Shown: piece by piece, positions 1 to 64,000 of the stretch
Numbering within the stretch: position 1 is the first letter of the stretch
How the letters are laid out: each line of letters opens with the position of its first letter
From: Bacteroidales bacterium Bact_11
GTDB taxonomy: Bacteria > Bacteroidota > Bacteroidia > Bacteroidales > UBA932
Length of the DNA: 64,000 bases
Direction: 5' to 3'
Assembly: GCA_001603505.1 (NCBI GenBank)
Contig: LUZC01000012.1
Coordinates: forward strand, 10,725-74,724
Notes under the pieces: model-generated
Databases searched by the model: none
What the model was told of the DNA's origin: nothing
The model's input: only the letters and a program-made list of their open reading frames with translations
Made by a program: the position numbers and the translations under genes

Positions 1-477
1 AAGGGTTCCCGTATCCACGGCATCGTACGTGAACTGCGCAACGAGAACATCGACATCATCAATTGGACAACCAACACCCAACTGCTTGTGCAGCGTGCTC
101 TTTCGCCCGCCAAGATTTCGGCCATCCGCATCGATGAGGAGAACAAGAGCATCCGCATCGACCTGGAAGCGAGCGAGCTGGCATTGGCCATCGGCCGCGG
201 CGGCAGCAACATCCTGCTGGCCGAACAGCTTTCCGGCTACAAGATCGACGTGTACCGCCTTGGCGACGACACCCAGGACGACGAGGAGGACGTGATGCTC
301 GACGATTTCTCCGACGAAATCGACGAATGGATCCTCGAAGCCCTCAAGGGCATCGGCTGCGATACCGCCAAGAGCGTGCTCGCCCTGCCCACCGAAGAGA
401 TCATGCGCCGGGCCGACCTCGAAGAAGAGACTGTACTCGATGTGCAGCGCATCCTGCGGGAAGAATTCGAAAACTAA
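1..477 (+). CDS. nusA: Transcription termination/antitermination factor NusA, C-terminal part (5' end lies outside the window)
   Basis: Frame 1 is open from base 1 (KGSRIHGIVRELRNENIDIINW...). KH-type motif LAIGRGGSNILLAEQL and an acidic C-terminus. Lies directly upstream of infB, as in the conserved nusA-infB operon. Stop TAA at 475-477. Confidence 0.9.
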   Translation, partial: KGSRIHGIVRELRNENIDIINWTTNTQLLVQRALSPAKISAIRIDEENKSIRIDLEASELALAIGRGGSNILLAEQLSGYKIDVYRLGDDTQDDEEDVMLDDFSDEIDEWILEALKGIGCDTAKSVLALPTEEIMRRADLEEETVLDVQRILREEFEN

Positions 478-504
478 TCCAATTTCATTACGGGAGAATC
501 AAGT

Positions 505-3264
505 ATGGCAGAAGGAACAATCAGAATCAACAAGATCCTCAAAGACTTCAACATCGGTCTGTCCACCCTGGCCGACTTCCTCAAGAAGAAAGGCGTCACG
601 GAAGAACTCACGCTTACCTCGAAGATTTCGGAAGACCTCTTCGCGCTGGTGGCCAAGGAGTTCGGAAAGGAACAGCTCATCAAGGAACAGTCGCGCAAGG
701 TAGCCATCAAAGTTAAGGAAATCACTGAGATGGACAGCAACCGTGTGGCGGAGGAAGAGGAACCGGTCAAGGAAATCCTCATCAAGACCCATGTGCTCAC
801 AGACCAGAAGAAGGTGGAAACTCCCGCACCGGAACCGGCCCCTGAGCCCGTGAAGAAAGCCCCGGTCAAAACACCTGCAACACCGAAAGCGGAGCCCGAA
901 AAACCGGAGGAAGAAAAAGCAGATGTTCCTGAAACGCCCAAGACCGAACTCAAGGTGGTCGGTCACATCGACTTATCGCCCAAGAAGAAAGCCGAACCCG
1001 AGCCCGCGCCGGAAAAGCCCGAGCCCGCACTCGAGCCTGAGGTGAAAGAGGAGAAAAAGCCCGAGAAGAAGGAGGAGCGTCCCGTCATCGAGCACATCGA
1101 GACCAAAGTGGAGAAACTTGCCGGGCCGAAGACCGTCGGCACCATCGACCTCTCGAAATTCGAGAAGAAACCCGCCACGGCCGATCACGGCAAGAAAGAC
1201 AAGAACAAGCGCGAGCGCATCCACAAGGGAACCGCCAAGGTGGACATCAGCAACCCGAAAAACAGCATCGCCAAGACCAACGGAAAGGACAATAAAGACA
1301 ATGTCCGCGGCAAAGCCGCCAAGAAGGGCGAACGCTTCAAGGCCGTCCGTCCGGAATTCGACAGCGACGAGATCCAGAAGCAGATCAAGGAGACCTACGC
1401 CCGCATGACCGAAGGCCACGGCAAGACCAAGACCTCGAAGCACCGCCGCGAGAAACGCGAAGAGATCTCCCTGAAGATGCAGGAAGAGCAGGAACGCCAG
1501 GAACTCACCAGCAACGTGCTCAAAGTCACGGAATTCGTGACCGTCAACGAGCTGGCCATCCTGATGAACAACACGCCCGTCACCAAGGTCATCGAAGCAT
1601 GCATGAACCTCGGCCTGATGGTGTCGATCAACCAGCGTCTCGACGCGGAGGCCATGGTGCTCGTGGCCGAAGAGTTCGGCTACAAGATCGAATTCGTGAC
1701 GGCCGAGATCCAGGGCGCCATCGCCCAGGAGGAAGACCGCGAAGAGGATCTCCAGCCGCGTCCGCCGATCGTCACCGTGATGGGTCACGTGGACCACGGC
1801 AAGACCTCGTTGCTCGACTACATCCGCAAGACCAACGTCATCGCCGGCGAGGCGGGCGGCATCACGCAGCACATCGGCGCCTATCATGTGGAACTCCCCG
1901 ACGGACGCGCCATCACCTTCCTCGACACCCCGGGTCACGAAGCGTTCACCGCCATGCGTGCCCGCGGCGCCAAGGTCACCGACCTGGCCATCATCATCAT
2001 CGCGGCCGACGACGCCGTGATGCCGCAGACGGTCGAGGCCATCAGCCACGCACAGGCTGCAGGCGTCCCGATGATCTTTGCCATCAACAAGATCGACAAG
2101 CCGGGCGCCAATCCCGACAAGATCAAGGAACAGCTGGCGAACATGAACATCCTGGTGGAAGACTGGGGCGGCAAGTACCAGTGCCAGGAAATCGCCGCCA
2201 AGAAAGGCATCAACGTCGACCAGCTGCTGGAAAAAGTCCTGCTGGAAGCCGACATGCTGGAACTCAAGGCGAACCCGAACAAACTCGCAGTGGGCAACAT
2301 CATCGAGTCGTCGCTCGACAAGGGCCGCGGCTACCTGGCCACCGTGCTTGTGCAGAGCGGTACGCTCCACGTGGGCGACCCGATCGTGGCCGGCTGCTAT
2401 GCAGGCCGCGTTAAGGCCATGTTCAACGAACGCGGCCAGCGCCTCAAGGAAGCCGGTCCTTCCACGCCGGTCTCCGTGCTCGGCCTGAGCGGCGCGCCGA
2501 CCGCCGGCGACACCCTCAACGCCATGGAGGACGAGAAGGAAGCCCGCGACGTGGCCAACAAGCGCGAGCAGCTCATCCGCATCCAGGGCATAAAGACCCA
2601 GACGCACATCACCCTCGAAGAGATCGGCCGCCGCATCGCGCTCGGCAACTTCCAGGAGCTCAACATCATCGTCAAGGCCGACGTGGACGGTTCCATCGAG
2701 GCCCTGTCCGACTCCCTCATCAAGCTCTCGACCGAGGAGATTCATGTCAACGTGATCCACAAGGCCGTGGGCGCCATCTCCGAATCGGATGTCCTGCTGG
2801 CCGTGGCGTCGAACGCCATCATCATCGGCTTCCAGGTGCGCCCGATGCCGAATGCCCGAAAGCTCGCCGAGAAAGAGCAGATTGAAATCCGCCTCTACTC
2901 GGTCATCTACGACGCCATCAATGAAGTCAAGAGCGGTATCGAGGGTATGCTCGCACCGGAGGAAAAAGAGGAAGTCACCGCCAACGCCGAGGTCCTCGAG
3001 ACCTTCAAGATTTCGAAGGTGGGTACGATCGCCGGATGTATGGTCCGCGACGGCAAGCTTACCCGCAATGCGAAGGTCCGCGTGATCCGCGACGGCATCG
3101 TGGTGTACACAGGCTCGCTGGGCTCGCTCAAGCGCCTGAAGGACGATGTCAAGGAAGTCGCCGCCGGATTCGACTGCGGTCTGAGCGTCGACGGATTCAA
3201 CGACATCAAGATCGGCGACATGATCGAAGCCTACCAGATCGTGGAAGTCAAACGCAAACTGTAA
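505..3264 (+). CDS. infB: Translation initiation factor IF-2
   Basis: 919-aa ORF with GTPase motifs [13 protein letters not shown] and NKID. Long Lys/Glu/Pro-rich N-terminal region. Follows nusA. Confidence 0.97.
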
Positions 3265-3267
3265 CTC

Positions 3268-4602
3268 ATGGATCCCCTGCAGGCCATTTCCCCCGTCGAC
3301 GGCCGCTATGCGTCGAAGACGTCCGAACTTTCGGCTTTCTTCTCCGAATACGCCCTGATGCGCTACCGCGTGCTGGTGGAAGTGGAGTATTTCATCGCTC
3401 TGTGCGAACTCCCGCTGCCGCAGCTCCGCGATATCGACCCCGACGTCTTCCCCGCCCTGCGCGCCCTCTACGGCGACTTCCAGGTGGAAGACGCCGCCCG
3501 GATCAAAGAGATCGAGCGCCGCACCAACCATGATGTCAAGGCCGTGGAGTATTTCCTGAAGGAACGCTTCGCGCAGCTCGGCATCGAACGCTTCGGCGAA
3601 TTCATCCACTTCGGGCTCACCTCGCAGGATATCAACAACACGGCTACGCCGCTCTCGCTCAAGGAAGCGATCGCAGAGGTGTATCTTCCCGCCCTGCGCG
3701 AACTGTTGGGCATGCTCTCCGAACGCGCCGCCCTGTGGGCCGACGTGCCGATGCTCGCCCATACCCACGGGCAGCCCGCTTCCCCCACCCGCCTAGGCAA
3801 GGAGCTGGAGGTGTTCGTGGTCCGGCTCAAGGAGCAGATCCGCCAGCTGGAAGCCCGCCCCTATCCCGGCAAATTCGGCGGTGCAACGGGCAACCTCAAC
3901 GCCCACGCGGTAGCCTATCCCGACATCGACTGGAACGGCTTTGCAGAAAGTTTCGTTGCCTCGCTGGGCCTGAAACGATCCTGGCCCACCACCCAGATCG
4001 ACCACTACGACAACCTGTCGGCTATCTTCGACGCGCTGCGCCGCATCAATACGGTGCTTGTGGACCTGAGCCGCGACTGTTGGATGTATATCTCCATGGA
4101 GTACTTCGGCCAGACGGTCGTGGACGGCGAAGTGGGTTCTTCCACGATGCCCCACAAGATCAATCCCATCGACTTCGAGAACGCAGAAGGCAACCTTACC
4201 TACGCGAATGCCATCTACAACTACCTCTCGGAGAAGTTGCCGGTTTCGCGCCTGCAGCGCGACCTCACCGACTCCACGGTATCGCGCAACATCGGTGTGC
4301 CCATCGCCCATTCGCTGATAGCCATCCGGTCGCTGGAAAAAGGCATCGGCAAGCTCATCCTCAACGAAGAGAAAGTGGCGGGCGACCTCGAGGCCAACTG
4401 GGCCGTCGTCGCCGAAGGCATCCAGACCATCCTGCGCCGGGAGGGATTCCCCAAGCCGTACGAGGCGCTCAAGGCGCTCACGCGCACCGGACACCATATT
4501 ACCAAGGAAGCCATCTGGCATTTCATCGAAGACCTCGACGTGTCCGAATCGGTCAAGGCCGAGCTCCACGCCATCACGCCGAACACTTACACAGGCATTT
4601 AG
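3268..4602 (+). CDS. purB: Adenylosuccinate lyase
   Basis: 444 aa. Fumarate-lyase family signature SSTMPHKINP. N-terminus ISPVDGRYASKT is typical of PurB. Confidence 0.95.
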   Translation: MDPLQAISPVDGRYASKTSELSAFFSEYALMRYRVLVEVEYFIALCELPLPQLRDIDPDVFPALRALYGDFQVEDAARIKEIERRTNHDVKAVEYFLKERFAQLGIERFGEFIHFGLTSQDINNTATPLSLKEAIAEVYLPALRELLGMLSERAALWADVPMLAHTHGQPASPTRLGKELEVFVVRLKEQIRQLEARPYPGKFGGATGNLNAHAVAYPDIDWNGFAESFVASLGLKRSWPTTQIDHYDNLSAIFDALRRINTVLVDLSRDCWMYISMEYFGQTVVDGEVGSSTMPHKINPIDFENAEGNLTYANAIYNYLSEKLPVSRLQRDLTDSTVSRNIGVPIAHSLIAIRSLEKGIGKLILNEEKVAGDLEANWAVVAEGIQTILRREGFPKPYEALKALTRTGHHITKEAIWHFIEDLDVSESVKAELHAITPNTYTGI

Positions 4603-4642
4603 CCGTCTTTAAGACGCAACATTTACCCGTTATTTTGCATCT

Positions 4643-4675
4643 AAGGTGTGTATTTAGCATTACACACCTTTTTTT
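4643..4675 (+). terminator. Rho-independent terminator after purB
   Basis: Perfect 10-bp stem AAGGTGTGTA/TACACACCTT (4643-4652 and 4661-4670), 8-nt loop, followed by TTTTT. Confidence 0.7.
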
Positions 4676-4681
4676 GCTCGC

Positions 4682-5248
4682 ATGAAACGATTTGTTCTTG
4701 TACTCACTGTCCTGGGCATGGCCTTATCGGCAAATGCCCAGCGCTGGACGATATGGTATGGTGTCAACCTTTCCAATGAAATGAAGAACGGAGCCCTCAA
4801 GGAGTGGCATTTCGCCAATGGCGGCGTGGACTATACAATCCCCGTCTCGCACTTGGATTTCACCATCGGCGCCGGACTGAATACGACCGGCGGCCGGCGG
4901 CGGATCAATTATGCGCAATTGGAGAGCAATGCGGGGTACCGTTTCGTTGACTCACCGAAAGGCTTGAAATTATCCGCCATCGCCGGGCCTTATCTGGGAA
5001 TCAAGGTGGCCGACGACCGAAATGATTATGCGCCCTTACCCCCCGCCGTCAAGCCTGTTACCTGCGGATGGCAGGCGGGCGTGGTGATGCGGTTCAGGCC
5101 CATCTCGCTGAAGGTCGGTTATGAGCAGGCACTCGTGGGATATTACGATGCTTCTGTCTCGTCACAATACTATAAGGCAGACGGACAACCGGCCTACCCG
5201 ACCACAAGGCCCCACTCCCTCTTCATCCGTCTCGGATTTACTTTTTAG
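4682..5248 (+). CDS. Small outer-membrane beta-barrel protein (porin-family/OmpW-like), function unknown
   Basis: Signal peptide MKRFVLVLTVLGMALSANAQ. Alternating hydrophobic pattern. C-terminal ...IRLGFTF ends in Phe, as in OM beta-barrels. Confidence 0.65.
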   Translation: MKRFVLVLTVLGMALSANAQRWTIWYGVNLSNEMKNGALKEWHFANGGVDYTIPVSHLDFTIGAGLNTTGGRRRINYAQLESNAGYRFVDSPKGLKLSAIAGPYLGIKVADDRNDYAPLPPAVKPVTCGWQAGVVMRFRPISLKVGYEQALVGYYDASVSSQYYKADGQPAYPTTRPHSLFIRLGFTF

Positions 5249-5270
5249 AAGCGCTATCTATTGAAGAAAT

Positions 5271-5354
5271 AAAAGGAAAAGGCGACTCGCTGCAGTGCGG
5301 GTCGCCTTATCCTTTAACCTAAAACTTAACCTATGAAAAAACTATTCGTTCGAT
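5271..5354 (-). ncRNA. Candidate ~84-nt sigma-54-dependent small RNA (copy A)
   Basis: Predicted start is about 12 nt downstream of the -12 GC. Ends at the hairpin 5281-5306 plus a U-rich tail (minus strand TTTTCCTTTT). No ORF. The core is duplicated at 10565-10644. Confidence 0.35.
5281..5306. terminator. Bidirectional intrinsic terminator hairpin between convergent genes (OM protein + / PPIase -)
   Basis: GGCGACTCGC-TGCAGT-GCGGGTCGCC. The stem is 10 bp (one G-U) on the + strand and 6+3 bp with a C-A mismatch on the - strand. An A-rich tract lies on one side and a T-rich tract on the other. Confidence 0.7.
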
Positions 5355-5365
5355 TTATAGGTTAA

Positions 5366-5380
5366 GCAAAGCGCGTGCCA
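5366..5380 (-). promoter_or_regulatory. Sigma-54 (-24/-12) type promoter motif TGGCACG-CGCT-TTGC
   Basis: The minus strand reads TTTGGCACGCGCTTTGCTT: TGGCAC at 5380-5375, a 5-nt spacer, TTGC at 5369-5366. It matches the TGGCACG-N4-TTGCW consensus. rpoN is encoded in the window. Confidence 0.5.
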
Positions 5381-5387
5381 AAGTTTT

Positions 5388-6074
5388 TTAATTCGCCGGA
5401 GTAATCGAAATAATCTGCACCTTGTTGACCGGGCGGTCGCGCGGATCGGTTTTTTCAGCCGCGATCTTGTCGATTACCGAGAGACCGTCCACCACTTCTC
5501 CGAAGATGGTGTATTCGCCGTCGAGGTGGGCGCAGTTGTCGGGATCGTGGACGATGTAGAACTGGGAGCCGGACGATTCCTTGGCCGGATTCACCATATC
5601 GCCGCGACGGGCGGCAGCCAGCGCGCCTTTCTTGTGGGTCAGGCCGGGCACGATCTCCGCCGGAATGGTATAACCCGGTCCTCCGGTGCCAAACTGGGCT
5701 ATCTTGGTAGAATCCTTGGTGAACGGATCGCCGCCCTGGATCATGAAACCTTTGATGATCCGGTGGAACAGCAGGCCGTTGTAGAAGCCGGACTTCGCCA
5801 GTTTGACGAAATTGTCGCGGTGAAGCGGCGTTTCCGAATAGAGTTTGACGGTCATGGTTCCGTCGGTGGTCTTGATGGTCAACTTCGGCTCTTCGCCGAG
5901 AGCGGCCCACTTGTCGGCGGGCACAGCAGGTGCTTCGTTCATAGTTGTTAGTTCTTGAGTCTCTTCGATGGCCTCGTCGGGATTGGCATCAAGTCCCGGT
6001 TTCGAGTCGTTACCCTTGCCGCAACCGGCCATAAGGACAGCCGCCGCAAGGAAGTAAATGCATATCCGTTTCAT
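5388..6074 (-). CDS. Peptidyl-prolyl cis-trans isomerase, cyclophilin type, lipoprotein
   Basis: Lipobox ...VLMAGC. Cyclophilin motifs FHRIIKGFMIQGGDP and GTGGPGYTIPAE. Confidence 0.9.
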   Translation of the reverse strand: MKRICIYFLAAAVLMAGCGKGNDSKPGLDANPDEAIEETQELTTMNEAPAVPADKWAALGEEPKLTIKTTDGTMTVKLYSETPLHRDNFVKLAKSGFYNGLLFHRIIKGFMIQGGDPFTKDSTKIAQFGTGGPGYTIPAEIVPGLTHKKGALAAARRGDMVNPAKESSGSQFYIVHDPDNCAHLDGEYTIFGEVVDGLSVIDKIAAEKTDPRDRPVNKVQIISITPAN

Positions 6075-6108
6075 CCGTCAATAAACGTTTTAAGCTGTTT
6101 TTACTGCC

Positions 6109-6116
6109 CAAATTTA
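6109..6116 (-). promoter_or_regulatory. Bacteroidota -7 promoter box TAaaTTTG (PPIase gene)
   Basis: The minus strand reads TAAATTTG, 35 nt upstream of the ATG at 6074. Confidence 0.5.
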
Positions 6117-6128
6117 GCGATAATTTCG

Positions 6129-6136
6129 TATTTTTG
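6129..6136 (+). promoter_or_regulatory. Bacteroidota -7 promoter box TAttTTTG (flippase-like gene)
   Basis: TATTTTTG lies back-to-back with the minus-strand box at 6109-6116, 19 nt before the proposed GTG start. Confidence 0.5.
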
Positions 6137-6155
6137 TAAAGTTAAACTGCATTTC

Positions 6156-7631
6156 GTGGCGAACCCCATCAAACAACTTGCCGGCGAAACTGCCATCTAC
6201 GGACTGAGTACCATCCTGGCCCGCGTCATCAACTTTGCGCTCGTCCCGCTGTACACGCGCGTGCTGACGCAGACGCAATACGGTGTGTTCTCGGAGTTCA
6301 TGGCCTACATCGCCATGCTGCAGGTGGTGCTTACGCTCGGCCTGGAGACGGGATGCTTCCGCTATGCCAGCAAAGAAGGTGCCGATCCGAAACGGGTGTT
6401 CTCCAATGCATTCGTCACGGTATTCGGCGTCTGTGCCCTTTTCTTGGCCTGCCTGATAGCCTTTTCCGGCGAAATAGCCACCGGCTTCGGCTACCCCGGC
6501 TTCGACAACCTGATCATTTACTGTGGGCTTATCCTGCTGATCGACTGTACGACGGCCATTCTGTTCGCCAAACTGCGGCACGAACACAAGGCCTTGAAAT
6601 TCGCCGTCATCAAGACGATCAAGATCCTCACGGAAGTTGGTGTGAACCTGCTGCTCTACCTGGTGATGGCCGCCCGGTTCGCCACCAACCCCGATCATTG
6701 GCTCACCCGGTTCGTCAGCGCGTCGCCCGACTTCACCTACCCCATCTTCGCCATTCTGATCAGCTGCCTCGTGTGCCTGGTGCTGATTGCTCCTGATCTT
6801 CTGAAACTCACCTTCCGGCTCGACGGGAAACTCATCCGCCGGCTCCTCGCCTATTCGCTGCCATTGATGATCGCAGGCCTGCCGGGCATCATGAACGACG
6901 TGCTCGACCGCGTGCTGATGCGTTTCATCAACGCTGATCCCGTGAACTGGCGCGCCGACCTGGGCGTGTACCAGGCGGCCGTCAAGCTGGCCGTCATCAT
7001 GCAATTGTTCGTGCAGATGTTCCGCTATGCCGCTGAACCGTTCTTTTTTCAACGGGAGCGCGACAAGGACAGCAAAAAAATCTACGCCGACGTGTTGAAC
7101 TACTTCACAGCCTTCTGCATGTTCGGTTTCGTGGTGCTGATGCTCTTCATGGACGAGATCGGCCTGCTGCTGGGCAAGGACTTCCGGGTGGGACTCTCCA
7201 TCACGCCCATCATGCTCATGGCCTACGTGATTACGGGCGTGCTGTTCAATGTGAATATCTGGTACAAGCTTTCGGAAAAAACGGGCTATGCCGTCTGGAT
7301 TACCCTGGCGGGACTGGTGGTGACCATCGTGGTCAACCTCCTTTTCATGCCGAAATATTCCTATCACGCGGCCGCGTGGGGGCATATCGCCAGCTACCTG
7401 ACGATGCTGGTCCTTACAGCCTGGCTGGGACGCAGGCACTATCCGATTCCATACAACTGGGGCGTGGTGCTCCTGCTGACAGCGGCAGGCCTCGGAACAT
7501 GGGGTGTCAGCCGCCTGTTGCCCGAAATGGACCTGTGGATCAAAATCATCGTGCATTTGCTGCTGGTACTGGTCTATCTTGGGCTTGCATTTATTATATT
7601 TGTATTCCATAAGAAGAAATCCGCCGCATGA
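6156..7631 (+). CDS. MOP-superfamily oligosaccharide/polysaccharide flippase (Wzx/MurJ-like), about 12 TM
   Basis: Polytopic membrane protein; the N-terminus [36 protein letters not shown] is typical of polysaccharide-biosynthesis flippases. The ORF-track start at 5955 overlaps the PPIase gene and both promoter boxes. The in-frame GTG at 6156 is proposed instead; the start remains uncertain. Confidence 0.72.
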
Positions 7632-8062
7632 AAGTCAAGATCGTGAACCATTCCCCGTTCGATCTCCCGGCTTATGCCACGCCACAATCAGCCGGCATGG
7701 ATCTTCGGGCCGACCTCAAGGAGCCCGTCGTCCTCGCTCCGCTGGAGCGCACCCTGGTCCCCACCGGGCTGCATATCGAGTTGCCCGCAGGCTTTGAGGC
7801 CCAGGTACGCCCCCGCAGCGGACTTGCCGCCAAGTACGGCATCTCGATTGTCAACGCGCCCGGTACCATCGACGCCGACTATCGCGGTGAAATCAAAGTG
7901 ATCCTCGTCAATCTTTCTAACGAGCCCTTTGCGATCGAGCCCGGTGAACGCATCGCCCAGATGGTGGTAGCACGTCACGAACAAGTGGAATGGGAGCCCG
8001 TAGAAACACTGGAAGAAAGTGAGCGCGGCAGCGGAGGATTCGGATCAACCGGTAAACAATAG
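7628..8062 (+). CDS. dut: dUTP diphosphatase
   Basis: 144 aa. Motifs [18 protein letters not shown] and [14 protein letters not shown] overlap with the upstream gene. Confidence 0.95.
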
Positions 8063-8071
8063 CAGTCAGCC

Positions 8072-9400
8072 ATGATATCAGTAGAGGAGCTATACGCACT
8101 GTATAAGAGGTGCTCGGGAATTACGACAGACAGCCGCAACATCAAAGACGGCATGATGTTCTTTGCCCTGAAAGGCGACAAGTTCGACGGAAACGACTTC
8201 GCACTGGACGCGCTCAAAGCGGGCGCCCGCTATGCAGTGGTCGACCGCTTCTTGCTGGAAGGCACTTCCTACCGGGGGCGCAAATGCATCGTGGTGGAGA
8301 ACTCGTTGGAAATGCTGCAGAAGATGGCCGCCTACCACCGCCGCCAGTTCGACATTCCCGTGATCGGCATCACCGGCACCAATGGGAAGACCACGACGAA
8401 GGAGCTCGTGGCTGCGGTGCTTGCGAAAAAATATGACCTGGTCGCCACGCAGGCCAATTTCAACAACCACATCGGTGTGCCACTCACCCTCTTTCGCATC
8501 GACGAGCGCACCGACCTGGCCGTCGTGGAGATGGGCGCCAGCGCTCCCGGCGAAATCGCCGATCTCACGAAGATCGTACAGCCCACCTGCGGCCTGATTA
8601 CCACCGTGGGCAAGGCACACCTGCAGGGATTCGGGTCGTTCGAGGGTGTCAAGAAAGCCAAAGGCGAACTCTACGACATCCTCCGCCAAAGGGGCGGCGT
8701 GGTGTTCTACAACGCCGACAACCCGAACCTGCGCGAAATGGTAGCGCACCGCCCCGGCCTGTGCACCCGGAAATACGGCGTGAAGGAACAGGGTGTCCAG
8801 ATTCTGCCCGCCACTGCCGAAGAACCCTTCCTGCGTCTGTCTTTCGAGCACGAGGGTAAACCCATCACCATCGCCACGCACCTGGTGGGCGACTACAATG
8901 CCGACAATGTGATGGCCGCCTTGTCCATCGCCGAGGCTTATGAAGTTCCGTTTTCCAAGGCCGTCGCTGCCATCGAGGCATACGTGCCTTCCAATAGCCG
9001 CAGCCAACTCGTCAAAACAGGACTCAACACCCTGATCATCGACGCCTACAACGCCAATCCCTCCAGCATGCGCGCTGCGCTCGACAATTTCGCAGGCACG
9101 GACTTCCCCAATAAGGTGCTGATGCTGGGCGATATGCTGGAACTGGGCCCCGATTCAGCCGAAGAGCACCGCGCCATCCTCCGCCATGCGCTGGAAACGG
9201 CGCCGATGACCTATGTGGTGGGATCGGAATTCGGCGGCATCGTCGCCTCTGTGGAGACCACACCGCTGCAGCAGGTCCAGGCGTTCCCCGACATCGACGC
9301 GCTCAAGGCCTACGTGCTGGAGCATCCCCTGCAGGACTGCACCATCCTGATCAAGGGTTCGAACGGCAACCACATGCAGCGAATCGTCGACGCCCTGTAA
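8072..9400 (+). CDS. murF: UDP-N-acetylmuramoyl-tripeptide--D-alanyl-D-alanine ligase
   Basis: Mur ligase P-loop [13 protein letters not shown] and DAYNANPSSM motif. 442 aa. Confidence 0.92.
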   Translation: MISVEELYALYKRCSGITTDSRNIKDGMMFFALKGDKFDGNDFALDALKAGARYAVVDRFLLEGTSYRGRKCIVVENSLEMLQKMAAYHRRQFDIPVIGITGTNGKTTTKELVAAVLAKKYDLVATQANFNNHIGVPLTLFRIDERTDLAVVEMGASAPGEIADLTKIVQPTCGLITTVGKAHLQGFGSFEGVKKAKGELYDILRQRGGVVFYNADNPNLREMVAHRPGLCTRKYGVKEQGVQILPATAEEPFLRLSFEHEGKPITIATHLVGDYNADNVMAALSIAEAYEVPFSKAVAAIEAYVPSNSRSQLVKTGLNTLIIDAYNANPSSMRAALDNFAGTDFPNKVLMLGDMLELGPDSAEEHRAILRHALETAPMTYVVGSEFGGIVASVETTPLQQVQAFPDIDALKAYVLEHPLQDCTILIKGSNGNHMQRIVDAL

Positions 9401-9428
9401 AAAAGATTTGTAATTCAAAATTTATCCG

Positions 9429-9436
9429 TATCTTTG
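9429..9436 (+). promoter_or_regulatory. -7 promoter box TAtcTTTG (rpsP-rimM)
   Basis: TATCTTTG lies 70 nt upstream of the rpsP ATG. Confidence 0.55.
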
Positions 9437-9506
9437 CAGGCCTTTCCTCGAGAAGGAAGGGAAGTTAGAATTATTGTACTGATTGTTAACTTAAAACCCA
9501 TTTAAA

Positions 9507-10064
9507 ATGGCTGTTAAAATCCGCCTTTCGCGTCACGGCAAGAAGAACTACGCGTATTTCCACATTGTCGTTGCTGACGCACGCGCACCGCGCGACGGCC
9601 GTCTGATCGAACAGATCGGCCTCTACAACCCGAATACCAACCCCGCTACCATCGTCCTCGACGGTGAGCGCGCCCTCGACTGGCTCAACAAAGGTGCCCA
9701 GCCGACCACTACGGCCCGCCGCATCCTGTCGTACGAAGGTGTTCTTCTCAAGAAGCACCTCCAGGGTGGTGTAGCCAAGGGCGCTTTCACGCAGGAAGAG
9801 GCTGACCGCCGTTTCGCTGCCTGGAAGGGTCAGAAAGATTCCAAGGTCGCTACGAAGAAGCAGACCATCGCCAACGCCGCCGTCGAAGCCGCCAAGGCTG
9901 CCGTCAAGGCTGAAGCCAAAGTCAACACCGAACGCGCCGAGGCTATCGCCAAGAAGAAGGCCGAGATCGCCGCTGCTGCCGAAGCAGCCGCCAAGGCCGC
10001 TGCAGAAGAAGCTGCCGCCGCTGCCGCGGAAGCAGAAGCTCCTGCCGAGAATCCGGAAGCCTAA
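9507..10064 (+). CDS. rpsP: 30S ribosomal protein S16 with a long Ala/Lys/Glu-rich C-terminal extension
   Basis: N-terminus [32 protein letters not shown] is canonical S16. About 100 extra low-complexity residues follow. Confidence 0.95.
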
Positions 10065-10069
10065 TCGGG

Positions 10070-10528
10070 ATGAAGGTGCTGAAATCCTGGGGCTCGGCCG
10101 GTGAGGTCGTTTTGGGCCTCGATGCCGAAGACACCCGGGATTTGAAGATCCAGGAGCCGGTATTCATCGATTTCGATGAACTGCCGGTTCCTTTTTTTAT
10201 GGAATCCATCCAGACCAAAGGTAACCGTTTCATCGTCAAGTTTGAGGATGTCGATACGCTCGAGGCGGCAGAGGAACTTGTTGGCCGCATGGTGCGTATG
10301 TCCGAAACGGAGGAAGAGGAGGACGAGGGCATCGTCGGCATGCAGGTCCGCGATGCAAAGAGCCGCCGAATCATCGGGACCGTCGTCGATTTCAGCGATT
10401 ATGGCGGAAACACGCTCATCACGGTGGAAACCGCCCGCGGGGAAGTGATGCTGCCCCTCCACGAAGACCTCATCGTCAGCATCCACAACGATGTAATCAC
10501 CCTCGACATTCCGGAGGGTTTACTCTAA
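10070..10528 (+). CDS. rimM: 16S rRNA processing protein RimM
   Basis: Directly follows rpsP, the conserved order. 152 aa with a RimM-like N-terminal barrel (GEVVLGLD...) and a C-terminal PRC-like segment (MLPLHEDLIVSI). Confidence 0.8.
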   Translation: MKVLKSWGSAGEVVLGLDAEDTRDLKIQEPVFIDFDELPVPFFMESIQTKGNRFIVKFEDVDTLEAAEELVGRMVRMSETEEEEDEGIVGMQVRDAKSRRIIGTVVDFSDYGGNTLITVETARGEVMLPLHEDLIVSIHNDVITLDIPEGLL

Positions 10529-10538
10529 GAAACGAGTT

Positions 10539-10553
10539 TGGCACACGCTTTGC
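10539..10553 (+). promoter_or_regulatory. Sigma-54 (-24/-12) type promoter motif TGGCACA-CGCT-TTGC
   Basis: TGGCAC at 10539-10544, a 5-nt spacer, TTGC at 10550-10553. Same motif as copy A with one substitution. Confidence 0.5.
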
Positions 10554-10564
10554 TTAACCTAGAT

Positions 10565-10644
10565 TCGAATAGTTTTTTCATAGGTTAAGTTTTAGGTTAA
10601 AGGATAAGGCGACCCGTTCTGAAACGAGTCGCCTTTTTCCTTTT
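10565..10644 (+). ncRNA. Candidate ~80-nt sigma-54-dependent small RNA (copy B)
   Basis: Predicted start is about 12 nt after the -12 GC. Tandem TAGGTTAA motif, terminator hairpin at 10608-10633, then TTTTTCCTTTT. No ORF. Confidence 0.35.
10608..10633. terminator. Bidirectional intrinsic terminator hairpin between rimM (+) and the phosphohexomutase gene (-)
   Basis: GGCGACCCGT-TCTGAA-ACGAGTCGCC flanked by T-rich and A-rich tracts. Relative to copy A, the loop-closing pair is changed from C-G to T-A (compensatory). Confidence 0.7.
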
Positions 10645-10646
10645 AG

Positions 10647-10667
10647 ATGCCCGGCGGAGCCGGGCAT
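10647..10667 (-). terminator. Additional hairpin directly after the phosphohexomutase stop
   Basis: ATGCCCGG-CGGAG-CCGGGCAT: 8-bp perfect stem. No U-tract of its own. Confidence 0.35.
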
Positions 10668-10672
10668 GACGG

Positions 10673-12025
10673 TCACACGAACTGCTCGATGACCGAGCGG
10701 GCCTCGGCGATCTTCTCCTCGAGCAGCGGCAGCGTAGTGGCTTCGCAGAGGAAGCGCAGATACGGTTCCGTGTTCGACGGACGCACATTGAACCACCAGT
10801 CCTTGAATTCCACGCGGTAGCCGTCGAAATCGTAGAACGCCTGGCTCTGGTCGGCATCGGTGAAGTGTTTTTTCACGGCGTCCATGGCTTCCTTCTTGTT
10901 TTCCACGCGGAAATTGATTTCACCCGAGTTTTCATAGTGCTTGATGCGAGCGATGATTTCCGACAGGCGGACGCCTTTGCGCTTGAGCTTCGCGACAATG
11001 CCCAGCACCATGATGCCGGCCAGGATGCCGCTGTCGCTGTAGAAAAAGTCACGGAAATAGTAGTGTCCGGCCACCTCGCCGCCCCACACGCCGTCGAGTT
11101 CGCGGAGACGCGGCGCGGCAAATGCACGGCCGACTTTCCACATGGCGATTTCGGCACCCAGCGGCTCGAGATACTCCGCCACGGATTTCGAACTGCGGAT
11201 GTCCTGCAGCACGATGCCTTTCTGGCCTTTCTCCTTGATGAAATACTCACCCAAGAGCGCAATGATCAGGTCGGGCGCGATAAACCGGCCCGTCTCGTCG
11301 ATAAACATCACACGGTCGGCATCGCCGTCGTAGATGACACCCACATCGCACTTTTCAGCGATGACCAGCTTCTGCAGGTCGACCACGTTCTCAGGCTGGA
11401 ACGGATTGGCTTCGTGGTTGGGGAAACTGCCGTCAAGTGTATCGTAGAGATAGAGCGGCTGGTCGCCATAGATGTCGTGAACGAAGATGGAGGCCATCCC
11501 ATTGGAGCAGTCCATGCCGATCTTCAGGTTGGAAATGTCCCGCTTGAAGGACTTGAGGAACGCGACATACTCGGCGCGGACGTCAAAGTCGCGGACCGAA
11601 CCACGCTCTTCGGCCACCGGCGTAGGACGCTCTTCCAGGATCCAGCGCTCGATGGTGCTCAAGCCGGAGTCGTAGCCCACAGGAAGGGCCAGTTCGCGGG
11701 AAATCTTCAGGCCGTTGTCTTCCTTGGGATTGTGCGAGGCCGTAATCTGGATGGAGGCTTTGAAACCGTGTTTTGCCGTAACGTAATACACAAAAGGCGT
11801 GGTACTCAAGCCCAGGTCCCAGACCTCGGCACCAGCGTCGAGCAGGCCCGCGAGCACTGCTTCGTGAAGCGTCGGAGAAGAGAGGCGCATGTCGCGTCCA
11901 ATCAGCACCCGCTTCGTGTCGAGCAGTTCAGGAAGGAAATAAGCCACTTTATAGGCAATGTCAGGGGTCAGGTCGGTACCGAAGTGACCTCGGATGTCAT
12001 AAGCGTGGAAAGCCTTGAGTTTCAT
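10673..12025 (-). CDS. Phosphomannomutase/phosphoglucomutase (alpha-D-phosphohexomutase family)
   Basis: Active-site loop TASHNPKEDNG and metal-binding loop DGDADR. 450 aa. Confidence 0.9.
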   Translation of the reverse strand: MKLKAFHAYDIRGHFGTDLTPDIAYKVAYFLPELLDTKRVLIGRDMRLSSPTLHEAVLAGLLDAGAEVWDLGLSTTPFVYYVTAKHGFKASIQITASHNPKEDNGLKISRELALPVGYDSGLSTIERWILEERPTPVAEERGSVRDFDVRAEYVAFLKSFKRDISNLKIGMDCSNGMASIFVHDIYGDQPLYLYDTLDGSFPNHEANPFQPENVVDLQKLVIAEKCDVGVIYDGDADRVMFIDETGRFIAPDLIIALLGEYFIKEKGQKGIVLQDIRSSKSVAEYLEPLGAEIAMWKVGRAFAAPRLRELDGVWGGEVAGHYYFRDFFYSDSGILAGIMVLGIVAKLKRKGVRLSEIIARIKHYENSGEINFRVENKKEAMDAVKKHFTDADQSQAFYDFDGYRVEFKDWWFNVRPSNTEPYLRFLCEATTLPLLEEKIAEARSVIEQFV

Positions 12026-12032
12026 ATGATTA

Positions 12033-12590
12033 TTATTTATCTGTTTTCACGCGGTAGCGGGTGTGAACTTTCCCCTTGGTGATGTTCATCAACTTGCCGG
12101 TGAGCATTTTCCGGCGGATGGGCGAGGCATGGTCGGTAAAGAGGATGCCATCGAGGTGGTCCATCTCGTGCTGGATCATCCGGGCGGCGAATCCCTCGAA
12201 ATCTTCTTCTTTCTCCTCGAAATCGGGACTGATGTAGCGCACCCTGATCTTGGCGGGACGCGAAATCTCGGCATCGACACTGGGAATGCTCAGGCAACCC
12301 TCTTCATAGGCGCAGGTCTCTTCGCTTTCGAAGGTGAAGCGGGGATTGATCATCTCGCGGTGGAAGCCCTTGAGAGCGGGGAACCGGTCGGACAGGTCGT
12401 CGCCGTCGACCACCAGGATCCGCTTGGAAACACCCACCTGCGGGGCGGCCAGGCCGCAGCCGTCGGCGTGGTGCATCGTTTCTATCATGTCGGCGATCAG
12501 CTGCCTGAGTCCTTCGCGGTCGGACAGGTCGGCTTCCTGCGCTCTCGTACGCAGGACTTGCGAGCCATATAAAAAGATAGGGAGTATCAT
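12033..12590 (-). CDS. def: Peptide deformylase
   Basis: Motifs GLAAPQVG, EGCLS and HEMDH. Confidence 0.95.
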   Translation of the reverse strand: MILPIFLYGSQVLRTRAQEADLSDREGLRQLIADMIETMHHADGCGLAAPQVGVSKRILVVDGDDLSDRFPALKGFHREMINPRFTFESEETCAYEEGCLSIPSVDAEISRPAKIRVRYISPDFEEKEEDFEGFAARMIQHEMDHLDGILFTDHASPIRRKMLTGKLMNITKGKVHTRYRVKTDK

Positions 12591-13009
12591 GTCGTAGGTT
12601 TGTCTCTGTCAAGCCAGGTCTGGAGAATGATCGCAGCACTCACCTTGTCGACGGAAGCCTTGTCGCGGCGGTCCATCTTCTTCATGCCGCCGTCGATCAG
12701 CGCCCGGTGGGCCAGGACGGAGGTGAAACGCTCGTCTTCGAGGGTGACCGGGATGTCGGGAAAATGCTTCTTCAGCAACTTCAGGAACACATCCACGTCG
12801 GCGGCCGCCTCGGAGGGCGTATTGTCGAGGTTCATCGGGTAGCCGACCACGAAGCGTTCGACGGCCTGGTTTTCGGCATATTTTTTCAGATAATCTATTA
12901 TCTTTGCAGACGGAACAGTCTCCAGGGCGGACGCGAAAATCCGGAGGGGGTCGCTGACCGCAACCCCTACGCGCTTCCTTCCATAGTCGATTCCCAGGAT
13001 CCTGTCCAT
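12587..13009 (-). CDS. ruvX: Putative pre-16S rRNA nuclease / Holliday junction resolvase-like YqgF
   Basis: MDRILGIDYGRKRVGVAVSD is the typical YqgF N-terminus. The start is set at the ATG at 13009 because the ORF-track start at 13039 lies upstream of the -7 box at 13016-13023. ATGA overlap with def. Confidence 0.88.
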   Translation of the reverse strand: MDRILGIDYGRKRVGVAVSDPLRIFASALETVPSAKIIDYLKKYAENQAVERFVVGYPMNLDNTPSEAAADVDVFLKLLKKHFPDIPVTLEDERFTSVLAHRALIDGGMKKMDRRDKASVDKVSAAIILQTWLDRDKPTT

Positions 13010-13015
13010 ACTTTG

Positions 13016-13023
13016 CAAAGTTA
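13016..13023 (-). promoter_or_regulatory. -7 promoter box TAacTTTG (ruvX-def)
   Basis: The minus strand reads TAACTTTG, 6 nt upstream of the ATG at 13009. It is embedded in the palindrome CTTTGCAAAG (13011-13020). Confidence 0.5.
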
Positions 13024-13032
13024 ACGAATTAT

Positions 13033-13815
13033 ATGGCAAAACAAGAAAGAAAATTCGACCGGCGGGGGGTGTTCTCCTTCGTAGCCTTCGGGCTCGTGGT
13101 GATGCTGCTCACCTACCTGGTCGTCGCCCATACACCACTGCGCCGCACCATTCCCGGCTATCCCACGCGTGAGACGCAGCTGGCAGCCATCGAGAATTAC
13201 CAACGGATCGACTCACTCGAAAAGATTGTGAACCTGTGGGCGTTCCAAGTGGCCAATATCCAGCGGGTGGCCACCGGACGTGAGCCGCTCCCACTCGACT
13301 CCATGCGGCTCGCCAAAGTGGAAACCGTGCTCGACGAAGCCGAACTGGCCGGTTTCCGCCAGAGTGACTCGCTGCTGCGGGCACAGGTGGAACAGGCCGA
13401 TGCGGAACGGCTGGCCCGTCCTGAGCCAGGACGCATCGAGTCGCTCAAGCAACTCAAGTTCACACGCCCGTTGAAAGGCACGGTTCAAGAGGGGTTCAGC
13501 CGCACCGGAAGCCATTCATACATCGAAATCACGGCGCCTTCGGGCACGCAGGTCTGTGCCCCGCTCGACGGACGCATCATCTCGGCCGAATGGAGCGAAC
13601 TGGAAGGCTGCACGCTCAAGCTGCAGCATGAAAGCGACCTGACCACCATCTACCGCCATGCCGGCAAACTACTCAAAAGCGTTGGAGAAGAAGTCAAGGC
13701 CGGTGGCGCCATCGCCACCGTGGGCGAGACAGGCGAACTTTCACAGGCCCATATCTTCTTCGAACTCCGCTATAAGAACCAGGCCATCGATCCGGCCCTC
13801 TACATCGAATTCTGA
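13033..13815 (+). CDS. Membrane-anchored coiled-coil protein with a C-terminal M23/LytM domain (partly degenerate, EnvC-like)
   Basis: N-terminal TM (FSFVAFGLVVMLLTYLVV). LytM-like block SHSYIEITAPSGTQVCAPLDGRII...TIYRHAG...GETGELSQAHIFFEL. The HxxxD position reads HSYIE and the HxH position reads HIF. Confidence 0.78.
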   Translation: MAKQERKFDRRGVFSFVAFGLVVMLLTYLVVAHTPLRRTIPGYPTRETQLAAIENYQRIDSLEKIVNLWAFQVANIQRVATGREPLPLDSMRLAKVETVLDEAELAGFRQSDSLLRAQVEQADAERLARPEPGRIESLKQLKFTRPLKGTVQEGFSRTGSHSYIEITAPSGTQVCAPLDGRIISAEWSELEGCTLKLQHESDLTTIYRHAGKLLKSVGEEVKAGGAIATVGETGELSQAHIFFELRYKNQAIDPALYIEF

Positions 13816-14987
13816 TGGAAGCCACTCCAAAACGGCGCATTGCCATCCTCGGATCAACCGGGTCGATTGGCACCCAGGCGCTCGACGTCATCGCACGTCA
13901 TCCCGACCTGTTCGAGGTTGAACTGCTCACCGCCCGAAACAACAGTACCCTGCTCATCGAACAGGCCCGGCAATTCAACCCTTCTGCGGTCGTCATCTGC
14001 AATCCCGACCTTTACGATGAAGTCGCATCTGCGCTCGATCCTCTTTATATCAAAGTTTTCACTGGTATCGACTCCATCTGCGACCTGGTCCAGGGCGAGC
14101 ATGTTGACATGGTACTCACCGCCATGGTGGGATTCAGCGGACTGAAACCCACGCTTTCTGCCATCAAAGCGGGCAAGGCCATCGCCCTGGCCAACAAAGA
14201 GACGCTGGTCGCCGCCGGCAGCCTGGTGATACCCCTGGCCCGGAAATACGGCGCTCCGATCCTCCCGGTCGATTCGGAGCATTCCGCCATCTTCCAATGC
14301 CTGCAGGGCGAGCATGCCACGCTTGAGAGAATCCTCCTCACCGGCTCAGGCGGGCCCTTCCTCCACAGCAGCCGCGAAGAGATCGCTGCTGCAACACGGG
14401 AACAAGCCCTCAATCATCCCCGCTGGAAGATGGGCGCCAAAGTAACCATCGACTCGGCCAGTCTCATGAACAAGGGGCTGGAAGTCATCGAGGCACGCTG
14501 GCTCTTCAACGTTGAGCCCAAGGACATCGTGGTGGTGATCCACCCGCAATCCATCATCCACTCCATGGTTCAGTTCTCCGACGGCTGCGTGATGGCCCAA
14601 CTCAGCCAGCCCGATATGCGGCTGCCCATCCAGTATGCGCTCTCTTATCCCAGACGCATCGACCTGGACACCCGCCGTATCGATTTCTCCGAGCTGGCCC
14701 AACTCTCCTTCGAACAACCCGACCTGGAAAGGTTCCCGTGCCTGGGCCTCGCCTACGGCGCGCTGGAGAAAGGCGGCAATGCCACCTGCATCATGAATGG
14801 CGCCAACGAAGAAGCCGTAGCGGCGTTTTTGGAACAAAGAATCGGCTTCCCGCAGATCCCGCAAGTCATCGCCGAAGTAATGGCACGCTGCCCGTTTATC
14901 GCACAACCTTCCCTCGAAGACATTTATAGCACGGATTTTGAAGCGAAACGCCTGGCCGCTGAAATCATCGAAAGCATCCGACACTGA
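13815..14987 (+). CDS. dxr: 1-deoxy-D-xylulose 5-phosphate reductoisomerase
   Basis: N-terminal NADPH-binding ILGSTGSIGTQALDV, and LANKETLV. 390 aa. Start overlaps the stop of the upstream gene. Confidence 0.95.
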   Translation: MEATPKRRIAILGSTGSIGTQALDVIARHPDLFEVELLTARNNSTLLIEQARQFNPSAVVICNPDLYDEVASALDPLYIKVFTGIDSICDLVQGEHVDMVLTAMVGFSGLKPTLSAIKAGKAIALANKETLVAAGSLVIPLARKYGAPILPVDSEHSAIFQCLQGEHATLERILLTGSGGPFLHSSREEIAAATREQALNHPRWKMGAKVTIDSASLMNKGLEVIEARWLFNVEPKDIVVVIHPQSIIHSMVQFSDGCVMAQLSQPDMRLPIQYALSYPRRIDLDTRRIDFSELAQLSFEQPDLERFPCLGLAYGALEKGGNATCIMNGANEEAVAAFLEQRIGFPQIPQVIAEVMARCPFIAQPSLEDIYSTDFEAKRLAAEIIESIRH

Positions 14988-16372
14988 TGGTAGTAGTACT
15001 GCTAAAAATCATCCAGGTCATCCTGGCTCTCTCCCTGCTCGTTCTTTTCCATGAATTCGGGCACTATACCTTCGCGAAACTCTTCAAGACGCGCGTCGAA
15101 AAATTCTATCTTTTCTTCAACCCCAGATTCTCGCTGGTCAAATTCAAGCGGTTTGACGGCAAATGGCACTGCAAGGTGCTCTCTTCCAACGAAGATTCCG
15201 AGTGGGACCAGCATCCGGAGAACACAGAATACGGCATCGGATGGCTGCCTTTCGGCGGCTACTGCAAGATTGCGGGAATGGTCGACGAGTCGATGGACAC
15301 CGAAGCCCTGAAGCTTCCGCCCCAGCCCTATGAGTTCCGCACCAAGAAAGCATGGCAGCGCTTCTTCATCATGTCAGGCGGAGTACTGTTCAACTTCCTT
15401 CTGGCCATTATCCTTTATGCCGCTATATTCAGAACATGGGGAGAAGAGTACCTTCGTACCGACGATGCCGTTTACGGCATTGCCGTCAACGACCTGTCGT
15501 ATGAAATCGGTTTCCGGGATGGCGACCGGATTCTCGACTTCGACGGTGTCCCGACCGAGAATTTTGCCAACCTGCAGGTCGACCTGGTCCGCTCGCAGGC
15601 CCACGAAGCCACGGTCCTGCGTGGCGGTGATACCGTGACGGTCGCCATCGACCCGGTTTATCTCCCGGCCATGCTCAACACCCCGGGCATGTTCGACCTG
15701 GCCTTCCCCTTCGTGGTCAAGGAAGTCTCGCCCGATTCGCCCAATGCGGAAAGCGGCCTGCTTCCGGGCGACGAGATGGTTGGTATCGACGGACAGGAGA
15801 TGTTCCTCGTCCAGCCCATCCATCGCGAACTCGCCAAACACAGGGGAGAATCGGTCACGGCCGACCTGCGCCGCGCCGACACGCAGCTGGAACTCCCGCT
15901 GCTGGTCGATACGGCTGGCCACATCGGTGTGCTGCTCGATACCGACCTGAACAAGTATTTCCATGTCACCACGCGTGACTACACGCTGCTTTCCGCCATC
16001 CCCGCCGGTGCCAGAAAGACTTGGAACACCATCAAGGGATACATCCAGGAACTGGGCTTGATCTTCTCGCCCAAGACACAGGCCTACAAGTCTGTGGGCA
16101 GTTTCATTGCCATCGGGCGCATCTTCCCCGATACCTGGGACTGGTTCCGGTTCTGGTCGCTCTGCGCCCTGCTCTCCATCATGCTGGGCGTGATGAACCT
16201 GCTGCCGATTCCCGCACTCGACGGCGGACATATCCTCTTCCTGATCTTCGAGATGATCACGGGGCGCAAGCCTTCCGACAGATTCATGATTGTCGCCGAG
16301 TGGGTGGGCATGATCCTGCTCATCATGCTGATGGTGCTGGCGTTCGGCAACGACATCCGCAGCCTCTTCTGA
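14987..16372 (+). CDS. rseP: RIP metalloprotease RseP (site-2 protease, M50)
   Basis: HEFGH in the first TM, a PDZ-like middle region, and NLLPIPALDGGH. Conserved dxr-rseP adjacency. Confidence 0.9.
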   Translation: MVVVLLKIIQVILALSLLVLFHEFGHYTFAKLFKTRVEKFYLFFNPRFSLVKFKRFDGKWHCKVLSSNEDSEWDQHPENTEYGIGWLPFGGYCKIAGMVDESMDTEALKLPPQPYEFRTKKAWQRFFIMSGGVLFNFLLAIILYAAIFRTWGEEYLRTDDAVYGIAVNDLSYEIGFRDGDRILDFDGVPTENFANLQVDLVRSQAHEATVLRGGDTVTVAIDPVYLPAMLNTPGMFDLAFPFVVKEVSPDSPNAESGLLPGDEMVGIDGQEMFLVQPIHRELAKHRGESVTADLRRADTQLELPLLVDTAGHIGVLLDTDLNKYFHVTTRDYTLLSAIPAGARKTWNTIKGYIQELGLIFSPKTQAYKSVGSFIAIGRIFPDTWDWFRFWSLCALLSIMLGVMNLLPIPALDGGHILFLIFEMITGRKPSDRFMIVAEWVGMILLIMLMVLAFGNDIRSLF

Positions 16373-16374
16373 AA

Positions 16375-17376
16375 ATGACAAACCTTTTTCCCATGAAAAC
16401 ATACCATATCCTCCCGGTTGTCCTGCTCGCGAGCCTGATGCTCCTGGCAGGCTGCAAGAAAGAACAGAAACCCCAGATTCTGCCGTCGATCAGCGGCAAG
16501 GCCGGCGAAGTGGAGATCGTCTCTCCCAAGAACGTGTGGGAATCGGAAGCCGGCAATGCCGTGCGTACCGTCCTGCAGGCGGAGTATCCTTTCACCCCGC
16601 AGAAAGAAAGCAAGTACCGCATCTACAACGTTCCGCCGGAAGGATTTGTCAACGTGTTCCGGTTACACCGCAACATCCTCTATCTCCACATCGCCGACAC
16701 CTGCGCAAAAAGAATGACCATCAGCAAAAACGTATGGGCCGAACCCCAGACGATGATTACCGTCTTCGCGCCTGACGAAGCCGCTGCCGCCGAAGTGATC
16801 CTGCTGCAGAACGAAAAGATCTGCGAAGCATTCGAAGATGCGGAACGCGAACGCGTAATCTACAACGCCAAGAAATTCGAGAACGCCTCGCTCGCCCAGA
16901 CCATCCGCTCGCAGTTCGGCGGAAGTCCCTGGTTCCCCTCTTCCTATACCATGAAGAAGAATACCGACGACTTCGCCTGGATCTCCTACGAGACGACCTA
17001 TACCACGCAGGGCATCTTCATCTACAAGTTCCCTTACACCGGGCCTGAGCAGTTCACCCGCGAGGCCCTCGTGGCCAAACGCAACGAAGTGATGAAAGAG
17101 AACGTGCCCGGCACGCTCGAAGGCAGCTACATGATCACCAATCCTGTCATCACGCCCGGCTACTGGCAGAAGTCCTACAAAGGCCGTGAATTCACCGAGA
17201 TCCGTTCGCTGTGGGAGACCCAGAACGACTACATGGGCGGCCCGTTCATCAGCGATGCGTTCCGCAGTTCTGACGGTAAGGATGTGATTGTCATCGAGGG
17301 ATTTGTTTACGCGCCCAAGTACGACAAACGCGACTATTTGCGCCAGGTGGAAGCCATCATCTATTCCTGGCACTAA
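16375..17376 (+). CDS. Conserved hypothetical lipoprotein
   Basis: Lipoprotein signal [21 protein letters not shown]. The ORF-track start at 16021 lies inside rseP in another frame. The ATG at 16375 (or 16393) follows the rseP stop. Confidence 0.7.
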
Positions 17377-17405
17377 AAAAAATTTGTTATCGGAAAAACT
17401 TTTTC

Positions 17406-17413
17406 TATCTTTG
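17406..17413 (+). promoter_or_regulatory. -7 promoter box TAtcTTTG (tRNA-Glu / rpsT)
   Basis: TATCTTTG lies 29 nt upstream of the tRNA 5' end. Confidence 0.55.
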
Positions 17414-17442
17414 CGGTCCCATTCTGAGAAGAGTGGGCCAGC

Positions 17443-17517
17443 GGCGGGTTCGTCTATCGGCTAGGACGAGAGATTTTCATTCTCTAAAGAGGAGTTCGAC
17501 TCTCCTACCCGCTACCA
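17443..17517 (+). tRNA. tRNA-Glu (anticodon TTC), CCA encoded
   Basis: Folded by hand. Acceptor GGCGGGT/ACCCGCT (G1-U72). U8. D-arm GTCT-ATCGGCTA-GGAC. Anticodon arm AGAGA-TTTTCAT-TCTCT. 4-nt variable loop. T-arm AGGAG-TTCGACT-CTCCT. Discriminator A, then CCA. 75 nt. Confidence 0.87.
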
Positions 17518-17537
17518 AAAATATAAAAAATAAAGTA

Positions 17538-17792
17538 ATGGCAAATCACGCATCAGCAGACAAGCGTTTCCGCCAGAGTGAGAAACGCCGCGTACATAAC
17601 AAGTACTATGCACGCACAACCCGCAACGCCATCAAGGCGATCCGCAATACGACCGACAAGGCAGCAGCCGAGGCTTCCATGCCGAAGGTGTTCGCAATGA
17701 TCGACAAACTCGCAAAGATCAACGTCATCCACAAGAACAAGGCGGCCAACCTGAAGAGCGGAATCGCAGTTTATGTGAACAAGCTCGCATAA
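17538..17792 (+). CDS. rpsT: 30S ribosomal protein S20
   Basis: [24 protein letters not shown]... is canonical S20. The ORF-track start at 17433 reads through the tRNA. Confidence 0.93.
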
Positions 17793-17820
17793 ATTGCTTT
17801 TTTGACGGGAAAATCTGAAA

Positions 17821-17852
17821 AAACTTTCCAACCTTTGTTGGAAAGTTTTTTT
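17821..17852 (+). terminator. Rho-independent terminator after rpsT
   Basis: CTTTCCAAC-CTTT-GTTGGAAAG (17824-17845) flanked by an A-run and T7. Confidence 0.8.
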
Positions 17853-17865
17853 ATATCCCGTCACC

Positions 17866-18549
17866 ATGAACACACGCAGCATCAAAACTTGGGATGAGCA
17901 GGAGCGGCCGCGGGAAAAGATGATGCAGCAAGGCGCTTCTTCCTTGACGATAACCGAACTATTAGCCATCCTGCTGCGCTCCGGCTCGCAGAAGCAGAGC
18001 GCCGTCGACCTGGCCCGGGAACTGCTCTCCGCCACCGGCAACTCCCTCGGAGCCCTTTCCCGGGAAACCCTCCCCCGGCTTACCGCCCTCTGCGGCGTCG
18101 GCCCCGCCAAGGCTGCCTCGGTGGTCGCCGCGTTCGAACTCGGACGGCGGCTGTCGGCCGAAATGCCCGATGACGACCTGACCATCCGGACCTCCGAGAC
18201 CGTCTTCCGGATGATGGGACCGCTCCTGCGCGACCTGCCGCACGAAGAATGCTGGATCCTCTACCTCAACCGCTCGCGAAAACTCATCGGAAAGGAACGC
18301 ATCAGCGCAGGAGGCACCGGCTCCACCGTCATCGACATCAAAATCATCGTCAAAAAAGCGGTTGAACGACTCGCCAGCGGCCTGATCCTGGTCCACAACC
18401 ACCCCTCCGGCAACCCCCTCCCAGGCGAACACGACCGCACCCAGACCGAGGCCCTGAAACGGGCTGCCGCCGTCTTCGACATCGTGATGGTCGACCACGT
18501 GATCATCGCCCGCAAAAAATATTTCAGTTTTTCCGACGAGAATTATTAA
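17866..18549 (+). CDS. radC: RadC-family JAB-domain protein
   Basis: HhH-like N-terminus (ELLAILLRSGS). JAB/MPN motif LVHNHPSGNPLPGEHD. Confidence 0.9.
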   Translation: MNTRSIKTWDEQERPREKMMQQGASSLTITELLAILLRSGSQKQSAVDLARELLSATGNSLGALSRETLPRLTALCGVGPAKAASVVAAFELGRRLSAEMPDDDLTIRTSETVFRMMGPLLRDLPHEECWILYLNRSRKLIGKERISAGGTGSTVIDIKIIVKKAVERLASGLILVHNHPSGNPLPGEHDRTQTEALKRAAAVFDIVMVDHVIIARKKYFSFSDENY

Positions 18550-18573
18550 CTTTAAGGTGTAAAAGCCTTATCC

Positions 18574-19227
18574 ATGAAAATCATCAACCTCGGAGAAACC
18601 CATTCTCTGCTCAATCCCTGTCTGGCACAGATCCGCGACAAAGCGGTTCAAAAAGACAGCCTGCGATTCCGCCGGAACCTGGAACGCATCGGGGAAATCT
18701 TTGCCTACGAAATCAGCAAAAAACTCAACTATATGCAGATAGAGGTAGAGACGCCGCTCGGGATCGCCCAGGAGCAGGTTGTGGCAGACCAGCTCGTGCT
18801 CGCTACGATCCTGCGGGCCGGACTCCCCGTCCATCAGGGGCTGCTGAACTTTTTCGACAACGCGCAGAACGCCTTCGTGGCCGCCTACCGCAAATACGGG
18901 AAAGGCAACGAATGCGACCTGCTGATCGAATACCAGAGCACGCCGCCACTCGACGGAAAGACGCTCATCATCGCCGACGCCATGCTTGCTTCCGGCGCAT
19001 CGATGATCCTCACTTACCAGAGCCTTGTTGAGAACGGTGAACCTGCGCACACGCACATCGTCTGCCCCGTGGCTTCCCGCGACGGCGTGGAGAACCTGTC
19101 GAAGAATCTGCCGCACAAACGCGTGACGCTGTGGGTCGGCGCCATCGACGAGGAACTGACCAACCACTCCTTCATCGTCCCGGGACTGGGCGACGCCGGA
19201 GACCTGGCTTACGGATCCAAGAACTAA
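18574..19227 (+). CDS. upp: Uracil phosphoribosyltransferase
   Basis: 217 aa. PRPP-binding loop LIIADAMLASGASM. C-terminal IVPGLGDAGDLAYG. Confidence 0.92.
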   Translation: MKIINLGETHSLLNPCLAQIRDKAVQKDSLRFRRNLERIGEIFAYEISKKLNYMQIEVETPLGIAQEQVVADQLVLATILRAGLPVHQGLLNFFDNAQNAFVAAYRKYGKGNECDLLIEYQSTPPLDGKTLIIADAMLASGASMILTYQSLVENGEPAHTHIVCPVASRDGVENLSKNLPHKRVTLWVGAIDEELTNHSFIVPGLGDAGDLAYGSKN

Positions 19228-20603
19228 TCGGAAACCACTTCCCCCAGTAACGTGGCCGAGGTGCATGAAAGCACCCGGACATTGACATATTCCCCTGCCT
19301 TGTGTCCGGCAGCCGGGAACACGCAGGTCTTGTTCTGCGACGTTCGTCCCACCAGTTCGACCGCCGATCGCTTGGACGGCCCTTCGATCAGGACCTCGAA
19401 GGTCCTTCCCACGCATTTGCGGTTGTTCTCGAGGGAGATACCGTTCTGAAGAGCGATGATCTCGTTGAGCCGCGCAGTCTTGACGGCCGTGGGCACGTCG
19501 TCGGGATAATGCCGCGACGCCTTCGTGCCGGGGCGTTCGGAATACTGGAACATGAAAGCGCCGTCGTAACGGACCTCCTTGAACAGCGAAATCGTGGCGG
19601 CGTGGTCTTCGTCGGTTTCACCGCTGAAACCGGCAATCACGTCGGTCGTGATGGCGCAGTCGGGCAGGATCTCGCGGATGCGGGCGACACGCTCCAGATA
19701 GTGTGCTCGGGTATACTTTCGATTCATCTTCTCGAGCATCACGTCGCTCCCCGACTGAACCGGAAGATGAATATGCCTGCAGATATTCGCGTGGCGGGCC
19801 ATGGCCTCCAGCACTTCGTCGCCCATGTCTTTCGGATGCGAGGTCGCAAAGCGGACACGCACCTTCGGATTGATACACGCCACCCGCTCCAGCAGCGCGG
19901 CGAAATCTGTTTGCGCGGAAACATCTTCCGGATTGGTCCAGCGGTAGGAATCCACATTCTGGCCGAGCAGGTTGATCTCCTTGTAGCCGGCGGCAATCAG
20001 TGTCTCCGCCTCCCGGACAATGGTCCTGGGATCACGGCTTCGCTCAGCACCCCGCACGAAAGGAACGATACAGTAGGAGCACACGTTATTGCAGCCGCGC
20101 ATGATGGAGATGAATGCGCTGACACCCTCGCGGTCCATGCGGACCGGGGCGATGTCGGCGTAGGTCTCCTCGTGAGAAAGGATGGTGTTGATTTGCTTGC
20201 CCGATGCGGTGACAGCGGCCACCAGACGGGGCAGGTCGCGGTAGGCATCGGGGCCTGCCACCAGGTCGACGGCAGGGTTCTCCAACAACTTTTCCTTCAG
20301 ACGCTCCGCCATACAGCCCAACACGCCAACCACCACACCGCCACGGCGTTTCTTCTCCTGCCGGAACACGTCGAGACGGCCCAGCACCCGCTGTTCGGCA
20401 TTGTCGCGCACGGAGCAAGTGTTGATCAGGATCAGGTCGGCCTCCTCCATCCGCTGACATAGCGAATAGCCGGCCTGCTGCAGGATCGACAGCACCACTT
20501 CGCTGTCGCCCACATTCATCTGGCAACCATACGTTTCAATATAGACATGCAGTCCCTCGGAGCGGAAGACGGGTTTGACGGACACAAAATCAGCGTGGCT
20601 CAT
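19224..20603 (-). CDS. miaB: tRNA (N6-isopentenyl-A37) methylthiotransferase MiaB
   Basis: N-terminal Cys motifs (YGCQMN, NTCSVR). Radical-SAM CNNVCSYC. C-terminal TRAM-like segment. Confidence 0.92.
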   Translation of the reverse strand: MSHADFVSVKPVFRSEGLHVYIETYGCQMNVGDSEVVLSILQQAGYSLCQRMEEADLILINTCSVRDNAEQRVLGRLDVFRQEKKRRGGVVVGVLGCMAERLKEKLLENPAVDLVAGPDAYRDLPRLVAAVTASGKQINTILSHEETYADIAPVRMDREGVSAFISIMRGCNNVCSYCIVPFVRGAERSRDPRTIVREAETLIAAGYKEINLLGQNVDSYRWTNPEDVSAQTDFAALLERVACINPKVRVRFATSHPKDMGDEVLEAMARHANICRHIHLPVQSGSDVMLEKMNRKYTRAHYLERVARIREILPDCAITTDVIAGFSGETDEDHAATISLFKEVRYDGAFMFQYSERPGTKASRHYPDDVPTAVKTARLNEIIALQNGISLENNRKCVGRTFEVLIEGPSKRSAVELVGRTSQNKTCVFPAAGHKAGEYVNVRVLSCTSATLLGEVVSD

Positions 20604-20622
20604 TACTTGTAGAATTTCGCAG

Positions 20623-20630
20623 CAAAGATA
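20623..20630 (-). promoter_or_regulatory. -7 promoter box TAtcTTTG (miaB)
   Basis: The minus strand reads TATCTTTG, 19 nt upstream of the ATG at 20603. Confidence 0.5.
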
Positions 20631-20638
20631 ACTTTTTA

Positions 20639-20646
20639 TATCTTTG
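20639..20646 (+). promoter_or_regulatory. -7 promoter box TAtcTTTG (lipoprotein/SPOR/rpoN unit)
   Basis: TATCTTTG lies back-to-back with the miaB box, 24 nt upstream of the ATG at 20671. Confidence 0.5.
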
Positions 20647-20670
20647 TATAATGTTTGTCAACTGAAAAGA

Positions 20671-21180
20671 ATGAAACGCCTGCTCGTCATCCTATCGGCC
20701 ATCCTGCTGCTCGCCTCGTGCAGCAACGGCTCCAAAGATCCCGTGATCAAGGACTACTGGATCCACCAGATCGGCGGACTGGGATTCGGCCTGGACGGCG
20801 TGACGGCCGACATGAAGCTTGACATCAACATCGAAAACCCTTCCGCCGTGCGTTACACGGTGGAATCGCTGCAGGCCACGCTCTACAAGCAGGCCGACAC
20901 GGCACGCTTCGCCTATGTGGAACTGCAGGAACCCGTTGGCATCGAGCCCCGCAGCGAAGGCATCGTGTCGCTGCCGCTGAGCGTACGGCTTATCCGCCCG
21001 CTGGCCCTGCTGAGCGGTGGTATCGGAACGGACTTTTCTGATTATGAAGCCGATATCGACATGCTGGTCCACAAAGGCGCTTTCAAGAAACACATCCACC
21101 AGAAGCGGGTGCCGCTCGACCGGTTCGAGCACCTGCTCGGTACTGCATCCAAAAATCAGCAAATCAATGAAAAAGAATAG
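20671..21180 (+). CDS. Hypothetical lipoprotein (possibly an LEA_2/WHy-like beta-sandwich)
   Basis: Signal MKRLLVILSAILLLASC. No catalytic motifs recognised. Start taken at the Met preceding the lipobox. Confidence 0.62.
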   Translation: MKRLLVILSAILLLASCSNGSKDPVIKDYWIHQIGGLGFGLDGVTADMKLDINIENPSAVRYTVESLQATLYKQADTARFAYVELQEPVGIEPRSEGIVSLPLSVRLIRPLALLSGGIGTDFSDYEADIDMLVHKGAFKKHIHQKRVPLDRFEHLLGTASKNQQINEKE

Positions 21181-21634
21181 CCTTCTGACCCTCCTGGCGG
21201 TGCTCCTCTTTTCCGTCACCGCCTCGGCGCAAGCCACTGTAGACAGCACGCTGTTGGGCGTTGATATCCTGTCGCTCATCGGCCAGAAAGGTGCAGGTTC
21301 GGCATCCGTCAACCAGTCATACGAAATCCGCACCGCGCTTTCCCGCCACATCTCGGCCAACAGCCACGCCAAGATGCAGGGCTACCGCGTCCGCATCTTT
21401 TTCGACAGCGACCGCACCGCCCGTGCCCAATCGGAAGCCATCGCCCGTAATTTTTCGGAAAAATATCCCGAAGTTCCCGTATACCGTAGCCACGTCAGCC
21501 CGTATTTCAAGGTAACGGTGGGCGATTTCCGCACCCGGGCCGACGCCCAGCGCTTCGCCAGCCGGCTCACCGGCAGCGGCGCGTACAAATATGTCTTCGT
21601 GGTCAAGGAACAAATCAACTACCCCAGTTTCTGA
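21167..21634 (+). CDS. SPOR-domain (peptidoglycan-binding) protein
   Basis: Signal MKKNSLLTLLAVLLFSVTASAQ. C-terminal SPOR-like YRVRIFFDSDRTARAQSEA...FKVTVGDFRTRADAQRFASRL. The ORF-track start at 21017 lies inside the previous gene. Confidence 0.8.
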   Translation: MKKNSLLTLLAVLLFSVTASAQATVDSTLLGVDILSLIGQKGAGSASVNQSYEIRTALSRHISANSHAKMQGYRVRIFFDSDRTARAQSEAIARNFSEKYPEVPVYRSHVSPYFKVTVGDFRTRADAQRFASRLTGSGAYKYVFVVKEQINYPSF

Positions 21635-21635
21635 G

Positions 21636-23042
21636 ATGCTGAAGCAAACACAACAACTCAAGCAGACGCAGAGGCTCTCTCCGCTCCAGATCCAGACCAT
21701 CAAACTGATCGAGCTGCCGGCCCCTGAACTGGAGCAGCGCATCCAGAAGGAGCTGGAAGAGAATCCTGTGCTTGAGGAAGTCGTGGACGATTCGCCGGAA
21801 GGGGAAGAAAAGAAAAACATCTCGCTGAGCGAGTATGGCAGCAGCGACCCGACCCCGTCGTACAAGCTCTATGTCAACAACCAGGGCAAGGACCTCAAGC
21901 CGCAATACAACACCTTCTCCGTGCAGGAGAGTTTCCACCAGAGCCTCGAGGCCCAGCTCGGCTACTGCAAGCTCGATGAACGCCAACGGCAGATCGCCCT
22001 GTTCATCATCGGCATGATCGACGACGACGGCTACCTGCGGCGCGACCTCGAATCGCTCGCCGACGACATCTCGTTCCGGCTCGGCATCGAGACGACCGAG
22101 GAGGAAGTGGAACAGCTGCTGAAACTCATCCAGGAGTTCGACCCGGTGGGCGTGGGCGCACGCGACCTGCGCGAGTGCCTGCTTCTCCAGCTGGCCGCCA
22201 AGAAACAGACGCCTTCAGTCCAACTGGCCACACGGATCCTGCGCGACCATTTCACCGAATTCACCAAAAAGCACTACAGCAAGATCACCGCGCGGCTGAA
22301 CATCACGGAAGACCAGCTCAAGGAAGCCATCGCCGAGATCGTGCGGCTCAATCCCCGTCCCGGCGGACAGATCGACGATTCCTATACCGAGCAGGTACAG
22401 CAGGTAGTCCCCGACTTCCTGGTGGAACTCAAGGATGGAGAACCCGTCATGTCGATGCCCCGCTTCTCCGTGCCTGAACTGAAAGTCAACAAACGTTACG
22501 CCGACGTCCTGATGGAAGCGGCCAACAGCGCCACCCGGGAAAAGAAAGAGGCAGCCAGCTTCGTCAAGCAGAAACTCGACTCGGCCAAATGGTTCATCGA
22601 AGCCATCAAGCAGCGTCACAACACGTTGCAGAACACGATGAACGCCATCATCGACTACCAGCACGATTTCTTCATCGACGGCGACGAGACCAGGCTCAAA
22701 CCGATGGTCCTGCGCAACATCGCCGAAAAGACCGGTCTGGACATCTCCACCATCTCGCGTGTGGTCAACTGCAAATACGTGCAGACACACTTCGGTATCT
22801 ATCCGCTCAAATATTTCTTCTCGGAAGGACTCGTAGCACATGACGGCGAAGAGGTATCCACCCGTGAGATCAAGACCATCCTGACCAACAGCATCGCCGA
22901 GGAAGACAAGCGCAAGCCTTTGACCGACGAGGAACTTGTGGCCGTCCTCAGCGAAAAGGGATACAAAGTGGCGCGCCGTACCGTGGCCAAGTACCGCGAA
23001 CAGCTCAACATCCCCATTGCGCGGCTCCGGAAAGAACTCTAA
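21636..23042 (+). CDS. rpoN: RNA polymerase sigma-54 factor
   Basis: N-terminal Gln/Leu-rich region I (MLKQTQQLKQTQRLSPLQIQ). C-terminal RpoN box ARRTVAKYRE. Confidence 0.95.
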   Translation: MLKQTQQLKQTQRLSPLQIQTIKLIELPAPELEQRIQKELEENPVLEEVVDDSPEGEEKKNISLSEYGSSDPTPSYKLYVNNQGKDLKPQYNTFSVQESFHQSLEAQLGYCKLDERQRQIALFIIGMIDDDGYLRRDLESLADDISFRLGIETTEEEVEQLLKLIQEFDPVGVGARDLRECLLLQLAAKKQTPSVQLATRILRDHFTEFTKKHYSKITARLNITEDQLKEAIAEIVRLNPRPGGQIDDSYTEQVQQVVPDFLVELKDGEPVMSMPRFSVPELKVNKRYADVLMEAANSATREKKEAASFVKQKLDSAKWFIEAIKQRHNTLQNTMNAIIDYQHDFFIDGDETRLKPMVLRNIAEKTGLDISTISRVVNCKYVQTHFGIYPLKYFFSEGLVAHDGEEVSTREIKTILTNSIAEEDKRKPLTDEELVAVLSEKGYKVARRTVAKYREQLNIPIARLRKEL

Positions 23043-23054
23043 TATCCGATCGAT

Positions 23055-23462
23055 ATGACCAAGATGAAAACCATTTACCTGGGCGATCTGCGGTGCGAAG
23101 CCGAACACCTCGACTCAGGCGACAAGATCCAGACGGTCGCGCCCAAGGACAACAACGGCGACGGCAGCCGTTTCTCCCCGACCGACCTGTTCGCCACTTC
23201 CCTCGGCTGCTGCATGCTAACCATCATCGGCATGGCCGCACGGACGCACGGCTTCTCCATCGACGGGACAACCATCACCACCGAGAAGGTGATGGCGGCC
23301 AACCCGCGCCGCGTGGCGGAACTCCGGCTGGAGGTCAAGCTTCCCGAAGGCAGCCACTACTCCGACAAGGAGAAGCGGCTCATCGAGAACGCAGCCAAGA
23401 CCTGCCCGGTGGCGAACAGCCTCCACCCGGATATCAAGAAAATCGTCGAGTTTATCTGGTAA
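23055..23462 (+). CDS. OsmC/Ohr-family protein
   Basis: 135 aa. Two-Cys pattern (SLGCCMLT ... AKTCPVANSL) typical of the OsmC family. Confidence 0.82.
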   Translation: MTKMKTIYLGDLRCEAEHLDSGDKIQTVAPKDNNGDGSRFSPTDLFATSLGCCMLTIIGMAARTHGFSIDGTTITTEKVMAANPRRVAELRLEVKLPEGSHYSDKEKRLIENAAKTCPVANSLHPDIKKIVEFIW

Positions 23463-24938
23463 CTACTCGACGGTCCACTCGCAACCGTCTTTCGTATCTT
23501 TGATCTGCACCCCGAGGGCTTTAAGGTCGTCGCGGATACGGTCGCTCGTGGCCCAGTCCTTGGCGGCTTTCGCCTGTTTGCGGAAATCCACCACCATACC
23601 GATCAGACCGTCGACCAACTTGCCGGAAGCGGCCTCCGCGCCCTCATCCTGCAGGCCCAGCACATCCTGCATCACATCCTGGAAGAGGGAAACCAGCACC
23701 TGACGGTCGTCCGGATTGATGACCAGCGATTTGTCTTTCACACTGTTGACAATGCGGACCGCGTCGAACAGCCCGGAAAGCGCAATGGGCGTGTTGAGAT
23801 CGTCGCATAGTGCCTCGTAGATGCGGTCGGTCAGGCCGGCCACCTCGGCGTTGGCGGGCGCACCCGCGCTGACGGGAAGCGACGGGGCATCCTTGGCCGC
23901 CTGCATCATCCGCTTGAGCCCTTTTTCGGCCGCCTGCAGGGCTTCGTTGCTGAAGTCGAGCGGACTGCGGTAGTGGGCCTGCAGGATGAAGAAGCGCACA
24001 GTCATCGGACTGTAGGCCTGGTCGAGCACCTGGTTGTTGCCCGTGAAGAGTTCGTCGAGCGTGATGAAATTGCCCAGCGACTTGCCCATCTTCTGGCCCT
24101 TGATGGTAATCATGTTGTTGTGCATCCAATAGTTCACGCCGCCCTTGCCGCGGGAAGCCGTGTTCTGGGCCAGCTCGCATTCGTGGTGCGGGAACATCAG
24201 GTCCATGCCGCCGCCGTGGATGTCGAACACCTCTCCGAGATATTTCTCGCTCATGGCCGAACACTCCAGGTGCCAGCCCGGGAATCCTTCGCTCCAAGGA
24301 GAAGGCCAGTGCATGATATGCTCGGGAGAAGCCTTCTTCCACAAGGCAAAGTCGAGCGGGGAACGTTTGTCATCCTGGCCGTCCAGGTTGCGGGTCCCCT
24401 CGCGGGTATCTTCGAGGTTGCGGCCGGAAAGGATGCCGTAGTGGTGCTGCTCGTCGTACTTGGCCACGTCGAAATAGATGGAGCCGTTGCTCTCATAGGC
24501 GTAGCCGGCCTCGAGGATCTTCTGCACAAGAACGATCTGCTCGATGATGTGGCCGGAAGCGCGCGGCTCGATGGATGGCGGCAGGACATTCAGCTTCCGC
24601 ATGGCATCGTGGTAGCGAAGCGTGTAGGTCTGGACAACCTCCATGGGCTCCAACTGCTCCAGGCGGGCCTTCTTTGCAATCTTGTCCTCCCCCGTATCTG
24701 CATCGTTCTCCAGATGGCCTACGTCGGTGATGTTGCGGACATAGCGCACCTTGTATCCCAGCTTCCGAAAGAGCCGGAAGAGCACGTCATAGGTGATACC
24801 CGGACGGGCATGCCCCAGATGGGCGTCGCCATAGACCGTCGGGCCGCAGACATACATGCCGACCATCCCGGGATGGACCGGTTTGAAGAGTTCTTTCCGA
24901 TGCGACAGGGTATTGTAGAGGTAGAAATCTCGAGCCAT
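23463..24938 (-). CDS. cysS: Cysteine--tRNA ligase
   Basis: Class I motifs [15 protein letters not shown] (HIGH-type) and KMGKSLGN (KMSKS-type). 491 aa. Confidence 0.96.
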
Positions 24939-24966
24939 CGTCTTTCAGTTTTTCCGTTGCAGACTA

Positions 24967-24974
24967 CAAAATTA
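24967..24974 (-). promoter_or_regulatory. -7 promoter box TAatTTTG (cysS)
   Basis: The minus strand reads TAATTTTG, 28 nt upstream of the ATG at 24938. Confidence 0.5.
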
Positions 24975-25034
24975 CGTATTTTTTGGCATACTGTGACAAA
25001 TGGCCCGAGCTTCTTCTCCCTCCGGGGCGCAAAA

Positions 25035-25382
25035 CTACCCGCGGAGGGCGGGCGTATAGGGTTCGAGGCGGCTGGCCACGATTTCGGTGACATTGCGTTC
25101 GGTCCCGTCGCCGGCGGTATAGCGGCGGCTGTGCATCCTGCCCACCACGCTCACGAAACCGCCCTTCCGGATATCCCGGAATTCCATGATGTTCCGGCCA
25201 GCCCAGGCCGAAACGTTGTGCCACGTAGTCTCTTCCTTGAGTTCCCCGTTTTTCCCTCGGAAAGCCTCGTTCGTCGCTACGGAGAACCGGGCGACCTGCG
25301 CGTCGCCCACGCTGAACACCTTCGGGTCGTGTCCCACACGGCCCCGGAGTTCCACTCTGTTCAAAAATTCAGTCTCAATCAT
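25035..25382 (-). CDS. Single-stranded DNA-binding protein paralog, OB-fold only (no acidic tail)
   Basis: NRVELRGRVGHDP...ARFSVATNE...TTWHNVSAWAG...GGFVSVVGRMHSRRY matches the SSB OB fold. 115 aa ending ...PYTPALRG. Confidence 0.78.
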   Translation of the reverse strand: MIETEFLNRVELRGRVGHDPKVFSVGDAQVARFSVATNEAFRGKNGELKEETTWHNVSAWAGRNIMEFRDIRKGGFVSVVGRMHSRRYTAGDGTERNVTEIVASRLEPYTPALRG

Positions 25383-25554
25383 ACTTCACATGGTTTTCGT
25401 TCCGGCCGCAAAGTAAATACAGGGAAGAGGACGTATCCAGCCTCTAAACGTTTATAAACGGGTAAAAACGGATTCAGAAAAAAACGGATTTCCCGCGTTT
25501 TTTCAAGAAACGGTTAATCCTTCCTCCGAGTTTTTTTTCGCAGTGGCCGTATAT

Positions 25555-25562
25555 TATCTTTG
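25555..25562 (+). promoter_or_regulatory. -7 promoter box TAtcTTTG (zinc-ribbon protein gene)
   Basis: TATCTTTG lies 18 nt upstream of the ATG at 25581. Confidence 0.5.
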
Positions 25563-25580
25563 TGGGAAAACTGAGGGGCC

Positions 25581-25934
25581 ATGGAACGACACTGTCTCCG
25601 ATGCGGAGCCCCTTTCCAGGGGCGCATCGACAAGAAATTCTGCTGCGACGACTGCCGGACGGACTGGAACAACGAGCGCCGCCGCGAGCGCGACAAGAAA
25701 CTGCGGGAAATCAACCGCATCCTTTCGGCCAACTGGAAGGTGCTCTCCGACGAACTGCGGGCCGGACACTACCGCCTTCCCGCCGCGGAACTCTCCGCCC
25801 GCAACTTCAACTTCCAGATTTACACCACCTCGGAACGCCGGTTTCCCGGGGGCCGCACCTACTGGTGCTACAATCTGGCCTACCGTGTCTCCTGGTCGGG
25901 ATCGGTTCGGATCCTGACCAGGCTGTCGGAATAA
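25581..25934 (+). CDS. Hypothetical protein with an N-terminal CxxC...CxxC zinc ribbon
   Basis: MERHCLRCGAPFQGRIDKKFCCDDCRTDWNNERRRER, then an uncharacterised ~75-aa domain. Codon usage resembles the neighbouring genes. Confidence 0.6.
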   Translation: MERHCLRCGAPFQGRIDKKFCCDDCRTDWNNERRRERDKKLREINRILSANWKVLSDELRAGHYRLPAAELSARNFNFQIYTTSERRFPGGRTYWCYNLAYRVSWSGSVRILTRLSE

Positions 25935-25938
25935 TGTG

Positions 25939-25946
25939 TATCTTTG
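25939..25946 (+). promoter_or_regulatory. -7 promoter box TAtcTTTG (M3 peptidase gene)
   Basis: TATCTTTG ends 4 nt before the ATG at 25951, which supports that start and a leaderless mRNA. Confidence 0.5.
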
Positions 25947-25950
25947 GATT

Positions 25951-28005
25951 ATGAAAGACTCCCGCACCAACCCGCTGCTTGCCGCATCCACGCTGCCGTA
26001 TGGCGCACCGGCATTCGACACCTTCCGGACCGAAGACTACCTGCCCGCCTTCCGCGAAGCGATTGCCCGCGGACAGGCCGAAATCCGGCAAATCACCGAC
26101 AATCCGGAATCCCCTTCATTCACCAATACCATCGAGGCGCTGGAACGCGCCGGAGTCGCCCTCGACCACGTGTCGAACCTTTTCTTCAACCTGACGGAAG
26201 CCTGCACCAGCGACGAAATGGACCGCATCGCCGAGGAGGTATCCCCGATGCTCACGCAGTACAGCCTGTCAATCCTGCTCGATGAAAAGCTGTTTGCGCG
26301 CGTAAAGGCCGTGTGGGAGCGACGCGACAGCCTCGCGCTCGATACGGAAGCCGCCAAACTGCTGGAAGAGACCTGGAAATCCTTTGCCCGCCACGGGGCC
26401 AACCTTCCCCCGGAAAAGAAAGAGCGCTTCACAAAGGTATCGGAAGATTTGTCGCTGGCCACGCTCAAGTTCGGCCAGAACGTGCTAGCGGCCACCAACG
26501 CCTTTACCCTCGACCTGACCGACGAATCCGAGTTGGAAGGCCTTCCCGGCCATGTCCGCGAGATGGCAGCCACCGAAGCCCGCAGCCGCGGCCGCAAAGG
26601 ATGGACCTTCACCCTGAACCAGCCCAGCTACGGCCCTTTCCTCAAATACAGTGACCGTCGCGAACTGCGCGAAAAGATGTGGCGTGCCTACAACGGCCGT
26701 TGCGTCTGCGGCGCCAACGACAACACAGCCACCATCCGCCGGATCATCGCCTTGCGACAGGAAAAAGCCCGGCTGCTCAGCTACGCCTCGTTTGCCGACT
26801 ATGCCCTGGAAGAGCGCATGGCCCGCAACCCGGAGACCGTGAACGCCTTCCTCGACCGGCTGATGGCCCCTTCGCTGCCCGCCGCCCGGAGCGAGACGCA
26901 GGACATTGCCGACTATGCCCATAGCCACGGTTTCCTCGAGACCCTGATGCCCTGGGACTTCAGCTACTGGTCGGAGAAGTACCGGAAAGAACGCTACGAC
27001 CTCGACGACGAACTGCTGAAACCCTACTTCCGACTCGACGCCGTGCAGGCGGCGGTCTTCGACTTGGCAGGCCGGCTCTACGGCCTGCACTTCGAACCGC
27101 GCGGCGACCTGCCCGTGTATCATCCGGACGTCCGGGTCTTTGAAGTGACGGAAGAATCGGGGCGGATGATGGCCCTGCTCTACCTGGATTTTTTCCCGCG
27201 GGAAAGCAAGCGGGGCGGCGCGTGGATGACCTCTTTCCGGGAATCAGGAATCATCGACGGACGGGAAGAACGGCCCTTCGTCTCGATTGTGACCAATTTC
27301 ACAAAGCCCACTCCCTCAACGCCCTCCCTGCTCACATTCTCCGAAGTGACAACGCTGCTCCACGAATTCGGCCACGCCCTCCACGGCATACTGGCCGAAG
27401 GGCGCTACCCTTCGCTCACGGGCACCAACGTGGTGCGCGATTTCGTGGAACTGCCCTCCCAACTCATGGAGAACTGGGCCTGCGAGCCCGCCTTCCTGGA
27501 AACCTTCGCCCGCCATTGGCAGACCGGCGAAATCATTCCCAAAGCCTACATCGACCGGATCGTGGAGGCACGGAACTATCTGGCCGGCTATGCGCAGGTG
27601 CGCCAGTTGCAGTTCGGCCGCATCGACATGGCCTGGCACACCCGGCCTGAGGGCGTGCCCGACGATGTCGTGGCCTTCGAGCACGAGGTTCTGGCGCCGG
27701 CCGCCGTCCTGCCGCAACTGCCCGGAGCGGCCGTGTCGCCTTCCTTCAACCACATCTTCTCGGGCGGCTATGCCGCAGGCTACTACTCTTACAAATGGGC
27801 GGAAGTCCTCGAAGCCGATGCGTTCGCTTTCTTCAAGGAAAAGGGTATCTTCAGCCGGGAAGCCGCCGGACACTTTCGCAAAGAAATCCTCTCGCGCGGC
27901 GGTAGCGTAGATGCGGGCGTGCTGTACCGCAACTTCCGGGGCCGCGATCCGGAGCCCGACGCCCTTCTCGAAAAACTGGGACTGAAAGCGTCGAAGCAGT
28001 CGTAA
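25951..28005 (+). CDS. dcp: M3-family peptidyl-dipeptidase / oligopeptidase
   Basis: Zincin motif TLLHEFGHALHG. About 685 aa with M3 family architecture. Confidence 0.88.
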   Translation: MKDSRTNPLLAASTLPYGAPAFDTFRTEDYLPAFREAIARGQAEIRQITDNPESPSFTNTIEALERAGVALDHVSNLFFNLTEACTSDEMDRIAEEVSPMLTQYSLSILLDEKLFARVKAVWERRDSLALDTEAAKLLEETWKSFARHGANLPPEKKERFTKVSEDLSLATLKFGQNVLAATNAFTLDLTDESELEGLPGHVREMAATEARSRGRKGWTFTLNQPSYGPFLKYSDRRELREKMWRAYNGRCVCGANDNTATIRRIIALRQEKARLLSYASFADYALEERMARNPETVNAFLDRLMAPSLPAARSETQDIADYAHSHGFLETLMPWDFSYWSEKYRKERYDLDDELLKPYFRLDAVQAAVFDLAGRLYGLHFEPRGDLPVYHPDVRVFEVTEESGRMMALLYLDFFPRESKRGGAWMTSFRESGIIDGREERPFVSIVTNFTKPTPSTPSLLTFSEVTTLLHEFGHALHGILAEGRYPSLTGTNVVRDFVELPSQLMENWACEPAFLETFARHWQTGEIIPKAYIDRIVEARNYLAGYAQVRQLQFGRIDMAWHTRPEGVPDDVVAFEHEVLAPAAVLPQLPGAAVSPSFNHIFSGGYAAGYYSYKWAEVLEADAFAFFKEKGIFSREAAGHFRKEILSRGGSVDAGVLYRNFRGRDPEPDALLEKLGLKASKQS

Positions 28006-28011
28006 TAATTT

Positions 28012-28019
28012 GTATATTT
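28012..28019 (+). promoter_or_regulatory. -7 promoter box TAtaTTTG (M48 peptidase gene)
   Basis: TATATTTG lies 21 nt upstream of the ATG at 28041. Confidence 0.4.
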
Positions 28020-28040
28020 GAAGGAAATTTAACCTTTGCT

Positions 28041-28823
28041 ATGAAAAGACTGATACCCGCCCTCGTCTGCGCAATGCTGCTGCTGCCGGGTTGCGGCGTG
28101 CTCCTCAACGGACTTTCCAACATGGATGCCGCCGGCATGGCCACGGCCGCCAGCACGGCCATGACCGCCCTTTCCATCACCGACGAACAGATCGCCCAGC
28201 TCAGCGCCGAGTCGGTCGCCTACATGGACTCGGTCAACAAGGTCGACAAAGGCAGCTACGACGCCCGCCTCCGCCGGCTCATGTCGAACATCAAGAGCAT
28301 CGATGGCGTGCCCATCAACCTGAAAGTCTACCGCACCAACGAAGTCAATGCCTTCGCCTGCGGCGACGGCTCCATCCGCGTGTATTCCGGCCTGATGGAC
28401 GTGATGGACGACGCGGAACTGATGGCCGTGATCGGACACGAGATCGGCCACGTGGTGAACAAGGACACCAAGACCGCCATGAAGAAAACCTATATGGCTT
28501 ACGCGGCAAGGCAGGCGCTCGGCTCAACCGGCACCCTGATCGGGAACCTTTCCACCAGCGTCCTGGGCGACATCGCGCAGTCGTATCTCAATGCACAATA
28601 TTCCCAGAAGCAGGAATTCGCCGCCGACGAACACGGATTTGCCTTTTCCATCAACCAGGGATACAGCCCCTACAGCATGTACAATTCCCTGGTCAAGCTC
28701 ATGAAGCTCAACAGCAATTCCAGTTCGAAGGCGTCCGGCGTCCAGCAAGCCTTCTCCTCACACCCTGCCACGGAAGAGCGTGCAGCCCGCATGAAAGCGG
28801 CTGCCGACGCCTACAGCAAATAG
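28041..28823 (+). CDS. M48-family metallopeptidase, lipoprotein
   Basis: Lipobox LLLPGC and HEIGHV zincin motif. 260 aa. Confidence 0.85.
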   Translation: MKRLIPALVCAMLLLPGCGVLLNGLSNMDAAGMATAASTAMTALSITDEQIAQLSAESVAYMDSVNKVDKGSYDARLRRLMSNIKSIDGVPINLKVYRTNEVNAFACGDGSIRVYSGLMDVMDDAELMAVIGHEIGHVVNKDTKTAMKKTYMAYAARQALGSTGTLIGNLSTSVLGDIAQSYLNAQYSQKQEFAADEHGFAFSINQGYSPYSMYNSLVKLMKLNSNSSSKASGVQQAFSSHPATEERAARMKAAADAYSK

Positions 28824-28844
28824 TTCCGCTCCTTTTTCAAGCTG

Positions 28845-28874
28845 ACGGCCGGAAGCGTTTCCGGCCGTTTTTTT
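28845..28874 (+). terminator. Rho-independent terminator after the M48 peptidase gene
   Basis: ACGGCCGGAA-GCGT-TTCCGGCCGT (10-bp perfect stem) followed by T6. Confidence 0.85.
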
Positions 28875-28893
28875 GTGCCGCCGAAAAAAAATT

Positions 28894-28928
28894 GTGGAAA
28901 AATTTGGAATTATGTGTAAGAAAGTGGA
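28894..28928 (+). promoter_or_regulatory. Putative MraZ operator: four GTGGA-like boxes with exact 10-bp phasing
   Basis: GTGGA at 28894, TTGGA at 28904, GTGTA at 28914 and GTGGA at 28924. They lie immediately upstream of the mraZ -7 box. Confidence 0.5.
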
Positions 28929-28938
28929 AAAATATTTA

Positions 28939-28946
28939 TACCTTTG
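28939..28946 (+). promoter_or_regulatory. -7 promoter box TAccTTTG (dcw cluster promoter)
   Basis: TACCTTTG lies 33 nt upstream of the mraZ ATG at 28980. Confidence 0.5.
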
Positions 28947-28979
28947 TCCTCACACATCACTAAACGCATATAGAATTTG

Positions 28980-29426
28980 ATGGCGAAGTTTATCGGTTGC
29001 TACAAGGCAAAGGTCGACGACAAGGGAAGACTCATCTTTCCTTCCGCCTTCAAATCCAGTATGGGCGAGGGTGCAAGCCTTCGCTTCGTAGTCAAAAAGT
29101 CTCTCTTCGCAGAGTGCCTCGAAATGTATGCTTATGATGAATGGGAGCGCGATTCCGAAGCGGTGAGAAGCCGGTTGAACTTTTTCAACAAGGAACACGC
29201 TGCCTTCTGGCGGGAATATATGAGAGGCACTGCGGACGTAGAGCCTGACAGCAAGCTCGGGCGAATGACCATTCCCAAAGCCCTGCTCGAAAAGGCGGGC
29301 ATTGAGAAAGAGGTCGTCTTCGCAGGCAACAACCACTTGATCGAGATTTGGGATAAGGAGAAGTATGAAGCCAGGGAAATGAACAGCAACGATTTCGTTG
29401 CCCTGGCCGAAAAGATTCTCGGTTAA
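28980..29426 (+). CDS. mraZ: Transcriptional regulator MraZ
   Basis: MAKFIGCYKAKVDDKGRLIFPSAF and a second SpoVT/AbrB-like half (DSKLGRMTIPKAL). First gene of the dcw cluster. ATG at 28980 is preferred over the TTG at 28977. Confidence 0.92.
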   Translation: MAKFIGCYKAKVDDKGRLIFPSAFKSSMGEGASLRFVVKKSLFAECLEMYAYDEWERDSEAVRSRLNFFNKEHAAFWREYMRGTADVEPDSKLGRMTIPKALLEKAGIEKEVVFAGNNHLIEIWDKEKYEAREMNSNDFVALAEKILG

Positions 29427-29441
29427 GGGGAGGGAGCCGCG

Positions 29442-30311
29442 ATGTCTGCCTACCACACGCCTGTTCTGCTCCACGAGAGCATCGCAGCGCTTGCCATTCG
29501 TGCTGGCGGCGTCTATGTGGACGCCACTTTCGGCGGCGGCGGACATAGTCGGGAAATCCTCGGCCAGTTGGGTCCGGAAGGCCGCCTGATTGTTTTTGAT
29601 AAGGATGAGGAAGCGCTGGCGCAGGCACCTGCCGACGGGAGACTCACGATTGTGCACAATGATTTCCGGTTCGTGCACAATTTTATCAGATATCACGGCT
29701 ACGCTGCCGTGGACGGAATTCTGGCGGACCTGGGGGTGTCATCCCACCAGTTCGACACCGGCGAGCGGGGTTTCTCCTTCCGGTTCGAGAACGCGCCGCT
29801 GGACATGCGAATGAATCCGCGCGCGGGACGTTGCGCGGCCGATATAGTGAATAGTTATAGTGCGGAGGACCTGGATAGGATCTTCCGTCTTTACGGCGAG
29901 GTGGAGAACAGCAGGAAAGTGGCAGGATTGATTGTGGCAGGAAGGGAGGCAGCGCCGTTGAAGACCACGGACGATTTAGGCAGAGCGATTGCACCTGTTC
30001 TGCCTAAGTTCATGGAACATAAGTATTTGGCAAAAATATACCAGGCTCTTCGGATTGAAGTCAATGGCGAGATGACTTCCCTGGAAGGGTTTATGAACGG
30101 AGCCATCCGATCACTCGGGCAAGGAGGGATCCTGGCTGTCATAACATACCATTCTTTAGAGGACCGCATCGTCAAGAACGCAATCAGGGATGCCTGTCAG
30201 ACGGGGCTGCTGGAGCGCGTGACCAAGAAACCGATTCTTCCTTCCGAGGAAGAAATTTCTTTTAACACGCGCGCGCGCAGCGCGAAACTGAGAGTCGCCA
30301 GAAAGCGGTAA
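29442..30311 (+). CDS. rsmH: 16S rRNA (cytosine1402-N4)-methyltransferase
   Basis: YHTPVLLHES...VDATFGGGGHS...DLGVSSHQ motifs. Confidence 0.95.
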   Translation: MSAYHTPVLLHESIAALAIRAGGVYVDATFGGGGHSREILGQLGPEGRLIVFDKDEEALAQAPADGRLTIVHNDFRFVHNFIRYHGYAAVDGILADLGVSSHQFDTGERGFSFRFENAPLDMRMNPRAGRCAADIVNSYSAEDLDRIFRLYGEVENSRKVAGLIVAGREAAPLKTTDDLGRAIAPVLPKFMEHKYLAKIYQALRIEVNGEMTSLEGFMNGAIRSLGQGGILAVITYHSLEDRIVKNAIRDACQTGLLERVTKKPILPSEEEISFNTRARSAKLRVARKR

Positions 30312-30318
30312 GACGAAC

Positions 30319-30657
30319 ATGAGCGGAAAAATCAAGCGCATCGTAGACAACGTGGTCAGCTACCTGAGCGGGGATAAGCTGATCGAGTGGGGCTTGGACC
30401 GCCAGCTCGGTTTCTTCTTCTATCTCTTCGCCCTAGTCTGCCTGACCATCGCCTGGAGCCTGATGGTGGAGCAAAACCTCGTCGCCGTACAGAAGAACGA
30501 GAAGGAGCTGCAGGAGCTGCGCATCAGCTACCAGCAGCACACGCTCGACATGGTGGGCATGAACAACCGCACCCGTATCGACGGGATGCTGAAAGCGCAG
30601 GGATCCAAGTTCCATGCGCCCACCGAGCCACCCAAACGCATCATCCTTGACAACTGA
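30319..30657 (+). CDS. ftsL: FtsL-like cell division protein (single TM plus coiled coil)
   Basis: Position between rsmH and ftsI. One TM (FFFYLFALVCLTIAWSLMV) followed by a heptad-like segment. Confidence 0.7.
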   Translation: MSGKIKRIVDNVVSYLSGDKLIEWGLDRQLGFFFYLFALVCLTIAWSLMVEQNLVAVQKNEKELQELRISYQQHTLDMVGMNNRTRIDGMLKAQGSKFHAPTEPPKRIILDN

Positions 30658-30663
30658 GCCGGC

Positions 30664-32715
30664 ATGCAGGTCAATATTCGGAAAGTCGGTTCGTTCTATC
30701 TGTTGTTCGTGGCACTTGCCCTGCTGGCGATCGGACAGATCATCAACCTGCAGTTCATCAACAAGCCGGAGGGCGGCTACAACACCCCCACCACCCGCGA
30801 AGACGTGCTCCCCTGCACCCGCGGCAGCATCCTGGCCGACGACGGACGGTATCTCGCCTTCTCCATTCCGGAATATCGGATGGGTATGGACTGCGTACAG
30901 CCCGATTCCGCCGTATTCGCCGCCGGCATCGATTCGCTGGCTATCTGCCTGGCCAATTTCTACAAAGACAAGAAAGCCGCGCAATACAAGAAAGACATCG
31001 TCAGCCAGCGCAAGAAGGGTCTGAGCGGCGGCCGCCGCTACATGTACCTCAACAGAAGGCTGCTCACCTACCAAGAGATGAAGGAAGTCTCGTCGTTCCC
31101 GATCCTGCGGGAGGGCCGCGCGCGGGGTGGACGCGATGAAGAAAAGATCGACCACCGCACCTATCCGTATGGCCGCCTGGGTTTCCGCACGCTCGGTTAC
31201 ATCAAGAACCAGGATGAGATTCCCGTCATCGGCATTGAAGGCTGCTGCGACAGCATCCTCCGTGGCAAGGACGGTGTCCAGCCGATGCGCATGACGGAGG
31301 GACGCAACTGGATCATCGACGCCGACCGCGACCGCATTGATCCGGTGGACGGCACCGATGTGCAACTGACACTCGACATCGATATGCAGGACATCGCCCA
31401 GAACGCCCTCAAACGGATGCTTGCCAAAACGAAGGAACTGCATGCCGGCACCGTGGTACTGATGGAAGTGTCAACGGGCGAAATCAAGGCCATGGTCAAT
31501 CTGGAAAAAGACGGCAAGGGCGGTTTCGACGAAACCTACAACTACGCCATCGGGCGGAAAGGCGAGCCGGGCTCCGTGTTCAAGGGCGCCACGCTGGCCA
31601 CACTGCTCGAAGACAAGAAGATTACGCTCGACACCGAAATTCCCGCGCTCGTCACATGGAACTACGGCGGCGGGCAGCCGTTCGTGGACCACTATCTCGA
31701 CAAATACTCGACGATTTCCGTGCAGCGCGGTTTCGAGATCTCGTCGAACAACGTGTTCCGCTACCTGGCCGCCCACTACTACGACAAAGACCCGCAGGCC
31801 TTCCTCGACAAGCTGACCAACGAGCGCCGCATCACCCATGACTTTCCGTTCGAACTCAGCGGCATGGCGCACGCCCACCTCAAGAAGGTCGACACGAAGA
31901 ACCAGAAATACGGGTGGAATCCGAAAGACCTGCCCCAGATCGCCATGGGGTACACTGTCGAGATCACCCCGTTGCATACCCTCAACTACTACAACGCCAT
32001 CGCCAACGAAGGCGTGATGATGCGTCCGCACCTGGTGCGCAACTACCAGAAGGAAGGCGTCATCCTGCAGGATTTCCCGCCCGAGACGCTCGGCACGGTC
32101 TGCAGCAAGGCCACGGCACACGAGCTGTGGAAAGCCATGCGGGGCGTAGTGACAGCGGAAGGCGGCACGGGATACCGTCCGTTCAAGGACTGCCCGGTCG
32201 CCGTGGCCGGCAAGACGGGTACGGCGCGCATCGTCTTCCCGAATACCGGCAAATATGAAGACAAGGCCGGACACAAGATGCACCAGGGAACGTTCGTGGG
32301 CTTCTTCCCGTTCGAATCGCCCAAATACTCGATGATCGTGGTGGTGTATTCCGAGCCGACCTTCAGCAACTTCTACGGCGGCACCTGGAGTGCGCCTGTG
32401 TTCCGCGAAGTGGCGGAGGAGATCTATGCCTCCGCTGTCGACTGGCAGGCTCCGCTGCCCAAGAGCGGCGCCCTGCCCGCAAAAGACAATTACAAACTGC
32501 TCCAGGCCAGCGAAGACCTGCAGAAAAACCTGGTTCCCGACGTGACGGGCATGGGCCTGCGTGAAGCCCTGAACCTGCTGGAAAAGGCGGGGTTCCGCGT
32601 GCAGTTCGAAGGACACGGACTGGTGGAAAGCCAAGTGCCCGCCGCAGGCGATTCCCTCACGGGCGGGACCATCACCCTCAAACTCAAAGAAAACTACAGT
32701 CATGCAACTGAATAA
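30664..32715 (+). CDS. ftsI: Penicillin-binding protein (FtsI/PBP3-type transpeptidase) with a C-terminal PASTA domain
   Basis: SxxK (SVFK), SxN (SSN) and KTG (KTGTA) motifs. PASTA-like C-terminus (VPDVTGMGLREALNLLEKAGF...). Confidence 0.9.
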   Translation: MQVNIRKVGSFYLLFVALALLAIGQIINLQFINKPEGGYNTPTTREDVLPCTRGSILADDGRYLAFSIPEYRMGMDCVQPDSAVFAAGIDSLAICLANFYKDKKAAQYKKDIVSQRKKGLSGGRRYMYLNRRLLTYQEMKEVSSFPILREGRARGGRDEEKIDHRTYPYGRLGFRTLGYIKNQDEIPVIGIEGCCDSILRGKDGVQPMRMTEGRNWIIDADRDRIDPVDGTDVQLTLDIDMQDIAQNALKRMLAKTKELHAGTVVLMEVSTGEIKAMVNLEKDGKGGFDETYNYAIGRKGEPGSVFKGATLATLLEDKKITLDTEIPALVTWNYGGGQPFVDHYLDKYSTISVQRGFEISSNNVFRYLAAHYYDKDPQAFLDKLTNERRITHDFPFELSGMAHAHLKKVDTKNQKYGWNPKDLPQIAMGYTVEITPLHTLNYYNAIANEGVMMRPHLVRNYQKEGVILQDFPPETLGTVCSKATAHELWKAMRGVVTAEGGTGYRPFKDCPVAVAGKTGTARIVFPNTGKYEDKAGHKMHQGTFVGFFPFESPKYSMIVVVYSEPTFSNFYGGTWSAPVFREVAEEIYASAVDWQAPLPKSGALPAKDNYKLLQASEDLQKNLVPDVTGMGLREALNLLEKAGFRVQFEGHGLVESQVPAAGDSLTGGTITLKLKENYSHATE

Positions 32716-34162
32716 GATTCTCCATGGTATCGACACCGTCGCCGTCCGCGGCGACCTGCAGCGCGAGATCGGCGACCTCACGTTCGACTCGCGCACGTGC
32801 CGTCCCGGTAGCCTGTTCATCGCCGTCTGCGGCACCGAAGCCGACGGCCACGACTACATCGGGAAAGCCGTCGAAGCGGGAGCCTCCGCCGTAATCTTCC
32901 AGAACGGCGAGCCCTTCGCCGGCAAGGAGGGCGACACCGTCTTCGTGAAAGTAGCCGACAGCCGCCGGACGCTGGCCCTGGCCGCCGACAATTGGTACGG
33001 ACATCCGTCGGGCAAATTGAACCTGGTGGGCATCACCGGCACCAACGGCAAGACCACCACGGTCACCCTGCTCTACAACCTCTTCACGAGCCTGGGCTGG
33101 AGCTGCGGACTGATTTCGACCATCGCCAATTATATCGACGGCGAACGGATCGCCACCTCACATACCACCCCCGACCCCATCGTGCTCAACAGCTTGCTTT
33201 CCCGCATGGTGGAGAAAGGCTGCAACTACTGCTTCATGGAGGTCAGTTCCCACTCCATCGACCAGGAGCGGATTGCCGGCCTGGAATTCAAGGTGGCCAT
33301 CTTTTCCAATCTGACGCACGACCATCTCGACTATCACAAGACTTTTGCGGCTTACCGCGACTGTAAGAAACGGTTCTTCGATGAATTGCCGACCGACGCC
33401 TTCGCACTGACCAATCTTGACGACCGCAACGGTGAAGTGATGGTGCAGAATACGCGCGCGCACGTCAAGACCTACGCGTGCCGGCGCATGGCGGATTTCC
33501 GCTGCAAGATCATCGAGGAGAGCCTCGAGGGGATGCTGGTCAGTCTCGACGGCACGCAGGTGTGGACCCGCTTCATCGGGGCGCACAATGCCAGCAACCT
33601 GCTGGCTGTGTATGCCACGGCCGTCCTGCTCGGTGCCAAACCGGAAGAAGTAGTCGTGAAGATGAGCGCCCTCGGCCCCGTGGCGGGACGACTCGACTTC
33701 CTGCGCGGCGGCGACGACCTGACGGCCGTGGTGGATTATTCCCACACGCCCGACGCGCTGGAGAACGCACTCAAGACGCTACGGGAGACCGCCCGCGACC
33801 GGTGTCTGGTGTGCGTGTTCGGCTGTGGCGGCAACCGCGACCGCACCAAGCGTCCCGAGATGGGCGTCATCGCGGCCAAGTATGCAGACCGCGTGGTCGT
33901 CACGTCCGACAACCCGCGTCACGAGGATCCCGAGGAAATCATCCGGGAAATCCGCGCCGGTATGGATACGGCCGCCCGTGCCCGGACGCTTTTCATCACC
34001 GACCGTCGCCAGGCCATCCGCACCGCACTGATGACGGCACCCCAGGGCGCCGTGGTACTCGTAGCCGGCAAGGGACACGAAGACTATCAGATCATCGGCG
34101 ACACGAAATACCATTTCGATGACAAGGAAGTCATCGCAGACATTTTTGAAGAAATGAAATAA
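32702..34162 (+). CDS. murE: UDP-N-acetylmuramoyl-L-alanyl-D-glutamate--2,6-diaminopimelate ligase
   Basis: P-loop [11 protein letters not shown] and the DNPR motif ([10 protein letters not shown]). Confidence 0.95.
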
Positions 34163-34176
34163 CAGGAGGATCAAGG

Positions 34177-35367
34177 ATGCTATACCATTTGTTCGATTAT
34201 CTTCAGCGTATCGGAATCGATTTTCCGGGCAGCGGCCTGATGCACTACATCTCCGTCCGCGCCGTTGCCTGCGCAATCGTCGCCATTCTCACGTCGATGG
34301 TCATCGGGAAAAAAATCATCGACAAGCTCCAGAAGAAGCAGATCGGCGAGACCATCCGCGACCTGGGACTCGAGGGACAGCTGCAGAAGAAAGGCACCCC
34401 GACCATGGGCGGCATCATCATCCTGCTCTCGATCCTGCTCCCGATCCTGCTCTTCGGCAACCTGGCCAACACCAACATCCAGTTGCTGATCCTCACAACG
34501 GTATGGCTGGGCATCCTGGGCTTCATCGACGATTACATCAAGGTATTCAAGCACAACAAGGAAGGACTGAACGGACGGTACAAGATCATCGCACAGGTCC
34601 TCCTCGGCCTGATCGTGGGCCTGACGCTCTATCTGACCGCCGACCAGGGCGTGAGCTACAGCCGCACCACCATCCCGTTCATCAAAGGCAACGAATTCGA
34701 CTACAAGTGGCTCATCCCCTTTTCCGGACAGTTCGTCCGCGCCCTGCAGGGTGGCCTCTACGTGCTGGTAATCACTTTCATCATCACGGCCTGCTCCAAC
34801 GGCACCAACCTGACCGATGGCATGGACGGCCTGGCAGCGGGCGTTTCGGCCATCGTCGGCGCCACGCTCGGCGTCCTGGCCTATGTGTCGGGCCACGCCG
34901 GATTCGCCGAATACTTGAACATCATGTACCTCCCCGACAGTGGCGAGATCACCGTATATGTGTGCTGTTTCGTGGGCGCATTGCTGGGTTTCCTGTGGTA
35001 CAACGCTTTCCCGGCGCAGGTATTCATGGGCGATACCGGCAGCCTGGCACTAGGAGGCATCATCGGCGTGATGGCCGTCCTCATCCGGAAAGAACTGCTG
35101 CTGCCCATCCTCTGCGGCGTGTTTCTCGTGGAGAGCCTGTCGGTCATCATCCAGCGCTTCTATTTCAAATACACCAAGAAAAAAACCGGAACGGGCGTGC
35201 GGGTGTTCCGCATGTCGCCGCTCCACCACCATTATCAGAAAGAGAATCCCGACGCGCTCATCCAGCAGCCACATCGGATTCATCCTGAAAACAAGATCGT
35301 CGTTCGATTCTGGATTGTCTCCATCATCCTGGCGGTCATCACCCTCGTAACCTTGAAAATCAGATAA
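34177..35367 (+). CDS. mraY: Phospho-N-acetylmuramoyl-pentapeptide transferase
   Basis: Polytopic protein. Motifs [20 protein letters not shown] and [11 protein letters not shown]. Confidence 0.95.
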
Positions 35368-35369
35368 AC

Positions 35370-36701
35370 ATGAAGAGAGCAGTCATTCTCGGCGGAGGCG
35401 AAAGCGGCGTAGGCGCCGCAGTCCTGGCAAAGGTCCAGCATTTCGACACATTCCTGTCGGACAGCGGCACTTTGAAGGAATCCTACCGCAACGACCTGCA
35501 AAAATGGGAAATCCCCTTTGAAGAAGGCGGCCACAGCCCGGAAAAGATCCTGTCGGCCGACCTGGTGATCAAAAGTCCCGGCATCCCCGAGACCGCCCCG
35601 CTGGTGGTCCGGCTCAAGAAGCAGGGCACGCCGGTCATCTCGGAAATCGAGTTCGCGGGGTATTTCGACAAGGCCAAGAAGATCTGCATCACGGGCAGCA
35701 ACGGCAAGACCACGACCACTTCGCTCATCTACTACCTGTTGCAGAACGCCGGGCTCAACGTGGGCCTGGGCGGCAACATCGGCAAGAGCTACGCGATGCA
35801 GGTGGCCACGGAGCAGCACGATATCTACGTGCTCGAGATCAGCAGCTTCCAGCTCGACGGCATGTACGACTTCAAGGCCGACATCGCGGTGCTGACCAAC
35901 ATCACGCCCGACCATCTCGACCGCTACGACCATAATTTCCAGAACTATATCAACGCCAAGTTCCGCATCACCCGCAACATGAAGCCGGAAGACTGCTTCA
36001 TCTTCTGCTCCGACGACGAGGTGACCATCGGCGAACTCAACAAGATCGTCGTCCAGGCCAAGAAACTGCCTTTCACGCAGAACGGCGTGGTGGAGGAAGG
36101 AGCCTGGCTCGACGACGACACCATGCGGGTGCGCTACGAGGACGATGAGTTCGACATCCTTGTGCGCGACCTGTCGCTGGAAGGCCGGCACAACGTGTAC
36201 AATTCGATGGCAGCGGCCATTACGGGCAAGATCATGCATATCGACAACGAGGCCATCCGCCAGTCGCTGACTTCTTTCGAAGGCGTGGAACACCGCATGG
36301 AAAAGGTGATGACCGTCGGCGGCGTGCTCTACATCAACGACTCGAAGGCCACCAACGTCAATTCCACATGGTATGCGCTCGAGAGCGTCCAGGCGCCGGT
36401 CGTCCTGATACTCGGCGGCACCGACAAGGGCAACGACTATGCCCCTATCGCCGACCTGGTGAAGGAAAAGGTCAAGGCCATCGTGTGCCTGGGTGTCGAC
36501 AACAGGAAGATCAAGGATTTCTTCGGCAAGATGGTGCCGGTCAGCGAGACCCTCTCGGCAGAGGAATGCGTCAACAAGTGTGCGGAGCTCGCGGCGCCGG
36601 GTGATATCGTGCTGCTGAGCCCCTGCTGCGCCAGTTTCGACCTGTTCAAGAATTATGAGGACCGCGGACGCCAGTTCAAAGAAGCGGTCAGGAGGCTGTA
36701 A
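35370..36701 (+). CDS. murD: UDP-N-acetylmuramoylalanine--D-glutamate ligase
   Basis: GGGESGVGAA Rossmann-type N-terminus and ITGSNGKTTTTS P-loop. Confidence 0.95.
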   Translation: MKRAVILGGGESGVGAAVLAKVQHFDTFLSDSGTLKESYRNDLQKWEIPFEEGGHSPEKILSADLVIKSPGIPETAPLVVRLKKQGTPVISEIEFAGYFDKAKKICITGSNGKTTTTSLIYYLLQNAGLNVGLGGNIGKSYAMQVATEQHDIYVLEISSFQLDGMYDFKADIAVLTNITPDHLDRYDHNFQNYINAKFRITRNMKPEDCFIFCSDDEVTIGELNKIVVQAKKLPFTQNGVVEEGAWLDDDTMRVRYEDDEFDILVRDLSLEGRHNVYNSMAAAITGKIMHIDNEAIRQSLTSFEGVEHRMEKVMTVGGVLYINDSKATNVNSTWYALESVQAPVVLILGGTDKGNDYAPIADLVKEKVKAIVCLGVDNRKIKDFFGKMVPVSETLSAEECVNKCAELAAPGDIVLLSPCCASFDLFKNYEDRGRQFKEAVRRL

Positions 36702-36704
36702 GCG

Positions 36705-38012
36705 ATGAGGACTTTCTGGAAACTCAAGGGAGACCGCGTGATCTGGATTATCGTCGTGATTTTCGCGATGATCTCGATCGTTGCCGTGTTCTCTTCCAGC
36801 AGTTTCCTGGCTTCCTCGCGGCACATCAGCAAGGTGGCCATCTTCCTCGAGCAGACCAAGTCGGTACTGCTGGGATTCCTGGCGCTTTTCATCTGCTACC
36901 TGGTTCCCCTGCGCTGGTACCGTACCCTTTCGTTCGGGCTTTTCGGCCTTTCCGTCCTGATGCTGATCCTGCTCTACGTGCCGGGATTCCAGGTCAAGAT
37001 CAACGGGGCCATCCGCGGCATCCGCCTTTTCGGAAAAGGGCCCACCATCCAGGTGTTTGAAATCGCCAAGGTCGGCGTGATCCTCTACCTCGCCAAGGCG
37101 TTGGAAATGTGGGGCGACAAGCTCGACAGCTTCAAGGAGTTCGCACTCCGGATCCTGCTGCCCGTGGGCGTAGTCTGCCTGCTGATCATCGCCAACAGCT
37201 TCTCTTCCGCCCTGCTGATCGCCGGCATCTCGTTCCTGATTCTCTTCTTTATGAACGTGAACTGGAAGAACCTCGCCATCACCGCGGGCGGCGTGATCGT
37301 GCTGGTGCTGCTGATGTTCGGCGTCTATCACGCGTTCTTTGCCGGACGGCCCGAAAGGCTGGACTCTTCGGTCGGAAAGGTATTCAACCGTTTCGGCACC
37401 GTGGAGAACCGCATCGGCGCTTTTCTCCACCACGAAGACGAGTCGACGGCGGATCTCACGAAGGAAGAGATCCAACAGCTCAGGGACAAGGACCGCCAGA
37501 GCGAAAATGCCAAGGTGGCCATCTCGGAAGGCGGCCTCTTCGGCAAAGGACCGGGCAAGAGCACGCAGCGCTATTCCCTATCCATGGCCTTCTCCGACTT
37601 CATCTACGCGTTCATCGTGGAGGAATACGGGCTGCTTGGCGGCATTGTCGTGCTGCTGCTCTATATCATATTCCTGTTCCGGTGCATCCGGCTTTGCCAG
37701 CGATGTCAGGCCACCTACTCCAGCGTGCTGATCGTCGGACTATCGTTTCTGATCGCCACCCAGGCCTTCCTGCACATCCTGGTGAACGTGCGCCTGCTGC
37801 CGATCACGGGGCATACGCTTCCGCTCATCAGCCACGGCGGCACAGCCTACCTGGTACTGAGCGGAGCTTTCGGTATGATTCTTTCCGTTAACCGGCAGCT
37901 CGACAAACAGGAAGCGCAGGAAAAGGCGCAACGCGATGCAGAAGCCGCCCGCCTTTCTGAAAGCTATAATTATGATACCACTGACATCACATATACTTCG
38001 ACCGATGAATAA
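36705..38012 (+). CDS. ftsW: SEDS-family peptidoglycan glycosyltransferase FtsW
   Basis: About 10 TM segments. Conserved position between murD and murG. Motif LPITGHTLPLISHGGTA. Confidence 0.92.
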   Translation: MRTFWKLKGDRVIWIIVVIFAMISIVAVFSSSSFLASSRHISKVAIFLEQTKSVLLGFLALFICYLVPLRWYRTLSFGLFGLSVLMLILLYVPGFQVKINGAIRGIRLFGKGPTIQVFEIAKVGVILYLAKALEMWGDKLDSFKEFALRILLPVGVVCLLIIANSFSSALLIAGISFLILFFMNVNWKNLAITAGGVIVLVLLMFGVYHAFFAGRPERLDSSVGKVFNRFGTVENRIGAFLHHEDESTADLTKEEIQQLRDKDRQSENAKVAISEGGLFGKGPGKSTQRYSLSMAFSDFIYAFIVEEYGLLGGIVVLLLYIIFLFRCIRLCQRCQATYSSVLIVGLSFLIATQAFLHILVNVRLLPITGHTLPLISHGGTAYLVLSGAFGMILSVNRQLDKQEAQEKAQRDAEAARLSESYNYDTTDITYTSTDE

Positions 38013-39114
38013 GACTCCTCGCATCATCATCAGCGGCGGCGGCACGGGCGGGCACATTTTCCCGGCTCTGTCGATCGCAAATTCCATCAAAGCGCTCTGC
38101 CCCGAGGCGGAAATCCTGTTTGTAGGTGCGATCGGAAAGATGGAAATGGAACGGGTGCCGGCGGCCGGCTACCGGATCATCGGGCTACCTGTCGCGGGGC
38201 TTCAGCGGTCGCTTTCACCCAAGAATCTCGCCCTGCCGTTCAAGGTAATCAAGAGCGTCCGCAAGGCCGGTGAGATCATCCGGGAGTTCAAGCCCGACGT
38301 GGCGGTGGGCGTGGGCGGCTACGCCAGCGCGCCGCTGCTGTGGAGCGCATCGCACAAGGGCATCCCCTGCCTCATCCAGGAGCAGAATTCGTATGCGGGC
38401 CTCACCAACAAGATACTGGCGAAGCGCGCAGCCAAGATCTGCACGGCCTACGAAGGCATGGAGCGCTTCTTCCCGGCCGACCGCATCCTGCTGACTGGCA
38501 ACCCCATCCGCGCGGAAATCGCTCCGGCCACGCAGGCGCAGCGGGAAGAAGGCTACAAGTTTTACGGGCTGGATCCCGACAAGAAGACCCTGTTCGTGGT
38601 AGGCGGCAGCCTGGGCTGCGGCACGCTGAACCGCGTGATGCGCAGCTGGGTGGAAAACCGCGCCGCACAGGCGGATAACCAGGTGATCTGGCAGTGCGGC
38701 AAGGGCTACAAGGCCGGCGTGGACGCTTTCATGGAAGGGCGCAGCGTGCCGAACTTGTTCTACACAGATTTCATCAAACGGATGGACCTTGCCTACGCCG
38801 TATCCGACCTGCTGGTTTCCCGTGCGGGCGCCGGCACGATTTCGGAGCTCTGCGTAGCCGGGAAAGCCACGATTTTCGTACCTTCGCCGAATGTGGCGGA
38901 GGACCACCAGACGCACAATGCGATGGCGCTGGTCAACAAGGATGCTGCCCTGATGGTGCGCGACGCCGACGCCGACGCAAAGTTGCTGGATACGGTGGAA
39001 GGGTTGATCGGCGACGAGGCCCGTCTGGCCGACCTGGAGCGCAACATCTTGAAGCTCGGCCGCAAGGACGCCTCCGAGGTAATCGCGAAAGAAGTGTTGA
39101 AATTGATTAAATAA
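38005..39114 (+). CDS. murG: UDP-N-acetylglucosamine--N-acetylmuramyl-(pentapeptide) pyrophosphoryl-undecaprenol GlcNAc transferase
   Basis: IIISGGGTGGHIFPALS. The ATG at 38005 overlaps the ftsW stop (ATGAATAA). The ORF-track start at 37936 lies inside ftsW. Confidence 0.93.
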   Translation: MNKTPRIIISGGGTGGHIFPALSIANSIKALCPEAEILFVGAIGKMEMERVPAAGYRIIGLPVAGLQRSLSPKNLALPFKVIKSVRKAGEIIREFKPDVAVGVGGYASAPLLWSASHKGIPCLIQEQNSYAGLTNKILAKRAAKICTAYEGMERFFPADRILLTGNPIRAEIAPATQAQREEGYKFYGLDPDKKTLFVVGGSLGCGTLNRVMRSWVENRAAQADNQVIWQCGKGYKAGVDAFMEGRSVPNLFYTDFIKRMDLAYAVSDLLVSRAGAGTISELCVAGKATIFVPSPNVAEDHQTHNAMALVNKDAALMVRDADADAKLLDTVEGLIGDEARLADLERNILKLGRKDASEVIAKEVLKLIK

Positions 39115-39115
39115 T

Positions 39116-40471
39116 ATGTATAAATACTATTATTTCATAGGAATCGGGGGGATCGGGATGAGCGCGATCGCCCGGTACTTCAAGCACCAGGGCTTTGAAG
39201 TCTCGGGATACGACCGTACACCCTCGGCGCTCACGCGCGCCCTCGAGCAGGAAGGCATCGGCGTGCATTACGACGACGACGTGAACGCCATCCCGCAGGA
39301 TGTCGAACACACCTTCGTCATCTACACCCCCGCCATTCCGGAAGACCTCGGCGAACTGCAGTACGTGCGCAGCCACGGCTACGCCATCTGCAAACGCTCG
39401 AAAGCCCTCGGCGAAATCGCCCGCGGCCAGGAATGCCTCGCCGTGTCGGGCACCCACGGCAAGACGACCACCAGCACCCTGCTCGCCCACATCCTCACCC
39501 AGTCGGGCGAAGGCTGCAGCGCCTTCCTGGGCGGCATCTCCAAGAATTACGACACCAACCTGCTGCTGAGCCGCAACCCCGTGCTCGTGGCCGAAGCCGA
39601 CGAGTTCGACCGGTCGTTCCTGCAGCTCCATCCGCATATCGCCGTGGTCACGGCCACCGACGCCGACCACCTCGACATCTACAACGACCACGCCCACGTG
39701 CTCGAGGCCTTCGGCCTCTTCACCGCGCAGGTCGACGCCGACGGGGCAGTCGTCGTCAAGCACGGCGTGGAAGTCCCGCTCGAACAGACGACGGCGAAGG
39801 TGTACCGCTACGCCTATGACACGCCCTGCGACTTCTACGCCTCCGACATCACGCCGCTTGAGGGAGGCCGCTTCGACTTCACGCTCCGTCATCCCGGCGG
39901 CCGTATTCCGCATTGCACGGTAGGAATTCCGGGCTGGGTCAACGTGGAAAACGCCGTGGCCGCATCGGCCGTCGCGCTGTTGCACGGCACCGCACCCGAA
40001 GCCATCCGCGAAGCGCTGGCCACATTCCAGGGCGTGAAGCGCCGCTTCGACATCCATGTCAACACGCCGCGCATCGCCTACATCGACGACTATGCCCACC
40101 ATCCCAACGAGATCCGGGCGGCCATCAGCTCGATGCGCAACATCTTCCCCGGCCGGACGCTGCTCGGCATCTTCCAGCCGCATCTCTATACGCGTACCCG
40201 CGACTTTGCCGACGACTTCGCCGACGCGCTCAGCGGACTTGACGCCCTCATCCTGCTGCCCATCTATCCGGCACGGGAAGAACCGATTCCGGGCGTCACG
40301 TCCGACATCATCTTCGACAATGTGAGACTCACCGACAAGGTACTGATCCCGAAAGAACAGCTGATGGAGCACATCCGCAGCCGGAAGATCGACTGCCTGG
40401 TGACCTTCGGCGCCGGCGACGTCGACCGCTTCATCGAACCCATCGAAACCTATTTGAATACCCTCGCATGA
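39116..40471 (+). CDS. murC: UDP-N-acetylmuramate--L-alanine ligase
   Basis: GIGGIGMSAIA and VSGTHGKTTTST motifs. Confidence 0.95.
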   Translation: MYKYYYFIGIGGIGMSAIARYFKHQGFEVSGYDRTPSALTRALEQEGIGVHYDDDVNAIPQDVEHTFVIYTPAIPEDLGELQYVRSHGYAICKRSKALGEIARGQECLAVSGTHGKTTTSTLLAHILTQSGEGCSAFLGGISKNYDTNLLLSRNPVLVAEADEFDRSFLQLHPHIAVVTATDADHLDIYNDHAHVLEAFGLFTAQVDADGAVVVKHGVEVPLEQTTAKVYRYAYDTPCDFYASDITPLEGGRFDFTLRHPGGRIPHCTVGIPGWVNVENAVAASAVALLHGTAPEAIREALATFQGVKRRFDIHVNTPRIAYIDDYAHHPNEIRAAISSMRNIFPGRTLLGIFQPHLYTRTRDFADDFADALSGLDALILLPIYPAREEPIPGVTSDIIFDNVRLTDKVLIPKEQLMEHIRSRKIDCLVTFGAGDVDRFIEPIETYLNTLA

Positions 40472-41241
40472 TCCGGAGAATCATCTGCACCTGCCTGATC
40501 GTCCTAGCCACCGCCGGGGCGCTGGGTTGCTGGTTCTACTTCGTGGGAGCCCTCTCGGCGCAAGGCCGCGGGCAAACCCGGTGCGGACAGGTGAAGATCG
40601 TGCTCCTCGATTCGCTCGAAAGCGGCATCGTCAACCGGAAGGCCGTCCAGAAAGAGGTGGAGAAACAGGTGATCGGACGGGTGACCGACAGCATCGACCT
40701 CGACGCCATCGAACGGCAGATCCGGGCTAACGGCGAGGTGATGACCGCGCAGGTATTTACCGGAAGTCCCCAATCGGTCAACGTGCACATCACCCAGCGG
40801 AAACCCGTGCTCCGTCTCGAAGGGGCCGGCGGACGCTGGTATGCCGACCCGGAAGGTTATCTGTTCCCCGTGACCAACACCGTCGACGTGCCCATCGTGA
40901 CAGGCCGGCTGCCCATGCAACTGACCGCCGATTGGCGCGGCCCTGCCCCGGAAGCACAGCAGGAATGGATGCGCGGCATGATTGCACTCGCGCAATACAT
41001 TGACAGCCGCGATATCCTCCGGCAGGAAATCGAGCAGATCGACATCGCGCCCGACGGCGACATTGTGCTCTACACCCGCACACCCGGCCCGGCCGTTATT
41101 TTCGGCGACTACGGCGACTGTTCGGAGAAGTTCCGCAAGCTGGAAGCCTGGTGGCGGAACATCGCGCCGCAGACGGGGGAAACCACCTACAAGACAATCA
41201 ATCTAAAGTATAACCACCAGATCATTTGCAAGCAGTTATGA
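40468..41241 (+). CDS. ftsQ: Cell division protein FtsQ (POTRA-containing)
   Basis: N-terminal TM. Position between murC and ftsA. ATGA overlap with murC. Confidence 0.8.
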   Translation: MIRRIICTCLIVLATAGALGCWFYFVGALSAQGRGQTRCGQVKIVLLDSLESGIVNRKAVQKEVEKQVIGRVTDSIDLDAIERQIRANGEVMTAQVFTGSPQSVNVHITQRKPVLRLEGAGGRWYADPEGYLFPVTNTVDVPIVTGRLPMQLTADWRGPAPEAQQEWMRGMIALAQYIDSRDILRQEIEQIDIAPDGDIVLYTRTPGPAVIFGDYGDCSEKFRKLEAWWRNIAPQTGETTYKTINLKYNHQIICKQL

Positions 41242-42686
41242 GCAGATATGCAGCAGCATTGGATTTCGGCAGCTCGAAAGTAGCGCTCTCTGTCGGCGAA
41301 CAGACATCCGGCGGCGTCCGAATCGTGAGTTACCACGACGCGCCGTCGGCAGGCATCGAATGCGGCGAGATCGTCAACGATTTCAAGGTCAAGGAGATCG
41401 TCGCTTCACTCATCCGGCAGGCCGAAGAGGACATCCACGAGCCTATCACCACGGTAACGGTCGGCCTCTCGGGCCGGGTGCTCCACAGCATGGACCTTCC
41501 CTGCCAGATCACCCGCACCGATCCGAAAGCCTACATCACGAAAGAAGAAGTACGCCAGATTACCCGGGCACGGTACAAAGTCTCCCTTGAAAACGACGAA
41601 ACCGTGTTCGAGGCGGTTCCGCAGAAGTACAACACCGAAGACCGCATCGGCATCACGCAGGATGAACTAATCGGTATGGTCGGCGGCCAAATCGATGCCG
41701 ACTTCAAGATCTTCTACGGACGCAAGTCGATCCTTTCCCGCAGGATCACCGTCCTCGAAGAATGCGGCCTTACCCTCGGCAAAGCCATCCTCAACCCGAT
41801 CGCCTCAGCCCGCGCCGTCCTTACCCGTCCTGAAATGGAAAACGGCGTAGCCTTGGTGGACATCGGCAAGAGTACCACCGAAGTGGCCATCGTGAAGGAC
41901 AACATCGTCCGCCAGGCCGCCATCATTCCTTTCGGCGGCGAATCGGTGACGGTCGACATCAAGACCGTGACCAACATCACACGGGAATGGGCGGAGACCA
42001 TCAAACTCCTGCACGGACGCTGCTGCGAAGAGTATGCTGTCGAAAACAAAAAGCTGGTGCTCAAGAACGAAAGCGAATCGTCGGACGGTGAAGTGGAGCT
42101 CAGCCTCCTCGTCCGCACGGTCGAAGCGCGCCTGAGCGAAATTCTCGACGCCGTGCGCTACATCATCGACCAGTCGGGCTATGCCTCGAAGATTACGGCG
42201 GGCGTGGTCATCACCGGCGGCGCCAGCCACCACGAAGACCTCATCCAGCTGGCCGGAGCCCTGCTCGGACAGAAGATCCGGCTTGCCGCTCCTGCTTCCA
42301 TCGACAAGGACAGCGTGGAAGACGCCTTCGACGTATATGCCGCCACTTCAGTGGGACTTGTGCAGGAAACGCTCGAACCGCTGCTCTCGCACGCCGTAGA
42401 ATACAAGCACGACGAAATGACAGCCGCCACGACCTCCACAACCGGCACTACCTTGTTTAACGAAAAGCCCGAAGAAGAGGAAGATGAACGCGCAGCCGGC
42501 CGCGAAGAGCGCGAACGCCGCAAGGAAGAAGAGCGCAAGGCCAGGGAAATCCAGAAGCAACAGGAAGCACTCCGCAAGCAGAAGGAAGCCCAGCGCAAGG
42601 CGGAAGAGAAGGCACGCCGGAAGGCCGAGAAGGAAAACCAGCCGAGTTTCTTCGATATGTTTTTTTCAAAGGACGATAAAGCTTAA
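41238..42686 (+). CDS. ftsA: Cell division protein FtsA with a long charged C-terminal linker
   Basis: Actin-like fold: AALDFGSSKVALSVGE, VDIGKSTTEVAIV, VITGGASH. The ATG at 41238 overlaps the ftsQ stop. Confidence 0.92.
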   Translation: MSRYAAALDFGSSKVALSVGEQTSGGVRIVSYHDAPSAGIECGEIVNDFKVKEIVASLIRQAEEDIHEPITTVTVGLSGRVLHSMDLPCQITRTDPKAYITKEEVRQITRARYKVSLENDETVFEAVPQKYNTEDRIGITQDELIGMVGGQIDADFKIFYGRKSILSRRITVLEECGLTLGKAILNPIASARAVLTRPEMENGVALVDIGKSTTEVAIVKDNIVRQAAIIPFGGESVTVDIKTVTNITREWAETIKLLHGRCCEEYAVENKKLVLKNESESSDGEVELSLLVRTVEARLSEILDAVRYIIDQSGYASKITAGVVITGGASHHEDLIQLAGALLGQKIRLAAPASIDKDSVEDAFDVYAATSVGLVQETLEPLLSHAVEYKHDEMTAATTSTTGTTLFNEKPEEEEDERAAGREERERRKEEERKAREIQKQQEALRKQKEAQRKAEEKARRKAEKENQPSFFDMFFSKDDKA

Positions 42687-42689
42687 GCC

Positions 42690-43928
42690 ATGGATGCAGA
42701 TTTGATACCTACCAGTTGGGAAAAACGCGGCAACATCATCACGGTCGTCGGTGTCGGCGGCGGTGGCAACAATGCCGTTTCGTATATGTACAAGCTCGGA
42801 CTCAAGGATGTCGATTTCGTGGTGTGCAACACCGACACACAGGCGCTCCAGAAGAGTCCCGTACCCACCAAACTCCAGATCGGCCCCATCCTGACCAAGG
42901 GCCTCGGCGCAGGTACCGACTACACCGTCGGCCGCCAGGCCGCCGAGGAATCCATCGAGGAGATCGGCAAGCTGTTCGAAGGCGACACACAGATGGTGTT
43001 CGTGACCTGCGGCATGGGCGGCGGTACCGGCACCGGCGCCGCCCCGCTCGTGGCCAAGACGGCCAAGGAGATGGGCAAGCTGACGGTCGGCGTCGTCACG
43101 GTCCCCTTCCGCGATGAAGGGAAAGAAGCCCTTTATCGTGCCGTCGAAGGCATCAAGGAACTGAGCAAGCACGTCGACAGCATCCTGGTGATCGACAATC
43201 AGAAGCTTTACCAGCTCTATGGCAAGATGAACATCTTCACGGCTTTCAACAAGGCCGACGAGGTGCTCGCCACGGCCGTGAAGAGCATCGCCGAGATCAT
43301 CACCAGCAGCGGCTACATCAACGTGGACTTCGCCGACGTGAAGAAGGTGATGAAGAACAGCGGCGTCGCCATCATGGGTATCGGCGAGGCCGAGGGACAG
43401 GACCGCGCCACCAAGGCGGTGGAGCAGGCCCTCAACTCCCCGCTGCTGAACGACCTCAACCTGCGCAGCGTGAAGAACGCGCTGATCAACATCACGGGCA
43501 ACTCCGACGACGAGCACGGCATCTCGATGGAGGAACTCTCGCAGATCATGGACTTCACCACGCAGTACACCGGCGCCACCATCAATTTCAAGCGCGGTAT
43601 CGTGTTCGACGACTCGATGGGCGACAAGATCAGCGTGACGATCATTGCCACGGGCTTCGAGATGTGGCAGCTCCCCGTCATCGACGAAAATGAGATCAAC
43701 CGCAGCAACCGCATCGACGTGAAGTACGTCAAGGACCTCGCGCGCATCCGCAAGAAGGGCCGTCCCATCGCGCCCGACAACGGCAAGATGCTCAACAAGC
43801 AGCGCGTGACGGGCGTCCCCGCCCTCATCGAAGAGGACGTCCGCCTCATCAAGCAGCTGGAGGAAGAGCCCGCCCTCGTACGCCGCGAGAGAATGCTGAA
43901 TGTCAAGGAAACCCCTGCAACCGAATAA
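42690..43928 (+). CDS. ftsZ: Cell division protein FtsZ
   Basis: VVGVGGGGNNAV and the tubulin signature GMGGGTGTGAAP. Confidence 0.97.
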   Translation: MDADLIPTSWEKRGNIITVVGVGGGGNNAVSYMYKLGLKDVDFVVCNTDTQALQKSPVPTKLQIGPILTKGLGAGTDYTVGRQAAEESIEEIGKLFEGDTQMVFVTCGMGGGTGTGAAPLVAKTAKEMGKLTVGVVTVPFRDEGKEALYRAVEGIKELSKHVDSILVIDNQKLYQLYGKMNIFTAFNKADEVLATAVKSIAEIITSSGYINVDFADVKKVMKNSGVAIMGIGEAEGQDRATKAVEQALNSPLLNDLNLRSVKNALINITGNSDDEHGISMEELSQIMDFTTQYTGATINFKRGIVFDDSMGDKISVTIIATGFEMWQLPVIDENEINRSNRIDVKYVKDLARIRKKGRPIAPDNGKMLNKQRVTGVPALIEEDVRLIKQLEEEPALVRRERMLNVKETPATE

Positions 43929-43932
43929 GACC

Positions 43933-45486
43933 ATGGAAAAAAGACGCAGAGTCCGTTTTGCCCCGAGCCCGACCGGGCCGCTTCACATGGGCGGCGTCCG
44001 CACGGCGCTCTACAACTACCTGTATGCCAAGCAGGCCGGAGGCGATTTCATCCTACGCATCGAAGACACCGATTCGCAGCGCTTCGTACCGGGCGCGGAG
44101 GCCTATATCATTGAGGCGCTCCGCTGGTGCGGCATTTATCCCGATGAAGGCGTGGATGCGGCAGGCAATGTGGTGGAAGTGGCTTCGGAGAAGCATCCGC
44201 ACGCACCCTACCGCCAGTCGCAGCGCCGCGGCATCTACCGCAAGTATGCCGAGGATCTCGTGGAAAAGGGCTATGCCTACTACGCTTTCGACACTGCCGA
44301 AGAACTGACCGCGCTCCGCACGGCGGCCGAGGCCGAGAAAAAGACGTTCATCTACAACTGGGAGACGCGCGGTACGCTTTGCAATTCGCTCACGCTCCCG
44401 GCCGACGAGGTGGCGCGCCGCGTGGCGGAAGAGACAGGCTGGACCATCCGGTTCAAGATTCCCGAGAACCGCATCGTGAAGATGGACGACCTCATCCGCG
44501 GTCACATTGAAGTGAACAGCAGCACCCTCGACGACAAGGTGCTGTGGAAACGCGCCGACGAGCTGCCGACCTATCACCTGGCCAACATCGTGGACGACCA
44601 CCTGATGGAGATCACCGAGGTCATCCGCGGTGAGGAGTGGCTCCCTTCCCTGCCCCTGCACTACCTGCTGTACGAAGCGTTCGGCTGGCAGGAATCGCAG
44701 CCGCGGTTCGCACACCTGTCGCTGCTGCTCAAGCCCGACGGAAAGGGTAAGCTTTCGAAGCGCGACGGTGACCGGCTCGGCTTCCCGGTGTTCCCGTTGC
44801 GGTGGGTCAACGCGGAGGGCGAAGTGTCGCGCGGCTACCGCGAGGATGGCTACTATCCCGAAGCGTTCGTCAACATGCTGGCGTTTCTGGGATGGAATCC
44901 GGGCACCGAGCAGGAGATCTTCTCGCTGGACGAACTGGTGAAAGTATTCTCGCTGGAACGTGTGATCAAATCGGGCGCCCGCTTCAATCCCGACAAGGCG
45001 AAGTGGTTCAACCAGGAGTATCTGCGGATGCGGCCCACAGCGCAGCTGGTGGCTGAATTCCGGGCCTCCGAAGGATCTCGGATCGCGTCGTTCAGCGACG
45101 AATACGTGGGCTGCGTGCTCGACCTGATGCGCGAACGCGTCCACTTCCCCACCGAGTTCCGCGAAGCCACCGCCTTCTTCTTCGAGGCGCCGGCGTCTTA
45201 CGACCCGGCAGCGGTGGCAAAATTCTGGAAAGACGACATCCCGGCGCTGATTCCGCAGGTGCACGATTTCATCGCTTCGCTGGAGCCCTTCACGAAGGAG
45301 CACGTCGGCGAATCGATTGAAGGACTCATCCGCGAGAACGGCTGGCCGATGGGCAAGGTGATGAACACCCTGCGCCTCTTCCTCGTAGGCAAGAGCGTCG
45401 GCCCCGGCGTCGCCGACATGATGGCCATCATGGGCAAGGACGAAGTCCTTCGGAGAATTGATAAAGGAATAGTTTCTTTGAAATAA
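43933..45486 (+). CDS. gltX: Glutamate--tRNA ligase
   Basis: RFAPSPTGPLHMGGVRTA (HIGH-type) and KLSKR (KMSKS-type). Start at the ATG 4 nt after the ftsZ stop. Confidence 0.95.
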   Translation: MEKRRRVRFAPSPTGPLHMGGVRTALYNYLYAKQAGGDFILRIEDTDSQRFVPGAEAYIIEALRWCGIYPDEGVDAAGNVVEVASEKHPHAPYRQSQRRGIYRKYAEDLVEKGYAYYAFDTAEELTALRTAAEAEKKTFIYNWETRGTLCNSLTLPADEVARRVAEETGWTIRFKIPENRIVKMDDLIRGHIEVNSSTLDDKVLWKRADELPTYHLANIVDDHLMEITEVIRGEEWLPSLPLHYLLYEAFGWQESQPRFAHLSLLLKPDGKGKLSKRDGDRLGFPVFPLRWVNAEGEVSRGYREDGYYPEAFVNMLAFLGWNPGTEQEIFSLDELVKVFSLERVIKSGARFNPDKAKWFNQEYLRMRPTAQLVAEFRASEGSRIASFSDEYVGCVLDLMRERVHFPTEFREATAFFFEAPASYDPAAVAKFWKDDIPALIPQVHDFIASLEPFTKEHVGESIEGLIRENGWPMGKVMNTLRLFLVGKSVGPGVADMMAIMGKDEVLRRIDKGIVSLK

Positions 45487-45561
45487 ACGACCGGATTGCG
45501 CTTTGCGCTCTGGGAAATGCTTCCCACCCGCGCAGTTAGCGCAATCTTAAGCATCATTTAT

Positions 45562-45993
45562 ATGAAAATCGGACTTGCATCGGATCACGCTGGCTATGAA
45601 TACAAGCAGCAACTGATCGCGTATCTGCGGCGGAAAGGGTTTTCTGTCGTGGATTATGGGACGCACGGAACGGCGAGCGTCGACTATCCCGACTTCGCCC
45701 ACGACCTGGCCCGCGGCATCGAAAGCGGCGAAGTCGACCGCGGCATCGCCCTCTGCGGCACCGGCAACGGCATGGCCATGACGCTCAACCACCATCCGTC
45801 GATCCGCGCCGGCCTGGCCTGGAACCGCGATATCGGCGCCCTGGTCAAACAGCACAACAACGCCAATGTCCTGGTGATGCCCGCGCGGTTCATCACCCTG
45901 ACCATGGCCCGCCTCATCGTCAAGACCTGGCTCGAAACCGAATTCGAAGGTGGAAGACATCAGCGCCGCATCGAAAAAATACCTTGTGCTTGA
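45562..45993 (+). CDS. rpiB: Ribose-5-phosphate isomerase B
   Basis: MKIGLASDHAGYEYK...CGTGNGMAM...GGRHQRR: RpiB/LacAB family. The ORF-track start at 45496 is an upstream extension. Confidence 0.92.
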   Translation: MKIGLASDHAGYEYKQQLIAYLRRKGFSVVDYGTHGTASVDYPDFAHDLARGIESGEVDRGIALCGTGNGMAMTLNHHPSIRAGLAWNRDIGALVKQHNNANVLVMPARFITLTMARLIVKTWLETEFEGGRHQRRIEKIPCA

Positions 45994-46012
45994 CGGGTGT
46001 CCCGTCGAAGAG

Positions 46013-46783
46013 ATGGCCCCGTTCTTCGAGGCCCGTCTCTCGCACGACCTGGCGGATTATCCCGACGGGATTGTCCTTCCTTTGGACAAACCCTACCGCT
46101 GGACCTCCGCCGACCTCGTGCGCAAATGCAAATTCACCCTGCAGAAGCACTTCGGACAACGCAACCTGAAAGTTGGCCATGCCGGCACCCTGGACCCGCT
46201 CGCCACGGGCTTGCTACTGGTGTGTGTCGGCAAGGCCACGAAGGTTGCCGAGGCACTGCAGGCTTCCGAAAAAGAATATGTGGCGACCGTCGAGTTCGGC
46301 GCCACCACCGCGTCGTTCGACCTGGAACAGCCCATCGACCAGTTCTTCCCGTACGAGCACATCAAGGAAGAGGCCGTGCGGGCCGTCCTGCCGCAGTTTA
46401 TCGGAGAGCAGGAACAGGTGCCGCCCGTGTTCTCAGCCAAGATCGTCGGCGGGCTGCGCGCCTACGAATACGCCCGCAGCGGCGAACCCGTTGAACTCCG
46501 CACCAACCACATCGAAATCTTCGACATCACGCTCGAAGGCTTCACGCTGCACAACGTGATGGCCGGCGACGACTATGTCGTCGACGAAGTTGTCCGCCAC
46601 ATCCACAACTACCACACCTCCTCCACCAGCGACGGCACCCGCCCCGCTGCCACGCTCCGCATCCGCTGCTCCCGCGGCACCTACATCCGTTCCCTGGCCC
46701 GCGACCTGGGCCTCGCCCTCGGCTCAGGCGGCTACCTTACCGCCCTGCGCCGCACCGCCAGCGGTGAATTCCGGCTGCCGTAG
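46013..46783 (+). CDS. truB: tRNA pseudouridine(55) synthase
   Basis: LDKPYRWTSADLV and catalytic GHAGTLDPLATG. The start is uncertain: the ATG at 46013 follows the rpiB stop; alternatives at 45950 and 45986 overlap rpiB. Confidence 0.88.
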   Translation: MAPFFEARLSHDLADYPDGIVLPLDKPYRWTSADLVRKCKFTLQKHFGQRNLKVGHAGTLDPLATGLLLVCVGKATKVAEALQASEKEYVATVEFGATTASFDLEQPIDQFFPYEHIKEEAVRAVLPQFIGEQEQVPPVFSAKIVGGLRAYEYARSGEPVELRTNHIEIFDITLEGFTLHNVMAGDDYVVDEVVRHIHNYHTSSTSDGTRPAATLRIRCSRGTYIRSLARDLGLALGSGGYLTALRRTASGEFRLP

Positions 46784-46813
46784 CATTTTCCGCCGCCGTT
46801 ATTTTCGCTGCCA

Positions 46814-46938
46814 TTTTTTTCGCTGCAACGGACGCAACTGATAATCAGTCGGTTGCACAAACACATCCCCCTCGTTTTGTCGGGGAGCAGTTTTCGTAAA
46901 CACTTGACTGACTGTTGCGTCCGTTGCAGCGAAAAAAA
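46814..46938. repeat. 125-bp palindromic element with perfect 25-nt arms
   Basis: TTTTTTTCGCTGCAACGGACGCAAC (46814-46838) is the exact reverse complement of 46914-46938. The spacer is 75 nt. Confidence 0.9.
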
Positions 46939-46941
46939 GCG

Positions 46942-46949
46942 TAAATTTG
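46942..46949 (+). promoter_or_regulatory. -7 promoter box TAaaTTTG (nitroreductase gene)
   Basis: TAAATTTG ends 4 nt before the ATG at 46954. Confidence 0.5.
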
Positions 46950-46953
46950 TCTT

Positions 46954-47592
46954 ATGAAAAGAATTATCTTCGCTTGGACGCTGGCGGCGCTGATGCTGAT
47001 GGCCGCGGCGTGCGGGAGCCAGGAAGCGCAGCCCGCGAGAAAAAGTGCGCTCGAAGTCATCAAGGCCCGAACCAGCATCCGCAGCTTCACGGGTGAAAAG
47101 CTCACCGAAGAGCAGATCAACACGCTGCTCGATGCTGCCATGGCAGCCCCGACGGCCGTCAATATCCAGCCCTGGCGCTTCATCGTCATCACCGACGAAG
47201 CGACCAAGTCGGGTCTCTATCAAGGAGAGCAACACAAACACATGGTCGAAACAGCCGGGGCCGTGATTATCGTTTGTGGCGAAACGACCCGGATGGTCCG
47301 TCCCCACGGGGCGGACGAAGACGCCGAGCTGGTTCCCTCACCGAACAAATACTGGTTTGAAGACTGTTCCGCAGCTACGGAGAATCTGCTGCTCGCTGCA
47401 ACTGCCCTAGACCTGGGCGCGGTCTGGCTCTCCTGCTATCCGAGCGAGCGGATTGTCGACCGAATCAAAGCGTATCTCGGCATTCCCGAAACTGTAACTC
47501 CGCTTGCCATCGTCCCGGTCGGCTATCCCGCAGAGCAACCCGAACCCAAAGACAAATGGAAACCCGAGAACATCCACTACGATAGGTGGTAG
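46954..47592 (+). CDS. Nitroreductase-family flavoprotein with a lipoprotein-type signal peptide
   Basis: ARTSIRSFTGEKL...AAPTAVNIQPWRFIV is typical of the nitroreductase fold. The N-terminus MKRIIFAWTLAALMLMAAAC looks like a lipobox signal. Confidence 0.83.
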   Translation: MKRIIFAWTLAALMLMAAACGSQEAQPARKSALEVIKARTSIRSFTGEKLTEEQINTLLDAAMAAPTAVNIQPWRFIVITDEATKSGLYQGEQHKHMVETAGAVIIVCGETTRMVRPHGADEDAELVPSPNKYWFEDCSAATENLLLAATALDLGAVWLSCYPSERIVDRIKAYLGIPETVTPLAIVPVGYPAEQPEPKDKWKPENIHYDRW

Positions 47593-47805
47593 GCCAGGGG
47601 CAAACAAGCCTATGTTTTGCAAATACAAATACCTGATAATCAATAATTTGAAAAGTTGTTAGAAAACATCTCTCTACAGGGCGTTTAAAAAGCTGTGAAT
47701 CAGTGATTTAGAAAATCTTATTCTAAGATTGTTTTGCGCTCCTGATTTGCAATTCTATGGTTCAATCGCGAACTTTGTATCCGTAAACCGTAAACGCCTA
47801 TCGCC

Positions 47806-50331
47806 ATGCACCATTTTTTCTTCCGAAGCCTGTTGGCAGCCCTCATTCTGTTGCCGACGGTCATGGAGGCGCAGTCGCAGGCCACCCGTTGCTTCGACGA
47901 TTATGCGCGCCTCCTCTCGCCGGAGAAAGTCTATCTCCATACCGATCGCGAAATCTATAATATAGGTGACACCATCTGGTTTCGGGGTTACCTCGACAAT
48001 GTCGCCGAGCAGGCGGAGTATCCGGCCTGCAATTACCTGTATGTGGAACTCTTCTCGAAGAAGTGGGAGCAGAACCTGCAGAATTCCCGCTCGGAGAAGC
48101 TCCGTATGCGGACACGGGTCAAGGTCAAACGCAATGAAAACGGTGAGTTTACAGGCTATCTTCCGCTTACCGAAGACCTGAACTCTGGTCTGGCTACACT
48201 CCGCGCCTACAGCTACTGGATGATGAACGGCGCTCCCGAATACCTGTTTACCAAGAACATCGAACTCCGCAATGCGCCGAAAGATGCCTTTGCGGCCGAT
48301 CTGGTTCTTGCGGAGTATACCGAGCAGCGCACATATGATGACTTGGGCATCCGCAATCCGTTCCGCAAGGAAATACGCCGCTCCAACCGGCGCGAGTCCG
48401 ACATCGACCTGCAATTCCTCCCGGAAAGCGGCCGGTACTTGCCAGACCGCCGCAGCGTGATGGGCGTCAAGGCACTTGGCAGCGATGGTCTCGGCGTGAA
48501 GGTGCGGGGCACCGTCAAGGCATCCACCGGGGAACAGATCGCGATCTTCGAAACCAATGAGCTGGGTATGGGCAAATTCTACCTGACGGTACCGGCTGGA
48601 ACGAAGAAACTGACCGTCGAAGCGGAGACGGACGGAGAAGGATTCCGCTTCCATTCCGACATCCCGTTGCCGGAAACAGCAGCCGTCGTCATCCACGCCG
48701 AACCCGACGAGAAAGGAATTTCCGTCACTGTGGCGGAGAGCGGCCTGTCCCTGCCCGATTCCACCTTCCTGGTGGTTTACGACCGCAGCGGCATCGTTCT
48801 TTCGTCTTCCTTCGCACAAAGCCGTCGCGGCAAGAGGATAGAATACAGCGACTTGAAGCCCGGCATCAACAACCTGGCCGTCATCGATGACGCCGGAAAC
48901 GTCTATGCCGAAAGGCCTTTCTTCGTATTCCCGTCGGGTACGCTTCGCAGCACGGTGACGTTGGACAAGTCCCATTACGGCAGTCGTGAGCCGGCCGAAG
49001 CCACGATCCGGCTTACCGATGCTGCGGGAAGGCCGGTTTCCGGCAACTTCTCTCTGGCCGTGACCGACGAGGTCTATGCGCCTGAAAGCGGAGAGGCACC
49101 GACCATCGAGAGCTGGCTGCTGCTCGGCAGCGAACTCAAGGGCTGGGTGGAGCAGCCGCGCCGCTATTTCGACGCGTCCCGCAGCTTGCGCCAGCGCAGG
49201 GAAGAAGTGGACGTGCTGCTGCTGACGCAGGGCTGGAAGTATTATGACCTGGAACGAATCCTGCAGCAACGTATGGACCAACCGCGTTTCGGAAAGGAAT
49301 ACACCCAGTCGATCACGGGTTATGTCAATGGCGTGCTGGGTAAAAGCAAGCACGCGACGATCAGCTTCGTAGCCCCCCGCATCAACTACAGCCAAATTGC
49401 CGATCTCGATTCCACCGCATACTTTTCGCTGAGCAACCTCGATTTCCCCGACGGTACACAGTTCCTTGTCGGCGCGCAGGGCAAAGGGAAGGTGTTCCAG
49501 AAGTCCTATATGCCCATCCTCAATCCTGAATACTTCGCTGCGCAGATCCGCTATCCGGACTACCTCACTTACAGGGGATACGACTCATCCTATGGGGAAT
49601 ATGCACGGCAGAGCTACGAATCGGCCGACGGTTCGCTCGTCTACAGCCTGGCGCCGGCCCGGATCGAAGCGCCCCGCTACAGGCTTTCCCCTTATTCCGG
49701 CGATACGTTCAGGTCAAACCAGTATCGCGACCAGAAGGAACTGGCCCGCTACGCCGACTTCGACCTTCTAACCTATATCTATGAGACCTGTCCTGAAGTG
49801 CGGAGCAATGCCGATCTTCGGCGCAACCAGCGCCTGCGGGTTGAGCCTCCGATTGGCCGCGGCTATCGGAATATGCTGGTCTATATGAACGGGGTCCCCG
49901 TTGAGGTTATAGACTTGATGAACCTTCACGTCTCGGATGTACAGGCGATGGTCTATCTCACCGGCGCAGATGCTTCCAAGTATGAAACCGCGCTGTTGAG
50001 CAACGGAACCGGGCATACGCCGCCCGTAATCCTGCTTTCGGTCCGCTATCCGGTGCGGGGAGCCACCAATGTGACGGCGGACGCTCCGCTGGGCTGGCAG
50101 ACTCCCGCGCGCTTTTATACGCCGAAATACGAGAGTGCTGCATCGAAGCACAGTTTCGAGCCGATGCGCCCCACGCTCCATTGGGAACCGGAGCTGGTCT
50201 TCCGCAACGGCGTGGCCCGCGTCCGGTTTTACACCTCTGACCACGCGTCGCCATGGCGCTTCGTGCTGGAGGGCGTCACGGAAGACGGCCGCCCAGTATA
50301 TAGCAATACATTGCTGGAGGACGTACGATGA
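47806..50331 (+). CDS. Large secreted protein with an MG2-like (alpha-2-macroglobulin N-terminal-like) domain and a Plug-like C-terminal region; function unknown
   Basis: Signal peptide. KVYLHTDREIYNIGDTIWFRGY resembles MG2 domains. Also NFSLAVTDE and YMNGVPVEVIDLMNLHVSDVQAMVYL (Plug-like). Paralogous to 62155-63879. Confidence 0.68.
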   Translation: MHHFFFRSLLAALILLPTVMEAQSQATRCFDDYARLLSPEKVYLHTDREIYNIGDTIWFRGYLDNVAEQAEYPACNYLYVELFSKKWEQNLQNSRSEKLRMRTRVKVKRNENGEFTGYLPLTEDLNSGLATLRAYSYWMMNGAPEYLFTKNIELRNAPKDAFAADLVLAEYTEQRTYDDLGIRNPFRKEIRRSNRRESDIDLQFLPESGRYLPDRRSVMGVKALGSDGLGVKVRGTVKASTGEQIAIFETNELGMGKFYLTVPAGTKKLTVEAETDGEGFRFHSDIPLPETAAVVIHAEPDEKGISVTVAESGLSLPDSTFLVVYDRSGIVLSSSFAQSRRGKRIEYSDLKPGINNLAVIDDAGNVYAERPFFVFPSGTLRSTVTLDKSHYGSREPAEATIRLTDAAGRPVSGNFSLAVTDEVYAPESGEAPTIESWLLLGSELKGWVEQPRRYFDASRSLRQRREEVDVLLLTQGWKYYDLERILQQRMDQPRFGKEYTQSITGYVNGVLGKSKHATISFVAPRINYSQIADLDSTAYFSLSNLDFPDGTQFLVGAQGKGKVFQKSYMPILNPEYFAAQIRYPDYLTYRGYDSSYGEYARQSYESADGSLVYSLAPARIEAPRYRLSPYSGDTFRSNQYRDQKELARYADFDLLTYIYETCPEVRSNADLRRNQRLRVEPPIGRGYRNMLVYMNGVPVEVIDLMNLHVSDVQAMVYLTGADASKYETALLSNGTGHTPPVILLSVRYPVRGATNVTADAPLGWQTPARFYTPKYESAASKHSFEPMRPTLHWEPELVFRNGVARVRFYTSDHASPWRFVLEGVTEDGRPVYSNTLLEDVR

Positions 50332-51740
50332 GAGGGTCCCGCTTTCCGGTCGGATGTCTGTGCCTGGTTGTGCTGGCCCTCTCGTGCCACGGCAATATCT
50401 CTCCCGAGGCTCTGTATGAGCAGGGGATGTCGGAATATGCCGACGGACGTCTGGACGACGCGGTCGTGTCGCTGACCCGTGCGCTGGATGAGGCTGATGA
50501 ACAGCGCGATGCTGCGCTGATCCCCCATATCTTCATGGCACTGGCCGATACTTACAATAACACATATTATTTTGAGGAAGGCTATGCGGCGGCCGACAGC
50601 GCCCTGCAGGAAGGCCTGCGTTCCGGCGACATTCTGCTGGTCGCGGATTCCCGCGAGCGGATGGCAAAAAGCCTGACCGGACTCGGAGACTGGCAGCGTG
50701 CCGATTCGCTCTACGCATCAAACCTGGCGGAAAGCGCCTTGCCCACGGAAGCACAGGCGCGTGCCTTGGCCGGACAGGCCTATATCTTCGTACGCTATCG
50801 CGAAGATCCGGCGCGGGCGGCGGCGCTTTTCGATGAAGCGCTGAGGCTTTCGGCCACGTTCGAGAACCTCGAGCATTGGACTGCATATGCCTACAGCCTG
50901 GCGGCCACAGGCCGGGCCACTGAGGCGGAGGCCGTGTTCTCCGACCTGAAGGAGGCGGGCTTGGCGGAGAGCTGGATATTCCAGGAGTGGAAGAGCCGTC
51001 TCACCGCTTTGCAGGGCGACTATCGGACGGCCTGGCAACTGCTGGACCTTTCCGCCCAGCAGCAACGTGCCGGTGTGATGCGACTTTTCCGCCAGTCGGC
51101 GGTCAAGGCGCAGCGCGACTATTATGCCCTTCAAAGCCGGGAAGCCCGTTTGCACGAGCGATCACGCCTGATCATCGGCCTGCTGGTGATAGCCCTTCTC
51201 GTCCTCCTGCTGTCGGCCGGCGCCATCCTGTTCCGGATTCGGGAAAAGCGGAACAGGACCGAACGCGCTTCCCTGCTCGACTGGGCCGCCTCGATGGAAA
51301 ACCAACGGGATGCGTTGTCGCTTTCGCAGGCCCGGCTCCGTTCCGACTACGCCCGTCTATATCGTTCTTATTTCCAACAGGTCGGTCGCATCAATGAAAT
51401 TGTTCAGGCTTCGCCGGATAAGGAACGCGGTGTGTATTACCAGTTGAGCCGTATGATCAAGGATATCCGGCTCGACAAGCGCGGTCAGAAGCAGTTCGAG
51501 GCGATGATCAACCGCGACCTTGACGGCATTATGCAGCATTTTCGTGAGGACTATACAGGATACCAGGAAGATACGTACAGGTTTGTGAGTTATGTATTTG
51601 CCGGTTTCGATGCGCCGTCCATCCGCCTGCTGATGGATATGGGTTCGGAGGCGGCCGTCTATACGAAGAAGAGCGGTATCAAGAAGGCCATCGCTGCTTC
51701 CGATTCGCCCTGGCGTGACCGATACCTGATGTTGCTATAG
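50328..51740 (+). CDS. Membrane-spanning one-component regulator candidate: lipoprotein signal, TPR-like periplasmic domain, one TM, cytoplasmic coiled coil, degenerate LuxR/GerE-like HTH
   Basis: LALSC lipobox. TM LIIGLLVIALLVLLLSAGAILF. The C-terminus YRFVSYVFAGFDAPSIRLLMDMGSEAAVYTKKSGIKKAI resembles a GerE-type HTH. ATGA overlap with the upstream gene. Confidence 0.6.
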   Translation: MRGSRFPVGCLCLVVLALSCHGNISPEALYEQGMSEYADGRLDDAVVSLTRALDEADEQRDAALIPHIFMALADTYNNTYYFEEGYAAADSALQEGLRSGDILLVADSRERMAKSLTGLGDWQRADSLYASNLAESALPTEAQARALAGQAYIFVRYREDPARAAALFDEALRLSATFENLEHWTAYAYSLAATGRATEAEAVFSDLKEAGLAESWIFQEWKSRLTALQGDYRTAWQLLDLSAQQQRAGVMRLFRQSAVKAQRDYYALQSREARLHERSRLIIGLLVIALLVLLLSAGAILFRIREKRNRTERASLLDWAASMENQRDALSLSQARLRSDYARLYRSYFQQVGRINEIVQASPDKERGVYYQLSRMIKDIRLDKRGQKQFEAMINRDLDGIMQHFREDYTGYQEDTYRFVSYVFAGFDAPSIRLLMDMGSEAAVYTKKSGIKKAIAASDSPWRDRYLMLL

Positions 51741-51775
51741 TTTGGTGTATTGTCTATCTTTACATTGATATTCCG

Positions 51776-52249
51776 ATGAGACGCCCCTTACTTCTGATTT
51801 TGCTTTTGCTGTTGTTCCTGACGGGAACGGCTGCTGCGCAGGGCCGTCAAGTCAAATATCGGGAGGATGAGCCGCATAAGTGCGTGCGTATCAATGATTC
51901 TACGCTGTGCATCTATTCCCAGGACAAGGAGTTTGTCTATGTCGGGGCAGGTGAAGAAGCCACCCGTTCGCACGGGGCCGTTCCCGATGGATACGGCATT
52001 GCGAGGGCCATCCATTCCGGAGATCATCCCAGTGCGAAACAGTACGAGTACTGCCTTTGTCCGTGGAAACGGGGCTCCCGTCACGGCGAAGGCCTGCTCG
52101 TGAAGCCTGACGGCACGGTGGTTAAGGCCACGTGGCGCTGGGACAAGTTGAAATCGGTCTCTGAAGAGCCGCCTACCGATGAAGAACTGGAGGAACTGGA
52201 CTGCCGCATCGCCCGCCTGCAGGCCACCGTCCGGCTCCTCGGCCGATAG
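51776..52249 (+). CDS. Small secreted hypothetical protein with a MORN-like repeat
   Basis: Signal MRRPLLLILLLLLFLTGTAAAQ. WKRGSRHGEGLLVKPDGTVVKATWRWDKL is MORN-like. Acidic C-terminal helix. Confidence 0.55.
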   Translation: MRRPLLLILLLLLFLTGTAAAQGRQVKYREDEPHKCVRINDSTLCIYSQDKEFVYVGAGEEATRSHGAVPDGYGIARAIHSGDHPSAKQYEYCLCPWKRGSRHGEGLLVKPDGTVVKATWRWDKLKSVSEEPPTDEELEELDCRIARLQATVRLLGR

Positions 52250-52339
52250 CTCCCCCTCCCCCTTTTCCGTTGCAGCGGAAAAATACGACAAAAATTCGTT
52301 TTTCTCCGAAAAAAATTAGGAGATACAGAAAAAGCGTTG

Positions 52340-52347
52340 TAACTTTG
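52340..52347 (+). promoter_or_regulatory. -7 promoter box TAacTTTG (blaI-like operon)
   Basis: TAACTTTG ends 4 nt before the ATG at 52352. Confidence 0.5.
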
Positions 52348-52351
52348 TCGT

Positions 52352-52714
52352 ATGGAGAAACTCACTGCGAAAGAAGAAGAGATCCTGCGGCTGATATGGG
52401 CGAACGGGCCGGTGTTCATCCAGGACCTAGTGAAGCTTCTGCCGGAGCCGAAACCGCACCACAACACCGTCGCCACGCAGGTAGGCTTTCTGGAAGAGAA
52501 GGGCTATGTGGCGCGGGAGAAGTTTGCCAATGCCTATCGCTACCACGCACTTGTGGATGAGCACGCGTTCGCCGACCAGGTGATTTCCGATACAGTCGAG
52601 ATGTTCTACGACAACTCCTACGCGAGCGTCGTGTCGCGCTTTGTGGAGGACGAGAAGATGGACCTCGACGAACTTAAGGCGCTGATCGCACAAATTGAAA
52701 ACAAACGGAAATGA
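52352..52714 (+). CDS. BlaI/MecI/CopY-family transcriptional repressor
   Basis: Winged-helix N-terminus LTAKEEEILRLIWANGPVFIQDLV...HNTVATQVGFLEEKGYV. 120 aa. Confidence 0.9.
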   Translation: MEKLTAKEEEILRLIWANGPVFIQDLVKLLPEPKPHHNTVATQVGFLEEKGYVAREKFANAYRYHALVDEHAFADQVISDTVEMFYDNSYASVVSRFVEDEKMDLDELKALIAQIENKRK

Positions 52715-54012
52715 ACGCATTCCTGTTATACCTGCTGAAGAGCATGCTGCTGCTGGCAGTGTTCGACGCGTTTTTCCTGCTGGTGATGCGCCGCACGGAG
52801 CATTTCCGTTTCAACCGCGCCGTCCTGGTCATCGGCAGTGCAGCGTGCCTGCTGCTGCCGCTTGTGCAGATCCGCATAGGCGTGCCGACGGTCTATTCGG
52901 AATGGATCGAGCCCGCCGTCATCGGGGCAGCCGCCCGGGCAACCGCGCCGGCAGAGACCCTGACAGCCACAACAGCCGCGAACGGCATCTCCTGGCAGCC
53001 CCTTCTTCTCGCGGTCTATGCGCTCGGCGCGGCTGTCACGCTCGCGTTGTACATCCGTTCGTACGCGGGCATGTATCACCTGCTTCGTCGCACGCCCGGC
53101 GAGCGGCACGACGGCTATACCCTCCATCTCGTGGAACAGGAAACGCCCTCGCTCAGCTGGCTGCGCCACATCGTCCTCAGCCGCAGCGACTACGGACGTT
53201 ATCCCGCCATCCTCATGCATGAACGGGCGCATGTACGCTGCGGTCACTCTCTCGACCTGCTGTTCTCCTCCGCCCTGACCGTCTTCCAGTGGTTCAACCC
53301 GCTGGTGTGGATCTGCCGCGGCGAACTCAAGATGCTCCACGAATACGAAGCCGACGACTTCGTCCTCGACCAGGGCATCGATGCAACCCAATACCAACTT
53401 CTGCTTGTAAAAAAAGCCGTGGGAGAGAAACGCTTCCTCCTGGCCAACGGCTTCAACCATGCCCAACTCAAAAACCGTATTACCATGATGCAAACCACCA
53501 CCCGTGCAGCCTGGAAGAAGCTTTCCCTGCTGCTCCTGCTCCCGCTTATGGCCGGTACCGTACTGCTCCTGTCGGAGTGCAAGCCGTCCGCCAACAATGA
53601 AGAAATGCCCGCTCCTCAGGAGGAGGCAGCCCCTTCGACCGACGCCGCCTATGAAGTGACCGTCACCGACATCGAGCCGGCCGACGACGATGCCGTCGCC
53701 TTCGAACTCGTCGAAGTCAAGCCGCAGTTCGGCGACGGCGACGCCAACCAGTTCGCCCTGTGGGTGAACGAGAGACTGCAGTATCCGGATGAGGCCAAGG
53801 AACAACAGATCGAGGGCCGCGTAACCCTCCAGTTCAATGTCGAACCCGATGGCAGCATCACCAATATCAAGGTGCTCAAGAGCCCGAGCCCCCTGCTTTC
53901 CGATGCTGCAGTGGAAGTCGTGTCGAAGTCCCCGAACTGGACGCCCGGCTACATCAACGGGGAACCCGTACGGGTTGTCTATAACTTCCCCGTCGTCTTC
54001 ATGTTGAAATAG
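52711..54012 (+). CDS. BlaR1-like M56 metallopeptidase sensor fused to a C-terminal TonB domain
   Basis: Four N-terminal TM segments. HExxH (LMHERAHVRCGH). C-terminus VKPQFGDGDANQFALWVNERLQYPDEAKEQQIEGRVTLQFNVEPDGSITNIKVL...GEPVRVVYNFPVVF matches TonB_C. ATGA overlap with the repressor gene. Confidence 0.87.
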   Translation: MNAFLLYLLKSMLLLAVFDAFFLLVMRRTEHFRFNRAVLVIGSAACLLLPLVQIRIGVPTVYSEWIEPAVIGAAARATAPAETLTATTAANGISWQPLLLAVYALGAAVTLALYIRSYAGMYHLLRRTPGERHDGYTLHLVEQETPSLSWLRHIVLSRSDYGRYPAILMHERAHVRCGHSLDLLFSSALTVFQWFNPLVWICRGELKMLHEYEADDFVLDQGIDATQYQLLLVKKAVGEKRFLLANGFNHAQLKNRITMMQTTTRAAWKKLSLLLLLPLMAGTVLLLSECKPSANNEEMPAPQEEAAPSTDAAYEVTVTDIEPADDDAVAFELVEVKPQFGDGDANQFALWVNERLQYPDEAKEQQIEGRVTLQFNVEPDGSITNIKVLKSPSPLLSDAAVEVVSKSPNWTPGYINGEPVRVVYNFPVVFMLK

Positions 54013-54013
54013 C

Positions 54014-55216
54014 ATGAAGTCGCGCGCCCTGCCGCAAACCTGTGTTTTGGTTGTGCTGGCCGCCATGCTGATTTCAGGTGTGGCGGCCGCGCAGCCTGCG
54101 GACTCGCTTCGCAGGGAGGCCCTTTCCGAGGCCCGCTACCTGAAGAGCATCTTCAAGACCGACGCGGCCATCGAACGGCTGTCGGAATGGGTGACGCCGG
54201 GCGTATTCGACGAAGAGGTCCTCTCCGAACTGGCCGACTGCCACTTCATCAACGGCGATTATGCCGCCGCGGCCGGCACCTACCAACTGCTGTCGTTGCG
54301 GGCGCCGGACAACCTGCTCTACAAGGTCAAACAGATGCAGGTCGCCTTCCGGATGAAGGACTACGAAGCCAGTGCGCGGATCGGCAGGGAGGTGCTGGCG
54401 CAGGATTCCATCCCGGCCGTGGCCGCGCTGGTCGGCGATGCCTACAACCTGGCAAACCTTTCCGACTCGGCGTTGGTCTGTTACCGGCAGGCGCTCGCGC
54501 TCAAGCCTGTCAACGAGGCGGTCGTCAGCAAGGCCGCAAACATCCTGCTCGCCGACAAGGATTACGACGCTGTCCTCGAAATGACGGGCGAATACCTGGC
54601 CCTCGACCCGGACAACCTGACCGTGACGCCCATCCGGGGGCTGGCTTATTATCTGAGCGCACAGTACGATTCCTCGCTGGTCGTCTTCCAGAAGCTGGAA
54701 GACCTGGGCGTCGACAACTATCCCGTGCACTTTTATCTGGGCCAGAGCTACTGGCACACCAACGTCCCTTACCGGGCCGAACCGGAGCTGCGGAAAGCCT
54801 GGGCCATCGATTCCTCCGATGCCAACCTGGCCTGGACCATCGCGGCCGTACGGACCGACATGCTGATCAGGCCCTTCGACAAATACGTGGAGCCCTGGCT
54901 CGACAAGGCCACCGCCCTGATCCAGCCCGACTCCTCGCTCGTATCCCGCATCCATCAGCAATATGCCAAGGGCTACTACGGAGAAGAGAAGTTCGACAAG
55001 GCCATCGCGCACTATCAAGAGGCCTACCGATACAATCCTTCCTTCATCCAGGCCCTCTCCTCCATCGCCTATTGCTACGAACGGCTGAAAAAGTATAAAC
55101 TGGCGCTCGACTATTACGAACGCTACCTCAAAGTGGCCCGGCCCGGCTCCCGCGGCTACGAATTCGCCAAGAAATCCATCGACTACATCAAAGGCGAAAT
55201 TTTTATGGAAGAATGA
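54014..55216 (+). CDS. Secreted TPR-repeat protein
   Basis: Signal peptide and multiple TPR-like units (e.g. KFDKAIAHYQEAYRYNPSFIQALSSIAYCYERLKKYKLALDYYERYL). Starts 2 nt after the BlaR1-like stop. Confidence 0.8.
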   Translation: MKSRALPQTCVLVVLAAMLISGVAAAQPADSLRREALSEARYLKSIFKTDAAIERLSEWVTPGVFDEEVLSELADCHFINGDYAAAAGTYQLLSLRAPDNLLYKVKQMQVAFRMKDYEASARIGREVLAQDSIPAVAALVGDAYNLANLSDSALVCYRQALALKPVNEAVVSKAANILLADKDYDAVLEMTGEYLALDPDNLTVTPIRGLAYYLSAQYDSSLVVFQKLEDLGVDNYPVHFYLGQSYWHTNVPYRAEPELRKAWAIDSSDANLAWTIAAVRTDMLIRPFDKYVEPWLDKATALIQPDSSLVSRIHQQYAKGYYGEEKFDKAIAHYQEAYRYNPSFIQALSSIAYCYERLKKYKLALDYYERYLKVARPGSRGYEFAKKSIDYIKGEIFMEE

Positions 55217-55310
55217 AAATTTTTCCAACCTTTCAGCCGGGTTTTGCGTTATAGCAATGTAAACGCCCCGCAAAGGGCGAAATTGTTAAACGCTTAAACA
55301 AATAAACACT

Positions 55311-55745
55311 ATGAATTTAGTTGCAATTTTGATTCCGCTGGGCGTATGTGTGGTACTGCCCGTCCTGATAGTCTGGATCATCGGCCGTGTACGGAAGAAC
55401 GAAACCGACCGCAAGGCCGAAATCATGCTGAAGGCCATCGAGAACGGCGTCGCCATCGATCCCGAGATGTTCAAAGCAGCGCCGAAGAACAAGTCCATCA
55501 AAAAGGATCTCCTCGATAAACTCAACGGTGCCTGCATCACCGGCCTGATCGGCGTCGCTTTCCTGCTGATCTTCTTCTTCGGACGTGAATGGGCCGACAA
55601 TTTCTTCCCGACCGCCTTCTATCTCATTGCCGGAGGCGTGCTTGTGGCCGTGGGCATCGGACTGTTCATCTCCTACTTCACGGGCAAGAAACTGCTGGCA
55701 AAAGAGATCGAAGCCGAGGAAAAAGGATTACAGGAGAAAGAATAA
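55311..55745 (+). CDS. Small polytopic membrane protein (3 TM), function unknown
   Basis: TM segments at the N-terminus, middle and C-terminus, plus a charged C-terminal tail. First gene of the ECF sigma unit. Confidence 0.68.
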   Translation: MNLVAILIPLGVCVVLPVLIVWIIGRVRKNETDRKAEIMLKAIENGVAIDPEMFKAAPKNKSIKKDLLDKLNGACITGLIGVAFLLIFFFGREWADNFFPTAFYLIAGGVLVAVGIGLFISYFTGKKLLAKEIEAEEKGLQEKE

Positions 55746-55748
55746 ACG

Positions 55749-56225
55749 ATGACCCGGGATCGGTTCATCTCCGAAGTAAGGGCGTGTCAGGGACGGCTGC
55801 GGCGGTTCCTGACCTCGTTGTGCGGAGATGCCGCCCTGGCCGACGACATCGCGCAGGAGGCGCTGGTGCGGGCCTATGTGAACTCGGACCGCTTCGTCGG
55901 GAACTTCAAGGCCTGGGTCTTCCGGATTGCCTATAATTGCTTTATCGACAACCTGCGGCGTGTGCCGGCGCCGTCGGTGTCGTTCGACTCCCCCGAGGTA
56001 CTGCACGTGGCCGACGCTTCAGCCTCGGATGCGGCGTTCCGGCACGAGGAACTGCAGCGGGCGCTGACGCGAATTCCGGAGAAAGAGCGCACAGCCATCG
56101 TCCTGCACTATTTCGAAGACCTTCCCGTCAAGGAGATCGCCTCCATCATGCAGATTCCTACCGGTACGGTCAAGTATCATCTTTCGGTGGGCAGAGACCA
56201 CCTCAAACAGCACATCCGCTTATGA
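55749..56225 (+). CDS. ECF-type RNA polymerase sigma-70 family factor
   Basis: Region 2 (DDIAQEALVRAYVNSDRF...FKAWVFRIAYNCFIDNLRR) and region 4 (ERTAIVLHYFEDLPVKEIASIMQIPTGTVKYHL). Confidence 0.9.
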   Translation: MTRDRFISEVRACQGRLRRFLTSLCGDAALADDIAQEALVRAYVNSDRFVGNFKAWVFRIAYNCFIDNLRRVPAPSVSFDSPEVLHVADASASDAAFRHEELQRALTRIPEKERTAIVLHYFEDLPVKEIASIMQIPTGTVKYHLSVGRDHLKQHIRL

Positions 56226-56584
56226 AGGATATCGAACAGTTTTTACGCGAAAACGCGCCGGATATGCCGGACGATGGGCAGTTCATGGTTGAAACGAATG
56301 CCCGGTTGAATTCCGTGGAGGGCATCAAGAAGACGGTGGACGGAGAGCGTCGCCGCTGGCGGAAAGCACTGGTCATCGCACTGGTGGTGGGCCTGGCGGT
56401 CGGCTGCCTGCTGACGCTGCTGGTGCTGTTCTGTCCCTTCGAGCCCGTCCAGGCGGAAGATTCCACGCTCATCAAGGCGCTTGAAGCGATGCAGCACGGG
56501 AAAGAATTCCTGTTCGGCATCATCGCCGCCCTCGCCATCGCGCTGGGCGTTGTTTCCATAACAAAGAAGCGAGAGGCGCTGTAG
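56222..56584 (+). CDS. Small membrane protein, putative anti-sigma factor
   Basis: ATGA overlap with the sigma gene. Cytoplasmic N-terminal ~45 aa, then 2 TM. No zf-HC2 motif seen. The ORF-track start at 55937 lies inside the sigma gene. Confidence 0.58.
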   Translation: MKDIEQFLRENAPDMPDDGQFMVETNARLNSVEGIKKTVDGERRRWRKALVIALVVGLAVGCLLTLLVLFCPFEPVQAEDSTLIKALEAMQHGKEFLFGIIAALAIALGVVSITKKREAL

Positions 56585-56598
56585 TCTGCAGGCCTCCG

Positions 56599-59580
56599 TC
56601 AGAACATCATGTTCATCGCAGCGCGGTTGGCCTTCTGACTGTGGGCGGCGTTGAGCTTGCCGAAGTTCCATTTGAAGGTGATGAAGAAGTGGCGGCCCAG
56701 CTGGTTGAACATCGCATCTTCCACATAGTTGTCGGTCGTGAAATGGCGTGTGGTGCGCACCTGGTTCAGGATGTCGCTCGCATGGAAGCCGATGGCAAAC
56801 TGCTTGATGTTCTTTGCAACGGAAAAATCCCACATCAGATAGGGCTCGTTGTACCCGGAAGGAAATCCGTGGAAGAAATTGTACTCGAGGTCCGTTTCAA
56901 ATTCCCACCCGTGCGGTGCCGTAGCCTCGGTCCAGAACCATATGTCGCTGCTCCAGGTCTTCGTATCGGCTGCGCTGTCGAGGGAATAATGGGTGTTCCG
57001 ATACTGGGTACTGCCGCTCAGTTCCACCGTAAGGAAATCGTTGCGGTACTGGAAGCCAAGCCCGGGACTGAGCATGAGGCTGTTGGTGACGCTCTCGCTG
57101 AAACCGCTTTGTCCCGAGTAGAATCGGTCGCCCCTCTCGTCGCCCCAGAACTCAGACATGAATTGCGCGTAATCAAACGTCTCGACATCGAGCCCGGCCA
57201 GTTTCCGTGTGTTCTGGTAGCTGATGGTGCGACTGTCGGATGCGGACAATTGCACATCCAGCTTTAACCGTTTGTCCTTGGTCAGCGGGAAGGTGACTCC
57301 ACTATAGATGGAAGCCGCGAGCGCCGGCTTCCCGGAATTGACCGGAACGGAATACTGGATGCCGTCGCTGTCGAACCAGCTGGCCGTCACCATCTGGCGC
57401 TGGTTCAGCGAAGAGTTTAGATAAAGATATATGCTCCGCTGCTGCTGGGGGGCGTTAAGGTAGATGTTTCCGTTGAGATAATGGCCGTAGGCCGGCTTCA
57501 GGTAGATGTTGCCGGTCTGGATACGGGTAGGAACCGAGATGTCGAGCACTGGCAGCTGGCGTGCGGACGATGGACGCGTGGACCGCCCGCTGTAAAAAAC
57601 CGAGATACTTTTCTGTTCCTTCATCCAGCGGAAATTGAGATACGGGTTCCAGTCCAGCAACCATTCGCCGAGGCCGGTTTCCGTCTCAATGCCCAGCGTC
57701 AGCGCCTGCGTCTCGTTGAGCGTCTCCTGCATCTGCGCGCCCAGTTGCAGTGAGGTCTGGTCCTTCTTGTACTGGAACTGCACACTCTCATTGAAATACA
57801 CATAAGTGTTCTTGGTGAACGACGAGTAGTAATCGTTGTGCTGGGTGTAGTCCTTTTTGTCAATTACCGAAGGGTTGAAGCCCGCCTCCCCTGCCGTGCG
57901 GTTGTAGGCGTCCTTGGTGTTGTTGCGCCAGGAACCGTAGCTGTTGACGTTGACCGAGAGCGTCCACCGCTCGGCCAGCGGCTCATTGTAGCTCAGACGG
58001 ACGTTACCGCTGTAGTTGCGGTTGTCCGTCACGTAGAACAGATCGCGGGTGACGGGGCACACGGGATCCTGCAGGAAAGTCTGCGAGAATTCCCGGCTGT
58101 CCGCATCGTTATCCGTCAGGGAATAATTGCCCGACAAGGTCAGGTTGCGGAGCTTGTTGCCGCCCAGTTCCTTGATGCCGAATGAGAACGACGAATTGTG
58201 CGAGAAGGTGCGCGACTCGCCGTAATTGCTGGAAGAAGCGCTGTTGAGCCGCAGGCCGCCCTCCTTTTGGTACGATTCATTGTCGTTATAAGCTTCCGTC
58301 TTACCGCCGGCGTAGCGGAATGTAGGCGTGAAGCTCACCATAAAGCGTTTGCGGTCGGTGTTCTTGAGTTCGAGGTTGACCTTCACATTATCGCCGGTCA
58401 CGAAATTCTTGCTTTCCGTACCCGTGAAGATGTCACTGCCGCCGGTCAAGAACGTCGTCCGTTCCGACCGGCTGCGCGAATCGTTGAACGAGTGGTTGTA
58501 GTTAGCCGCCGCCGTGCTCTCCATTCCCTTGATGCGTGTGGTGTTGTAGTTCGCGCCCAATTGCCGGTAGGTCTGGATGCCGCCGCCACCGCCTCCGATA
58601 CGCGTCTCGGACATTTCATCGCCGTCATAACTGCGGAATACGACAATGCCATCGTTTTCCGAAATCGGTGCATTGTAGGCCCCGCCCACCAGCACGATCT
58701 GGTCCTTCTCGTTGTAGCCGGAGGCCATCACGTTGCCGGTATAGAGGAAGCCGCGGTTGTCCACCATCTCGTCTTTGCGGTCGCCGGCCAGCGTCGTACC
58801 GGCGCCGGCCTGGGCGTTGCCGAACCACCCCTTCTGAAACTCCTGCTTGAACTCCAGGTCCATCACCTTCTCGCGGTCGGTCGCCACGCCCGTGAACTGC
58901 TCGGAATCGCTCGCCTTGTCGATGACCTTCACCTTGTCCACGACCTTGGCCGGCAGGTTCTTCAGCGCCATTTTCGGGTCGTCGAAGAAGAAGGTCTTGC
59001 CGCCCACGGTGATCTTCTGGATGGTTTCGCCGTTGTATTTCACCGTACCGTCCTTAGAAACCTCCATGCCGGGCATCCGCTTGAGCAGGTCCTCCAGCAT
59101 CTGGTTCTGCCCCATCTGGAAAGAAGCAGCGTTGAAAATGATGGTGTCCTGCCTGATTTCGATGGGATTGCCGATGGCCGACACGTGCGCTGCATCGAGC
59201 ATCTGGGCATCTTCCGCCAGGCGGACCGTCCCCAGGTCTACCGAATCCTTGTCCCACCCGAAGGAGAAATAGTGCTCCTTGTTATAGGTCTTGTAGCCCA
59301 GCATTTCGACCGTCAGGACGTACGTGCCACGCGTCACTTTTGTGATGCGAGCCACGCCCGTCGTGTCGGTCAGCGTGAAGTTGGTGATCAGCGTATCGTT
59401 CTTGGCCGTCAGATAGGCCGAAGCATACGGCACGGGCACATCCGTCTTTTCTTCCAGCACCTTGACGATCACCGAGCCCTGGTTGTTCTCGAACAGGCTG
59501 CCGGGGATGAATTGTGCATGGGCGGTTTGGGCGGTAAGGCCCAGCAGGAGCAGCAGCGCGACATATCTGATTCTTTTCAT
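56599..59580 (-). CDS. Outer-membrane beta-barrel receptor-like protein (CarboxypepD_reg N-domain, plug-like segment, large barrel)
   Basis: Signal peptide. N-terminal Ig-like SVIVKVLEEKTD...GTYVLTVEMLGYKT. LLKRMPGMEVSKDGTVKYNGETIQKITVGGKTFFF is plug-like. C-terminus ends ...NMMF. Confidence 0.86.
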   Translation of the reverse strand: MKRIRYVALLLLLGLTAQTAHAQFIPGSLFENNQGSVIVKVLEEKTDVPVPYASAYLTAKNDTLITNFTLTDTTGVARITKVTRGTYVLTVEMLGYKTYNKEHYFSFGWDKDSVDLGTVRLAEDAQMLDAAHVSAIGNPIEIRQDTIIFNAASFQMGQNQMLEDLLKRMPGMEVSKDGTVKYNGETIQKITVGGKTFFFDDPKMALKNLPAKVVDKVKVIDKASDSEQFTGVATDREKVMDLEFKQEFQKGWFGNAQAGAGTTLAGDRKDEMVDNRGFLYTGNVMASGYNEKDQIVLVGGAYNAPISENDGIVVFRSYDGDEMSETRIGGGGGGIQTYRQLGANYNTTRIKGMESTAAANYNHSFNDSRSRSERTTFLTGGSDIFTGTESKNFVTGDNVKVNLELKNTDRKRFMVSFTPTFRYAGGKTEAYNDNESYQKEGGLRLNSASSSNYGESRTFSHNSSFSFGIKELGGNKLRNLTLSGNYSLTDNDADSREFSQTFLQDPVCPVTRDLFYVTDNRNYSGNVRLSYNEPLAERWTLSVNVNSYGSWRNNTKDAYNRTAGEAGFNPSVIDKKDYTQHNDYYSSFTKNTYVYFNESVQFQYKKDQTSLQLGAQMQETLNETQALTLGIETETGLGEWLLDWNPYLNFRWMKEQKSISVFYSGRSTRPSSARQLPVLDISVPTRIQTGNIYLKPAYGHYLNGNIYLNAPQQQRSIYLYLNSSLNQRQMVTASWFDSDGIQYSVPVNSGKPALAASIYSGVTFPLTKDKRLKLDVQLSASDSRTISYQNTRKLAGLDVETFDYAQFMSEFWGDERGDRFYSGQSGFSESVTNSLMLSPGLGFQYRNDFLTVELSGSTQYRNTHYSLDSAADTKTWSSDIWFWTEATAPHGWEFETDLEYNFFHGFPSGYNEPYLMWDFSVAKNIKQFAIGFHASDILNQVRTTRHFTTDNYVEDAMFNQLGRHFFITFKWNFGKLNAAHSQKANRAAMNMMF

Positions 59581-59620
59581 GCTTTACGACATCGGAGTAC
59601 GGGTTGCCGAATAGCAAAAA

Positions 59621-60013
59621 TTATACCCTCGGCTTCTGGATGACGCGGATGACCAGGGAAAGGAAATAGATAATCAGGCCATAGAAGGTTGAAATCATGG
59701 CCACGCGGAGGCCGCCGCACATCACGGCTGGACTGATCGTATCGCCGAACATCTCTATCACGCCGAATATCTGGAAGAGGCCGCAAAGTGTCCAGAAGAC
59801 CGAGACGACGAGCGCGCCGATGCCGATCTCCTTGACCCAGCGCGGGGCTTTCCACGCGGCCAGCAGCAGGGCGATGAGCAGCAGGGAAAGGACGATCATG
59901 CCCGGCATACCGCCTTCGACAAAGAAGCGGGCGATGGTCCATTCGGGGACTTCGACGGTTTCTGGCTGAAAGACACCCAGTGAATCAGCCACAAAGTAAG
60001 TTTCTTCTTTCAT
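59621..60013 (-). CDS. Minimal MotA/TolQ/ExbB-family proton-channel-like protein (130 aa, 3 TM)
   Basis: Three TM segments. The C-terminal half ISPAVMCGGLRVAMISTFYGLIIYFLSLVI resembles the MotA_ExbB signature helix pair. Lies 40 nt upstream of the OM barrel gene. Confidence 0.68.
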   Translation of the reverse strand: MKEETYFVADSLGVFQPETVEVPEWTIARFFVEGGMPGMIVLSLLLIALLLAAWKAPRWVKEIGIGALVVSVFWTLCGLFQIFGVIEMFGDTISPAVMCGGLRVAMISTFYGLIIYFLSLVIRVIQKPRV

Positions 60014-60025
60014 GGTAGTGCGTTT

Positions 60026-60033
60026 TAAGTTTG
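60026..60033 (+). promoter_or_regulatory. Orphan -7-type promoter box TAagTTTG
   Basis: TAAGTTTG on the + strand, interlocked with the minus-strand box at 60037-60044 in the near-palindrome TAAGTTTGCTGCAAAGTTA. Confidence 0.4.
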
Positions 60034-60036
60034 CTG

Positions 60037-60044
60037 CAAAGTTA
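60037..60044 (-). promoter_or_regulatory. -7 promoter box TAacTTTG (ExbB-like / OM barrel operon)
   Basis: The minus strand reads TAACTTTG, 23 nt upstream of the ATG at 60013. Confidence 0.5.
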
Positions 60045-60139
60045 CGGACGGAGGGTGCGAGCCGCCAAATCTATATCCCTCCGTGGCCCGGTTAAAACCC
60101 ACTCTGGAGCCGGCGGACTTGCCGGGCCGTCGGTTTTTT
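60040..60139 (+). ncRNA. Candidate ~100-nt intergenic transcript (sRNA, or terminated leader upstream of the LytTR gene)
   Basis: Bounded by the + strand -7 box (60026-60033) and a terminator-like hairpin plus T6 (60110-60139). Internal hairpin ACGGAGGG/CCCTCCGT (60048-60055 and 60077-60084). No ORF. Confidence 0.3.
60110..60139 (+). terminator. Terminator-like hairpin with T6 and no upstream + strand gene
   Basis: CCGGCGG (60110-60116) pairs with CCGTCGG (60127-60133; one G-U). 10-nt loop, then TTTTTT at 60134-60139. Confidence 0.45.
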
Positions 60140-60141
60140 CT

Positions 60142-60149
60142 TATTTTTG
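60142..60149 (+). promoter_or_regulatory. -7 promoter box TAttTTTG (LytTR gene)
   Basis: TATTTTTG ends 7 nt before the ATG at 60157. Confidence 0.5.
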
Positions 60150-60156
60150 TTTTGAA

Positions 60157-60840
60157 ATGAAAACCGCAGGACGCATCGGATACTGGTTGGTCGCGCTGGC
60201 ACTGATCGCCGCGATTCTGGTCAGCCTGAACTATACCTGGAGCCAGGCCATCCTGATCAGCCTCGTATTCTGCCCTTGCGCCATCCTCCTGGAATGGCTG
60301 ATGCCGAAAGCTGTCCGGCCGATACAGAAGGTCTATGTCGCCCTGGCTGTGCTGATGCTTGCCATCCTGCTATTGATTCTCCTGCATTGCCTGCTGTGGA
60401 GCCCGTTCATGAAGACGGAGTTCTGGAGAATGCTGGAGGTGCAGCCCGTGCTGGTTAACCCGGTATTTCTGGGACTTGTCATGGCCGCACTCGCGCTGGG
60501 CGACAACGCCTGGAGTAAGTGGCTTGAACGGAAACTCGCCGCCCAACCCCGCAACATCTCCTTCTACTCCGACCGTAAGACCGTCACGCTCGACGTCCAG
60601 GAAATCGCCTTCATCGAATCGAACGACACGGAGGTCCGCCTGGTAACGCGCGACGGCCGCTCCTTCCGCAACAAGACCCGCATCGGTCAGTGGGAAGCGA
60701 TTCTGGGCGAAGGATTCGTCCGCATCCACCGCTCCTACCTGGTCAACCGCGCCTACATCACCTCCTCTTCCGACGATTCCCTCCTCGCCGCCGGCCACAC
60801 CCTGCCGATTTCGCGGAAGTACCGCAACGCCTTGTCGTAG
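60157..60840 (+). CDS. Membrane-anchored LytTR-family DNA-binding protein
   Basis: About 4 N-terminal TM segments, then a LytTR domain (VQEIAFIESNDTEVRLVTRDGRSFRNKTRIGQWEAILGEGFVRIHRSYLVN). The ORF-track start at 60031 precedes the promoter box. Confidence 0.8.
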   Translation: MKTAGRIGYWLVALALIAAILVSLNYTWSQAILISLVFCPCAILLEWLMPKAVRPIQKVYVALAVLMLAILLLILLHCLLWSPFMKTEFWRMLEVQPVLVNPVFLGLVMAALALGDNAWSKWLERKLAAQPRNISFYSDRKTVTLDVQEIAFIESNDTEVRLVTRDGRSFRNKTRIGQWEAILGEGFVRIHRSYLVNRAYITSSSDDSLLAAGHTLPISRKYRNALS

Positions 60841-60858
60841 CCCTTTGTGGAAAATGTT

Positions 60859-60866
60859 TATCTTTG
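60859..60866 (+). promoter_or_regulatory. -7 promoter box TAtcTTTG (hydrolase gene)
   Basis: TATCTTTG ends 4 nt before the ATG at 60871, which supports that start. Confidence 0.5.
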
Positions 60867-60870
60867 CTTC

Positions 60871-62163
60871 ATGAAAAGAATACTTGCTACTGCCATTTTG
60901 CTATTGGGCATGCTGCCCATGGCGTTTGCCCAGACGGGAACCTGGTCCGGAACGCTTGAAGTTCAAGGGGCCAAGTTGTCATTGGTTTTTCATCTGGATG
61001 AGGAGAACCCGACGATTGATTCGCCCGACCAGGGCGTACGCGGGATCAAGGTGCAGGTGGAGCGGACCGAATTCGGGAAGATTACCATTCAGATTCCCGC
61101 CTTTGGCGCGACCTACGAAGGCCAGTTGATCATGCAGCAGATCTATGGGACCTTCACGCAGATGGGCGCTTCGCTCCCGCTGACGCTCAAGCCAGGTGAG
61201 CCCAAGTTGAACCGGCCGCAGACGCCGAAGGGACCGTTCCCGTATGCGCAGGAGGAAGTATCCTTCACCAACGGCGATGCGGTGCTGAAAGGCACGCTGG
61301 TGCTGCCCGAGGGCTGCAACCGGCAGACGCCCGTCCTTATCATGGTAACTGGCAGTGGCCTACAGAACCGTAACGAGGAACTCTTCGAGCACAAACCGTT
61401 TGCCGTCATCGCCGACGCACTGGCCCGTGCCGGAATCGCCACCCTTCGATACGACGACCGCGGCTTCGGCGAATCGACCGGCGACGCGATCAATTGCACG
61501 ACCGAAGATTTGAAAAACGATGCGTTGGCCGGCATCCGTCTGCTGCGGGAGCGCTTCGACAAGGTGGGTGTGATCGGCCACAGCGAAGGAGGCACGATCG
61601 CCATGATGCTGGCAGCGGATAAGCAGGCCGATTTCATCGTGAGCCTGGCCGGGATGGCCGTTTCAGGAGCGGAAACGCTCGTGTGGCAGAACCGGCTTTC
61701 TTTAGCGGCCGCCGGCATCCCTGAAGAGACCATTGATGTTTACTGCAAGTTGGTGGGTGAAGCGTTCGACGCACGGGTTCACGGCGGTGTCATGCCGCAG
61801 CCCGGCCCCGACATGCCGGAAATCCTGAAACAGACTTACCAGACCGCGCTGACGCAGATCCAGACGCCCTATATGAAGTACTTTCTGTCTCTGGACATGC
61901 GTCCGCTGCTGGGCAGCATTACCTGCCCCGTCCTCGCGCTCAACGGCACCAAGGACATGCAGGTCGAATACGAAAGCAATCTGGGCGCCATGCGCGAAGG
62001 CCTGCCGGACAATCCCGAGAACAAGATCGAGCCCGTCGAGGGCCTGAATCACATGTTCCAGCACTGCGCCACCGGAATGGTCACGGAATACAGGCAGATC
62101 GAAGAGACCTTCGCACCCGAGGTGCTGGAGATCATGATATCCTGGATTGCCAGCCTATTCTGA
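60871..62163 (+). CDS. Secreted alpha/beta-hydrolase-fold protein
   Basis: Signal MKRILATAILLLGMLPMAFAQ. Nucleophile elbow GHSEGG. N-terminal ~120-aa beta-rich extension. Confidence 0.84.
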   Translation: MKRILATAILLLGMLPMAFAQTGTWSGTLEVQGAKLSLVFHLDEENPTIDSPDQGVRGIKVQVERTEFGKITIQIPAFGATYEGQLIMQQIYGTFTQMGASLPLTLKPGEPKLNRPQTPKGPFPYAQEEVSFTNGDAVLKGTLVLPEGCNRQTPVLIMVTGSGLQNRNEELFEHKPFAVIADALARAGIATLRYDDRGFGESTGDAINCTTEDLKNDALAGIRLLRERFDKVGVIGHSEGGTIAMMLAADKQADFIVSLAGMAVSGAETLVWQNRLSLAAAGIPEETIDVYCKLVGEAFDARVHGGVMPQPGPDMPEILKQTYQTALTQIQTPYMKYFLSLDMRPLLGSITCPVLALNGTKDMQVEYESNLGAMREGLPDNPENKIEPVEGLNHMFQHCATGMVTEYRQIEETFAPEVLEIMISWIASLF

Positions 62164-63879
62164 AACAGCCTTCTGTATAGCGGAGAAGCGGCGTCCGTCG
62201 AGGGTCTGGCCTTCGAGACGGAGATAGTATGCCTCCGGAAGTTCAGGCAGGGCGACGGCGGCTTGGCCGGCTGCGTCGGTGCGGATACAGGGATTCCAGT
62301 ATAGGGTACCCTGGCGGTCGGGGTTACCCGAAGGACTCGGGTCGAAGTTCTTCGGCTGCTGCCAGCCGAGCGGCTGGATGCCGATGGTGGCCTGCTGCTT
62401 TCCCGGACGGTCATTGTCGAATTCCCTCGCGTCATAATGACGCATCTCCAACAAAACAACGGCAGGAGCCTGATAAAGAGCCGCCTCAGCACCACGGAGC
62501 ACATAGATGTTATGTACATCCCGGACAGAAAGCGTATAGGCTTCCGTCCAATCCTCCTGTTTAATGCCGTCGATGTAGAGGACTACGGGACTGAAACTGG
62601 CTGAAGACGATGTTGTCGCCGTGCCTCCACTGATCGAAGCCTGCTGGGATAAGGACGCGCTGCGCATCGTGTACAGATTCCAACCGAAACTATTTCCATT
62701 TTCCATCATCAGCATGATGAAGTTGGGATAGGAAGCGGTGATGTGCAGCATGAGGTTCCGGTCATCGTACTTTTTCAGGTCTTCGCGCAGCTGCACCTGG
62801 CGCCATTCGAATACGGCAGAAAAGGGACCTACGATCCGGTCAGGGCGGTAAAAGGCCGGCTTTCGTTCCGCCGTAATCTTGCTGGCCGTAAGGGTATCGT
62901 CGGCCGGAAGTGGGACTACTGTTCCTTTCAGATATTCACGGATCCTGGCTGTGTCGCGAATCTCCTCCCGGGCAGGCCAGGTCGGACCGTAGTCGAACGG
63001 CTCGGCGAAGCTTTCCGGCTCACTGGCAGGATAGACGTACCAGGCTCCGGTGACATTGACCGAGAACAACGTCCCTTCCGGGAAATCCAGGTCGGGGATG
63101 CGGAAATGCTGTCCCTCTTCGCCTTTCAGGCTGCGACTGCCTTCGACATCCTGGGAATAGTAATAGCCGATGTCCTGCGACATGATGGAAACGCTGTACT
63201 GTTCCGGCAGGTGGCGGCGGATGCTTTTGATGCGGAAATCCACTTCCTGGGCGTATTCGCGCTCGCCCTCCGGGAGTTCCAGGATCGGGACGGATTCTTC
63301 CGGCTTGGATTGGAAATCAAAATCCGCGTAGCGGCTGTTGGTTACTGACAAAGAGAAATTACCTAGAACAGGCGATCCTTCCGCGTCGGTCAGCGCGATC
63401 GACAAACGTCCATCTGCGGACACGGACAGGTCCACTTTCACATCCGTGTCTTTCTCGTTCGCCGAAGCGGCACACGCCTTACCGTAAAGGCCAGGCACCG
63501 GTCCCACACCCCGGATTAACAACCTTGTATGGTACAAAGCCTCCGCCGGCCAGTCTTTCTGCGCCAGCGTGTAGGAGCGCAAGGTGTACCAGCCGCTCTC
63601 CATATCCTGCGGCAGCTCTATCTGCCCGAAGAAGATACCGCCGCGCGATTTGATCTTGATGCGCTGTTCTACGGCGCCGGTTCCGTCGCGCAGCAGTTCC
63701 ACATACAGGAACTTGCTGACCGGATCTCCGTCCTCTTGATCCGTCACCCATCCCCGCAACCACACCGTTTCGCCTGCCGCATACAGCGACCGGTCGCAGT
63801 GCGCCCATACACGCTCCGCCGCCCTGGAAGGAGACCCCGGCCAAAGCAGCAGCAACAATAGCGGGAGGATTCGTTTCAT
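62155..63879 (-). CDS. Secreted MG2-like/Plug-like protein, shorter paralog of 47806-50331
   Basis: RVWAHCDRSLYAAGETVWLRGW, FLYVELL, GNFSLSVTN and VVLYIDGIKQ...VRDVHNIYVL align by eye with the 841-aa paralog. Confidence 0.68.
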   Translation of the reverse strand: MKRILPLLLLLLWPGSPSRAAERVWAHCDRSLYAAGETVWLRGWVTDQEDGDPVSKFLYVELLRDGTGAVEQRIKIKSRGGIFFGQIELPQDMESGWYTLRSYTLAQKDWPAEALYHTRLLIRGVGPVPGLYGKACAASANEKDTDVKVDLSVSADGRLSIALTDAEGSPVLGNFSLSVTNSRYADFDFQSKPEESVPILELPEGEREYAQEVDFRIKSIRRHLPEQYSVSIMSQDIGYYYSQDVEGSRSLKGEEGQHFRIPDLDFPEGTLFSVNVTGAWYVYPASEPESFAEPFDYGPTWPAREEIRDTARIREYLKGTVVPLPADDTLTASKITAERKPAFYRPDRIVGPFSAVFEWRQVQLREDLKKYDDRNLMLHITASYPNFIMLMMENGNSFGWNLYTMRSASLSQQASISGGTATTSSSASFSPVVLYIDGIKQEDWTEAYTLSVRDVHNIYVLRGAEAALYQAPAVVLLEMRHYDAREFDNDRPGKQQATIGIQPLGWQQPKNFDPSPSGNPDRQGTLYWNPCIRTDAAGQAAVALPELPEAYYLRLEGQTLDGRRFSAIQKAVSE

Positions 63880-63884
63880 TCAGT

Positions 63885-64000
63885 TTATTCGTTCCAGTCG
63901 GTCTCTTCGAGTTCAAAGAGATGTTCGACGGTAAGGTGGAAGATGTTGGCGATTTTCAGTGCGAGGACGGTGGAGGGATTGAACCGTCCCTGTTCGATGG
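63885..64000 (-). CDS. XRE/Cro-C1-type helix-turn-helix regulator, C-terminal part (5' end lies outside the window)
   Basis: Manual minus-strand translation: ...IEQGRFNPSTVLALKIANIFHLTVEHLFELEETDWNE*. Stop at 63885-63887, 5 nt before the MG2-like ATG. Not in the ORF track because it is too short or partial. Confidence 0.7.
   Translation of the reverse strand, partial: IEQGRFNPSTVLALKIANIFHLTVEHLFELEETDWNE

Follow-up and report, generated by a model that had tools for sequence, protein, structure and literature searches.

A candidate sigma-54-dependent small RNA gene, distantly related to FopS, behind a cyclophilin gene of a Bacteroidales genome

The FopS small RNAs (sRNAs) of Bacteroides thetaiotaomicron act at the start codon to keep susC-like mRNAs from being translated, their targets being outer-membrane sugar transporters (Ruttiger, Ryan et al. 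2025; PMC11697453). The 14 FopS genes of this species have a canonical sigma-ABfr promoter (TTTG / TAnnTTTG), FopS-14 is derived from a 3′ UTR, and GibS shares the R1 seed of FopS (PMC11697453). Among post-transcriptional regulators of polysaccharide-utilisation loci in gut Bacteroides, the FopS RNAs were the first to be well characterised. In Proteobacteria, sigma-54-dependent sRNAs (Qrr1–5/LuxO, GlmY and GlmZ/GlrR, CrcZ/CbrB and NrsZ/NtrC) have their gene directly behind a −24/−12 promoter with mapped upstream activator sites, an arrangement in which an ATP-dependent activator gives switch-like, signal-dependent expression. Alternative sigma factors also drive MicL, a sigma-E-dependent type I 3′-UTR sRNA, and MicA/RybB of E. 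coli and Salmonella, which repress outer-membrane or lipoprotein synthesis. In silico work has tied sigma-54 of Bacteroidota to genes for chaperones and proteases (PMC12316311), and we found no published sigma-54-dependent sRNA of this phylum in the searchable literature.

The window, by which we mean the whole 64-kb stretch of DNA analysed, carries on its minus strand at 5271–5383 (copy A) what we consider, with a probability of roughly 0.7, to be a gene, complete and transcribed on its own, for a trans-acting sRNA of about 80 nt, a distant FopS relative that belongs to a multicopy family widespread among uncultured gut Bacteroidales. Comparative evidence makes its independent transcription from a sigma-54 promoter a well-supported prediction, and a sigma-54-driven version of a FopS-type RNA outside the Bacteroidaceae would be what is new. 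As with Qrr, the sRNA gene lies behind a −24/−12 promoter and occurs in several paralogous copies. Unlike the proteobacterial sigma-54 sRNAs, it comes from another phylum, without Hfq, and shows no sequence or structural kinship to them (the Rfam models of Qrr, GlmY/GlmZ and CrcZ gave no match up to E 10); no activator site was detected, and the DNA upstream is coding. As with MicL, the promoter is at or just past the end of a co-directional gene and the terminator is shared with that mRNA, and, by analogy with MicL and MicA/RybB, an alternative sigma factor would drive an RNA that represses through start-codon pairing. The sigma class differs from that of MicL, MicA and RybB, there is no homology to them, and a link to envelope stress is hypothetical here.

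Anatomy of copy A and its paralogue

Copy A follows a gene for a cyclophilin-type peptidyl-prolyl isomerase (PPIase) read in the same direction (Table 1). Its promoter begins 7 nt past the PPIase stop, and no further hairpin with a U-tract was found between that stop and copy A, an arrangement typical of a type I 3′-UTR sRNA at the end of a co-directional gene that has no separate terminator. The two boxes place GG(−24) and GC(−12) one helical turn apart and match TGGCACG-N4-TTGCW exactly. Sigma-54 promoter geometry puts the start about 12 nt downstream of C(−12), from which the start in Table 1 is predicted.

Table 1. Features of the two candidate sRNA genes and their surroundings, in window coordinates
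Feature	Position	Strand	Remarks
PPIase, co-directional upstream gene of copy A	5388-6074	(-)	stop 5390-5388; PF00160 in homologues
Sigma-54-type promoter, copy A	5380-5366	(-)	exact TGGCACG-CGCT-TTGC
Promoter parts, copy A	5380-5375; 5374; 5373-5370; 5369-5366	(-)	-24 box TGGCAC; G; spacer CGCT; -12 box TTGC, or (T)TTGC from 5370
CTTAACCTAT, 5′ arm of 10-bp hairpin	5366-5357	(-)	promoter positions -12 to -3; from RNA folds
Predicted transcription start, copy A	5354	(-)	12 nt downstream of C(-12) at 5366
Conserved 5′ seed region GUUUUUUCAUAGGUUAAGUUUUAGGUUAA	5342-5314	(-)	near-invariant in alignment; aligns to FopS seed
Predicted anti-start-codon UUUUUUCAU	5341-5333	(-)	within seed region
ATAGGTTAAG, 3′ arm of the 10-bp hairpin	5334-5325	(-)	
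Two AGGTTAA repeats	5332-5326 and 5320-5314	(-)	within seed region
Rho-independent terminator, copy A	5306-5271	(-)	stem-loop 5306-5281, U-tract 5280-5271
Terminator hairpin arms and loop	5306-5281	(-)	GGCGACCCGC/ACTGCA/GCGAGTCGCC, single C.A mismatch
Tail TTTTCCTTTT after copy A hairpin	5280-5271	(-)	
Convergent downstream gene, 188 aa	4682-5248	(+)	signal-peptide-like N-terminus
RimM gene upstream of copy B	10070-10528		co-directional with copy B; Pfam-confirmed
Paralogue copy B, after rimM	10537-10645	(+)	promoter 10539-10553; predicted start ~10565; terminator 10608-10633 + U-tract
rpoN (sigma-54)	21591-23042	(+)	RpoN box ARRTVAKYR; Sigma54_AID, Sigma54_CBD, Sigma54_DBD, E 1e-12 to 4e-58

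RNA of read-through length folds with RNAfold z-scores of −5.1 (copy A) and −3.8 (copy B). The internal mismatch made a simple terminator scanner overlook the copy A hairpin, which RNAfold and covariation both bring out. Of 96 family members, 88 have a hairpin of 5 bp or more with a U-rich tail behind it; the family contains 94 distinct 3′ sequences, and compensatory changes occur at 7 of 10 stem pairs among 21 close relatives. The copy A terminator probably also serves the convergent gene, whose 188-aa product has no Pfam match. A small protein on the opposite strand (MKKLF...) was rejected because the mini-ORFs are short (10 and 18 codons) and unconserved.

Copy B shares 89% identity with copy A across 114 nt, and one stem pair differs by compensation between the two (C-G to U-A). 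The sequence-only reading, an earlier inspection of the same DNA, had described the sigma-54 motif behind the PPIase stop, the hairpin at 5281–5306, a common context for both copies and a 5-nt indel between them, and each of these holds. Both copies lie behind a co-directional gene (PPIase or RimM) and face a convergent gene on the other side. It had also placed the copy A motif nearer the consensus, as is the case: copy A has G after TGGCAC, and copy B, with TGGCACA-CGCT-TTGC, has A. The 5 nt that copy B lacks fall after the −12 box, ahead of the conserved RNA body, and because of this insertion the promoter-to-body offset is −41 in copy A alone among 91 copies, the others having −35 to −37. 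Copy A is thus the atypical member of the pair; in typical copies the conserved body CGAATAG starts at the predicted +2. The two copies within 64 kb have parallels in other genomes, with at least four copies in the MAG BRZ_AL__bin64 (two in L028, one each in L075 and L112) and at least three in BRZ_BR__bin117.

The promoter element across relatives

A degenerate sigma-54 motif with one mismatch allowed is expected 1.64 times per window by chance, and the motif alone is therefore not significant there; for exact TGGCAC-N5-TTGC, an estimate that assumes uniform composition gives about 0.12 occurrences per 64 kb. Relatives were retrieved with a promoter-blind DNA pattern built from the RNA body, a scan that gave 124 unique anchored hits and, from genomes of uncultured Bacteroidales, over 90 distinct copies. 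TGGCA(C/T)-N5-TTG stands at a fixed offset in 91 of the 124, and chance falls far short of explaining its recurrence in 91 relatives that were retrieved independently of it. Within 948 kb of loci, 68 of the 71 sites with strict TGGCAC-N5-TTGC directly precede the RNA core (about 1.8 expected). Promoter positions that the search did not force also fit the extended consensus, with T at −28 in 90/96 copies, a purine at −20 in 96/96, T at −16 in 88/96 and A or T at −11 in 95/96, and the 3–4 bases separating the two boxes vary freely in the family profile. C(−12), a base that is normally well conserved, is present in 67/96 copies and replaced by T, A or G in the other 29 (30%). Conservation sets in abruptly at −28 in the information profile, with no homology beyond and unrelated genes upstream. 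Loss of the motif at orthologous loci had been named in the sequence-only reading as an outcome that would speak against the gene; all seven PPIase orthologous loci (protein 75–94% identical) retain TGGCAC-N4-TTTGC, and the spacer, the stop-to-element distance (7–26 nt) and all upstream sequence diverge.

The sequence-only reading had interpreted the element as a sigma-54-dependent sRNA gene whose RNA could also come from the 3′ UTR of the upstream operon, an interpretation that the comparison supports. The position of these elements also bears on a different origin of the RNA, namely that the upstream mRNA is its sole source, read-through and processing yielding it from the 3′ end as a type II 3′-UTR sRNA like FopS-14, and that TGGCAC-N4-TTTGC is an RNA-level or other DNA-level signal, such as a processing or protein-binding site, and no promoter. 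The proximity of copy A to a PPIase stop that has no other terminator is consistent with this, as is the position of a co-directional ORF ending upstream in 71 of 83 loci, a median of 14 nt ahead of the promoter. These counts also generalise an earlier point made from copy A, that enhancer sites would fall in coding sequence. One B. thetaiotaomicron FopS member is itself 3′-UTR-derived, and a k-mer and dyad search from −250 to −4 in 60 non-redundant loci found no shared upstream activator site. The co-directional bias, however, arises largely because the copies prefer convergent intergenic regions (52/83), and the 12 of 83 motif-bearing copies that have no co-directional upstream gene therefore need a promoter of their own. 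The boxes fit sigma-54 at every consensus position, including those not searched for, around a freely varying spacer, and homology ends at −28 behind unrelated genes. In copies from termite-gut 'Prevotellaceae' MAGs, a bona fide housekeeping box, canonical TAnnTTTG, occupies the equivalent place, and the RNA is thus promoter-driven. An RNA made solely as an mRNA 3′ end is, in our judgement, unlikely.

Given a promoter, the sigma factor could still be another one, housekeeping sigma-ABfr or an ECF factor, or the boxes could form a repressor or activator operator, the match to sigma-54 being a coincidence. TTTG likewise forms the core of both housekeeping promoter boxes in Bacteroidota, the FopS genes of B. 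thetaiotaomicron have canonical promoters and GibS the unassigned PM2 motif, C(−12) is absent from 30% of copies, and TAGTTTTT just downstream resembles TAnnTTTG. Against these points, there is no TAnnTTTG, a box that in this family is confined to the 'Prevotellaceae' MAG copies: no TA lies 4 nt upstream of the TTTG, and the two TTTG are spaced 8 nt apart instead of about 20. Were TAGTTTTT used as the −7 box, transcription would start inside or after UUUUUUCAU, with loss of a seed that is clearly transcribed in FopS and in the 'Prevotellaceae' copies; both promoter types, as assigned here, set the start roughly 8–15 nt upstream of the U-run. TGGCAC is moreover invariant at one fixed spacing, which is the signature of sigma-54, and we regard a different sigma factor or an operator as improbable. 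The GibS PM2 motif was also considered as a disguised sigma-54 motif. It proved uninformative, its boxes lying at −10/−30 and occurring at 29–35% of internal and antisense starts, and the gibS flank oligo has no TGGCAC.

The sigma-54 promoter is thus the reading that we prefer, and the window itself encodes RpoN, 11 kb from copy B. A GAFTGA scan found no ORF for an enhancer-binding protein, either in the window or across the 948 kb of related loci, and k-mer and dyad enrichment upstream gave only motifs explained by orthologous coding sequence. The DNA upstream of the promoters is unrelated coding sequence, which raises the question of how a sigma-54 promoter functions in such a setting.

Relation to FopS and the predicted seed

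At gathering thresholds, a tRNA is the only Rfam match in the window. In a permissive search, FopS (RF04319) is the sole match, and it is full-length (model positions 1–71); a 351-nt search gives copy A 25.0 bits (E = 0.093), and L008, L010, L014, L018, L034 and L044 score 28–35 bits. These seven family members come from different lineages, and since their 25–35 bits compare with a gathering cut-off of 56, they are not FopS members by the Rfam criterion. Alignment to the RF04319 consensus shows UUUUUCAU, AGGUUAA, GAU and the terminator in common. The architecture agrees as well: as in FopS, a predicted single-stranded 5′ seed (UUUUUCAU, AGGUUAA; R1/R1′) is followed only by one Rho-independent terminator. 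Like FopS, the RNA is short (about 75–85 nt here, about 65–70 nt in FopS), multicopy within a genome through paralogues, found at intergenic and 3′-UTR positions, and complementary through its seed to the start-codon regions of SusC-like mRNAs. Unlike FopS, which is reported in Bacteroidaceae only, it occurs in other, mostly uncultured Bacteroidales; it has a sigma-54-type promoter in place of the canonical sigma-ABfr promoters, repeats AGGUUAA a second time and, ahead of the U-run, has a 5′ leader about 8 nt long. RbpB binding and bile induction belong to the FopS/GibS side of the comparison; the window encodes no RRM protein. With these copies, the FopS family or a sister of it reaches into many uncultured Bacteroidales of ruminant, bird and mouse guts.

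The invariant 5′ part of the RNA is UUUUUUCAUAGGUUAA-N5-AGGUUAA, which is unchanged or nearly so over 84 aligned copies, the search pattern having partly selected for it. We interpret it as an anti-start-codon seed with predicted pairing. The AGGUUAA repeats had earlier been proposed as the pairing part; they do belong to the seed, but not alone, and the functional seed would be the whole of UUUUUUCAUAGGUUAA-N5-AGGUUAA, its core being the anti-start-codon sequence common to the R1 seed of FopS and GibS. In L022, L048 and L053, the same scan recovered SusC-like gene starts that are exactly complementary to the seed. No convincing target emerged from the 64-kb window: there is no site with three or fewer mismatches to the 17-nt seed complement, and pairing at its 58 gene starts is not significantly enriched (RNAduplex, p = 0.09). 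The best candidate targets by eye in the window are lipoprotein genes at 28041(+) and 46954(+). In minimum-free-energy folds the seed is only partly free (median P(unpaired) 0.65), because the U-run pairs weakly with an A-rich stretch downstream.

The distribution of conservation within the RNA also bears on whether the element might be a selfish or structural repeat dispersed among intergenic regions, acting as a terminator cassette that builds up between convergent genes and has no trans-acting function. It is multicopy, 52 of 83 copies nearly fill convergent intergenic regions where the hairpin could end both genes, and related modules occur on viral contigs. Selection, however, acts on the unpaired 5′ part, of which about 30 nt are invariant; it does not act on the hairpin, which varies in sequence in 94/96 copies. 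A structural repeat would show the opposite pattern, and the element shares homology with a family of regulatory sRNAs that has been characterised by experiment. A mere repeat therefore seems to us very improbable. A phage origin was rejected, as there was no BLAST match in GenBank phages, and a few IMG/VR contigs have core-plus-terminator modules, none with sigma-54 boxes.

Proposed regulation and the read-through transcript

In the mechanism that we propose for the sRNA gene, sigma-54 RNA polymerase would bind the −24/−12 promoter, which an ATP-dependent activator would open, with transcription starting near 5354 and presumably ending at the hairpin and U-tract whose structure is described above. 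The 5′ part, AGUUUUUUCAUAGGUUAAGUUUUAGGUUAA, would then pair with translation-initiation regions that read UUAACCUAUGAAAAAA, as is typical for SusC-like TonB-dependent transporters and for other signal-peptide proteins. By analogy with FopS-10, and given the exact SusC-like complementarity, pairing across the start codon would repress translation. The promoter would name a concrete transcriptional input for a FopS-like RNA, sigma-54 with its activator, and the family would show how, in nature, a single sRNA has been exchanged between two promoter classes that differ in mechanism.

A broader reading is possible, although on balance we doubt it: a compact cassette of sigma-54 promoter, sRNA and bidirectional terminator, without an upstream enhancer, may have colonised convergent gaps behind unrelated genes, to be switched on genome-wide by an activator that needs no nearby DNA site and acts from solution or within the element. 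The RNA would then be an arm of a stress regulon under sigma-54 in Bacteroidota, one that switches off production of SusC-like outer-membrane proteins. If so, it would be a functional counterpart of the enterobacterial sigma-E/MicA-RybB-MicL circuit and the first sigma-54-controlled sRNA of Bacteroidota, and Bacteroides and the termite-gut 'Prevotellaceae' would have put the same RNA under the housekeeping sigma factor by reuse of the shared TTTGC core.

Because the element holds the only terminator behind the PPIase stop, every PPIase transcript would also include the sRNA as its 3′ UTR. In RNA folds, CTTAACCTAT and ATAGGTTAAG form a 10-bp hairpin whose 5′ arm spans promoter positions −12 to −3, and which therefore forms only in the read-through transcript and not in the sigma-54 transcript. 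Pairing of these promoter bases with the first AGGUUAAG would sequester part of the seed in the read-through RNA, so that the sigma-54 transcript is probably the active form. The TTAACCT of the 5′ arm is conserved solely in the window-like subgroup, and this feature is specific to that sub-lineage.

Copy A and its paralogue in the window

The element that follows the cyclophilin (PPIase) gene, copy A, is a real feature, and its putative promoter motif matches the sigma-54 core consensus exactly. Every coordinate of the sequence-only reading, including the placement of TGGCACG-CGCT-TTGC directly 3′ of the PPIase stop, agrees with the window. BLAST and profile HMM searches find exactly one second copy, copy B, at 89% identity. 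As had been described, both share one setting, with a co-directional gene 5′ (PPIase; rimM, whose stop lies 8 nt upstream of copy B) and a convergent gene 3′, phosphoglucomutase-like for copy B. The two differ in one base pair of the terminator stem, a compensatory change at its top, and by the previously noted 5-nt indel, which falls downstream of the -12 box and ahead of the conserved body. Copy A is the sole copy with a promoter-to-core offset of -41 among 91 in the matches listed, and these 5 nt would lengthen the 5′ leader of its RNA. The insertion (5349-5357, minus strand) resembles a TCGAA/CGAA duplication. A second GC-rich hairpin, CCCGGCGGAGCCGGG, at ~10648-10664 (plus strand), after the copy B terminator and before the phosphoglucomutase-like stop (10673), may be that gene's own terminator.

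Features of copies A and B and of associated genes in the window
Feature	Position	Strand	Remark
Convergent neighbour gene of copy A	4682-5248	+	End at 5248; 188-aa product, signal peptide, C-terminal Phe; outer-membrane beta-barrel look, no Pfam match
Copy A TTTTCCTTTT	5280-5271	-	3′ of hairpin
Copy A GC-rich hairpin	5306-5281	-	One C.A mismatch
Copy A AGGTTAA repeats (two)	5332-5326 and 5320-5314	-	
Copy A six-T run and CAT	5341-5333	-	
Copy A predicted start	5354	-	From C(-12) at 5366
Copy A promoter motif	5380-5366	-	7 bases 3′ of cyclophilin stop
Copy A read-through hairpin, 10 bp	5357-5366 with 5325-5334	-	Pairs with first AGGUUAAG of seed
Cyclophilin ORF	5388-6074	-	Stop TAA at 5390-5388
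Copy B	10537-10645	+	
Copy B read-through hairpin, 10 bp	10553-10562 with 10579-10588	+	Pairs with first AGGUUAAG of seed
rpoN	21591-23042	+	All three sigma-54 domains and RpoN box; 11 kb from copy B
OsmC-like gene	23055-23462		Next after rpoN

Conservation of the probable promoter boxes

At one mismatch, 1.64 matches to the motif are expected by chance in one window; alone it is not significant, so that the argument depends on other genomes. When cyclophilin homologues (75-94% identical) are traced to their contigs, the element is present in every locus extending past the stop codon. TGGCAC and TTTGC are unchanged across these loci, and thus the loss of the motif from orthologues, which the sequence-only reading had named as evidence against a sigma-54-dependent sRNA gene, is not seen. 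The four bases between the boxes vary (GCGC, ACCC, GGCC, ACGC), the distance from stop to element spans 7-26 nt, and sequence upstream of TTTGGCAC cannot be aligned. The RNA body, CGAATAGTTTTTTCATAGGTTAAGTTTT(T)AGGTTAAAA, shows almost no change, and the terminator stem carries compensatory substitutions.

When each GTDB species is represented by a single genome and scanned with a pattern built only from the RNA body (TTTTCATNGGTTAA-N3-8-AGGTTAA), the scan yields at least 120 loci and, after anchoring and removal of duplicates, 124 full-flank hits. Among the matches listed, TGGCA(C/T)-N5-TTG stands at a fixed offset from the core in 91 of the 124 (-36 in 48, -35 in 25, -37 in 10), the canonical Bacteroidota housekeeping box TAnnTTTG lies ~14 nt 5′ of the U-run in 7, and about 23, mostly non-Bacteroidales, have neither. 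Carrier MAGs in this set are labelled Alistipes, Rikenellaceae, Candidatus Coprenecus, Egerieisoma, Egerieousia and Muribaculaceae, along with many 'Bacteroidales bacterium' MAGs of ruminant, bird and mouse guts; among them, the closest to the window, a goat-omasum MAG (L125), has both paralogues. Several MAGs hold at least 3-4 distinct paralogues each, in recognisable orthologous subtypes. Degenerate extra copies near intact ones, at L079(-) 6759 (TGGCAC-N5-TTGC, then TTTTTTGATAGGTTAAGTTTAGGTAAAA), L036(+) ~2290-2330 and L057(-) ~3560-3600, suggest local duplication and decay.

With the copies aligned on TGGCAC, the profile carries almost no information between -86 and -32, climbs sharply at -28, dips to ~0-0.3 bit at -18/-17 and recovers from -16 to -11. 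Positions not imposed by the search regular expression fit the extended consensus YTGGCACG-N4-TTGCW in the 96 copies among the matches listed: T at -28 (90/96), T at -27 (68/96), C at -21 (94/96), a purine at -20 (96/96; G 64, A 32), T at -16 (88/96) and A/T at -11 (95/96). Strict TGGCAC-N5-TTGC sites number 71 in 948 kb of fetched loci, against about 1.8 expected; 68 lie directly 5′ of the RNA core, two fall in truncated and degenerate copies and one is unrelated. The conserved body of typical copies, (C/G)(G/A)ATAG, starts at predicted +2.

In Prevotellaceae copies (L014, L018, L034, L064, L085, L086, L094, L117) the TAnnTTTG (-7) box replaces the sigma-54 boxes and is joined by a CTTGG (-33-like) box. 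Housekeeping-class copies among the matches listed all come from termite-gut MAGs labelled Prevotellaceae; L018, the eighth housekeeping-like copy, has TACTTTTG and was scored 's54weak'. The start would lie roughly 8-15 nt 5′ of the U-run under both promoter types. A housekeeping box at the same place indicates that this RNA has a dedicated promoter at this position, and the pentamer TTTGC, common to both types, suggests an easy evolutionary route between promoter classes. An RNA derived solely from the 3′ UTR of the upstream mRNA would fit the element's position but would leave unexplained the sigma-54-like conservation of two boxes, the copies that have no co-directional upstream gene, and this housekeeping promoter of the relatives. 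To read the boxes themselves as an operator, or as a promoter of the housekeeping or ECF kind, sits poorly with the missing TA before TTTG, with two TTTG only 8 nt apart and with a U-run that must be transcribed.

Upstream DNA and probable sigma-54 control

A search for an enhancer-binding protein, as the sequence-only reading had proposed, finds no gene for a GAFTGA activator in the window or in the fetched loci. Across 60 non-redundant loci, the 250 bp upstream have no k-mer or dyad in common; the sole upstream feature family-wide is a set of weak, roughly phased A-rich peaks at -31/-49/-60/-70 from the predicted start (0.2-0.5 bit), which could reflect intrinsic bending, an IHF-like site or simply AT-rich gene ends. 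In 71 of 83 loci among the matches listed, a co-directional ORF is the longest one across the 300 nt upstream, with its stop a median of 14 nt (range 2-71) before TGGCAC; the downstream gene is convergent in 60/83. Much of the co-directional bias is geometric, since 52/83 copies sit between convergent genes. Because an unrelated co-directional gene usually ends upstream, any enhancer would have to lie within coding sequence, a different one for each copy, and the earlier expectation of enhancer sites inside coding sequence extends to most of the family. The -12 position is T, A or G in 29/96 copies among the matches listed. Conservation of the motif across orthologues and family supports the proposed sigma-54-dependent sRNA gene, and the copy A motif is probably a sigma-54 promoter; we hold this probability to about 0.75 because of the negative searches for an activator gene (window and fetched loci) and for a shared upstream site, the usually coding upstream DNA and the -12 variants.

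Small RNAs driven by sigma-54 are well known in Proteobacteria (Qrr, GlmY/Z, CrcZ, NrsZ), with sequences unrelated to that of the window sRNA. Literature searches returned neither a description of any Bacteroidota sRNA that depends on sigma-54 nor work on transcriptome mapping or sRNAs in Alistipes or related genera. The element gives Bacteroidota RNA biology a regulatory input that can be tested, and poses the puzzle of apparent sigma-54 control with no enhancer. A 2025 survey of the sigma-54 regulon, covering protein-coding genes only, links Bacteroidota sigma-54 to chaperones and proteases (PMC12316311), and a stress-regulon reading, which is speculative, rests on that link.

Likeness to FopS, proposed seed pairing and read-through RNA

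Under permissive thresholds Rfam gives a single matching family, RF04319, 'Bacteroidetes FopS (family of paralogous sRNAs)'. Copy A scores 25 bits and six relatives of different lineages 28-35 bits, each covering the whole model and each below the cut-off of 56 bits; copy A and the RF04319 alignment have UUUUUCAU, AGGUUAA, GAU and the terminator in common. FopS comprises 14 B. thetaiotaomicron paralogues of about 65-70 nt, each an unstructured 5′ seed plus terminator, that bind RbpB, an RRM protein, and act on SusC-like transporters by pairing beside the start codon, which represses translation; conservation is reported within Bacteroidaceae, with canonical sigma-ABfr promoters and one 3′-UTR-derived member (PMC11697453). 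For GibS (BTnc035), an sRNA sharing the FopS R1 seed, the promoter is 'PM1' in Supplementary Data 2 and non-canonical PM2 in the main text (PMC7366714).

The window family has the same architecture, a 5′ seed and then a terminator. Its 5′ part of roughly 38 nt is almost invariant in 84 aligned copies among the matches listed, partly selected by the search pattern, and its 3′ parts form 94 different sequences in 96 copies. A hairpin of at least 5 bp with a U-rich tail is present in 88/96, with a median of 12 pairs and a median z of -5.3 (same matches), and 21 close relatives show double compensatory changes in 7/10 terminator pairs, one pair having four pair types. A selfish terminator repeat is contradicted by this pattern, in which selection acts on the unpaired part, not the stem. 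A small protein on the opposite strand was also considered and excluded; ORF lengths are not conserved. By analogy, the family appears to work like FopS functionally and architecturally; the Rfam criterion and promoter type exclude membership of FopS as described, and we class it as a sister lineage of that family, or else as its divergent extension.

The invariant seed stretch is the reverse complement of UUAACCUAUGAAAAAA, a start codon with Lys codons after it and UUAACCU before it. Hits of the scan with neither promoter class are largely real gene starts on the opposite strand, including, among the matches listed, at least three of SusC-like TonB-dependent receptors (L022, L048, L053) and several of signal-peptide proteins, in Flavobacteriia, Cytophagia and Bacteroidia. 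Initiation regions matched perfectly by the seed thus exist, and such complementarity to SusC-like starts fits the FopS mechanism. Their shared TTAACCT-N(3-8)-TTAACCNATGAAAA, also found in L012, L027, L031, L033 and L043, complements the 5′ region of the sRNA exactly; being commoner than chance by rough estimate, it suggests a recurrent Bacteroidota initiation-region motif. No strong target was found within the 64-kb window; the best by-eye pairings, at lipoprotein starts 28006-28065(+) UUUAACCUUUGCUAUGAAAAGACU and 46919-46978(+) UAUGAAAAGAAU, are not statistically distinct from background.

In the window-like sub-lineage, bases -12 to -3 (CTTAACCTAT) are complementary to the seed part AUAGGUUAAG, and the resulting 10-bp hairpin dominates folds of read-through-length RNA. 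Since one arm lies within promoter bases, the hairpin is impossible in a sigma-54 transcript and possible only in read-through RNA. We propose that it would mask the seed in PPIase read-through RNA, and that the short sigma-54 transcript would be the active form. The hairpin is kept only in this sub-lineage, with one G.U variant in L004; the others do not have the -12/-3 complementarity, and it is therefore not family-defining. GenBank phages give no match to the sRNA; IMG/VR viral contigs L129, L130, L132, L134, L135 and L136 carry its core and terminator without TGGCAC, and these cores echo a published FopS sequence in a Bacteroides phage.

Follow-up and report, generated by a model that had tools for sequence, protein, structure and literature searches.

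A family of predicted small RNA genes with sigma-54-type promoters in gut and rumen Bacteroidales

Two copies of a small RNA (sRNA) gene were found in the window, the whole 64-kb stretch of DNA that was analysed. They belong to a gene family, composed of a promoter, an unstructured 5' pairing region and a terminator, that was detected in at least 74 Bacteroidales assemblies from gut and rumen. The comparison supports an RNA body similar to that of FopS and BTnc231, placed under a sigma-54-type promoter and widespread in uncultured gut and rumen Bacteroidales. The best explanation of the whole is a sigma-54-driven sRNA that would repress its targets by pairing at their start codons, and this reading is considered rather probable. 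Judged from the sequence, it is very probable that the genes are real sRNA genes and quite likely that their promoter is of the sigma-54 type, dependence on sigma-54 being read from the promoter bases. The role as a start-codon-pairing repressor, which follows the analogy with FopS, is proposed with moderate confidence.

Copy B, on the plus strand, corresponds to the 108-bp stretch flagged in the earlier note (10537-10644), and its sequence, TTTGGCACACGCTTTGCTT, begins nine bases past the rimM stop. Its promoter, TTTGGCACACGCTTTGCT (10537-10554), is an exact match to TGGCAC-N5-TTGC, in which TGGCAC (10539-10544) forms the -24 element and TTGC (10550-10553) the -12 element. Transcription is predicted to start at 10565-10567, 12-14 nt past the C of the -12 GC, giving an RNA of about 80 nt (10565-10644). 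This would consist of a single-stranded 5' seed region, CGAAUAGUUUUUUCAUAGGUUAAGUUUUAGGUUAA (10566-10600), which contains UUUUUCAU and the tandem UAGGUUAA, and of an intrinsic terminator (10599-10644). The core hairpin of the latter, GGCGACCCGT/ACGAGTCGCC at 10608-10633, has one C-A mismatch and an extended stem from about 10599; TTTTTCCTTTT comes next, with the U-tract at 10634-10644. Copy A lies inverted on the minus strand at 5271-5383 and reads TGGCACGCGCTTTGC. Its promoter, TTTGGCACGCGCTTTGC (5366-5382), has TGGCAC at 5380-5375 and TTGC at 5369-5366 and matches the full TGGCACG-N4-TTGCW. A transcript of about 84 nt (5271-5354, start predicted near 5354) is expected, with the seed at 5349-5314, the hairpin at 5306-5281 and the U-tract at 5280-5271 according to its fold. 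What the earlier note describes was verified in the sequence: the promoter match after rimM, the hairpin with its mismatch and trailing tract, and the inverted second copy. The 5-nt indel just past the promoter proved to be an insertion in copy A (a CGAA-type duplication between promoter and core), so its leader is 5 nt longer than that of copy B. A covariance model recognised exactly two copies in the 64-kb window, copy B at 10565-10641 (89.3 bits) and copy A at 5273-5349 (87.5 bits); a weak match at 17789-17855 was only the rpsT terminator.

The neighbouring genes rpsP (9507-10064) and rimM (10070-10528, stop codon at 10526-10528) were confirmed; a lookup of the exact RimM protein gave no record. 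The gene upstream is rimM for copy B and a peptidyl-prolyl isomerase gene for copy A, and in both cases the promoter follows directly past its stop. A large ORF pair beside copy A, considered as a possible SusC/SusD pair, was rejected since it corresponds to infB and purB. Both copies face convergent genes downstream, so that the two promoters have no downstream gene to serve. The features of a stand-alone sRNA gene were found together: a promoter, no ORF, a GC-rich hairpin with a U-tract, and no co-oriented gene downstream. The claim that no ORF fits also held in the family, as 68 of the 104 listed members do not contain any sense-strand ATG. The gene for the sigma factor itself, rpoN (RNA polymerase sigma-54 factor, 21636-23042, plus strand), scores 430.8 bits with TIGR02395 (cut-off 277), which confirms its identity.

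In the window there are two exact matches to TGGCAC-N5-TTGC where 0.14 would be expected, and in none of 100 shuffled sequences did the count reach two. When one mismatch was allowed, 5 sites were observed and 5.2 were expected. Since the one-mismatch pattern is not enriched, only the two exact window sites count, and the sole convincing sigma-54 sites in the 64-kb window are those of the two sRNA genes.

Conservation of the promoter was evaluated across species. One genome per species (GTDB representatives) was scanned with the pattern TTTTTCATAGGTTAA-N2-8-AGGTTAA, which covers the RNA core only and contains no promoter bases. At least 119 loci were obtained, nearly all of them in Bacteroidales MAGs of gut and rumen, and the carriers are MAGs labelled Rikenellaceae, 'Alistipes', Coprenecus or Muribaculaceae, together with unclassified rumen and gut Bacteroidales. 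Some assemblies contain at least 4 sigma-54-type copies, and single-copy genomes are common. A promoter was scored when at least 8 of 10 positions agreed with TGGCAC-N5-TTGC within 75 nt upstream, for the 130 unique copies among the matches listed. The consensus was present at this level in 106 of these 130 copies, the chance expectation being 0.026 per upstream window. The earlier note had named orthologues that keep the terminator and lose the GG/GC dinucleotides as evidence that would speak against the proposal, and the opposite was found. In 96 of the 106 listed promoters the U-run lay at one and the same distance, 20-22 nt, from the C of the -12 GC. The -24 hexamer was TGGCAC in 101 of the 106; the -12 tetramer was TTGC in 72, TTGT in 29 and TTGG or TTGA in 5, and both window copies have GC. 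A T thus replaces the C at -12 in about 27% of the listed promoters, which departs from the canonical GC.

A position-specific profile of the listed copies gave the family promoter consensus tTtTGGCACG-N2-gTTTGCa at a fixed offset. Past the -12 box, the information content drops to nearly zero from -10 to +1, over about 11 unconserved positions, and conservation resumes 13 or 14 nt after the C at -12 with CGaAUAGUUUUUUCAU (CGaAUAGU). This restart coincides with the start site that would be expected, and was predicted, for sigma-54. The earlier proposal of a sigma-54-driven sRNA gene is supported by both the promoter conservation and the restart of conservation at the predicted start site.

The gene setting has to be considered in view of another explanation, namely that the element is a 3'-UTR or terminator module of the upstream gene, with the sRNA released by processing of read-through transcripts and GG-N10-GC serving as a roadblock or as another protein site. 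By approximate, ORF-based counts, about 80 of 93 listed copies start at a median of 14.5 nt past a same-strand ORF stop with no intervening terminator, and 63 of the 93 face a convergent ORF. Because no terminator intervenes, the sRNA terminator must also terminate the upstream gene. In addition, one FopS member derives from a 3'-UTR (PMC11697453). However, processing predicts neither a non-palindromic match to the 10-position consensus, found at a constant distance of 20-22 nt from the conserved RNA in 57 unrelated gene contexts (upstream clusters among the listed copies), nor a restart of conservation at the sigma-54 start point, and the arrangement also matches known sRNAs that are embedded in a 3'-UTR and have their own promoter. 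The 3'-UTR module is therefore regarded as improbable. The sRNA gene, as predicted from its sequence, would sit in the 3' end of another transcription unit and carry its own promoter. A comparable case is MicL of enterobacteria, which has its own promoter inside the 3' end of a different gene.

Coding on the opposite strand would be another source of conservation. On the reverse strand lies TTAACCTATGAAAAAACTATTCG, which would make a good start of the Bacteroidota type, and the conserved block could be the leader and start of a small protein (ATGAAAAAACTATTC..., MKKLF...). The opposite-strand ORF is however erratic, from 5 to more than 28 codons, and its peptides are not conserved. Variants in spacing by 1 nt change the reading frame but leave the promoter bases as they are, so that the promoter occurs in all three frames relative to this ORF. 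Coding constraint was excluded on the basis of the three frames and the erratic ORF length, and we attach almost no probability to the small protein.

Folding of the two window RNAs leaves the 5' half unpaired and yields a terminator hairpin (-23.1 and -27.5 kcal/mol, with z = -3.1 and -3.6), and the seed of copy B is unpaired in the minimum-energy and in the centroid fold. The motif UAGGUUAA is duplicated in tandem within the seed, and UUUUUCAU is the reverse complement of AUGAAAAA. No variation of the seed was seen among 17 related copies, in which the flanking genes share only about 79% identity; across the scanned sample, its invariance is partly forced by the search pattern. A strong hairpin with a U-run ends 97 of 104 listed copies (median -20.9 kcal/mol), and the predicted RNA length in the listed family copies has a median of 79 nt and a range of 65-92 nt.

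Two arguments of the earlier note have to be qualified. The shared identity of 51 nt is present, as the core CGAATAGTTTTTTCATAGGTTAAGTTTTAGGTTAAAGGATAAGGCGACCCG is identical in copies A and B, and it is weak as evidence of selection, since inverted copies recombine. The cross-species data, and not the identity of copies within one genome, show selection, because the copies are recombined inverted repeats. The compensatory change in the pair closing the terminator loop, where copy B has U-A and copy A has C-G, is real and anecdotal when taken alone; in the subfamily of the window (17 related copies), 7 of 9 predicted terminator pairs show double compensatory changes.

The copies could also be a repeat element, MITE-like or a recombination site, whose inverted repeats flip the 5.3-kb block between them. 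Indeed, the orientation of this block differs between sister species, six having it inverted and three direct, and the element is multicopy and found in varied contexts. Nevertheless, the terminator sequences (the 3' halves) are unrelated from one subfamily to the next, whereas the 5' halves do not vary, which is the reverse of what a transposable unit would give. There are no terminal repeats or target duplications either, and many genomes have a single copy. A repeat element is accordingly a highly unlikely explanation, and the inversion is a by-product of two inverted homologous genes.

Independent checks were carried out on copies that had not been selected by the exact pattern and on related RNAs. 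Six diverged copies that had escaped the pattern were picked up by the covariance model. GG-N10-G[C/T] is in place in all six, also in those with an altered seed, with TGGCAC, TGGTAC or TGGCAT followed by TTGC or TTGT. As negative control, 118 copies of BTnc231 from gut metagenomes were scored, and none reached 8 for sigma-54. The canonical -7 box TAnnTTTG (as TAtcTTTG) was present in 118 of 118, and BTnc231 was consequently rejected as a sigma-54-driven RNA, the box being found in every copy fetched. In termite-gut 'Prevotellaceae' MAGs, 7 of 8 copies of the scanned RNA core have TAnnTTTG. Core matches outside Bacteroidales have neither promoter class and look like chance matches. Only one perfect sigma-54 consensus unattached to an sRNA gene was detected in about 0.9 Mb of fetched loci. 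The sRNA genes thus account for nearly every perfect sigma-54 consensus in the sequence examined, and may be among the principal outputs of sigma-54.

These data bear on the possibility that sigma-ABfr drives transcription, with the TTTG within 'gcTTTGc' serving as a degenerate form of the -7 box and the likeness to sigma-54 promoters being incidental. The -7 box TAnnTTTG has TTTG as its core (PMC7366714), and sigma-ABfr is used by the homologous RNAs of Bacteroides and of the termite-gut MAGs. Against this, the TA that belongs to TAnnTTTG is missing (the family consensus has CG..gTTTG), the invariant GGCAC would have no role, and the second TTTG lies 12 nt upstream and not at about 26 nt. A start set by a -7 box would moreover put the poorly conserved spacer inside the RNA, and genuine sigma-ABfr copies look clearly different. 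Transcription by sigma-ABfr is considered very unlikely in the present family. Since FopS, BTnc231 and the termite-gut copies use sigma-ABfr, sigma-54 is not intrinsic to this type of RNA, and the exchange of promoter class (sigma-54 versus sigma-ABfr) on one conserved RNA body amounts to regulatory rewiring.

Searches of the window and of 17 diverse loci against Rfam at gathering thresholds gave only tRNAs, which means that the RNA is not a described Rfam family. This comparison had been suggested beforehand, and two matches below threshold were obtained. FopS (RF04319) matched with 26.6 bits (E = 0.051), against a gathering score of 56, and no subfamily reached the threshold. BTnc231 (RF04180) matched with 26.7 bits (E = 0.0015), against a gathering score of 80.4, about 90 model positions being deleted. 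The aligned blocks were UUUUUCAU, AGGUUAA, GAU and the terminator.

FopS sRNAs consist of a single-stranded 5' seed and a Rho-independent terminator, pair with susC and glycoside-hydrolase mRNAs in the region of the start codon, thereby blocking translation, and are bound by the RRM protein RbpB; their promoters are of the ordinary sigma-ABfr type, and they were described from Bacteroidaceae (PMC11697453). The window RNA likewise presents a single-stranded 5' seed with R1 (UUUUUCAU-type) and then a terminator hairpin. The likeness includes the position of the terminator directly after the seed, a length of about 70-80 nt, the presence of multiple paralogous copies, and the common blocks GUUUUUCAU ... 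AGGUUAA ... GAU. In contrast, FopS has been described only from Bacteroidaceae, with sigma-ABfr promoters and 12-15 copies, whereas the family described here has 1 to at least 4 copies, a tandem UAGGUUAA and sigma-54-type promoters. The TA is missing at the position that a sigma-ABfr promoter requires, and the sigma-54 consensus is found instead.

BTnc231 of B. thetaiotaomicron, which has been validated by Northern blot and is bound by RbpB, is similar in its 5' end, ACGUUUUUUUCAUAG..., followed by UUAAGGUUA. It differs in the length of its model (154 nt) and in its canonical sigma-ABfr promoter. The top of its hairpin, GUC-GUGA-GA(C/U), recurs in 14 of 104 listed sigma-54-type copies, and this shared element suggests common descent with BTnc231. 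Taking the seed blocks, the architecture and the hairpin top together, the family probably shares ancestry with FopS and BTnc231, an affinity that the earlier note does not mention.

GibS of Bacteroides has the R1 seed in common with FopS, pairs at translation initiation regions and has a non-canonical promoter (PMC7366714). This promoter, 'PM2', is near-palindromic with -10 and -30 elements instead of -24 and -12, and GibS has a second seed, R2 (PMC7366714). The factor acting on it was described as 'elusive'. PM2 was rejected as a sigma-54 promoter, judging by its description, as near-palindromic -10/-30 elements do not fit, and no GibS match was obtained with Rfam in the window region. Mapping of RNA-based regulation in Bacteroidota is only beginning, and FopS, GibS and BTnc231 are known only from Bacteroides. 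The present family extends this RNA lineage to MAGs labelled Rikenellaceae, Alistipes or Muribaculaceae, as well as to a large number of uncultured Bacteroidales from rumen and gut.

According to the mechanism that we propose, each copy would be a stand-alone gene for a trans-acting sRNA of about 80 nt. RNA polymerase with sigma-54, the product of rpoN 11 kb away, would bind the -24 TGGCAC and the -12 TTGC, and some enhancer-binding ATPase would open the promoter complex in response to a signal. Transcription would start about 12-14 nt past the -12 GC and stop at the intrinsic terminator. The UUUUUUCAU and AGGUUAA blocks of the unstructured 5' region (about 36 nt) would then pair with a ...UUAACCU...AUGAAAAAA... 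start-codon region. Since UUUUUCAU complements AUGAAAAA, translational repression at start codons is the likely outcome. The targets would most likely be mRNAs for exported proteins or lipoproteins, glycan transporters and glycoside hydrolases, and the pairing is expected to block translation initiation, as was experimentally shown for the related FopS of Bacteroides.

Target enrichment over shuffled seeds was not observed in 2,291 candidate initiation regions from roughly 1 Mb (window and loci). Targets from an earlier duplex scan were discarded, as they were dominated by GC-rich spurious ORF starts. A search for 13-mer seed complements in the window and loci gave mostly nothing convincing, and one such 'hit' was a second sRNA copy read antisense. 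One strong candidate target emerged, the start region of a gene for an 878-aa GH3 lipoprotein, convergent on the sRNA gene at one of the loci (L083). The duplex with the sRNA of the same genome was calculated at -19.4 kcal/mol, against -8.5 +/- 2.5 for 300 shuffles, none of which was as good, and the extended complementarity to the start region covers about 30 nt.

RNAs such as CrcZ and RsmZ titrate their proteins. Likewise, the sigma-54-driven RNA could act as a sponge or partner of an RRM-type RbpB homologue through the tandem UAGGUUAA. This motif is tandemly duplicated and target enrichment was absent, which would agree with such a role. RbpB is an antagonist of FopS and binds FopS and BTnc231, two RNAs carrying the same block, in their 5' portion (PMC11697453; bioRxiv 10.1101/2023.12.22.572801). 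Pairing is favoured, on the other hand, by UUUUUCAU, an exact anti-start-codon located at the extreme 5' end like validated base-pairing seeds, and by the GH3 complementarity. A signature search did not reveal an RRM protein gene in the window or fetched loci, a result that is uninformative for the whole genome. A sponge in place of the start-codon-pairing repressor appears unlikely; the two roles are not mutually exclusive.

Promoters of the sigma-54 class are silent unless a signal-activated ATPase is present. The sRNA genes therefore point to a signalling pathway that can be tested, and finding the activator would amount to finding the signal. A signature search for GAFTGA-type enhancer-binding proteins was negative in the window and the fetched loci, and no k-mer was shared within 220 nt upstream of the family promoters as a candidate activator site. 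Motifs that did result from k-mer enrichment were rejected as activator sites, for they came only from the upstream gene of one syntenic subfamily. The activator gene may lie elsewhere in the genome, or the activator may act without a nearby site. The family offers a handle on the signals that control sRNAs in Bacteroidales and on the role of sigma-54 in these organisms.

Precedents for sRNAs with their own sigma-54 promoter are found in another phylum. Qrr1-5 of Vibrio are multicopy sibling sRNAs that depend on sigma-54 and LuxO as well as on Hfq, and for the qrr genes both an activator and upstream sites are known. Like the present family, Qrr1-5 (and also GlmY/GlmZ and CrcZ) are short sRNAs with their own sigma-54 promoter, and Qrr RNAs in addition have a shared seed and individual terminators. 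The differences are the absence of any sequence relationship, the different phylum, and the partner, which is Hfq for Qrr and likely an RRM-type protein here. RybB, MicA and MicL of enterobacteria are sRNAs that are driven by the stress sigma factor SigmaE and shut off the synthesis of envelope proteins. They are comparable by analogy only, both the stress link and the envelope targets being proposals in the present case. Qrr sRNAs are also mentioned in the work on FopS (PMC11697453).

Within Bacteroidota, sigma-54 is reported to control chaperones and proteases (PMC12316311, PMC9723704), and this regulon may suggest a stress input to the sRNA family. Chaperone genes with which the sigma-54 consensus could be calibrated were not found within the window and fetched loci. 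A precedent in the phylum is Rfp36 of Flavobacterium psychrophilum, a putative regulatory RNA downstream of a sigma-54-type (SM4) promoter that appears as a table entry (PMC9723704) and was compared here by its description and not by its sequence. In the literature searched, mostly without subscription journals, no sigma-54-dependent sRNA was found for Bacteroides or Bacteroidales. It is conceivable, though rather doubtful, that in many Bacteroidales the sigma-54 sRNAs form the repressor arm of a stress response, in which they would, once the activator has fired, pair with initiation regions of the AUGAAAAAA type, as are typical for exported proteins, lipoproteins and glycan-uptake proteins, and so shut down their production, and that the FopS/BTnc231 lineage was rewired to the housekeeping sigma factor in Bacteroidaceae. 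If this were true, the family would be a functional analogue of sigmaE-RybB/MicA/MicL built from different parts.

Finally, two particularities of the window promoters were noted. The promoter-to-seed offset of copy A, 26 nt, is the single outlier among the listed family copies. In copy B, an anti-seed, CTTAACCTA (10553-10561, plus strand), lies between the -12 box and the start site and is complementary to UAGGUUAAG of the RNA. Although its function is speculative, the anti-seed pairs with the seed in the fold of an upstream-initiated transcript. It is present in 29 of 104 listed family promoters and is specific to some subfamilies.

The two inverted sRNA genes enclose a 5.3-kb block (window positions 5271-10644) that carries the PPIase gene, a 498-aa ORF, murF, rpsP and rimM. 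When the window was compared with the corresponding loci of sister species, the block was found to be flipped relative to its flanks in six of them (L032, L107, L029, L021, L019 and L043) and direct, as in the window, in three (L080, L088 and L058/L069). The inversion breakpoints fall within the sRNA genes themselves, and in the flipped loci the promoters travel with the block while the terminators remain with the flank. The 51-nt identity of the two copies within one genome is probably due to recombination between them.

Copy A differs in its leader by a 5-nt insertion (positions 5341-5354, minus strand; tCGAACGAAtag versus tCGAAtag). Because of this insertion its promoter-to-seed offset is 26 nt, making it the sole outlier of that kind among 106 copies in the matches listed. 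Judged from the sequence, the predicted copy A RNA would have a longer 5' leader.

Directly 3' of the -12 TTGC, both genes carry CTTAACCTA (10553-10561, plus strand, in copy B; 5366-5358, minus strand, in copy A), which is complementary to UAGGUUAAG in the seed. This element falls outside the predicted sigma-54 transcript, and would be included in RNA reading through from rimM or the PPIase gene. In the predicted fold of the read-through RNA it pairs with the seed as a hairpin, and could thereby mask the seed. An anti-seed of this type was detected in 29 of 104 family promoters among the matches listed, being restricted to some subfamilies.

As for possible targets, three related genomes (L083, L110 and L017) have a gene for a GH3 glycoside-hydrolase lipoprotein convergent with the sRNA gene. 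In L083, where the lipoprotein gene lies at 675-3308 (plus strand) and the sRNA gene at 3327-3401 (minus strand), complementarity between the GH3 start region and the seed extends for about 30 nt. The gene is a possible cognate target adjoining its regulator. Within the window, the top candidate was the gene of an M48-peptidase lipoprotein (28041-28823), whose start region (28001-28060, plus strand, reading ...AAUUUAACCUUUGCUAUGAAAAG...) is partly complementary to both seed blocks; statistically, this candidate is indistinguishable from chance.

Some genomes contain tandem or nearby diverged paralogues (L084, L045, L049, L031, L068 and L100), such as those at 3343-3420 and 3527-3598 on the minus strand of L084. 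Their seeds are altered (e.g. GGUUAUUUCAUAGG; L100 lacks the U-run) and -24 variants TGGTAC or TGGCAT occur among them, which hints at sub-functionalised siblings.

The BTnc231 hairpins of gut metagenome contigs (L126-L245) were compared with those of L015, L023, L025, L027, L033, L042 and other loci. Bacteroides BTnc231 and one sigma-54-type subfamily have in common a hairpin with a conserved top, (A)GUC-GUGA-GA(C/U)U, and covariation in the lower stem. Its GNRA-like loop may serve as a contact site for a protein or an RNA.

Typical Bacteroidales-type copies were also observed in three MAGs (L031, L081 and L097) titled 'Candidatus Egerieisoma', a genus assigned to Clostridiaceae in the NCBI taxonomy; the conflict probably reflects inconsistent naming or taxonomy in the records. 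The core sequence is also present on six viral or proviral IMG/VR contigs (L001-L006). L003 has the identical 27-mer of the core without a correctly spaced sigma-54 box, and L001, L002, L004 and L005 make up a distinct, AT-rich variant that has a terminator of its own. A phage-borne copy was likewise mentioned in the FopS paper (PMC11697453).
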